Shown here: positions 1 to 33,206 of the stretch, piece after piece
Position numbering within the stretch: position 1 is the stretch's first letter
Layout of the letters: each line of letters begins with the position of its first letter
Assembly: GCA_046726415.1 (NCBI GenBank)
Contig: JBKPAK010000120.1
Span: forward strand, 1-33,206
DNA: 33,206 nt
Direction of reading: 5' to 3'
From: Candidatus Methylomirabilota bacterium
Lineage (GTDB): Bacteria > Methylomirabilota > Methylomirabilia > Rokubacteriales > CSP1-6
Made by a program: the position numbers and the translations under genes
The notes under the pieces: model-generated
The model's input: the letters and a program-made list of their open reading frames with translations, nothing else
Told to the model about the DNA's origin: nothing
Database searches by the model: none

Positions 1-977
1 AGGTTCCGCGCGATCACCTCGGTGTCCTGTCCCGCCTTCGGCGTGAGCGGCGGACCGCTGGCCGCGGCGTCGCCGCTGGCATAGACGGCGGGATTCGAGA
101 CGCTCTGGAGGTACTGGTTCACGGTAACGCCCCGTCGCTCGCGGGCTACCCCGGCACGCGCGAGGTCAAGGTCGTCCAGGTCCGGGATGCGCCCGGCGCC
201 GTGCACGGCGATGTCGGCCTCGAATCGCCGATCCCCACCGTCGCCGCGCCCGTGCACGGCGACGCCGGGGTCGGCGCGGTCGATCCCGCGCACCTCTGTC
301 GCCAGCTCGACGCGAACGCCCAGACCGCGGGTGCGCTTGACCAGGAGGTCCACGAGATCCGGGTCGAAGCCCTCCAGGGGACGCAGGCCCCGGTGGATAA
401 TCGTGACCTCTGCCCCGGCCCTGGCGGCCACGTGGGCGAACTCGAAGGAAATGTAGCCGCCCCCGACGAAGACGATGCGCCGCGGTAGCGCGTCCAGCTC
501 GAGGAAGCTCTCGCTCGACACCAGATGCTCGGCGCCTGGAAACGGCAGCGGAGCGGGCTTGGCGCCGGCGGCTATCAGCACGTGGCGACCGACGAGCTGG
601 TCGCCGTCGATGGCGAGAGTGGTGGGCCCCATGAACCGCGCCCGGCCCTGGAACGTCTCGATCCCTTGTCGCGCGTAGCCTTCGGCGAAAGCCTGCGGCG
701 CGGGGTCCGTCTCGGAGCGCTTGAACCGCATCAGCTCGGGCCAATCGATCGCCAGATTCGGCGCGCGGACGCCCTTGCCCACCATGTCGCGCGGCGCGTT
801 CACGGCTTCCGCGGCGCTGACCAGGAGCTTCTTCGGCCGACATCCTCGCAACGCGCAGGTACCGCCGAACGGCCGCCAGTCCATCACGGCCACTGTCCAG
901 CCGGCTTCCCGGCACCGCGATGCGGCGCCCGACGCAACTCCCGTCCCGACGACGATGAGGTCAAACCGCCTGTCCAT
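1..977 (-). CDS. Pyridine nucleotide-disulfide oxidoreductase, glutathione reductase-like (runs off the left edge)
   Basis: Not in the ORF track. Manual translation from ATG 977 gives MDRRFDLIVVGTGVASG (FAD Rossmann), GGTCALRGCRPKK (redox CxxxxC), VGGGYISFEFA (NAD(P)H site) and VYASGD. GGAGGG RBS upstream. Confidence 0.92.
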   Translation of the reverse strand, partial: MDRRFDLIVVGTGVASGAASRCREAGWTVAVMDWRPFGGTCALRGCRPKKLLVSAAEAVNAPRDMVGKGVRAPNLAIDWPELMRFKRSETDPAPQAFAEGYARQGIETFQGRARFMGPTTLAIDGDQLVGRHVLIAAGAKPAPLPFPGAEHLVSSESFLELDALPRRIVFVGGGYISFEFAHVAARAGAEVTIIHRGLRPLEGFDPDLVDLLVKRTRGLGVRVELATEVRGIDRADPGVAVHGRGDGGDRRFEADIAVHGAGRIPDLDDLDLARAGVARERRGVTVNQYLQSVSNPAVYASGDAAASGPPLTPKAGQDTEVIARN

Positions 978-1806
978 GATCCCTCCGCGTCGCCCGCGCA
1001 ATGCGTGTCTCGCCGAGCTGGGCGTTCAGACGCCGGCAGAGGTCCAGCACCTGCCCGTCGTAGGCCGGGAACCAGCTTCGCAGCCACTCCGGCCGATCGA
1101 AGAAAGCGAGCGGGGATTGCCCGCGTCGGCGGATCGACACGCGCAATACGAGACCCGTCGCGTTGATGAAGCTGACCTCGTCGAGCCGGCGACCCGCGGC
1201 CGCCGCTCCGGCGGTGACTGGGCAGAATGTCCTCAGCATGTCGAGGGTCTCGCCCACCCCACGGAGACAGAAGACGCGGGTACGCTTCACGAGCGCCGCA
1301 GGCAGAAGAGTGAGGACGCTTCGGATGGTCAGCCCGGAGAAGACGGTATCGTCGACCACGGCGAGCGAGCGGTGTCCGTCCAGACCGGTGAGCTGGTCCG
1401 CGAGGGATGTGGCCACAGTACTGACCAGCGAATAGCCGCCGCGGCCATCCTCTTCGCGAGTGATGCCAACATGCTGCACCCGCGGGAACCATCCGGTTCG
1501 GGCATGGAGTTGCTCAGCCACCCGCTCGCCGGCGAGCCCGATCCCGAGGGCCAGGTCGAAGGGAGGCCATGGACCCTGTCTGGCGACGCGTTCGAGCTGA
1601 TCCTCGAGATCGAGGACGGTCACACGGCCCCGGTCCGCGCGGAGCAGCCCGAGAAGCTCCCGGGCGAGGGCCGCTGCCGGTGAGCAGGGACCGGCGCGCC
1701 GGTTCACCTCGTCCGTCAGATCGTCGTGCACGTAGAGCCAGCGAGGCGTGGGCTGGGCATACCGCGCCCCGCTCGCGTCCGGAGCGGGGTCGGGCTCATG
1801 AGCCAT
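961..1806 (-). CDS. Hypothetical protein with phosphoribosyltransferase-like fold
   Basis: 281-aa ORF with VVDDTVFSGLT (PRPP-binding-like motif); overlaps both neighbouring genes. Confidence 0.7.
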   Translation of the reverse strand: MAHEPDPAPDASGARYAQPTPRWLYVHDDLTDEVNRRAGPCSPAAALARELLGLLRADRGRVTVLDLEDQLERVARQGPWPPFDLALGIGLAGERVAEQLHARTGWFPRVQHVGITREEDGRGGYSLVSTVATSLADQLTGLDGHRSLAVVDDTVFSGLTIRSVLTLLPAALVKRTRVFCLRGVGETLDMLRTFCPVTAGAAAAGRRLDEVSFINATGLVLRVSIRRRGQSPLAFFDRPEWLRSWFPAYDGQVLDLCRRLNAQLGETRIARATRRDHGQAV

Positions 1807-2332
1807 CGCGGAGAGGAGGGCCGGCGTAGGTGTAGTCGCTCCGACACCGCTGCATGATCGCGCGCAGGTCCTGCCGTAGCTCCTCCAGGGTCGGCCGGCC
1901 CACGAACCACCAGCCGTCGTAGATCCGGTGGATCGTCAGGTCCGGCATCAACGAAAAGGTGTAGGGCAGGGCGACCAGACCGTGCTCGAAGCCCGCGGCA
2001 GTCACCTCGACGATGTCGAGCTGCCGGATGGCGCGCCGCTCATGGTCAGAGAGAAACGTGAAGGTGGCCCCCAGCCCGGCCCGGAAGGCCGCGGTGACCT
2101 CCGGAGGGTCGGTCGAGACCACGGCGAGCTTGCAGTAGTTGACCTGGAGCTCCGGTTGAAGCTGCGTGAGGTGCCTGACCTGGCACGCGCACTTCGGTCA
2201 CCAATAGCCCCGGTAAAACGACACGATGAGCGGAAAGCCGTCGGCGAGCTTGGAGAGTCTGACGGCCTGGTGGCGATGATCCGGTAACTCGAGGTCGGGA
2301 AGGCGGTGGCCGACGACGAGGTCAGGGTGCAT
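1796..2332 (-). CDS. AhpC/TSA (redoxin) family probable selenoprotein, UxxC
   Basis: AAGGAGG RBS and ATG 2332. Reads MHPDLVVGHRLPDLELPDH...FYRGYW-TGA(2198-2200)-PKC, in frame with track ORF 1796..2122. Confidence 0.88.
2171..2186 (-). promoter_or_regulatory. Putative bacterial SECIS hairpin
   Basis: GUGCC-AGGUCA-GGCAC, starting 11 nt after the UGA. Confidence 0.65.
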
Positions 2333-2368
2333 GAGGATCTCCTCCTTTCGTAAGCGGGCCGCGCGATC

Positions 2369-2569
2369 TTAGTAGGTAGGCACCGCATGGACCAGCGCGA
2401 CGCAGTGCTCGGGGTCGGTGTCCCAGCGGGTCATGCTGAGCCCGGCCGCCTCGAGCGCGCCACGGGCGACCAGCGGTACCGTCTCCAGTGTCATGGCGTT
2501 CACGTCAACGGGCATTTCGGGGGGCGGAACTCTCGGGCGCGCGGTGAGACCCCAACGCCCGTCGGCCAT
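2369..2569 (-). CDS. Small hypothetical protein or gene remnant
   Basis: 66-aa ORF co-oriented just upstream of the redoxin gene; no recognisable motif or clear RBS. Confidence 0.3.
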   Translation of the reverse strand: MADGRWGLTARPRVPPPEMPVDVNAMTLETVPLVARGALEAAGLSMTRWDTDPEHCVALVHAVPTY

Positions 2570-2833
2570 GGGCTCATGGAGTCGGCCCTGCTCGTCGACA
2601 GGGATGTCAATCTAGTCGCACACGGCCGGCGCCCGACGGACACGCCGTCCGCCAGTTTCATGCCCCTAGGCTAGTTTGCAGCGGCCGGGCGATCAATGCC
2701 ACTCTTCGTTGTGCCTGCGAAATCCCTTTACGGGCCGGCCGGCCGCCCGTACCATTTTTGTGTCGACGCGCAGCTCTCGAGGCGTCCTCATTTTCGGTCT
2801 CGCATGGGTGATTGGGTATCTGGAGGTACGTGG

Positions 2834-4162
2834 ATGACACGCACGGTCGCCGAGCGGCTTCTCCGCGCCTGGCAGCGCACCGATCTCATCTTCTCGACGT
2901 TGAAGACCGAAGCATTCCTGGCCCGGCCGATCGCCCTCCGACATCCCTTCGTCTTCTACGTCGGGCATCTGCCGGCCTTCGCCTGGATCCACATCTGCGG
3001 GGGGATGCTGGACCGGCCTTCGTTCGCGCCCGCGTTCGACGACATGTTCTCGCGGGGTATCGATCCTGACGTGGACCACCCGGAACGATGCCATGACCAT
3101 CCGGAGGTGCCAGCACGCTGGCCTGAGCTCGACGCGGTGCTCGCCTACCGCGACCGGGTGCGCGCGGCCGTCCTGGAGTCGATCGATGCGGTGGGGGAGC
3201 GGGCGGCGACCGATCCGATGGCGCAGAACGGCCGCGTGTTCGCGATGGTGGTCGAGCACGAATTGATGCATCAGGAGACGCTGCTCTACATGATCCAGCA
3301 GCTCAGCCCGGAGCTGAGGGTGCGACCCTCGTGGCTGCCGGCGTATATCCTCGGGGACGGCGTCGCGCGGCCCCCGGTGGCGGTCCCGGCCGGGCGCGTC
3401 ACGCTCGGCGCCGACTTTGACGCGCTGCCCTTCGGCTGGGACAACGAGTTCCCGATGACGTCGGTGGATGTCTCCGCCTTCTCGATCGGCGCCGTTCCCG
3501 TGTGCAATGCCGAGTTCCTGGAGTTCGTCGAGAACGGCGCCTACCGGCGACCCGAGACCTGGCGCGAGGAGGACTGGGCCTGGAAGGTGCAGGCCAGGCT
3601 CGACCACCCACAGTTCTGGGTGCGCAGAGACGGTATCTGGTTCTATCAGACCGCTTTCGACCTGGTGCCCCTGGCCGAGGTGGGAGGGTGGCCCGCCTAC
3701 GTCAGCCTCGCCGAAGCTCGAGCCTACGCGCGCTGGCGCGGCGGCCGCCTACCCACTGAGGCGGAGTTCCATCGCGCTGCCTATGGCCAGCCCGACGGAG
3801 GCGAGCGGACCTCCCCGTGGAAGCCGGACACTCCGGAGCCCGCCCGAGGGAACTTCGACTTCCGCTGCTGGGCTCCTACTCCAGTTGGCTCGTACCCGCG
3901 TGGCGCGAGCGCCTGGGGAGTCCATGAGCTCGTTGGCAACGGCTGGGAGTGGACCGACACGCCGTTCGACGGCTTTCCAGGATTCAAGGCATACATCGAG
4001 CGATACCCGGGATACTCCGCCGACTTCTTCGACGGAAAGCACTGCGTCTTGAAGGGGGCCTCGTGGGCCACTGTCGACGATCTCGTGCGCCCGAGCTTTC
4101 GCAACTGGTTCCAGACCCACTACCCGTTCGTGTTCGCCAAGTTCCGCTGCGCCACCGACTGA
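2834..4162 (+). CDS. egtB: EgtB/Egt1-family non-heme iron sulfoxide synthase (DinB_2 + FGE-sulfatase domains)
   Basis: GGAGG RBS and ATG 2834. Motifs LRHPFVFYVGH, EHELMHQE (iron His ligands), RLPTEAEF, GNGWEWT and RPSFRNWF. Confidence 0.85.
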   Translation: MTRTVAERLLRAWQRTDLIFSTLKTEAFLARPIALRHPFVFYVGHLPAFAWIHICGGMLDRPSFAPAFDDMFSRGIDPDVDHPERCHDHPEVPARWPELDAVLAYRDRVRAAVLESIDAVGERAATDPMAQNGRVFAMVVEHELMHQETLLYMIQQLSPELRVRPSWLPAYILGDGVARPPVAVPAGRVTLGADFDALPFGWDNEFPMTSVDVSAFSIGAVPVCNAEFLEFVENGAYRRPETWREEDWAWKVQARLDHPQFWVRRDGIWFYQTAFDLVPLAEVGGWPAYVSLAEARAYARWRGGRLPTEAEFHRAAYGQPDGGERTSPWKPDTPEPARGNFDFRCWAPTPVGSYPRGASAWGVHELVGNGWEWTDTPFDGFPGFKAYIERYPGYSADFFDGKHCVLKGASWATVDDLVRPSFRNWFQTHYPFVFAKFRCATD

Positions 4163-4432
4163 CGTCATCAGACGGTTCGCGGCCAGAGAGTGAACCTCTC
4201 CGCTTGCCGTCACCGGGCCCGCCGTTCGGCCGCGTGCGATCGGCGACCGGCACCGGATTCTGGGACGCCTGCATGAACGAAGCAGCCTCGCCTGGCGTTG
4301 CGCACGACCCTGGCCACGCGATCCGGCGGATTCAGCGAGTCGATCGCCAAGGCCACCTCGGGGCGAGGTGACGACGAGGGAGGCGCCGCCGGCGGCACCC
4401 ATGACACCGGCGGGGCTGAAAGGAATCTTGCC

Positions 4433-4948
4433 GTGACTGAGAGAATCGTCCCCGTTGCGGCGCTGGTGGTCGCACTGGCACTCGGACCGATCGCAATGAC
4501 CACCGGATCCGCCGAGCACGCCACCGGCGTGCGCGCGCGCGACTATGTTCCGAAAGGCCAGGACGAAGCCGCGATTGTCCGTCTGGTCCGCACAGTCGGC
4601 GAGGGGTGGGAGCGCAAGGACATCGAACAGATCCTCTCCGCCTACGCTCCCGACGCCGTCCAGCGCGCGTGGAACGAACCGGCACGGATGATCGACGTCG
4701 CCGGCATCCGCGCTGAAGCGATGGGCGCTTTCGCCGATCCAAAACTCGGTCGGGTCGAGTTCGACGACCGGATCCACCGCATCTACATCGTCAACAACTC
4801 CGCACTCGTCGAGATCAACCAGCGATTTCACGGCTGGGGCCGCGACCACTACTACCGCGACTTCTGGATGTTCGCGCGCCGCGACGGCCGATGGTGGCTC
4901 GTCCGCTACGACTATGAGCCGCAGCCGCCGTTCGACGCCCGGCGCTGA
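4433..4948 (+). CDS. Secreted NTF2/SnoaL-like protein
   Basis: AAGGA RBS and GTG 4433; signal-peptide-like N-terminus; WERKDIEQILSAYAPDA and RRDGRWWLV patterns typical of NTF2-like folds. Confidence 0.7.
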   Translation: MTERIVPVAALVVALALGPIAMTTGSAEHATGVRARDYVPKGQDEAAIVRLVRTVGEGWERKDIEQILSAYAPDAVQRAWNEPARMIDVAGIRAEAMGAFADPKLGRVEFDDRIHRIYIVNNSALVEINQRFHGWGRDHYYRDFWMFARRDGRWWLVRYDYEPQPPFDARR

Positions 4949-5538
4949 GGCGACGAGTGAGCGGCGCCTCCTTGCTCGTACGCGCCGCTGTGCGAGTGTG
5001 CCTTCGGAAGCGAGTGACAGCGACTCAGAGACTTCAGCGCCACCGCTTGTTCCGTCTCGCCGAGTTCGACGCGACGGGCACTGAGCCACGGGACGGGGCG
5101 AGACAGTTGCGATGAGCACGTCCCAGTCGATGTGCCGGCCGGATGGAGCCGGACGCGGCCCCGCAAACCTCTCGCCGAGGATCTGCAGCCCGGAGATCTT
5201 TTGAAAAGCTCACCCAGCGCCACCCGATGGGCCGCCCGGACCGGCTGCCGCCACCAATCTGGGAGAAGAAGAGCCGGGCTCGCGGCGACGAGCCACGGCA
5301 CGCCCGCGGCGTAACCGAGCAGGCTCACAGTGCCGGCGCCGCCGGCGAGTAGTAACGCTGCCCTCCTCCCGCCTCCGTCACCCAGAGTCACAGGCGTCAC
5401 CGGCCCTGGTGGCTTCGCATGGTGCGCGTCTGTCGCGGGCGCCGTTGTCACAGGTGTGTCGATTCGACGGCCGATCATTCCCCGATACGACAGAAGCGGA
5501 ACTGGGCGCCCAGTTCAGGGCGGCGTCGGGCACGCGGC

Positions 5539-6054
5539 TCAGCGCGTGCCCTTCGTGGCGGCGTCAGTCAGGGCTTCGAGGGCAGCCGTCATGGCCTTGA
5601 CAATCTCGGCACGGTCCTTCACGCCGTGGCGCTCGGCCGGCCAGGCCGGATCGTTGTAGGCGAGCCAGACTTGCCCCATCTCATCCTCCCAGGCGAGGGC
5701 CTTGAGCGGGAGGTCGATACCCGCGCTCTGCGCGCTTTGCATGAGGGGCGTGCCAGCCTTCGGGTTGCCGAAGATCAAGAGCTGCGTCGGTCGCAACGTC
5801 AGCCCGACCTTCTGCGCCGCGCCGGCATGATCCACGCGCGCGATCACCACCAGATCTCGCTCCTTGGCGGCCCGCTCGAGGCGGTCCACTGTCTCGAGAA
5901 CCGAGTACGGACTCCGCTTCGTGATCAGACCGCTGGCCGCCGCGGCGGGGGTGACCACCATCGTGATCATCAGCAGCGAGACGAGGGCTGACAACGCGTG
6001 CGCAGCGCGGGGCCGTCCGAGGGGGGGCTGTCTCCGCAGCGTCCTCATGCCCAT
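5539..6054 (-). CDS. DUF302 domain protein (exported)
   Basis: IARVDHAGAA, LLIFGNPKAGTPLMQ and GIDLPLKALAWED; GGAGG RBS; signal peptide. Confidence 0.88.
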   Translation of the reverse strand: MGMRTLRRQPPLGRPRAAHALSALVSLLMITMVVTPAAAASGLITKRSPYSVLETVDRLERAAKERDLVVIARVDHAGAAQKVGLTLRPTQLLIFGNPKAGTPLMQSAQSAGIDLPLKALAWEDEMGQVWLAYNDPAWPAERHGVKDRAEIVKAMTAALEALTDAATKGTR

Positions 6055-6174
6055 ACCCATACCTCCACACGCAGTTCGCTCGAGAGCAATCGTCCAGGTT
6101 ATCGCGTGGCCGGCTCAGTCCATCGATGAACGGGATGTTCACAAGGCCTCGAGATGCGGCTGCGAGGCCTCGGC

Positions 6175-6468
6175 TCAGTGGGGGGAGCTCGCCTCGGCCC
6201 CTGCGATGACTGGGTCGACGACGAGCAGCAGGTCTCGGCCAAACGCGAGGACGGGGCGTCGGGACAGCACGAACGCCCGCTCGACGAGATTCTGAAGTTC
6301 GCGCACGTTGCCGGGCCACGAATACGCCAGCAGCCGATTCAAGCGCACCGCCTGGGCGATAGAATGAAAGAGGGCATCGCCGCTCAGATTCGAGATGATG
6401 GCGTCGTTGATCTCGAGGAGGGTGCGGTAGCGCTCGGCTGCGTCGGGAATCTGATCCTGTTGGGCGGC
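6175..6468 (-). pseudogene. Internally deleted remnant of an FhlA-like sigma-54 activator
   Basis: Startless frame ERYRTLLEINDAIISNL...LFHSIAQAV joined directly to LLAYSWPGNVRELQNLVERA (AAA+ lid motif of enhancer-binding proteins). Confidence 0.75.
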
Positions 6469-7857
6469 CTATCCATGCGATCTGGCCTCGAGGCGCTCGA
6501 CCAGCGCTCGGGCCCATGCCATCCGCTCCGGTGGCATCACGAGCTTCTCCGCGAAGGGCTCGCCAAAGGGGCGCGTCGCATCGATCCCGAGCTTGGCGGT
6601 GACCCCTCGCTCGTCGGCGCTCGGATCGAGCAGGGCGCCCAGGCTTCCGGAAATGATCACGAGATCTCGGTCGGGCTGCATGCGCGTGGTGACCGCCCAC
6701 AGCACGTCGGACTCGTCGAAGACGTCGATGTCGTCGTCGACGACGATCACCAGCTTCAGATAGTGATCTACCCCGAGCACGATGGGAATGACGTGCTTGG
6801 CCTCGCCTGGCCGGCTCTGCCGGATGGCGACGTAGGCGCTGAACGAGGATGTCCCCGAGAGCGGCACGTGCACCGCCGTGACGTTGGGGATGACCCGGGC
6901 CAGCGCGTTCATGATCTCGGCTTCGCGGATGAGGCCCAAGGTGGTGATGTGGTCGCCCGCCCGGCCCGAGCCGATCGACTGGAACCATGGCCGGTCGCGC
7001 ATGGCGATGGCCTTGGCCACGAAGACGTGTTGCGTGCTGCGCCGCGAAAAGTAGCCGGTGAACTCGCCGAAGGGCCCCTCCGGCTCGCGCACCCCGGGCA
7101 GGATCTCGCCCTCGATGGCGATCTCGGCGGCGGCGGGCACGCGCAGGTCGATGGCCACACAGGGCGCCACCTCCAGCGGCTCGCCGAGCAACCCGCCGAC
7201 CACCGCGAACTTGCCGACGTCCGCAGGCGGATAGGCAAGCGATCCCATGGACACCACCGGGTGGAGGCCGAGGACGATGGCGCACGGTAAGGGCTGACCC
7301 TTGGCCTCCGCGCGGCGCTGGTACTCGAACATCCGGCGTCGCGAGTGAAGGCTGACGCCGAGCCGATCGCGGCTCTTGAGCTGGAAGCGGTGGTAGCCTT
7401 CCGTTTCGACGCCGGTGTCGGGATCGCGTGCCACCAGCATGCCGGCGGTGAGGTAACGCCCGGCGTCGCCCGGAAAGTAGGTTGGGATGGGGAGCCGGCC
7501 GAGGTCGAGGTCGGCTCCGCGCAGGACGCGCTGCCGGAATGGCGCGGCCGCCACGGCGATCGGCTCAACTGGTGTTTTCAGGCGTCGCGCGTACTCGGTG
7601 GGCAGCGCGGTCTCGGTCACACCGAGGGCAAAGGCCAGGGCCCGGCGGCTGGCCACCACGTTACACACGATGGGAATGTCATGGCCGTCGATCGTTTCGA
7701 ACAGGATGATGGGATAGCGCCGGCGGCGCTCGTACTCGAGCACCAACGCCATCACGTCGTGGTCGCGCGAGACCGCCTCCTGCACGCGCACCACCTCGCC
7801 CGGGTGCGCGGTGCCGTACGCGTCGACGAAGCTGCGCAGATCCTGAGGCGACGCCAC
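6469..7857 (-). CDS. UbiD family (prFMN-dependent) decarboxylase
   Basis: QDLRSFV N-terminus, EGPFGEFTGY, VIVVDDDIDVFD, LDPS and KLGIDAT; GTG 7857 chosen as start. Confidence 0.92.
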   Translation of the reverse strand: MASPQDLRSFVDAYGTAHPGEVVRVQEAVSRDHDVMALVLEYERRRRYPIILFETIDGHDIPIVCNVVASRRALAFALGVTETALPTEYARRLKTPVEPIAVAAAPFRQRVLRGADLDLGRLPIPTYFPGDAGRYLTAGMLVARDPDTGVETEGYHRFQLKSRDRLGVSLHSRRRMFEYQRRAEAKGQPLPCAIVLGLHPVVSMGSLAYPPADVGKFAVVGGLLGEPLEVAPCVAIDLRVPAAAEIAIEGEILPGVREPEGPFGEFTGYFSRRSTQHVFVAKAIAMRDRPWFQSIGSGRAGDHITTLGLIREAEIMNALARVIPNVTAVHVPLSGTSSFSAYVAIRQSRPGEAKHVIPIVLGVDHYLKLVIVVDDDIDVFDESDVLWAVTTRMQPDRDLVIISGSLGALLDPSADERGVTAKLGIDATRPFGEPFAEKLVMPPERMAWARALVERLEARSHG

Positions 7858-7868
7858 GGAAGCCGCGT

Positions 7869-8855
7869 TCAGCGGACGGGGGCCACCACCACGTCGCGCG
7901 GCTCGCCCTTGAGGAAGTGCTCGACGTTCTCCACCGCCCGCAGCAAGCCATCCTGGATGACCTCGGGAGTCTGGCCCGCGTTGTGGGGGGAGAGCACGAC
8001 GTTGGGGAGGCCGAGCAAGGGGTCGTCGACCTTGATGGGCTCGTCGTGAAACACGTCCAGTCCTGCTCCCGCGATTCGCCCGCTGCTCAGGGCCTCGAGC
8101 AGGGCTTCGCGTTCGACCATCGCGCCCCGCGCCGTGTTGATGAGAATGGCCGTGCGCTTGACGAGGGTGAACTCCTTGCGTCCGAGGAAGCCGCGAGTCT
8201 CCGGCACCAGGCGGAGGTGCAGGCTGATGAAATCGGCGGCGCGGAGGATGTGATCTTTGGCGGCGGGGGTGGCGCCGAGGGCCTTGATCCGCTCGGCGTC
8301 GGCGCGCGCGCTCCAGGCGAGGACGCGCATCCCGAGGGCGCGGCCGAGCTCGATCACCCGCGCGCCGATCGTGCCCGTGCCGAATACGCCGAGCGTCTTG
8401 CCCAGGCACTGCGTGAGCATCTCGCGCGGCCAGCTGCCGGCGCGCATCTCGCGGTCGATCCGAGGGATTCGCCGCCCGGTGGCCATCATGAGGGCGATGG
8501 CATGCTCGGCCACGGCCAGGGCGTTGACGCCGGGCGTGTTGCACACGGTGAGCCCGCGCTGGCCGGCGGCGCCGAGATCGACGTTGTCGGTCCCGGTACC
8601 CCAGATGGAGATCATTTGGAGCTTCGGACAGGCGGCGAGCACGCCGTCGGTGAAGCGGGCGTGGGCCCTAATGTTGATGACGACGCGGGCACGGCCAATG
8701 CGGCGGATCAGCTCGTCCTGGTCGTCGGCGCCGCGCTCCTTGTAGACGCGCAGCGCGCCGATCTTGGCCGCGCGCTGATGCGCGGCCGAGCCCTCGAAGA
8801 CCGAGGGAAAATCGTCGGGAACGACGATGAGCGGATCGGACACGCTCGAGGCCAT
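7869..8855 (-). CDS. D-isomer-specific 2-hydroxyacid dehydrogenase (SerA-like)
   Basis: GTGTDNVD, GVFGTGTIG, INTARG, GLDVF and SPHNAG motifs. Confidence 0.92.
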   Translation of the reverse strand: MASSVSDPLIVVPDDFPSVFEGSAAHQRAAKIGALRVYKERGADDQDELIRRIGRARVVINIRAHARFTDGVLAACPKLQMISIWGTGTDNVDLGAAGQRGLTVCNTPGVNALAVAEHAIALMMATGRRIPRIDREMRAGSWPREMLTQCLGKTLGVFGTGTIGARVIELGRALGMRVLAWSARADAERIKALGATPAAKDHILRAADFISLHLRLVPETRGFLGRKEFTLVKRTAILINTARGAMVEREALLEALSSGRIAGAGLDVFHDEPIKVDDPLLGLPNVVLSPHNAGQTPEVIQDGLLRAVENVEHFLKGEPRDVVVAPVR

Positions 8856-10075
8856 CAGGTGGCGTCGGCGAATGCCGCTTGCGCGGCGGCCACCCCGGCG
8901 CCCGGTTCGACCTTGGCGCCGAGATCTCGCAAGGCCAGCTCCAGCGCGGACAGGGTGGGAAGGACGAACTGAGGGCTGGCGGTGAGGCCCATGGTGCCAA
9001 TCCTCAGCGTGAACGTCCGCATCTCGGCGAGGCCGGTGCCGATGAGAATGCCATAGCGATTCCGCATCTGGGTCACCACCGCTGCGGGATCAACGTCCTT
9101 CGGGGTCCGGACGCAGGAGACGGTGTTCGAGAGCACCGCGGAGTCGGGAAACATCTCGAGCCCCATGGCCTTGAGTCCGGCCCGGAGTGCGGTGGCCGCC
9201 ACCTGGTGCCGGCGAAACCGATGAGACAGCCCCTCCTCCAGGATGAGGCGGACCGCCTCGCGCATGGCGGCAGTGAGATGGGTGGGGATCGACACGGGCT
9301 GCCGGCGCCCCGCGCCATCCGGCACCTTGCCGCCCCGCGACTGGGGAATCCACCACTCCTTCCAGAGCAGCAGATCGTAGGCGCGCGTGCCGGGCTTGAT
9401 CTTGCGGCGCTCCATGGCCTCCCAGGCTCGGTGGCTCACCGAGGCCAGGGCCAGGCCGAGGGGAGCGGCCAGGCACTTCTGCGAGCCCGTCATGTTCAGA
9501 TCCACTCCCCATTCGTCCGTACGGACGTCGAGTCCGGCGATGGAGGAGACGGTATCCAGGAAGAACAGGGCGCCCGCGCGACGGGCGATCAGGCCGACCT
9601 CGGCGGCGGGGTACGTCGTGCCCGTGGACGTTTCATTGTGGACAAGGGTGATGGCTTTTGGTCGGACCCGCTGCGCCTCTCTGGCGAGACGGTCGAGATC
9701 GAGACGCGCTCCGAGTTCGACCATGAACTCTGTCACCTCGGCGCCCAGCCGAGTCATGATCTCCCGCATGAGTAGTCCGAACTGTCCAGCCACCACGACC
9801 AACACGGGATCACCGGGCTCGATGACTGACGCCGCGCCTGCTTCCAGCGCGGTGCGGCCCGAGCCGGGCAGGAGAATCACCTCGTGCTGCGTCTGAAACA
9901 CGTCGCGCAGCGCCAAGGTCGTCGGCTCGAGCACGCCTTCGTCGAAGCTCTGGTCGTACTGGATCGTGGGCGGCTGGTTCATCGCCTGGATGACGGGATA
10001 GGGTAGCTCGGTCGGCCCAGGGATCATGAGCACGGGACGGGTCTGCGGCGCGGCCCAGTTGAGCGCTGGCAACAC
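8855..10075 (-). CDS. Class V PLP aminotransferase (alanine/serine-glyoxylate type)
   Basis: AAGGAGG RBS and GTG 10075; LMIPGPT, VHNETSTG, DTVSS, GSQKCL (PLP Lys) and LRIGTMG. Confidence 0.92.
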   Translation of the reverse strand: MLPALNWAAPQTRPVLMIPGPTELPYPVIQAMNQPPTIQYDQSFDEGVLEPTTLALRDVFQTQHEVILLPGSGRTALEAGAASVIEPGDPVLVVVAGQFGLLMREIMTRLGAEVTEFMVELGARLDLDRLAREAQRVRPKAITLVHNETSTGTTYPAAEVGLIARRAGALFFLDTVSSIAGLDVRTDEWGVDLNMTGSQKCLAAPLGLALASVSHRAWEAMERRKIKPGTRAYDLLLWKEWWIPQSRGGKVPDGAGRRQPVSIPTHLTAAMREAVRLILEEGLSHRFRRHQVAATALRAGLKAMGLEMFPDSAVLSNTVSCVRTPKDVDPAAVVTQMRNRYGILIGTGLAEMRTFTLRIGTMGLTASPQFVLPTLSALELALRDLGAKVEPGAGVAAAQAAFADAT

Positions 10076-10122
10076 GGCGGCCTCCTTCCGGGACGAGGGC
10101 GTGCGGATCATCATCGAGCCCA

Positions 10123-10406
10123 TCAGTTGACCGCGCGCGGCTGAGGGTTCGGCGCGCGGTGAATGAAGTAGAGATTGCGCACGTAGATCAAGATTCCGCC
10201 GGCCTGGCCGAGGATGAAGATCGGATCCAGCCGGTAAATGGAATAGGCGAGGAGGGTAAGGCCCCCGCCGATCGACCAGTACCAGAGCTGAACGGGGATG
10301 ACGCTCTGCTTCGAGCGCTCCGAGGCAATCCACTGCACGAGAAGCGTGCCGAGAAGAAGACCTGTCCGAGCAATCCGATGCCGAGCCACACGTGCTCTGT
10401 CGTCAT
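10123..10406 (-). pseudogene. Lipid A biosynthesis N-terminal domain (LAB_N) membrane protein, frameshifted
   Basis: MTTEHVWLGIGLLGQVFFSARF in one frame continues as LVQWIASERSKQSVIP...DPIFILGQ in another; one base is missing near 10339-10341. Confidence 0.8.
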
Positions 10407-10426
10407 GACGCGATCCTTGGAGTCGG

Positions 10427-10783
10427 CTAGGGCTTATCCGCGAACATCGCGCGCAGCACCGCGTACGCACGGCGGACATCTCCGGGGCGCCGGCGCCCGG
10501 AGATCAGCGCGAAGACCCTCTGAGCCTCTGCGCTCGGCACCTGCTTCTGACGCTCGGACCGGACGTCCGTGAGCTCGCGGAGGGGGATGTCGAGGGCCAC
10601 CGACACATGATAGAGGCTGTCGATGGAAATCGACTTCTCTCCGCGCTCAACCTCACCGATGAACTTCCCGCTCAGCTTGGAGCGCTGACCCAGGCGCTCC
10701 TGGCTGAGTCCCCGCTCCTTGCGCAAGGCTCGCAGGCGTTCTCCGAGGAACTTCCTGACATGCTTGACGGCTCGTTCTGTCAC
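10427..10783 (-). CDS. XRE-family HTH transcriptional regulator
   Basis: LGERLRALRKERGLSQERL...IGEVERGEK; RBS before the GTG. Confidence 0.9.
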   Translation of the reverse strand: MTERAVKHVRKFLGERLRALRKERGLSQERLGQRSKLSGKFIGEVERGEKSISIDSLYHVSVALDIPLRELTDVRSERQKQVPSAEAQRVFALISGRRRPGDVRRAYAVLRAMFADKP

Positions 10784-11017
10784 GGCGTTGTCTCCCTCTG
10801 GTGGTCTAAGGGCGTTGCCGGCCTATGGGCGCTTGCGGGCAACCCGGCCACGGGTCGAAATGCGGTTAGGCGCGCGGCTCGGTCGCGCCGCCCGCAATGA
10901 CGGCGAGCACCAGGTCACGATCTCGACCGCGGACGCGGTGGATATAGCCGGGGGGCCGGCGCGCAACGTTGCCGGCGCTGCGCGTGCCCGTGTCGTCCGA
11001 CACGCTGCCCTCCGAGG

Positions 11018-11326
11018 TCACGGAAGGTCCACTTCGATGGCATCGCCCTGCACCCGCGCCGCGAACACGGGAATGCTCAGGTCGGGGTCGACCCGACATC
11101 GGCCGGTCGGCAGCTCGAAATCGAAGCCGTGCCACGGACACACGACGGCATCACCTTCGAGCCATCCTTCGGCCAGGGGTCCCCCTTCGTGAGGACAGAG
11201 CGCTCCGCACGCATAGACGCGGCCGCCGCCAGCGTTGAAGACCGCCACGCTCGTTCCGTTGGTTTCGACTAGGAGGCCCTGACCGACGGGGACATCACTG
11301 ACCGAGGCGACCGGCCGGAACGACAT
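11018..11326 (-). CDS. Rieske [2Fe-2S] ferredoxin (NirD-like)
   Basis: CPHEG and CPWHG motifs; start overlaps the stop of the upstream DsbA-like gene. Confidence 0.92.
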   Translation of the reverse strand: MSFRPVASVSDVPVGQGLLVETNGTSVAVFNAGGGRVYACGALCPHEGGPLAEGWLEGDAVVCPWHGFDFELPTGRCRVDPDLSIPVFAARVQGDAIEVDLP

Positions 11327-11916
11327 CAGCGTTTCCGCGCGAGGGCGGCGTCGATGGCGCGGCGGAATGTCTCCACCGACTGGGCGCCGACGATCATCTC
11401 GCCGTTGACAAAGAAGGTCGGCGTGCCTCGCACGCCGAGGGCGCGCCCCTGCGAGACGTCGGCCTCGACGATGGCCGCAAAGGCGCGCGAGTCGAGGCAG
11501 CGGGTGAATTGAGCGGAGTCCAGGCCGGCGTCGACGGCGTAGCGGCGCAGCTCTTCGCGCTCGAAGCGCGGCTGGGCCTCGAACAGGCGGTCGTGATAGG
11601 GCCAGAAGCGCCCGCCCTCAGCCGCGCACCGCGCCGCTTCGTGGGCCGAACGGGCCAGCGCGTGCGAGGCGAGGGGAAAATCCTTCACCACCAGCCGCAC
11701 CTTGCCGTCGTACTCACTGAGCAGTTGCGCCAGCGACCGCTGGACTCGTCGGCAGTAGGGTCATTGGTAGTCGGTGAACTCGACGATGGTGACCGGCGCC
11801 GTGCTTGGCCCTTTGGTCATCGCCGGATCGATGGTGAGGCTGACCTGACCGGAGACGGGCTCCCCCGCCACGAGGAGAAAGAGCACGGGGAGACTATAGT
11901 AGACTCGCGAATACAC
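11326..11916 (-). CDS. DsbA/thioredoxin-family probable selenoprotein, UxxC
   Basis: Signal-like N-terminus, KGPSTAPVTIVEFTDYQ-TGA(11761-11763)-PYC, then KDFPL and GVRGTPTFFVNG; joins two in-frame track ORFs. Start uncertain (GTG 11916). Confidence 0.9.
11730..11743 (-). promoter_or_regulatory. Putative bacterial SECIS hairpin
   Basis: CCAGC-GGUC-GCUGG, starting 17 nt after the UGA. Confidence 0.6.
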
Positions 11917-12014
11917 GGGCCACCAACGACGTATCGCGTGCAGCGTGCGCTTCACTCGACCCAGAATACGATGCGGTTGCGCGCCGCGCAATGGTGCCGA
12001 CTAGAGGTTCGTAC

Positions 12015-12350
12015 ATGGGGTTCCTGCTCCGCGTGCTCATCAACGCAGTGGCCATCTACATCGCCACCGTGGTGGTGTCAGGTATCCGCGTGTCGTCGAC
12101 GACCACGCTCCTGCTGGCGGCGCTGGTGCTGGCCATCATCAATGCGGCGGTGAAGCCCGTCATGGTCATCTTGACCCTGCCCCTCACTATCGTCACCCTC
12201 GGGCTGTTTCTCCTCGTCCTCAATGCCGTGTGCCTGTGGCTCGTCACCGTGATCGTTCCGGGCGTGGAGGTGAGAAGCTTCGGCAGCGCGTTCTTAGGAG
12301 CCCTGGTCATTGCGGTGGTGAGCTGGCTTCTCACCCGCCTGGTGGATTGA
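12015..12350 (+). CDS. Phage holin family 4 / YvlD-like membrane protein
   Basis: Four hydrophobic segments and VKPVMVILTLPLTIVTLGLFLLVLNA. Confidence 0.88.
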   Translation: MGFLLRVLINAVAIYIATVVVSGIRVSSTTTLLLAALVLAIINAAVKPVMVILTLPLTIVTLGLFLLVLNAVCLWLVTVIVPGVEVRSFGSAFLGALVIAVVSWLLTRLVD

Positions 12351-12455
12351 GTGACGTCGGGGGAGCGCGCACCGCTCCCCCCAACATCACCGCCAAGTGG
12401 GCCACGGCGGGGGGCGTTCGCTCCTGCCCGCCGGCAACGGCTCCTTGGCGGTGGT

Positions 12456-13223
12456 TCAGGCGGCGCGACCGCCTTCCTCGGACAGCGATGTGATCACGTA
12501 GGTCCCGCTCTTCTCGTCTCGTTCCAGCGTGACGATGCGGAACTTGGCCGCTTCCTCCAGGAGCTTCGAGAAGGTCGAGTAGCCGTAGTAGGATTCGCTG
12601 AAGGCGGGGTTCTTCCGAATCATCGTCTGCTTCACCATGGAGCCCCACAGCGTTTCCTTGTTCTCGCGCAAAAGGGCCTGAATGGCGTCGACGAGCTGGG
12701 CCATGGCCTCGGCCTTCTTCTCGGGCAATCCGCGCAGGAGATTCGTCTTCTTGGTGTCGCGGATCAGGTCCTCGTAGAAGATGAACTCGTCGCAATTGGA
12801 GACGAGGAGGTCCGAGGAGGACGACTTCACGCCGAGCCCAATCACGTAGCGGTCATTCTCCCGCAGCTTGGAGACGAGCGGGGAGAAGTCGGAGTCGCCG
12901 GAAACGAGGGAAAACGTGTCGATGTGCGTCTTGCCGTAGGCGAGGTCCAGGGCGTCGACCACCATGCGGATGTCTGCCGAGTTCTTCCCGCTGTAGCGGG
13001 ACTGGGGCACGTCGATGAGCTCGATGGCCCACTCGTGGAAGGGCCGCTTGTACTCAGTGAAACGGTTCCAGTCGGCGTAGGCCCGGCGCACGATGATCTT
13101 GCCCTTCTCGAGGAGACGCTCCAGCACGAGCTTGACCTCGAACTGCTTGTACTGGGCCTCTTTGACCCCGCGGGCGATGTTTTCGAAGTCGATGAAGAGC
13201 GCCAGCTTCCGCTCACCATTCAT
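12456..13223 (-). CDS. NYN domain protein with C-terminal OST-HTH/LOTUS domain
   Basis: ALFIDFEN, GKNSADIRMVVD, LVSGDSDF and FSESYYGYSTFSKLLE; ATG 13223. Confidence 0.92.
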   Translation of the reverse strand: MNGERKLALFIDFENIARGVKEAQYKQFEVKLVLERLLEKGKIIVRRAYADWNRFTEYKRPFHEWAIELIDVPQSRYSGKNSADIRMVVDALDLAYGKTHIDTFSLVSGDSDFSPLVSKLRENDRYVIGLGVKSSSSDLLVSNCDEFIFYEDLIRDTKKTNLLRGLPEKKAEAMAQLVDAIQALLRENKETLWGSMVKQTMIRKNPAFSESYYGYSTFSKLLEEAAKFRIVTLERDEKSGTYVITSLSEEGGRAA

Positions 13224-13319
13224 GCCGTGGCTATTATAAGTCGGAGGCTTCATCGCCGTGTATAGTGGGACGAAACCACCATGGCGCGATTGCTCTATGA
13301 ACTCTGGAGGTCTCGACGG

Positions 13320-13967
13320 ATGAAGCAGGTAGACTCGAAGCGTGGCGACCGCGTCCCCCCGGGACAGGTCGTCACCACCAAGTGGCCGGTCCTCACCTAC
13401 GGTCGCACTCCGCGCTTCGATCCGCAGACGTGGACCTTCCGGTGCTTTGGCCTGGTGGAGCAGGAGATGGTGTGGAGCTGGGAGCAGTTCCTCGTCCTCC
13501 CTCGCGTGCGGCTCGTCTCCGACGTCCACTGCGTGACGCGGTGGTCCCGGCTCGACAACGAGTGGGAGGGCGTGCACATCCGGGAGATCATGACGCGCGT
13601 GCGCCCGCGACCCGAGGCCTCATTCGTCATGCAGCACGCGGATCCGGACTACACGACGAACATCGCCCTTCAGGATCTCGTCCACGACGATGTCGTGCTC
13701 GCCCTCAAGCACAATGGCCGCGATCTCGAGCCCGACCACGGCGGTCCCATGCGCCTGGTGGTGCCCAAGCTCTACTTCTGGAAGAGCGCCAAGTGGCTGC
13801 GCGCCTTCGAGTTCCTCGACGTCAATCCCCCCGGATTCTGGGAGCAGAACGGCTACCACATGCACGGCGACCCCTGGAAGGACGAGCGTTACGCCGACCA
13901 GGAGACGCGCGCCATGCAGCAGATGCGGGCCGAGGCCGCCCGCGCCCTCCGCGACGCCGGCCGCTGA
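13320..13967 (+). CDS. Sulfite oxidase-like molybdopterin oxidoreductase (YuiH-like)
   Basis: GGAGG RBS; RVPPGQ, DVHCVTRWS, HGGPMRLVVP, YFWKSAKW and GFWEQNGYH. Confidence 0.92.
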   Translation: MKQVDSKRGDRVPPGQVVTTKWPVLTYGRTPRFDPQTWTFRCFGLVEQEMVWSWEQFLVLPRVRLVSDVHCVTRWSRLDNEWEGVHIREIMTRVRPRPEASFVMQHADPDYTTNIALQDLVHDDVVLALKHNGRDLEPDHGGPMRLVVPKLYFWKSAKWLRAFEFLDVNPPGFWEQNGYHMHGDPWKDERYADQETRAMQQMRAEAARALRDAGR

Positions 13968-14081
13968 AAAAGGCCCATCTGCGTCGTTGGCTCGGTCGGG
14001 GTCTCCCTGCGGCGTACCGGAGTAGGCCTCGGTCGCCCCTCCCTCGCCGCCTCGCATTTGGACCTTTTTGAGCGGCCGGCG
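13955..14081. repeat. 127-bp palindromic (REP/MITE-like) element
   Basis: 29-bp terminal inverted arms (13955-13983 and 14053-14081) with 4 mismatches. Confidence 0.75.
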
Positions 14082-14179
14082 CGGTTGTCCTCACCCTGCT
14101 AGCCAGAGGCGCGGTCAGGGCCTCTTTCGTCCCCCGATGGTCCGCGGTGGACCTGCGTGGACCTGCTAGGATCGCGGAT

Positions 14180-15082
14180 ATGGGGCACGGCCATTCGCGT
14201 GGGGAGAGCACCCGTCGAGCCCTGACGGGCGCCTTGGCGATCAGCGGCGCCTTCCTCGTCGTGGAAGTCCTGGCGGCTCTCTGGACGGGGAGTCTCGCCC
14301 TGGCCGCCGACGCCGGTCACATGTTCGCCGACGTCGCCGGGCTCGGGCTCGCCCTTTTCGCCTCCTGGATCGCCACCCGCCCGCCCACCCCCGCGAAGAC
14401 GTATGGGTATCAGCGAGCGGAGATTCTGGCCGCCCTCGTGAACTCGCTGGCCTTGATGGCCCTCGCCGCCATCATCCTCTACGAGGCGTATCTCCGGCTC
14501 GACGAACCCAGGCCGGTGCCAGGGGCTCCGCTGCTCGGCATCGGCATCCTCGGCCTCGGCGCTAACATCCTGAGCATATGGGTGCTGCGCCATGACGCGA
14601 CGGGCAGTCTCAATGTGAGAGCCGCCTACCTGGAGGTGCTCGGCGACGCCCTGGGCTCCGTGGGGGTCTTGGTCGCCGGCGTCGTCATCATGACCACGGG
14701 CTGGACGCCCATCGATTCCCTCGTCAGCGTGGCTATTGGGCTGTTCATCGTGGTCCGCACGTGGGGGCTGCTCACCCAGGTTGTCAACGTGCTCCTCGAG
14801 GGGACGCCACCTCACCTCGACATCAACGAGATCGAGACCGCAATGCGCGAGGTCCCCGGGGTGACCCGGGTGCACGATCTGCACGTGTGGACCCTCACCT
14901 CGGGTCGTGAGGCGATGAGCGCGCACGTGGTCGTGGCGGACGTGAGCAAGAGTGACGAGCTTCTGGAGGAGCTGCATCGCGTCCTCCACGCGCGCTTCGG
15001 CGTCGACCACACCACCATCCAGCTCGATCGCGAACCGCAGACGCCGCTTCAGATCAGGCGGCCTGCCGTCAGTAAGCGCTGA
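14180..15082 (+). CDS. Cation diffusion facilitator (CzcD/ZitB-like Zn/Co/Cd exporter)
   Basis: SLALAADAGHM, TYGYQRAEILAAL, SLNVRAAYLEVLGD, HDLHVW and HTTIQ. Confidence 0.93.
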   Translation: MGHGHSRGESTRRALTGALAISGAFLVVEVLAALWTGSLALAADAGHMFADVAGLGLALFASWIATRPPTPAKTYGYQRAEILAALVNSLALMALAAIILYEAYLRLDEPRPVPGAPLLGIGILGLGANILSIWVLRHDATGSLNVRAAYLEVLGDALGSVGVLVAGVVIMTTGWTPIDSLVSVAIGLFIVVRTWGLLTQVVNVLLEGTPPHLDINEIETAMREVPGVTRVHDLHVWTLTSGREAMSAHVVVADVSKSDELLEELHRVLHARFGVDHTTIQLDREPQTPLQIRRPAVSKR

Positions 15083-15178
15083 CGGAGATTCGAAGGGCGC
15101 CCCGTCTAGACTAGAGCGTCCCGGGCGCTGGGAGAGCGACGGCATCACGGCTACGCCTTACCGGCCGAGGCGTCAGGA

Positions 15179-15240
15179 GGCCGGGGAGCCATTTCGAGGT
15201 GCCTCATAGGGCCGGGGGGCCATTGTGAGGCGCCTCATAG
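15179..15240 (+). repeat. Two 31-bp imperfect tandem repeats before the dehydratase RBS
   Basis: ggccggggagccatttcgaggtgcctcatag and ggccggggggccattgtgaggcgcctcatag (4 mismatches). Confidence 0.8.
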
Positions 15241-15251
15241 AGGAGGTAAGG

Positions 15252-16799
15252 ATGGCGAGATTCGCGCTCAGTGAAAAGGCCATTGTGCTCAAGCCGGACG
15301 ACGACGTGGCCGTGGCCAAGGCCGAGATTCGCGCGGGCGATGTCATCGAGGAGGGAACGACGCGCATCACGGCGCGCCACGACATCCGCCCTGGCCACAA
15401 GATCGCGCGGCACCCCGTGCGCGCGGGGGAGCCCGTGCGCCGCTACGGACAGGTCATCGGCTTCGCCACCCAGGACGTCGCCGTGGGCGACCACGTGCAC
15501 ACGCAGAACCTCGACACGGGCGCGCTGTCGGCCGACCGGTACGAGATCGGGGTAGACGTGACGCCCGTCCGGCACTACCCGCCGGAGCAGATGCGCGTCT
15601 TCGACGGCTTTCGGCGCGAGGACGGGCGGGTGGGCACGCGCAACTACGTGGCCATCATCTCCGGCGTGAACTGCTCGGCCAGCGTCAGTCAGTTCGTCAA
15701 GGAGCGTTTCCGCGACGTCAAGCGCGACTACCCCAACCTGGATGGCGTCGTCGCGGTCACCCACAAATCCGGCTGCGGGACCAAGCTCTTTGGCGAGGAC
15801 CACATGGCCCTCCAGCGCGTGCTGGCGGGGTACGCCAAGCACCCCAACGTCGCCGCCTACATCCTGATCGGCCTCGGGTGCGAGGTGAATCAGGCCGCCG
15901 TCATGGTGGAACGGCAACGCATGGCCGCGCCCGGGCGTCCCGAGCGGAAGCCGCTCCTCGTCAACATCCAGGAGGCTGGGGGAATCCGGAAGACCGTGGA
16001 GCGCGCAACGGCTGAGGTGGCGAAGCTCCTGCCCCTCGCCAACGAGGCGCGACGGACGAAGCAGCCGGTGTCCGAGCTGGTGCTGGCCACCAACTGTGGC
16101 GGCTCCGACGGCAACTCCGGCATCACCGCCAATCCCGCCCTCGGCTGGGCGGTGGATGAGCTGGTGCGCTATGGCGGCACCGGCGTGCTCGCCGAGACGC
16201 CGGAGATCTATGGGGCCGAGCACCTCCTCATTCGCCGGGCTATCAACGAGGGGGTGGCCAAGAAGCTGATCGACCGTTACAAGTGGTGGGAGTGGTACTG
16301 CCGCGGCATCGAGGCGATGGACAACAATCCCGCGCCCGGCAACAAGGCGGGCGGCATCACCACGGTGTTCGAGAAGTCCCTGGGCGGCGTGACCAAGGGC
16401 GGCACCACGCCCATGATGGATGTCTTCCTCTACGGCGAGCCGATCACGACGCGCGGCTTCGTCTTCATGGATACGCCGGGCCACGACCCCGTGTCGATCA
16501 CGGGCCTGGTGGCGGGGGGCTGCAACATCGTGTGTTTTACCACGGGGCGCGGCAGCGTGTTCGGTTGCAAGCCGGTCCCGTCGATCAAGCTGGCGACGAA
16601 CTCCCTCATGTACCGCCACATGGAAGAGGACATGGACATCAACTGCGGCGTGATCTTGGAAGGCACGCCACTGTCCGTGGTCGGCCGTCAGATCTTCGAG
16701 GAGGTCATCGCGGTGGCGTCCGGCAAACGGAGCAAGAGCGAGTTGAGCGGAGTCGGCGAGGAAGAGTTCGCTCCCTGGATCATCGGGCCGGTGCTGTAG
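15252..16799 (+). CDS. UxaA/GarD family dehydratase (SAF + D-galactarate/altronate dehydratase domains)
   Basis: AGGAGG RBS; GHKIA, GTRNY, GLGCE, CGGSDGNSG, NPAPGNKAGG and FTTGRG. Confidence 0.93.
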   Translation: MARFALSEKAIVLKPDDDVAVAKAEIRAGDVIEEGTTRITARHDIRPGHKIARHPVRAGEPVRRYGQVIGFATQDVAVGDHVHTQNLDTGALSADRYEIGVDVTPVRHYPPEQMRVFDGFRREDGRVGTRNYVAIISGVNCSASVSQFVKERFRDVKRDYPNLDGVVAVTHKSGCGTKLFGEDHMALQRVLAGYAKHPNVAAYILIGLGCEVNQAAVMVERQRMAAPGRPERKPLLVNIQEAGGIRKTVERATAEVAKLLPLANEARRTKQPVSELVLATNCGGSDGNSGITANPALGWAVDELVRYGGTGVLAETPEIYGAEHLLIRRAINEGVAKKLIDRYKWWEWYCRGIEAMDNNPAPGNKAGGITTVFEKSLGGVTKGGTTPMMDVFLYGEPITTRGFVFMDTPGHDPVSITGLVAGGCNIVCFTTGRGSVFGCKPVPSIKLATNSLMYRHMEEDMDINCGVILEGTPLSVVGRQIFEEVIAVASGKRSKSELSGVGEEEFAPWIIGPVL

Positions 16800-16815
16800 G
16801 GGCGGGGGCCGCCGA

Positions 16816-17106
16816 CTACGACTGGACCACGGTGACGACGAGGCCTATAGAAGCCAGGATATTCCCCACGCGTACACACTCTGGCTCGGGGCCGACCTTC
16901 ACCACCGCCTTGCCGGTGTTGTGCACTTGCCAGGCGATTTCCCAACCCTCGGCTTCGCTGCAGGCAATGGCCTTTTGGAGCTGACGCACGACCTGTTCGA
17001 AGGTGTGACACTCGCAGTTGTGGAGAATGGTCATCCAGGGCGGCGCGACCGCGCCCTCGGTGACGTCTTCGATCCCCGTCTCGGGGGCGACCTTCTCGAT
17101 GGCCAT
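16816..17106 (-). CDS. clpS: ClpS-like N-degron adaptor, variant
   Basis: TILHNCECHTFEQVV...AWQVHNTGKAVV matches the ClpS fold pattern. Confidence 0.85.
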   Translation of the reverse strand: MAIEKVAPETGIEDVTEGAVAPPWMTILHNCECHTFEQVVRQLQKAIACSEAEGWEIAWQVHNTGKAVVKVGPEPECVRVGNILASIGLVVTVVQS

Positions 17107-17183
17107 GGCCCGCGTGTCTACCTTCTCACTTGAAGCAGGATCTCACGGGCGATCGGAAACTTCATGATCTCGTGGACGCCGGC

Positions 17184-19421
17184 TCACCCGGCGTCGCGCA
17201 GGCGGAGGGCGAGGATCTGCCGCTCGTCATCGTTGCCGCCGAGACAGACCACGAGGCGTGCGGCGTCTCGGTAGTAGCGCTCGACCGGGAACTCCGTGGT
17301 GTACCCGTAGCCTCCGTGGATTCGCATGGCCTCCAGCGTGGCGTCGGCGGCGACCTCGGAGGCGAAGAGCTTGGCCAGCCGGATCCCGGTGTCGTCGCCC
17401 CCGCCGTCGAACTGCCGGGCCCCGTCGTAGGCCAGGAGGCGCGCCGCGGTAATCGCGGTGGCCATATCGGCGAGCTTGAGTTGCACCGCCTGGTGCTGGC
17501 AGATCGGCTTGCCGAAGGTGGAGCGCTGCTGCGAGTAGCGCAAGGCGGCCTCGAAGGCAGCCTGGGCCACGCCGATCGCCATGGCCGCCGCGCCGAGGCG
17601 GGCTAGGGCCCCCGCGGCGTCCATGGGACCGTCGCGGCGATCGCCTCCGCCATCGACTTCGACGAGTGCGTCGGCGTTCACCCGCACGTCGTCGAAACGG
17701 ACATCGCCGAGGTCGAGGCCGCGCATGGCAAGCGTCGGTCCGCTCGGCTCGAGGGCCAGGCCAGGGGTATCGCGCGGGACGAGGAAGCTCGACGGAGCAC
17801 CGTCGGCCGTGGCGCCAACCAGCAAGAGGGTGGCGTGGCCCGTGTTTTCCACGAAGGGAACGCGTCCAGCGAGGCACCACTGCTCGCCGGTGCGAAGGGC
17901 GGTCACCGGTCCGACGCCGAAGACGAGCGTGGCCAGGACGTCGCCTCGCGTCAGCGGGGGCAGCATCCGCGCGCGCTGGCGGGGATGCCCGTGGCGGGCC
18001 ACGACGTGGGTCGCGGCCAGGTGCGCGGTGGCGATGCCAGCCAGGGCGGCCGAGCCGCGGGCTAGCTCCTCGAGAATCATAGCGCACGTCTCGAGATCGA
18101 GTCCGAGGCCCCCGTCCTCCGGGGCGGCGGTGGCGCCGAGCACGCCCAGATCAGCGAGCTGTGCGAGCGGCTCGGCGGGATACGCGTCACTCGCGCGCGC
18201 CAGGGGAACTACCGTCTTCTCGACGAACTGGCGCACCGCGAGCACGATCTGCCGGCGGTCCTCGCATTCGCTCTCGCGCGAGGTGAGAGCGCCCAGCCGC
18301 TCGCCGTATCGTTCCAGGAGATGGCGCGCGATGATAGTCCGCTGGATCTCGTTGGTGCCCTCACCGATGATCATGAGCGGCGTGTCGCGGTAGTGGCGCT
18401 CGATGGTCGACGTCGCGAGCTGACCGGCCTCTCGGTGTAACTGCAACGAGGCGGTCGCCACGACATGGGCCGCCTCCGAGGCGAACAGCTTCGCCATGCC
18501 GGCCTCGAGGTCGCAGCGCTCGGCCCGATCTTTCATGCCGGCCGCCCAGTAGGTCGCCAGACGCCCGGCCCGTAGGCGGGCGGCCATGTCCGCAAGTCGC
18601 GGCGAGGGCGCCTCCGGCGATCGCCGAGCCTGGGTCAAGGCGTCGTCCCACGCGGCCTGGGCCACCCCCACCGCCCGGGCCGCGATGTTGATGCGTCCAG
18701 TCTCCAGCGCGCTCATCACGTGCTGGAACCCGCGTCCCGTCACGCCGCCCACGAGATTGGACGCGGGGACGGCGAACTCCTCGAAGAGCAGCTCGGCTGT
18801 GTCGACACCCTTGTAGCCGAGTTTGCTGATCGATTTGACGACGGTGAGGCCGGGGGCCTCCTTTTCCACGATGAAGCACGACATGCCGCGATGGCGAGGC
18901 TGGGCGGCGGGATCGGTGAGGGCCAGCAGGGCAAACGTGTTGCCCTCGCGCCCGTTGGTCACGAACATCTTGGTCCCGGAGATCAGATAGTCGTCGCCCC
19001 GGCGGCGCGCGACGGTGCGAATCGCCTGCACGTCGGAGCCGGCGTGAGGCTCGGTGAGGCAGAGTCCGCCGCGGGCATCGCCTCGCGCAAAGCGCGGAAG
19101 CAGGCGCTCCCGTTGCTCTTCAGTGCCGTGGTGGAGCACGATCAGGGCGGCCATGGTGTGGCTGTTGAGGACACCGGCCAGGGACATCCAGCCCCGGCAC
19201 AGCTCCTCGATGACCATCGCATACGTAGTCACGTCCAGGCCTAACCCGCCATAGCGGGCGGGCACCAGCGCGCCGAAGAGGCCCAGCTCATGCATGCGCG
19301 TCACCAGGCCGTGTGGGTACTGGTCGGCATGCTCGAGCGCCGACGCGGCCGGCCGGACGTCGCGGTCGACAAATTCCCGCACGGCCAGCGCGATGGGCGG
19401 CAGAGAGACCGCGGTGCTCAT
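17184..19421 (-). CDS. Tandem (two-domain) acyl-CoA dehydrogenase
   Basis: About 745 aa with two ACAD repeats; TEPHAGSD, KMFVTNG and GEGTNEIQR in the first; QRSTFGKPI and HGGYGY in the second. Confidence 0.88.
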   Translation of the reverse strand: MSTAVSLPPIALAVREFVDRDVRPAASALEHADQYPHGLVTRMHELGLFGALVPARYGGLGLDVTTYAMVIEELCRGWMSLAGVLNSHTMAALIVLHHGTEEQRERLLPRFARGDARGGLCLTEPHAGSDVQAIRTVARRRGDDYLISGTKMFVTNGREGNTFALLALTDPAAQPRHRGMSCFIVEKEAPGLTVVKSISKLGYKGVDTAELLFEEFAVPASNLVGGVTGRGFQHVMSALETGRINIAARAVGVAQAAWDDALTQARRSPEAPSPRLADMAARLRAGRLATYWAAGMKDRAERCDLEAGMAKLFASEAAHVVATASLQLHREAGQLATSTIERHYRDTPLMIIGEGTNEIQRTIIARHLLERYGERLGALTSRESECEDRRQIVLAVRQFVEKTVVPLARASDAYPAEPLAQLADLGVLGATAAPEDGGLGLDLETCAMILEELARGSAALAGIATAHLAATHVVARHGHPRQRARMLPPLTRGDVLATLVFGVGPVTALRTGEQWCLAGRVPFVENTGHATLLLVGATADGAPSSFLVPRDTPGLALEPSGPTLAMRGLDLGDVRFDDVRVNADALVEVDGGGDRRDGPMDAAGALARLGAAAMAIGVAQAAFEAALRYSQQRSTFGKPICQHQAVQLKLADMATAITAARLLAYDGARQFDGGGDDTGIRLAKLFASEVAADATLEAMRIHGGYGYTTEFPVERYYRDAARLVVCLGGNDDERQILALRLRDAG

Positions 19422-19450
19422 CGCGATCCGATAATACAATGGCGTCGTCG

Positions 19451-21061
19451 ATGGCTCTGGATGACCTCCCGCTCGCAGTCCAGCGCGGCATCGATCGCCT
19501 GATTCGTCGCCTGCGGCTGGGACCGGCGCCAGCGCCGAGCCGACCGCACTTCCTGATCGTGCAGATCGACGGACTCTCGCGCTCCGTACTGGAGCAGGCG
19601 ATGGCCGCCAGGGGCATGCCGTTCCTCCAGCGGCTGCTCCGCCAGGGGCTGTCGCTGCGGCCAATGGCGGTTGGCATGCCCACCTCGACGGCGGCGTTCC
19701 AGATGGCGGCCATGTACGGCGTGCCCCCGGACATTCCTGGCTTCCACTACCACGACAAGCGCCGGCGGGCTGACGTCCACTTTCCTCGGCCTGGTCACGC
19801 CTCCGCGGTGGAGATCGAGCAGACTGCGGGGCGGATCGGCATGCTCAGTGGGGGCAGTGCCTACGGTTGCGTCTTCGCGGGTGGCGCCGTCCACGACCTC
19901 TATAGCTTCGCCCGGCTGACTCGGCCGACGGGGCAGGGCGTGCTGCGGGCCCTCTCGGCGTTCGTCGTGCTCGCCCACGTCTTCGTCAAGAGCCTCCTCC
20001 TCACCGTCGTCGAGCTGGTGCGCGTGATCCTCGGCGTGATCGCCAGCCCGGTCGGGGATGTGCGACGCGGCTGGCGGTGGCTCCTCATCAAGATCGGGAT
20101 CTCCGTGTGGCTGCGCGCGCTCTTCACTCTGTCGGCATCGCGCGATCTCTATGCGGGCGTCCCCGCGGTCTACGTGAATTACCTGGACTATGACGTGACC
20201 GCCCACGCCTTCGGGCCGGACAGCCGCCGCGCTCTTCGGTCCCTGCGCCGCATCGACCGCTCGATCCACCAATTGTGGCGAGTCCTTCGCCGGGTCCCGG
20301 AGCATCGATACGACCTCTACGTTTTGTCCGATCACGGGCAAGCGACGTGCGTGAACTATCGCGACCTCACCGGGGGCGCGCCGCTGGAGCGACGCCTGTT
20401 CAGCGAGTTCCTGGACCGCCAGGCCGCCGAGCCGGTCGCTCCCGACGTGCCCTCGGCCCCCGGCCTGCTCCGGCGATTGCTGGCGTATCGGCGAAGCGAG
20501 AAGGGGCTAATCCAGCGCTTTCTGAACTACCTCGAGGATGACGTGTTCGGCGAGCACAGCGCTTACGAACGCGGCGGGGTCCGGGTGATCTCGGCGGGGC
20601 CAAACGCGTTCGTGTACGTGCTCGACACGCCGGAGCCGCTCACCATCGAAGCGTTCGAGCGGCGCTTCCCGGGCGTGGCGGAGCAGATCTCACGAAGCCC
20701 AGGCATCGGCTTCGTGCTGGCCCGCTCAGCGCGCGGGCCGGTGTGCTTCTGGCGCGGCAAGCAATATGCGCTGGCCCCCGGCGAGCCAGGACCGTTCCGG
20801 GGACGCGAGGATGCCGAGCTGGTGAGGCAGGGAATCGTCGACCTCATGAACATGCCGAGGGCGGGCGATCTGGTGATCTACGGGATCGATGCTCCCGAGG
20901 GGCACGTGTCGTTCATTCCCGAGGTGGGGGCCCACGCCGGGCCTTCGCCCGACGAGCTGCACACCTTCATCATCGCTCCCTCCGGCGTCGGGCTCCCCCA
21001 TCCCATCACGCATCCGGTCCAGCTGTATTCACACTTCATGGCCTACCAGGAGCGCGCGTGA
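19451..21061 (+). CDS. Alkaline phosphatase superfamily / nucleotide phosphodiesterase-like membrane protein
   Basis: IVQIDGLS, PTSTAAFQ, YLDYDVTAH, VLSDHGQ and GAHAG metal-ligand motifs; central hydrophobic segment. Start is ATG 19439 or 19451. Confidence 0.82.
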   Translation: MALDDLPLAVQRGIDRLIRRLRLGPAPAPSRPHFLIVQIDGLSRSVLEQAMAARGMPFLQRLLRQGLSLRPMAVGMPTSTAAFQMAAMYGVPPDIPGFHYHDKRRRADVHFPRPGHASAVEIEQTAGRIGMLSGGSAYGCVFAGGAVHDLYSFARLTRPTGQGVLRALSAFVVLAHVFVKSLLLTVVELVRVILGVIASPVGDVRRGWRWLLIKIGISVWLRALFTLSASRDLYAGVPAVYVNYLDYDVTAHAFGPDSRRALRSLRRIDRSIHQLWRVLRRVPEHRYDLYVLSDHGQATCVNYRDLTGGAPLERRLFSEFLDRQAAEPVAPDVPSAPGLLRRLLAYRRSEKGLIQRFLNYLEDDVFGEHSAYERGGVRVISAGPNAFVYVLDTPEPLTIEAFERRFPGVAEQISRSPGIGFVLARSARGPVCFWRGKQYALAPGEPGPFRGREDAELVRQGIVDLMNMPRAGDLVIYGIDAPEGHVSFIPEVGAHAGPSPDELHTFIIAPSGVGLPHPITHPVQLYSHFMAYQERA

Positions 21062-21819
21062 AAGCTCTGGTTGTCGTCAGTTACAACATCCACAGGGGAA
21101 TGGGCCTCGATCGCCGGCGGGACCTGAACCGCATCGCTGCCGTCATCGAGGAGATGCAGCCGGACGTCATCGGCCTCCAGGAAGTGATCCGGGCTATCGG
21201 CTCGCCGGAGGCGGACCAGGCTGGCTACCTGGCGCGCCGGTTGGGGATGGAGCTGGTCATGGGGGTGACGCGTGAGCTCTCGAGCGGCCTCTATGGCAAC
21301 GTCGTCCTGACGCGGCTGCCCATCCTCGGCTCGGCGACCCTGGACTTGAGCCATGGCCGTCGCGAGCGCCGGGGAGCGGTCCGGGTCGATCTGGCCGCTG
21401 AGGGCGACACCGTTCACGTGTTCAACTGTCACTTCGGGCTCGCCTTCCGCGAACGCCGCCGACAGCTGGACATGCTGGGCGCCTTCATCGGCATCGCCAC
21501 GGGCCTGGCCGGGCCGCGCGTCCTGGTGGGTGACTTCAACGAGTGGCATCTCGGCCCCGTCACCCGGGGACTGCGCCGCGAATTCACGTCGCCTATGCGC
21601 CGGCTCCGTCGGACGCATCCATCCTTGTTTCCTCTCTTCGCGCTCGACCGGATCTACTGGGATGTGGACCTGGAGGGCGAGGAACTCCGCGCGCATCGGA
21701 GCCGGCTGGCCAAGATCGCCTCCGATCACCTGCCGCTGGTGGCCCGGCTGAAGCTCCGGCGCCGCCTGGCGCCCCGGCCCGGATACGTCGTCGGCGACGC
21801 GCTCCCGCCCCCCGAGTAG
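21058..21819 (+). CDS. Endonuclease/exonuclease/phosphatase (EEP, YbhP-like) protein
   Basis: GTGA overlap with the upstream gene; SYNIH, GLQEV, GDFNEW, LDRIY and ASDHLP. Confidence 0.9.
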   Translation: MKALVVVSYNIHRGMGLDRRRDLNRIAAVIEEMQPDVIGLQEVIRAIGSPEADQAGYLARRLGMELVMGVTRELSSGLYGNVVLTRLPILGSATLDLSHGRRERRGAVRVDLAAEGDTVHVFNCHFGLAFRERRRQLDMLGAFIGIATGLAGPRVLVGDFNEWHLGPVTRGLRREFTSPMRRLRRTHPSLFPLFALDRIYWDVDLEGEELRAHRSRLAKIASDHLPLVARLKLRRRLAPRPGYVVGDALPPPE

Positions 21820-21918
21820 CCTGATGGGCGGCATCGAACATCGGGATCGACGCGGTGAACCGATGGCCTCGCCCACACGATGGCGACGCGCAACCGCACG
21901 GGTCATGGGAGACGGGTG

Positions 21919-22000
21919 ACCGGGGACCGGTTCCATCGCGGCTTCATCGCCGCCACCAGCGTGGTTCACCGAGTGCCCCTGGTGACGCGAGATGCGCGCC
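21919..22000 (+). pseudogene. Fragment of a PIN/VapC toxin C-terminus
   Basis: GDRFHRGFIAATSVVHRVPLVTRD resembles the PIN C-terminal pattern DxxDxxIAATA...LVTRD. Confidence 0.5.
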
Positions 22001-22019
22001 GCTGGCCTCCTGAGCCGCC

Positions 22020-22350
22020 TCATCCCGTCAGCTCCTTCTTCAGTTCGTTGGGGAACCCAGTCGGTGCCCCTGCGCGATGATCTGCCGGGGACTGGACTCA
22101 ATCATCCCGATCTCGTGCAAGCGGAGGGCGGAGAAGCGCATCGAGCCTCGGGTTCGTACGCGCGCCACCGATGCCGGCCACCAGCGGGCCGAGGAACACA
22201 TCGATCCTGCCCTCAAGAGCCGGATGAACTACGCCACATCGGTGAAGCCTCTCGCCTGAGGAGGTGTTCGTACTGCGGGGCCCAGCAGGTTCTGCCCTGT
22301 TCCCTGAAAGAGCCTCCGCTTCGGATGGCGGCTCCGCTGCGACCGGTGCT
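22020..22350 (-). pseudogene. Heavily decayed NitT/TauT-type ABC substrate-binding protein gene
   Basis: Frame-broken blocks AAEPPSE, CWAPQY..LL..GFTDV, EGRIDVFLG, WRAYEPE, MRFSALRLHEIGMIESSPRQIIAQG and TDW..NELKKELTG*; family recognised from memory. Confidence 0.6.
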
Positions 22351-22452
22351 GGTCGCGCTCCCGCAGGCGCTACCGTCCCCGCGAGTCTGACCGCAGCCCC
22401 CTGAGGGCCTCAGGGCTCAGGGTGATCGAGATAGCCTGGCGAGGTCGAGCGA

Positions 22453-23190
22453 CTACAAGCCGAGGTAGGCGCGCTTGAGGCGCTCGTCGCCCAGCAATTC
22501 GCGGCCCGGTCCGGCCAGAACGAGCTTGCCGCTCTCCAGCACGAAGGCGCGGTGGGCAATCGTCAGGGCCTGGCGCACGTTCTGCTCGACGAGCAGAATC
22601 GTGACCCCGTCGGCGTTGATGGCCTTCACAGTGTCGAAGATGCGCGAGACCAGCACGGGGGCGAGACCGAGGGTTGGCTCGTCCAGCATGAGCAGGCGGG
22701 GCCGGGACATGAGGGCGCGACCGATGGCGCACATCTGTTGCTCGCCGCCCGAGAGAGATCCGGCGAGCTGGACCCCGCGCTCGCGCAGCACGGGGAAGAG
22801 CGAGTACACGTAGTCGAGCGTGGTGACCGCGGCGGCCCGCGCGTGCTCGGGGTGGGCGCCGAGCAGGAGGTTCTCGCGCACCGTCATGAAGGGGAAGAGG
22901 CGACGCCCCTCTGGGACCTGAACGATCCCCAGCTCGACGCGGCGGTGGGCGGAGATGCTGCCGAGATCCCCATCGGTGAAGAGCACGCGCCCATGGCGGG
23001 GCGCCACCAGACCGGAGATGACCCGCAGTGTGGTGGACTTGCCGGCGGCGTTGGCGCCCACGAGGGCGATGATCTCTCCCTCGCGCACCTCGAGGGAGAC
23101 GTCGAAGAGCGCCTGGAGATCGCCGTAGAACGCGTCGATGCCCTCGAGCTTCAGGACGAGAGGACCCCCTGGGCTCTCGAGCCTCAGCAC
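22453..23190 (-). CDS. livF: Branched-chain amino acid ABC transporter ATPase
   Basis: GANAAGKS, VPEGRRLF, LSGGEQQM and LDEPTLGLAP. Confidence 0.93.
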   Translation of the reverse strand: MLRLESPGGPLVLKLEGIDAFYGDLQALFDVSLEVREGEIIALVGANAAGKSTTLRVISGLVAPRHGRVLFTDGDLGSISAHRRVELGIVQVPEGRRLFPFMTVRENLLLGAHPEHARAAAVTTLDYVYSLFPVLRERGVQLAGSLSGGEQQMCAIGRALMSRPRLLMLDEPTLGLAPVLVSRIFDTVKAINADGVTILLVEQNVRQALTIAHRAFVLESGKLVLAGPGRELLGDERLKRAYLGL

Positions 23191-23208
23191 GGGAGGATCC
23201 TTCCGCCC

Positions 23209-23934
23209 TCAAGCCTCGGCAAGGGAGAAGTCTTCGCCGAGATACGCGTCGACCACGCGGCGGTCGTTGGCGATCTCGGCCGGCGTGCCCTCGGCGATGC
23301 GCTCGCCGTGATGCAGGACCACGATGCGCTGGGCCAGCCGCATCATGGCCGCCATGATGTGCTCGATGACGACGAGGGTGAGACCCTGGGCATGCAGCCG
23401 TCGGATCAGCTCGATCATGCCGGCCAGCTCGGTGGGGTTGACTCCCGACATCACCTCGTCGAGGAGGAGCAGGCGGGGTCGAGTGGCCAGGGCGCGCGCG
23501 ACCTCCAGACGCTTCCTGAGCCCGACGGGCAACGCCTTGGCGCGAGCCGCGGCGTGGGCGGTCAGGTCACAGATATCAATCATCCGTTCGGCTTCCCCCC
23601 GAGCCTCCCGCACGCTGGGCAGGCGGGTGAGAGCGCCAATGGTCACGTTCTCCAGCACCGACAGGTTGCCGAAGGGCTTGACGATCTGAAAGGTCCGCGT
23701 GAGGCCACGCCGGCAGATGAGGTGCGGCGCTTGCCCGGTGATGTCGTGACCGTCGAGGCGGATGCGCCCCTCCTCGGGACGGTAGTAGCCGGAGATCACG
23801 TTGAAGAGCGTGGTCTTCCCGGCGCCATTGGGGCCGATGATGCCGAGGAGATCGCCCTGGTGCACCTCCAGGTTTACCGCGCGAACGGCGGTGAGGCCGC
23901 CGAAGCGCTTGGTCACGCCGTCCAGTGTCAGCAT
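23209..23934 (-). CDS. livG: Branched-chain amino acid ABC transporter ATPase
   Basis: FGGLTAV, GPNGAGKTT, RTFQ, LLLDE, IEH and AYLG. Confidence 0.93.
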   Translation of the reverse strand: MLTLDGVTKRFGGLTAVRAVNLEVHQGDLLGIIGPNGAGKTTLFNVISGYYRPEEGRIRLDGHDITGQAPHLICRRGLTRTFQIVKPFGNLSVLENVTIGALTRLPSVREARGEAERMIDICDLTAHAAARAKALPVGLRKRLEVARALATRPRLLLLDEVMSGVNPTELAGMIELIRRLHAQGLTLVVIEHIMAAMMRLAQRIVVLHHGERIAEGTPAEIANDRRVVDAYLGEDFSLAEA

Positions 23935-23983
23935 GGGCGGCAGGCGGCGCCGGACCCATTTCTGGGGATCGCAGGCCCGATCA

Positions 23984-24985
23984 TCAGGCCGGGCCGGCCG
24001 CCCGGGCGGCGCGGGCTCGGCTGAGTCGGCCGAGCCGCCAGCGATCGGCGAGACCCACCAGGCCTTCGGGGAAGAAGCGGACTACTACGATGAGGACCGC
24101 GCCGTAGAGAATCAGATAGATCCCGGTGAAGCCAGTCTTGAGCCCCGAGAACTGGGCGCGCAGGTAGGTCTCCACCGTCGTGATGAGAATGGACCCGAGA
24201 AAAGGGCCCAGCGCGGTGCCCGTTCCGCCGATGATGGTATTCAGCGCGAAGCGCACGGAGAGGTCGACGGAGAAGACGTACGCAGGATCGACGAAGCCGA
24301 TGTACTGCGCCCACAGGGAACCGCACACCGAAGTCAGTCCAGCGCTGGAGGCCACCGCCACGACTTTGAGACGCCGCGAGGCCACGCCGACAGCTTCGGC
24401 GGCGTCCTCGTCCTCACGCACTCCGGCGAGCTGAAGGCCCAGCCGCGACCGCTCGAGGTACACCTCGATGAAGTAATGGAGGACGGCCACGGCAAGCGCC
24501 ATGTACACCCACGCCACGTGGCCCAGGCCCAGGGTGGCGAAGCCGGGACGAAACGGAACAGGGATGCCTTCGGCTCCGGCCGTGAAGCCACGCCAGCGGC
24601 TCACCGCGATGAGGAGCACTTGGGAGAACGCGATGGTTGACAGGGCAAAGTACGGCCCTTTGAGGCGGTTGGAGAGGAAGCCGATGACCAGTCCCGCCGC
24701 CAGCGACAGCGCAACACCCAGCAGGATGCCAAGCCAGGGATTCCGCTCGAAGCGCGTCACCATGAGCGCGGCGGAGTAGGCCCCGATCCCGAAGAACGAG
24801 GCGTGCCCGATGGAGACCTGGCCCGCGTAGCCGCCCGCGACGTTCCAGGCCGCCGACAGGGCGCCCCACAAGAGGATCAGAACGAGGCTGTCGAGGAAGA
24901 AGGCGTCGCGGACGGCGAGAGGTGTGAGGGCGGCCAGCCCGAACAGGACGAGCGCGCCGCGACGGCGCGCGAACAGCTCGCGCAT
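23984..24985 (-). CDS. livM: Branched-chain amino acid ABC transporter permease
   Basis: WNVAGGYAGQVSIGH, RLKGPYFAL, REDEDAA and GGTGTALGP. Confidence 0.92.
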   Translation of the reverse strand: MRELFARRRGALVLFGLAALTPLAVRDAFFLDSLVLILLWGALSAAWNVAGGYAGQVSIGHASFFGIGAYSAALMVTRFERNPWLGILLGVALSLAAGLVIGFLSNRLKGPYFALSTIAFSQVLLIAVSRWRGFTAGAEGIPVPFRPGFATLGLGHVAWVYMALAVAVLHYFIEVYLERSRLGLQLAGVREDEDAAEAVGVASRRLKVVAVASSAGLTSVCGSLWAQYIGFVDPAYVFSVDLSVRFALNTIIGGTGTALGPFLGSILITTVETYLRAQFSGLKTGFTGIYLILYGAVLIVVVRFFPEGLVGLADRWRLGRLSRARAARAAGPA

Positions 24986-25866
24986 TAGACGCCGAGGGTC
25001 TCGGCGCCCCGCTGGCCGAACAGTCCGGCCGGCCGAAACACCAGCACGAGGATGAACAGAATGAAGTAGAAGATCTCCTTCCAGGCGGCGCCGAGCACAT
25101 ACGATCCCCCCACTTCCACCGCGGCCACGATGAGGCTGCCCAGCATCGCGCCCACCATGTCACCCAGCCCGCCCAGGACGACCACGACGTAGGCGAGCAG
25201 GACGAACTGGAGGCCGGCCGTGGGGTACACCGCATAGAGCGGGGCCATCAGAACTCCGGCCGCCCCGACGGCGGCGATACCGATGGAGAAGGTGAGCCGG
25301 TACACGCGGTCGGTGTCGATGCCCACCAAGGTCGCGGCGTCCCGATCCTGGGCCGTGGCACGCATCACGCGCCCCGTATGCGTCCACTTCATGAAAGCGA
25401 AGAGGGCGATGGTCAGGGCCACTGCGATGAGGAACGCCACCACCTGGGACAGGTTGAACGTCGTACCGGCGGCCCGGATGACCACATAGAGCTCCCAGGG
25501 CCGCACGTAGCGGAAGTCGCCGGTCCAGGCCACGAGCGCGGCGTTCTGGAGCAGAATGGACAGTCCGAACGTGGTGAAAATCTGGACGTTGTGCGAGGCG
25601 TGGATGACCCCGCGCATCACCAGCAGGTAGCTCACGAGCCCGGCCAGGAAGAAGAGCGGGATGGAGACGACAAGGACGAGGTAGGGATCGAGGGCCAGGA
25701 CGGTGAAGGCCCAGTAGGCGAGGTACATGCCGAGCATCAGGTACTCGCCGTGGGCGAAATTCACCACGCGCATGACGCCGAAGATGAGGGTGAGCCCGAC
25801 CGCCACCAGCGCGTAGATTCCCCCCAGGAGGACCGTCGACACGATGAGCTGGGCGAGCGTGTCGAT
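24985..25866 (-). CDS. livH: Branched-chain amino acid ABC transporter permease
   Basis: GLTLIFGVMRVVNFAHG, GRVMRATAQD and VVLGGLG. Start is either ATC 25866 (RBS-supported) or GTG 25842. Confidence 0.9.
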   Translation of the reverse strand: MDTLAQLIVSTVLLGGIYALVAVGLTLIFGVMRVVNFAHGEYLMLGMYLAYWAFTVLALDPYLVLVVSIPLFFLAGLVSYLLVMRGVIHASHNVQIFTTFGLSILLQNAALVAWTGDFRYVRPWELYVVIRAAGTTFNLSQVVAFLIAVALTIALFAFMKWTHTGRVMRATAQDRDAATLVGIDTDRVYRLTFSIGIAAVGAAGVLMAPLYAVYPTAGLQFVLLAYVVVVLGGLGDMVGAMLGSLIVAAVEVGGSYVLGAAWKEIFYFILFILVLVFRPAGLFGQRGAETLGV

Positions 25867-25896
25867 AGGGTCAGCGCTCCGCGCGCGTCGGCTCGC

Positions 25897-27171
25897 CTAT
25901 TTCCGCTGGTCCCAAGCGGGCAGGGGGATCCACTTGGCCCGGAGCGTGGAGAACTCCTCCGGCCACACCGTCACCAGCTGCCCGTTTTGCCACTGCAGCA
26001 TGTAGTGCTGCACCCGCTCGTTGGCATTCTGGCCGATCTCGGAGAACTTGATGCCCCAGCCGTTCATGATCGACCCCACCGGCAGGTCCAGCGACAGCAC
26101 CGCCGCGCGGAACTTCTCAGGGTCGTCGCTGCCCGCGCGGTCCAGCGCAAGCTTGAGAATCCAGAGACCGCTGCCGGCCAGCTGGTGCCCACCGAGGGGG
26201 ATGCCCCCCGTCCGCTTCTGGACGGCGTCGCGGAAGGCCTTCTCGACGGCTTGCCCCGCAGGTGGCAGGGCCTCGATGCGGAAGCCCGGCCCGGGCTCGA
26301 GCAGGGCGAACACGCCATTGGCATCGTTGCCGAGTGCCTTGCCGAAGTCGGCCCCGCCGTAGCCGGTGGCCCCCGCATGCACGAGGGCCTTGAACATGAA
26401 GTTCTGTTCGCGCGACTGACGCCAGAAGAGCACGGCGTCATTGCCGAAGCCGATGTGATGGACGATATCGGGCTGGAGCTGCTTGAGCTTCAGGACCACC
26501 GGGGTCATGTCGTTGATGGTGGTCCAGTTGTAGTACTCGAGGGCCACCTCCTGCATGCCGAACTCCTGCTTGGCGCGCTGGCGCGCCGACTCGGTCACGC
26601 CCTGGCCATACGACGAGTCCTCGCTGAGGAAGGCGATCTTCAGCTGATTCGGCTGGATGTTGAAGCGCGGCACCAGGTGCTTGGCGATGAACTCGACGTT
26701 GTACCAGCCGAACCCGGTGGCGTCGATCTCCGTCCGATAGACGTTCTTCAGCCCTCGCTTGTTGAAGCGCGGGTCCACGCAAGAGCTTTCCCAGTAGATG
26801 ACGTTGTGGCGCGCGGCCGCCTCACTGGCCGCGCCGCAGAGGCGCGAGGAGAACGTGCCGGTGATGATCTTCACGCCCTCGCGGGTGATCAGGCGGTTCG
26901 CCTCCGAGGCGGCGGCGGTGGGATCGGTGGCGTCGGCCACGGCGAAGACGAGCTTTTTGCCCATCACCCCGCCGCGCTCGTTGATCATGTCGCGGACGAT
27001 CTCGTACCCCTCCAGATGCCGCTTGCCTTCGAAGGCGAGGGGCCCCGTCAAGGGCTCGAGGACGCCGATCTTGTATTCGCCAGAGAGCGTCTGGGCGCTG
27101 GTGCCGGCGATGAGGACCCCGAGCCCGAGAAGTAGGGCGAGGACGGTGGAGGCGATCCCTCGAATGCGCAT
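25897..27171 (-). CDS. ABC transporter substrate-binding protein (LivJ/K-like)
   Basis: AAGGAGG RBS and ATG 27171; signal peptide; KIGVLEPLTG and INERGGVMGKK. Confidence 0.92.
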   Translation of the reverse strand: MRIRGIASTVLALLLGLGVLIAGTSAQTLSGEYKIGVLEPLTGPLAFEGKRHLEGYEIVRDMINERGGVMGKKLVFAVADATDPTAAASEANRLITREGVKIITGTFSSRLCGAASEAAARHNVIYWESSCVDPRFNKRGLKNVYRTEIDATGFGWYNVEFIAKHLVPRFNIQPNQLKIAFLSEDSSYGQGVTESARQRAKQEFGMQEVALEYYNWTTINDMTPVVLKLKQLQPDIVHHIGFGNDAVLFWRQSREQNFMFKALVHAGATGYGGADFGKALGNDANGVFALLEPGPGFRIEALPPAGQAVEKAFRDAVQKRTGGIPLGGHQLAGSGLWILKLALDRAGSDDPEKFRAAVLSLDLPVGSIMNGWGIKFSEIGQNANERVQHYMLQWQNGQLVTVWPEEFSTLRAKWIPLPAWDQRK

Positions 27172-27237
27172 CGGCGATCCTCCTTGTGTCGGCGAGGGCC
27201 AGGACATCTGGCTCGACGGCGGCGGCGAACGAGCACG

Positions 27238-27267
27238 TTTCTAGCACCCGCGGCGCGGGAGTGTCAA
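27238..27267 (-). promoter_or_regulatory. Sigma-70-type promoter of the liv operon
   Basis: TTGACA (27267-27262), an 18-nt spacer ending TGc, then TAGAAA (27243-27238). Confidence 0.6.
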
Positions 27268-27340
27268 GGCGGGTGCCGCAGCCGTGCTGAAGACCTCGTC
27301 AGGGCGGAGGTGCCGTCGCCGGCGATGCTACACTCGCAGC

Positions 27341-27886
27341 GTGTCCGATAGCCATGGCCACCGCATGCTTTCGCCCTCGACCATCCGCTACTGTCCGCTA
27401 TGCGGGGCCTCCCTCGTTCGCCAGCCGGTCGCACCCGACCATCGCGAGCAGGCCGTCTGTACGCGCTGCCGCTTCGTCTTCTATCTGAATCCGAAAGTCG
27501 TCGGGGCCACGATCCCCGAGCGGGCCGGCGACGTGCTCTTGACCAGACGTTCCATCGATCCCGGCCGCGGGCTCTGGACGTTTCCGGGCGGCTTCGTCGA
27601 CTTCGGGGAGACGGTCACGGACGCGGCCGTCCGGGAGACGCTCGAGGAGACGGGACTCAAAGTCGATCTGACCGGACTTCTCAACGTCTATACGTATCCG
27701 GCGGCGCCCGTGATTGTAGTGTACCGGGCCGCGGTGGTCGGTGGCTGCCTGACCACGTGCGACGAGAACGATCGGCTCGAATGGGTGAGACCGGAGAACA
27801 TCCCGTGGGACGCCTTGGCCTTCCAGTCCACGCGGGAGGCTTTGCGCGAGTGGATGGGCGCTCGAGGCCTGACCCCGGGCGGGTGA
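27341..27886 (+). CDS. NUDIX hydrolase with N-terminal zinc ribbon
   Basis: YCPLCG...CTRC, YLNPK and Nudix box PGGFVDFGETVTDAAVRETLEETG. Confidence 0.92.
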   Translation: MSDSHGHRMLSPSTIRYCPLCGASLVRQPVAPDHREQAVCTRCRFVFYLNPKVVGATIPERAGDVLLTRRSIDPGRGLWTFPGGFVDFGETVTDAAVRETLEETGLKVDLTGLLNVYTYPAAPVIVVYRAAVVGGCLTTCDENDRLEWVRPENIPWDALAFQSTREALREWMGARGLTPGG

Positions 27887-28057
27887 TCGCCTCCGGAGCG
27901 ACGGTTCGCCGACTCCCGTGAGGGCGGGGCCACCGCAGCCTAGCCGGAAAACAACCTTCTCGCCCCGCTGATTCTTGGAAAACTCCTCCCTGGCGAATGG
28001 GACTGACGTGGCCGGAAGCTCCACCGTTGCGCGTGCCCGGGAGCTCCGCGATCGCCC

Positions 28058-28789
28058 CTACCGCGGAACGAGCAGGAAGTGCAAGCCCATGAGCATCAGC
28101 AGGGCCTCGATCGCGAGGAGGAACGCGCGGTCGCTGAGGCGGTCGACGATGCGGCGCCCGAGCCAGGCGCCGAGGAACATCATCGCGCCCAGGGTCACGC
28201 CGAGCAGCGCGGTGTCGCGCGTGATCAGCGAGAGCTTTGCCAAGCCGGCCCCGCGCACGACGTGCATGGCGAGCGCGCAGCAGGCCTCGGTGGCGATGTA
28301 GGCGCCGCGCCGCAGCCCGTAGGCGAGAAAAAAGGGCGTGACCACGGGACCGGTGGTGACCACGAGCGCCCCCAGCAGGCCGGTCACGGCGCCGAGTGGA
28401 CTGAAGTGCGCGAGGCGGACCCTGAAGTGGCGCGTCAACAGCAGGCGCCGCAGGGGCACGGCGGCGATGAGGAATCCCCCGATGATCATGCTGAGGCGAG
28501 CGCTCGACGCGCTCTCGAAGAGGAGCACGCCGAGCGCGGTGGCGGGGACCGCCCCGAGAAGAAAACGTCCGACGATGGGCCACGCGATCTCCCCCCGGCT
28601 CCACCAGATTCGCGAGAGATTTCCCAGGAGCATGGCGACGGTGAGGGTGGGCACGGCCGCCCGCACGCCGATGACGGTGGCGAGCACAGGAAGCAGGATC
28701 ACGCCGGCGCCGAAGCCCGCCACGCCTCCCACGATCGATCCGACGAGGGCGGCGACGAGGAGCACGACCCAACTCACGGGTTCGGGCAT
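28058..28789 (-). CDS. TauE/SafE family sulfite exporter-like membrane protein
   Basis: GGVAGFGAGVILLP N-terminal motif; multiple transmembrane segments. Confidence 0.88.
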   Translation of the reverse strand: MPEPVSWVVLLVAALVGSIVGGVAGFGAGVILLPVLATVIGVRAAVPTLTVAMLLGNLSRIWWSRGEIAWPIVGRFLLGAVPATALGVLLFESASSARLSMIIGGFLIAAVPLRRLLLTRHFRVRLAHFSPLGAVTGLLGALVVTTGPVVTPFFLAYGLRRGAYIATEACCALAMHVVRGAGLAKLSLITRDTALLGVTLGAMMFLGAWLGRRIVDRLSDRAFLLAIEALLMLMGLHFLLVPR

Positions 28790-28813
28790 GAGGTCCGTGC
28801 CATCATACGCGGA

Positions 28814-30067
28814 ATGCCGATCGGTCGATGGCGGTATGCGGCGAACCGTGACCGCGGCGCCTTTGGCACCGGGCCAGGCGAGTCAGACCGCAAGCTGGTT
28901 CGGTGGATCGCGGGGGGCGGTGCCTTCGTCGTTGCGCTGGACTCCATCATCAACATGGCATTCCCGGCGATGGCCCGCGCCTTCCACACACCGCCGGAGG
29001 CGATGCGCTGGGTCATCGTCAGCTACGTGCTGACCTATGCGCTCATGTCCTTCGTGGGTGGGACCTTGGGTGATATCGTGGGCCACGCTCGCGTGTTCCA
29101 GGTGGGGGCGGCCCTCTGCGTGGTGGCCTTTGTCGTGTGCGGGCTCGCGCCGACGTTCGGCGTGCTGCTCGGGGGCCGTGTGCTCCAGGGCCTCGGGAGC
29201 GGGCTCGTGTACGGTACCGCGCCGGGGATCCTCACGCTGACCGCACCACCCGGCGCGCGCGGCCGTGCGGTCGGCCTCTTCAACGCCGCGGTGGGCCTCG
29301 GGGCTCTCGGTCCCCTGGTCGCCGGCGCCATTGTCGAGACGTTCGGATGGCCCTTCGTGTTCCTCCTCCGCGTGCCGCTGGGACTGGCGCTCGTCGCCTG
29401 GGCCTTCGTCGCGCTGCCGCGCGGACGACTCGCGTCCGGCTATCGGCTCATGCGCGCGGGCGACATCGCACGGGCGCGGGTCGTCGTGGCCTGCGCGCTC
29501 TCCTTCGTCGCCAATGCGGGCATCTTCGCCATCTGGCTCTTGGCGCCGTTCTTCCTGGTCGAGCTCAGGGGGCTTCCCGTCACTGCGGCCGGCGCGGTGT
29601 TCATGCTGACCTCGCTGGCGATGATGGTCACGGCGCCGCTGGCGGGGCGAGTGACCGACCGCCTCGGTGGGCGCAGTTTGATCGCCGGTGGATTGTTGCT
29701 GGAGGCCGCCGGGCTCCTGTCGATCGGGCACGCGGGCGCCACGACGCCCGTGTGGATGCTGGCCACGGCGTTCGCGGTGGCCGGCGTGGGACTCGGCGCA
29801 TTCCAGGTCCCGAACATGGCGCTGATCATGGGCGCCTTCGGCGCGGATCAGCAGGGTGCGGCGGGGGGTCTCGCTTTGCTGGCGCGGACACTGGGCATTG
29901 TGACCGGCGTCCTCGCCCTCGCCCACATCTTCGCCGTGCGTCGACTCACCGTCGGCTTCGAGCCCGCCTTCGCGGAGGCTTTCGTGACGGCATCGGCGGC
30001 CGTGGCCCTCGCCGCCATTCTCGGCATGGTGCCACTACGCGAGCGCGAAGCGCAGAGGTGGAGATGA
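28814..30067 (+). CDS. MFS transporter (DHA2-like, shortened)
   Basis: LDSIINMAFP, WVIVSYVL, GTLGDIVG, GRVLQGLG and GRVTDRLG; start uncertain. Confidence 0.85.
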   Translation: MPIGRWRYAANRDRGAFGTGPGESDRKLVRWIAGGGAFVVALDSIINMAFPAMARAFHTPPEAMRWVIVSYVLTYALMSFVGGTLGDIVGHARVFQVGAALCVVAFVVCGLAPTFGVLLGGRVLQGLGSGLVYGTAPGILTLTAPPGARGRAVGLFNAAVGLGALGPLVAGAIVETFGWPFVFLLRVPLGLALVAWAFVALPRGRLASGYRLMRAGDIARARVVVACALSFVANAGIFAIWLLAPFFLVELRGLPVTAAGAVFMLTSLAMMVTAPLAGRVTDRLGGRSLIAGGLLLEAAGLLSIGHAGATTPVWMLATAFAVAGVGLGAFQVPNMALIMGAFGADQQGAAGGLALLARTLGIVTGVLALAHIFAVRRLTVGFEPAFAEAFVTASAAVALAAILGMVPLREREAQRWR

Positions 30068-30108
30068 TCAAGGCCGAGCGCGAAGCGCGCAGGTGGAGAT
30101 GATCAAGG
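30040..30108 (+). repeat. 35-bp-period tandem duplication at the MFS/MFS junction
   Basis: cgagcgcgaagcgc(ag/gc)aggtggagatgatcaagg at 30040-30073 and 30075-30108. Confidence 0.85.
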
Positions 30109-30177
30109 GGATCGGCCTCGACCGCCGCTGAGCGGCATCCACCCGGCGCCCGGTGGGTCGTCCTAGGGCTCGCCGTC

Positions 30178-31317
30178 GTGGCCTTCGCGCAGACACATCT
30201 GCACCGTCTCGGCTACGCTCCGCTCATCACCGATGTCAGGGCCGAACTGGGTCTGACCTATGCGGCGGCCGGCGCTATCCAGACCGCCTACTTCTGGACG
30301 TACACCGTCGTCCAGCTTCCCATCGGTCTCGTGGTCGACCGTTGGGGGGTGCGGCGCGTCATGCTCGCCTGCATGGGATTGCTCACGCTCGGTGCCCTGG
30401 CCTTCGCCCTGAGCGGCGGCTACGGGACGGCCATCGTGGCGCGCATGCTCGTCGGCGTCGGAGCCGCGGCGGTCTGGGTCCCCGGCCTCCGTCTCATCAG
30501 CGAGTGGTTCCCGCCCGCCGAGCGTGGGCGGGCCACGGGAATCATGGGTGCCGGCGCCGGCATCGGGGGCACCATCGGCCTCGTCGTAGTCCCCTGGGTC
30601 GCCGCCTCGTGCGGATGGCGGTGGGCGTATGCCCTGACGGCGCTGCCAGCTCTGGTCACGGTCGCGCTGATCGCGGCGCTGCTGCCCGAATCCAGAGGGG
30701 GCAGGGCGGCGCCGATACGGGATCCCGGTGGTCTCCGCCGCGTCTTGGCCTCGAGGTCGCTCTGGCCCTTCACCATCACAGTCAGCTTGGCCTATGGCGC
30801 CTACTTCAGCTTCGTCACCTTCCTGCCCGCCTTCCTCGTGCGGGGAATGGGAATGACGAGCCCGCAGGCGGGCCTCGTGACCGGGCTCATCACGGCGGGT
30901 ACCATCGCGTCGTGGCCCCTGGCCGGTGTCGTCAGTGACGGGCTGGGGCGACGCAAGCCCGTCTACCTCGCCAGCCAGGTGGCCGGCGTCGCCACGTGCA
31001 TTGCCTTCGCGCTCGTGGTGCCGGGACTCGGCACCATGGGAGCGATGGCGACCGCTCTGGTCGCGGGCTTGCTGACGGGAGGGATCATCATTCCGTTCGT
31101 CATGATCACCGAGCTCTTTCCGCCCGAGCTGGCGGGTACGGCATCCGGGGTCACCAACACTGCGGCGTTCGTGGGCGGTATGGTCCTGCCCATCGTTCTC
31201 GGCCGCGTCGTCGATGTCACCGGGAGCTTCGGGGCGGCCTTTCTGCTGGCCGCTGGGGTCCACGCCTTGGCGCTTGCCAGCGGTCTCTTTGTCGTCGAGA
31301 CTGGCAGGCGAGCCTGA
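30178..31317 (+). CDS. MFS transporter (5' end irregular)
   Basis: GLVVDRWGVRR, EWFPPAERGRATG and SDGLGRRK. The frame extends upstream (RWVVLG) to a TGA at 30100 with no start codon. Confidence 0.82.
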   Translation: MAFAQTHLHRLGYAPLITDVRAELGLTYAAAGAIQTAYFWTYTVVQLPIGLVVDRWGVRRVMLACMGLLTLGALAFALSGGYGTAIVARMLVGVGAAAVWVPGLRLISEWFPPAERGRATGIMGAGAGIGGTIGLVVVPWVAASCGWRWAYALTALPALVTVALIAALLPESRGGRAAPIRDPGGLRRVLASRSLWPFTITVSLAYGAYFSFVTFLPAFLVRGMGMTSPQAGLVTGLITAGTIASWPLAGVVSDGLGRRKPVYLASQVAGVATCIAFALVVPGLGTMGAMATALVAGLLTGGIIIPFVMITELFPPELAGTASGVTNTAAFVGGMVLPIVLGRVVDVTGSFGAAFLLAAGVHALALASGLFVVETGRRA

Positions 31318-31388
31318 CGCGCCGGGGCTGCATGAAGATGCCGGGACGGCCGACCGCCGGCGCCATTCACCGGGTTGCGACGCGGATC

Positions 31389-31486
31389 GAGGGGTGAACG
31401 CGCGCAGACCTCACCGCGCTGAGGGCCGAACGTGCAGCGACCTCGACCGCGCTGAGGGGCGAACTTGCACAGACCTCGACCGCGGT
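31389..31486 (+). repeat. Three degenerate 32-33 bp tandem repeats
   Basis: Units at 31389, 31421 and 31454 with consensus gagggNNgaacNNgcNNNgacctc(g)accgcgNt. Confidence 0.8.
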
Positions 31487-31515
31487 GCTAGCGTGACCGC
31501 GCGGAGGAGGTGCGA

Positions 31516-32553
31516 ATGGCAGCGACACTGACCGCGAAGCGTCACCGCGTCCCCGATGTCGGCGACGCCATCGAATTTTGCTTCCAACAAGGCTGGAGCG
31601 ACGGCCTGCCCGTGGTCCCCCCCACCGAAGCCGGTGTCCGCGCCATGCTCGAGGCCGCGCGCCTCGAGCCCAAGAAGGAGATCGGCTACGTGGCCCACCG
31701 GTCCGTGTCCATCACCGCCGAGAAGGTGGCCATCAACGCCGTGATGGCCGGCTGCCGACCGGAGTACATGCCGGTGGTGGTGGCCGCGGTGGAGGGGATC
31801 AGCGATCCGGCCTGGAGCTACCACGGTCCGGGAACGTCGACCGGCGGGGCCGCGGTGCTCACGATCGTCAACGGTCCCATCGCCCGCGAATTGGACATCA
31901 ACGCCGGCGACAACCTGTTCGGACCCGGCTGGCGTGCAAACCTCACCATCGGGCGCGCCCTGCGCCTCGTCATGCGCAACGTCTGCGGCTCCATGCCTGG
32001 ACTGCTGGACCGGGGAACCCTCGGCCACCCAGGCAAGCTGTCGTACGTCATCGCCGAGAACGAGGCGGAGAGCCCGTGGACGCCGCTGCATGTGGAGCGC
32101 GGGTTCCGGCCCGAGCAGAGTACGGTGACCGTCGTGGCCTCCAATGGCCCACACCAGTTCTACAACCAGCTCTCCAGCACGGCCGAGGGCGTCTTGACCA
32201 CCCTCGCCGACGACATGCGCATCTCCGGCAACGTCATGGGCCAGTCCTATTACTGCGTGGTCCTCGCCGGCGAGCATATGCGCACCATCGCCAAGGACGG
32301 TTGGACGAAGAAAGAGATCCGCACCTTCCTCTACGAGAACACCACGAACACTCACGCGCATCTCAAGCGCACGGGGCGGATGTCGGGAACCATCCAGCCG
32401 GGAGACGAGACGGCCGTGCGTCCCCTCTTCGCCTCACCCGAGCACATCCTGGTCGTTGCCGCGGGGGGACGGGCGGGAGCCTTCTCCTGCTACATCCCCG
32501 GCTGGGGCAGTGCTCGCAACTCAGAGGCCGTCACCAAGGAGGTCAAGCGATGA
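31516..32553 (+). CDS. UGSC-associated conserved protein (DGLPVVPPT family)
   Basis: GGAGGAGG RBS and ATG 31516; GWSDGLPVVPPT, EKVAINAVMAGC, RANLTIGRAL and ENEAESPW; ATGA overlap with the next gene. Confidence 0.85.
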   Translation: MAATLTAKRHRVPDVGDAIEFCFQQGWSDGLPVVPPTEAGVRAMLEAARLEPKKEIGYVAHRSVSITAEKVAINAVMAGCRPEYMPVVVAAVEGISDPAWSYHGPGTSTGGAAVLTIVNGPIARELDINAGDNLFGPGWRANLTIGRALRLVMRNVCGSMPGLLDRGTLGHPGKLSYVIAENEAESPWTPLHVERGFRPEQSTVTVVASNGPHQFYNQLSSTAEGVLTTLADDMRISGNVMGQSYYCVVLAGEHMRTIAKDGWTKKEIRTFLYENTTNTHAHLKRTGRMSGTIQPGDETAVRPLFASPEHILVVAAGGRAGAFSCYIPGWGSARNSEAVTKEVKR

Positions 32554-33080
32554 TCGAGTTGCTCGATCCCACCACGGAGGCCCCCGCACAGACGGTGGCC
32601 TACGCGGCCCGGCCAGACACCCTGGCCGGTAAGCGCGTCGCCCTCGTCGAGAACACGAAGTTCAACTCGGACAAGCTGCTGCTGAAGATCGGTGAGCTGC
32701 TCAAGCAGGAGTACGGGGTCGCCGACCTCAAGCTCTATCACAAGCGGAACGCCAGCGTCCCCGCCCACGAGGAAATCATCGAGGACGTGAAGAAGACCTG
32801 CGACCTCATGGTCGCGGGCATCGGAGACTGAGGGTCCTGCTCGTCGGGCAGTGTGCTCGACGGAATCCTGCTCGAGAAGGCGCGGATCCCCTCCGCCTCC
32901 ATCGTGACCGACGTGTTCGAGACCACCGCCCGAGCTATGGCGGTCCAGTGGGGGCTGCCGCACTACAAGTTCCTCATGATGCCCCATCCCATCGCCAATC
33001 TCTCCGAGGGCGAACTGGATCGACGCGCCCGGGAGATGGTGCCGGAGGTGGTGAAGCTCTTACTGCAGGGACAGGAGTAG
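32550..33080 (+). CDS. UGSC-family probable selenoprotein
   Basis: AAGGAGG RBS and ATG 32550; ...AGIGD-TGA(32829-32831)-GSCSSGSVLD, in frame with track ORF 32853..33080. Confidence 0.9.
32842..32862 (+). promoter_or_regulatory. Putative bacterial SECIS hairpin
   Basis: CGUCGGGCA-GUG-UGCUCGACG, starting 10 nt after the UGA. Confidence 0.65.
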
Positions 33081-33129
33081 GCATTCGTCCACCCGGTGGT
33101 GCCGAAGCGGACACCGTCAGACGATCCGG

Positions 33130-33177
33130 GACTCGCTCGTATGCCGTGGCCGCATCCGGCTGCGGCGCGAGCGAGTC
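33130..33177. repeat. Long GC-rich hairpin downstream of the UGSC gene
   Basis: gactcgctcg...cgagcgagtc outer arms with inner gccgtggccg/cggctgcggc pairing; no U-tract. Confidence 0.55.
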
Positions 33178-33206
33178 GGCACCGCCGACGGAGACCTCCT
33201 CGATCT

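Follow-up and report, generated by a model that had tools for sequence, protein, structure and literature searches.

Described pathways and protein families

Aerobic ergothioneine synthesis can proceed by a pathway of two genes, those for EgtD and EgtB-IV (PDB 8vig, 8vih). Hercynine from EgtD is also used in the selenoneine pathway (SenA, SenB and SenC), and EgtUV-type importers are ABC transporters of the betaine family. Among type I phosphoribosyltransferases (PRTases), the purine enzymes transfer phosphoribose at the imidazole N9, and PyrR and PurR are regulators with the same fold. Besides the BCP/PrxQ-type peroxiredoxins there are Prx-like oxidoreductases with CxxC or UxxC motifs, and UxxC selenoproteins of this Prx-like kind have already been catalogued.

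The window, that is, the whole stretch of 33,206 nucleotides analysed here, is a complete contig (C120). Its locus shares with the two-gene pathway a synthase with DinB_2 and FGE-sulfatase domains, which has a near-full-length match to EgtB-IV and the same RNWF motif, and, in relatives of the locus, egtD as the standard neighbour. It differs in that egtD survives in the window only as a deletion remnant and in that two of its genes are absent from the published neighbour table that was consulted. No mention of either accessory gene was found in the literature searched. The features of the locus are the following:

3..1001, minus strand: class I flavoprotein disulfide reductase, N-terminal 333 aa, with GGTCALRGC (Pfam Pyr_redox_2, 156.2 bits)
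961..1806, minus strand: predicted PRTase-fold protein, 281 aa, with the PRPP-loop motif VVDDTVFSGLT (LAVVDDTVFSGLT)
988..1014, no strand assigned: deletion junction at which the PRTase-like gene (3' end) meets the reductase gene (5' end)
1796..2332, minus strand: selenoprotein, 178 aa, AhpC/TSA (peroxiredoxin) fold, with the UxxC motif YWUPKC (Pfam AhpC-TSA)
2159..2194, minus strand: hairpin, candidate bacterial SECIS with apical loop AGGUCA, 7 to 42 nt 3' of the UGA
2198..2200, minus strand: in-frame TGA, read as selenocysteine (Sec) from its conservation and from the Sec genes
2369..2611, minus strand: egtD remnant, N- and C-terminal fragments with the middle ~0.78 kb deleted (tblastn, blastn)
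2696..4162, plus strand: non-haem iron sulfoxide synthase, EgtB-IV-like (Pfam DinB_2 and FGE-sulfatase)

A probable rearranged ergothioneine locus

All the sequence features named in the initial annotation are found in the window: the four genes are real, and the three on the minus strand have the overlapping ends and the motifs described. The redoxin and PRTase-like genes overlap at their ends (stop 1796-1798, ATG 1804-1806), and the PRTase-like gene ends (stop 961-963) inside the 5' part of the reductase gene, whose start is ATG 977 or TTG 1001, the former being likely. When the window was compared by blastn with a sister genome, positions 1014..1608 matched G165:C15:7000-7594 and positions 1..988 matched G165:C15:20445-21432, so that about 12.8 kb of the sister genome, containing an OpuAC fragment, an insert, OpuAC and an ABC ATPase, is absent from the window. 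The reductase gene is fused onto, or overlaps, the PRTase-like gene because this stretch was recently deleted, and the loss of the transporter genes has placed it directly after that gene. The last ~17 residues of the PRTase-like protein are encoded by junction DNA, and homology to its relatives stops at residue 264. A genome of the same genus keeps the ancestral layout, in which an EgtB-IV-type synthase gene diverges from egtD, the Sec-redoxin gene and the PRTase-like gene, the last of which converges on genes for an OpuAC-permease and an ABC ATPase, which in turn diverge from the flavoprotein reductase gene.

A second deletion lies between the redoxin and the synthase genes. Using the EgtD of locus L016 as tblastn query, residues 297-325 map to 2378..2464 (62% identity, E 1e-8) and residues 8-43 to 2504..2611 (44% identity, E 2e-6), and by blastn nothing in the window corresponds to L016 5390-6171. 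The minus-strand genes do stand head-to-head with the EgtB-family gene, as proposed from the initial reading, but the spacer is not empty: it holds the fragments of the deleted egtD. Read from these comparisons, the window is a decayed version of an ergothioneine gene cluster. Taken as a whole, the explanation that we regard as probable is that an ergothioneine (2-thiohistidine betaine) locus was rearranged in this Rokubacteria-type genome and that the region is one half of it; EgtD would be supplied by a second egtD, accompanied by a transporter, on contig C69. This supply depends on correct binning of the assembly, which has 352 contigs and 4.66% contamination, and the C69 egtD is 62-65% identical to another locus lineage versus 54% to the sister genome's copy. 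In 44 of 76 related loci, genes for an OpuAC-permease fusion and an ATPase converge on the PRTase-like gene, and such genes also lie beside egtD on C69. They resemble, and may encode, an importer of the EgtUV type; the difference is that the deletion has removed them from the window.

The sulfoxide synthase

Translation of the synthase probably starts at 2834, giving 442 aa, and its relatives align only from residue 41-47 on. It scores below the NCBIfam cut-offs for OvoA_Nterm (266.6 of 400), EgtB (246.2 of 360) and SenA (232.5 of 420), and the last of these scores, with the lack of SenB and SenC in the window, separates it from the selenoneine pathway, although some loci with the PRTase-like gene hold a SenA-scoring synthase. 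Among solved structures it is closest to EgtB-IV (8vig, E 4.6e-61, residues 11-438), to whose RNWF its own RNWF aligns; this, and the lack of a methyltransferase domain, led us to reject the Egt1-like identity first assigned to it. From family membership, EgtD would form hercynine, which the EgtB-IV-like enzyme would then join to cysteine with O2. EgtE was above cut-off in 0 of the 201 genomes of the phylum sample, and with no EgtE-type lyase encoded, C-S cleavage would be placed elsewhere.

The PRTase-like protein and its linkage to egtD

The protein encoded at 961..1806 scores 15.9 bits with Pfam Pribosyltran, under the cut-off of 26.3, and a profile search of solved structures gave nothing better than E 0.14. 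Its AF2 model (pLDDT 89.6) matches HGXPRT 4z1o (Z 13.6) and 5vog (Z 12.9), PyrR (1w30, Z 10.4) and PurR (1o57, Z 8.6) among others, and 1vdm by Foldseek (E 6e-06). The protein is thereby predicted to have a type I PRTase fold, and the structure prediction suggested with the initial fold assignment bears that assignment out. It shares with the 6-oxopurine PRTases (4z1o, 1vdm, 5vog) the fold (148 to 169 residues aligned, Z 12 to 13.6) and an acidic PRPP-loop motif which, with the SG.T after it, aligns to the one in 1hgx; it differs by an identity of 14-16%, the low Pfam score, a chain about 100 residues longer, an invariant N-terminal DD and a C-terminal W..WF motif. Residues D152, D153, G158 and T160 of the loop are invariant in the family down to 20% identity. 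With 171 representatives out of 1.84 billion (E up to 0.001), the family is small and isolated, and in 3 of 4 loci of its sister family a SLOG/LOG-type nucleotide-processing gene comes next.

With this protein as anchor, we collected 76 genome loci and an independent set of 77 metagenome loci; a sample of 201 genomes of the phylum was also examined. The 76 genome loci contain egtD in 62 cases (in 60 of the 69 with more than 1.3 kb of upstream DNA), an EgtB/SenA-type synthase in 59, OpuAC of a betaine-type ABC transporter in 44 and ABC in 39; the metagenome loci contain egtD in 51, the synthase in 38 and OpuAC in 31. Representative neighbours lie over the curated cut-offs (EgtD TIGR03438, 339.6 to 340.8 vs 290.9; EgtB TIGR03440, 565 to 582 vs 360; SenA, 454.7 vs 420). 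In the phylum sample, the PRTase-like gene occurs in 51 genomes and egtD in 91, 49 of the 51 having both, and in 47 of these 49 the two genes lie within 650 nt by coordinate comparison. The PRTase-like gene is therefore shown to be linked to egtD, and the view that the locus belongs to thio- or seleno-histidine metabolism of the ergothioneine type, with the PRTase-like protein as an unexplained part of it, is upheld. The taxonomic spread is overstated by record titles, since three "other-phyla" records share contig numbers and coordinates with phylum-sample genomes.

The selenocysteine redoxin and the flavoprotein reductase

With TGA read as Sec, the redoxin forms a single 178-aa frame, 1799..2332(-), with a GAAAGGAGG box 8 nt 5' of its ATG, and scores 73.4 bits against the Pfam AhpC-TSA cut-off of 26. 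The TGA is kept at the aligned site in 20/20 redoxin homologues of the anchor loci and in all 41 matches from the phylum sample that reach 63% identity and span this site, and selA, selB, selD and tRNA-Sec are present in the genome, all of which indicates a true selenoprotein. A stem-loop is predicted in the candidate SECIS stretch for 21/21 sequences; RNAalifold gives only 5 consensus pairs because the stem register differs between two clades, and the window's own hairpin is not more stable than shuffles (z -0.97). Of the proposed Sec-peroxiredoxin, the selenocysteine and the AhpC/TSA fold are confirmed, and the PxxxTxxC motif of peroxiredoxins is missing: when the protein is aligned to BCP-type 2ywn and 2cx3, the peroxidatic Cys is matched by Cys48 and the conserved Thr by Sec45, and Arg and Sec replace the Pro and Thr of BCP/PrxQ-type peroxiredoxins, giving a thioredoxin-style UxxC. 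In 20 of the 76 loci, 7 with a window-type synthase and 13 in another layout with a TIGR03440-type EgtB, the redoxin gene separates egtD from the PRTase-like gene. In the phylum sample, 49 genomes carry the redoxin; 22 of them have no PRTase-like gene, only 8 of the 27 with both have them side by side, and 18/18 inspected stand-alone redoxin loci had no ergothioneine gene and no common neighbour. The redoxin is an occasional insert at the locus and usually stands alone elsewhere.

The reductase lacks its C-terminal ~120 aa because the frame runs past the contig end. It has the Pyr_redox_2 domain and CxxxxC motif of class I disulfide reductases (glutathione, mycothione and mercuric reductases, Lpd), and its orthologue has the dimerisation domain; it differs in that no NCBIfam equivalog cut-off is reached by the window protein (best, glutathione-disulfide reductase, 205.4 bits vs 480) or even by a full-length orthologue of 68% identity (L078, best 275.7 of 480). 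Of 31 genomes with this subfamily, 5 have a member at the ergothioneine locus, where it takes three different positions, and 5 of 77 metagenome loci hold one as well; egtD occurs in 25 of the 31 reductase-bearing genomes vs 66 of 170 without the reductase, and the redoxin in 18 of the 31. Orthologues occur in only 3 of the 76 anchor loci, and the subfamily is only loosely tied to the ergothioneine locus. The neighbourhood search proposed with the initial annotation gave egtD, the synthase and the transporter as recurrent partners, a unit other than the one first proposed; support is weak for the redoxin and for the reductase.

Possible functions

In the explanation we favour, the PRTase-like protein would be an accessory enzyme tied to egtD, its phosphoribosyl-binding loop being intact and family-invariant; we infer that it most likely binds PRPP and phosphoribosylates hercynine or ergothioneine on the imidazole(-2-thione) ring, by analogy with the purine PRTases, and the UxxC-bearing redoxin and the flavoprotein, an NAD(P)H enzyme, would be facultative redox helpers, probably reducing oxidised ergothioneine species or each other. 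We know of no phosphoribosylated ergothioneine product. The weak sequence scores for the PRTase family also count against this explanation, as does the dispensability of the PRTase-like gene, which is absent from 42 of 91 egtD-bearing sample genomes, and the usual placement of the redoxin and reductase genes away from the locus in other genomes. Possible but doubtful is a dedicated redox cycle, in which the locus would make a thio- or seleno-histidine betaine that reduces the Sec redoxin, a peroxidase in this view, and the flavoprotein would recycle the oxidised betaine with NAD(P)H. The redoxin insertions in two layouts and the co-occurrence of reductase, egtD and redoxin speak for it, as do Lpd/PRK06370-type flavoproteins adjoining 4.0% of such synthases in a published survey (PMC13674229, section 7, Table 1); these enrichments are soft because related genomes are non-independent. 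The stand-alone redoxin loci, the infrequent adjacency of the redoxin and PRTase-like genes, the replaced peroxidase motif and the origin of the gene overlap as a deletion scar argue against such a cycle; with the reductase also scarce in the anchor loci, the fixed four-gene redox unit at first envisaged is not borne out.

That the PRTase-like protein is no enzyme but a PRPP- or nucleotide-sensing regulator, tuning EgtD or the transporter to histidine/PRPP supply beside a redoxin and a reductase that are ordinary housekeeping neighbours, seems unlikely. PyrR and PurR among the structural matches, the dispensability of the gene and its place between egtD and convergent transporter genes would suit this role; the whole chain, however, aligns to the PRTase fold, leaving no nucleic-acid-binding domain, and the SLOG/LOG-type partner of the sister family points to ribotide chemistry. 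We find it very improbable that the protein acts like SenB and replaces the PPi of PRPP by a selenophosphate or sulfur nucleophile to give 1-seleno- or 1-thio-ribose 5-phosphate, which the synthase would couple to hercynine with no need for a lyase. The lack of EgtE in the sample fits, as do partner synthases that score as SenA (as in L076) with SenB and SenC not seen in the locus. Of the 51 phylum genomes that have the PRTase-like gene, 46 also carry selD and the remaining 5 are all 72-86% complete; selD is likewise present in 13 of 15 genomes reached through loci, three of the 15 apparently being in the phylum sample already; since selD occurs in 186 of 201 phylum genomes whatever else they carry, its co-occurrence is uninformative. 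To our knowledge, no PRTase uses a non-nitrogen nucleophile. Most partner synthases are EgtB-IV-like or well over the EgtB cut-off, and cysteine is the substrate of the characterised members of these classes described in passages of 10.1101/2024.04.10.588772.

The evidence supports the PRTase-like protein as a recurrent, unexplained member of ergothioneine-type loci: in the other bacteria that carry it, the gene for this uncharacterised, enzyme-like protein almost always adjoins that of the ergothioneine methyltransferase.

Genes of the locus and the synthase

The source assembly comprises 7.6 Mb in 352 contigs, of which contig C120 is covered completely by the window. The four genes described in the initial annotation, three on the minus strand and one divergent from them on the plus strand, exist as proposed:

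Genes of the locus (window coordinates; Pfam scores)
3..1001, minus strand: reductase with GGTCALRGC, 333 aa up to the contig end, where the frame is still open; Pyr_redox_2 156.2 bits
961..1806, minus strand: PRTase-like protein, 281 aa with LAVVDDTVFSGLT; Pribosyltran 15.9 bits, below the cut-off of 26.3
1799..2332, minus strand: redoxin, 178 aa, with YWUPKC; AhpC-TSA 73.4 bits against a cut-off of 26
2696..4162, plus strand: synthase; DinB_2 50.5 bits and FGE-sulfatase 144.6 bits, both above their cut-offs

With an N-terminal DinB_2 and a C-terminal FGE-sulfatase domain, the synthase is assigned by its domain content to the EgtB/OvoA/SenA non-haem iron sulfoxide/selenoxide synthases; a search with Pfam found no methyltransferase domain in it. 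It scored under all three NCBIfam equivalog cut-offs (EgtB TIGR03440, 246.2 against 360; OvoA N-terminal TIGR04344, 266.6 against 400; SenA NF041186, 232.5 against 420). Its closest solved relative is the EgtB-IV structure 8vig (E 4.6e-61, residues 11-438), with the mycobacterial EgtB 4x8b ranking behind, and its RNWF aligns with the RNWF of 8vig, a comparison that covers the NWF part of the composite EgtB-IV motif RxYH--DxHxHYxNWFx (10.1101/2024.04.10.588772). That source describes EgtB-IV as OvoA-like and as carrying out the EgtB reaction on cysteine and hercynine. A scan of 1..4400 for promoters and terminators gave matches no commoner than in shuffled sequences.

Selenocysteine in the redoxin

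An unbroken redoxin frame requires that the TGA at 2198..2200 specify an amino acid; judged by the features of bacterial selenoproteins, this UGA encodes selenocysteine. The Sec claim was borne out by the conservation of the TGA in relatives and by the Sec machinery of the genome: selA (591.9 bits) and selB (374.2 bits) adjoin each other on contig C313, which also carries tRNA-Sec, and selD (335.6 bits) has one in-frame TGA of its own. The aligned codon is TGA in 20/20 redoxin homologues lying beside the PRTase-like gene, with flanks of 73-87% protein identity, and an in-frame TGA is present in all 41 redoxin matches that span this codon at 63% identity or more in our phylum sample of 201 genomes; where a match was counted with two TGAs, the second is the stop codon. 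A hairpin lies shortly 3' of the UGA in 21/21 redoxin sequences. RNAalifold found only 5 consensus pairs in these 21 post-UGA stretches (-2.01 kcal/mol) because two clades differ in stem register, and the stability of the window's own fold is no better than that of shuffles (z -0.97), so that the hairpin is supportive rather than decisive. At 32556..33074 (plus strand) the window holds another selenoprotein gene, a member of the UGSC family (PF24696, NCBIfam NF041046), with an in-frame TGA at 32829..32831 inside GIGDUGSC and a frame that runs on to the stop at 33072..33074.

The name Sec-peroxiredoxin fits this protein in part: the AhpC/TSA domain and the selenocysteine are there, but the catalytic PxxxT/SxxC motif is missing. 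In the alignment to the BCP-type peroxiredoxins 2ywn and 2cx3, Cys48 falls on the peroxidatic Cys and is the only residue matching the motif, with Arg41 standing in for the Pro and Sec45 for the Thr. Because Arg and Sec replace the Pro and Thr of PxxxTxxC, we regard the redoxin as an oxidoreductase of the UxxC type that uses a peroxiredoxin scaffold, and not as a canonical peroxiredoxin.

Fold and family of the PRTase-like protein

The PRTase fold proposed for the product of 961..1806 was upheld by structure prediction (pLDDT 89.6, pTM 0.84), the model matching type I PRTases with Z scores of 13.6 (4z1o), 12.9 (5vog), 12.6 (4trb) and 12.0 (1vdm). Foldseek gave an E of 6e-06 and 94 matches with E up to 0.001; those listed are mostly PRTases, joined by PyrR regulators of the same fold and by a handful of hypothetical proteins. 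The segment LAVVDDTVFSGLT has the hydrophobic run, the two acidic residues and the S/T-G-x-T of a PRPP loop, and D152, D153, G158 and T160 are invariant in 50/50 and 14/14 aligned sequences.

By sequence the family is compact and stands apart from canonical PRTases. It falls short of Pfam PF00156, a profile search of solved structures with its alignment gave a best E of 0.14, and the ESM Atlas returned only its own unnamed clusters and one at 0.89 in which 14% of members carry Pribosyltran. There are at least 1282 homologues, none of which carries a Pfam domain, and an exhaustive profile search found just 171 representatives (E up to 0.001), many of them fragments, among 1.84 billion proteins. 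The PRPP loop, D29, G93 and W245-F246 are invariant down to 20-24% identity, which argues for a working ligand site. The invariant aromatic residues of the protein include W106, F107, F235, F236, W241, W245 and F246. A complex prediction for EgtD and the PRTase-like protein scored 0.00 in two runs and carries no weight either way. A search for fusions of the two gave one database protein (P0121, 514 aa), which was rejected as a probable gene-calling artefact because its Arg/Pro/Gly-rich middle is typical of frameshifted read-through.

A low-GC sister family at 20-24% identity is found at loci L121 (2605..7489), L122 and L140. In the L121 operon its gene is grouped with genes for an S-Me-THD-like protein, a creatinase-type M24 hydrolase and a LOG-like member of SLOG cluster 4, and a SLOG gene lies 3' of the sister-family gene in 3/4 sister loci, an arrangement that hints faintly at ribotide chemistry with small heterocycles as substrates. 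One main-family locus, L073, has a creatinase-type gene directly upstream.

Gene neighborhood of the PRTase-like gene

An anchor search with the PRTase-like protein gathered 76 genome loci, whose neighbors were tallied by tblastn with the window proteins and with neighbors verified by Pfam and NCBIfam.

Genes found at the 76 anchor loci
egtD: 62/76 (60/69 of the loci with more than 1.3 kb upstream)
EgtB/SenA-type synthase: 59/76
OpuAC-permease fusion: 44/76
ATPase of the OpuAC-permease fusion: 39/76
Sec redoxin: 20/76
TrxR-like flavoprotein: 6/76
reductase: 3/76

The redox unit that had been expected to recur does so only in part, the PRTase-like gene keeping company with a synthase but seldom with the redoxin and hardly ever with the reductase. 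Anchor loci without egtD are for the most part contig-limited, the true exceptions being L027, L063 and L072. By tblastn, the 59 synthases fall into three groups: 27 are at least 55% identical to the window's synthase, 23 are at least 50% identical to the EgtB of locus L034 (above the TIGR03440 cut-off), and the remaining 9 resemble neither to that degree; among the latter, the synthase at L076 is above the SenA cut-off. Metagenome contigs supplied an independent set of 77 loci, of which 51 carried egtD, 38 had a synthase, 31 had OpuAC and 5 had the reductase.

In the phylum sample, the linkage of the PRTase-like gene to egtD is tight. The PRTase-like gene occurs in 51/201 genomes and egtD in 91/201; egtD is present in 49 of the 51 carriers (exceptions G012 and G171), and in 47 of these 49 the two genes lie on one contig at most 650 nt apart, the exceptions being the present genome and the fragmented G197. 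Since 42 of the 91 egtD-bearing genomes lack the PRTase-like gene, its product counts as an accessory rather than a core enzyme. Unpublished genomes are part of these tallies (G029 with both genes, G047 and G151 with egtD, G101 with a partial redoxin match), and their omission shifts any count by at most 2. The spread of the anchor loci across many phyla rests on record titles (including delta-proteobacteria, Binatia and Dehalococcoidia) and is in truth narrower, because three such records share both contig numbers and coordinates with genomes of the phylum sample.

The redoxin occurs in 49/201 genomes, 27 of which also have the PRTase-like gene, with the two adjacent in 8; eighteen stand-alone redoxin loci that we inspected had no ergothioneine gene and no neighbor in common. 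A second layout (L034, L035, L040-L043, L045, L047, L051, L052, L054, L068 and L082; delta-proteobacteria, Binatia or Nitrospinota by record title) combines the PRTase-like gene with a GT4 glycosyltransferase on the opposite strand, a HAD phosphatase, EgtB (582 bits for TIGR03440), egtD and the Sec redoxin; a GT2 gene frequently lies upstream. That the redoxin was inserted 3' of egtD in each of two distinct layouts speaks for a functional link of a facultative kind. The co-occurrence of selD was considered as a sign of a selenium role and discarded as uninformative, because selD is present in 186/201 genomes of the phylum (and in 13/15 genomes reached through loci). Several carriers of the PRTase-like gene have a second selD-like match without a TGA (G205:C52, G206:C36, G207:C197, G210:C275, G212:C7), inside open frames of 749 to 925 aa that may represent fused SelD proteins. 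Finally, the TrxR-like flavoprotein, found near 3/77 metagenome loci as well, is fused to a cyclic-nucleotide-binding or receiver domain (L021 2084..3868; L079 3432..5090).

The reductase

Pyr_redox_2 and the CxxxxC pattern class the reductase as a probable flavoprotein of class I; the region of the dimerisation domain lies past the contig end, and this domain is present in the full-length orthologue at locus L078 (68% identity). The truncated window protein scores 205.4 against 480 for the NCBIfam glutathione-disulfide reductase, and the L078 orthologue misses every curated cut-off, its best score being 275.7 against 480 for glutathione reductase, followed by 259.4 against 606. Orthologues occur in 31/201 genomes, with egtD in 25, the PRTase-like gene in 22 and the redoxin in 18, and such enrichments of redoxin and reductase are soft because related genomes are not independent. 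The gene is found at the ergothioneine locus in 5 genomes of the phylum sample, in several positions:

Position of the reductase gene
This genome: fused to the PRTase-like gene
G165: divergent from the ABC ATPase
G023: divergent from the synthase
G115 and G152: about 4 kb from the locus

For comparison, Lpd/PRK06370-type genes lie near 4.0% of such synthases (PMC13674229, section 7, Table 1).

Decay of the locus

The window copy of the locus is decayed, and two deletions can be read from its comparison with the sister-genus locus L016, which showed no difference from G165:C15 in the 600 bases compared. Identity between the window and L016 is 85% across the synthase and 83% across the stretch with the redoxin and PRTase-like gene. 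The middle of egtD in the sister locus (L016 5390-6171) has no counterpart in the window, where only fragments, at 2369..2611, lie beside the synthase instead of an intact egtD: the N-terminal remnant (aa 8-43) at 2504..2611 and the C-terminal one (aa 297-325) at 2378..2464, with a stop at 2369. The other deletion concerns the overlapping gene ends of the reductase and the PRTase-like gene, which the initial annotation had pointed out. Homology to the sister PRTase-like gene stops at 1014 and picks up at 988 with the reductase, which in G165 lies 12.8 kb further, past an OpuAC fragment, an insert, OpuAC and the ABC ATPase. The overlap is therefore a deletion scar, and the final ~17 residues of the PRTase-like protein are encoded by the junction. 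The locus offers a worked example of decay, in which an egtD remnant and a deletion-made overlap could be mistaken for operon design.

G165 has its own rearrangement. A second copy of the final 72 nt of the PRTase-like gene (L120 9917..9988, G165:C15:16916-16987; 86% identity) adjoins the full OpuAC gene, and the OpuAC fragment adjoins the full PRTase-like gene; these crossed fragments suggest that ~9 kb was inserted into a once contiguous locus.

The only intact egtD of the genome (351.5 bits) is on contig C69, where G000:C69:32276-38412 (L100 4276..10412) holds the other half of the ergothioneine set: a class I reductase unrelated to that of the window, FolD, the ABC ATPase and the OpuAC-permease on one strand, with egtD convergent. 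The synthase and the PRTase-like gene are absent from this stretch. The C69 egtD is 62-65% identical to another locus lineage versus 54% to the L016 copy, and membership of C69 and C120 in the same genome is assumed, as the bin has 4.66% contamination.

Proposed function and significance

Taken together, we consider it reasonably probable that the window carries a decayed ergothioneine locus with an egtD-linked PRTase-like protein and facultative redox partners. EgtD and the EgtB-IV-like enzyme would convert hercynine and cysteine to the C2 sulfoxide, and an unlinked lyase would complete the pathway. The lyase is placed elsewhere because EgtE was above cut-off in 0/201 genomes of the phylum sample, and for the same reason EgtE as an anti-correlate gives no discrimination. 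A class V aminotransferase at 8855..10333 was rejected as EgtE (39.4 against 400), having better matches to transaminases. The PRTase-like protein may bind PRPP and act on an imidazole(-2-thione) betaine, and the selenoprotein and flavoprotein may hold the product, or one another, reduced. That the PRTase-like protein catalyzes a genuinely new PRPP-dependent reaction is a tentative idea, which we think rather unlikely.

Our literature search, which covered few subscription journals, found nothing tying the PRTase-like protein or the selenoprotein redoxin to ergothioneine genes. A survey of neighbors based on domain annotation has no PRTase and no peroxiredoxin among the genes co-encoded with such synthases (PMC13674229, Table 1). 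We suspect that both proteins escape annotation-based surveys, the PRTase-like protein because it has no domain match above cut-off and the redoxin because its gene would be split at the UGA.

Ergothioneine clusters are held to be well charted, and the late steps and the upkeep of oxidised ergothioneine are unclear for most bacteria. The PRTase-like proteins form a compact, unnamed family whose phosphoribosyl-binding loop is intact, and their gene is tied to egtD in nearly all carrier genomes. It is a speculative, somewhat improbable prospect that this family is a new thio/seleno-imidazole enzyme, using PRPP to make a hercynine or ergothioneine ribotide or to supply the synthase with a chalcogen-sugar donor; such an enzyme and the UxxC selenoprotein would then represent an undescribed branch of ergothioneine metabolism in soil bacteria. 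The PRTase-like protein and the redoxin are two concrete and cheap targets for biochemistry.
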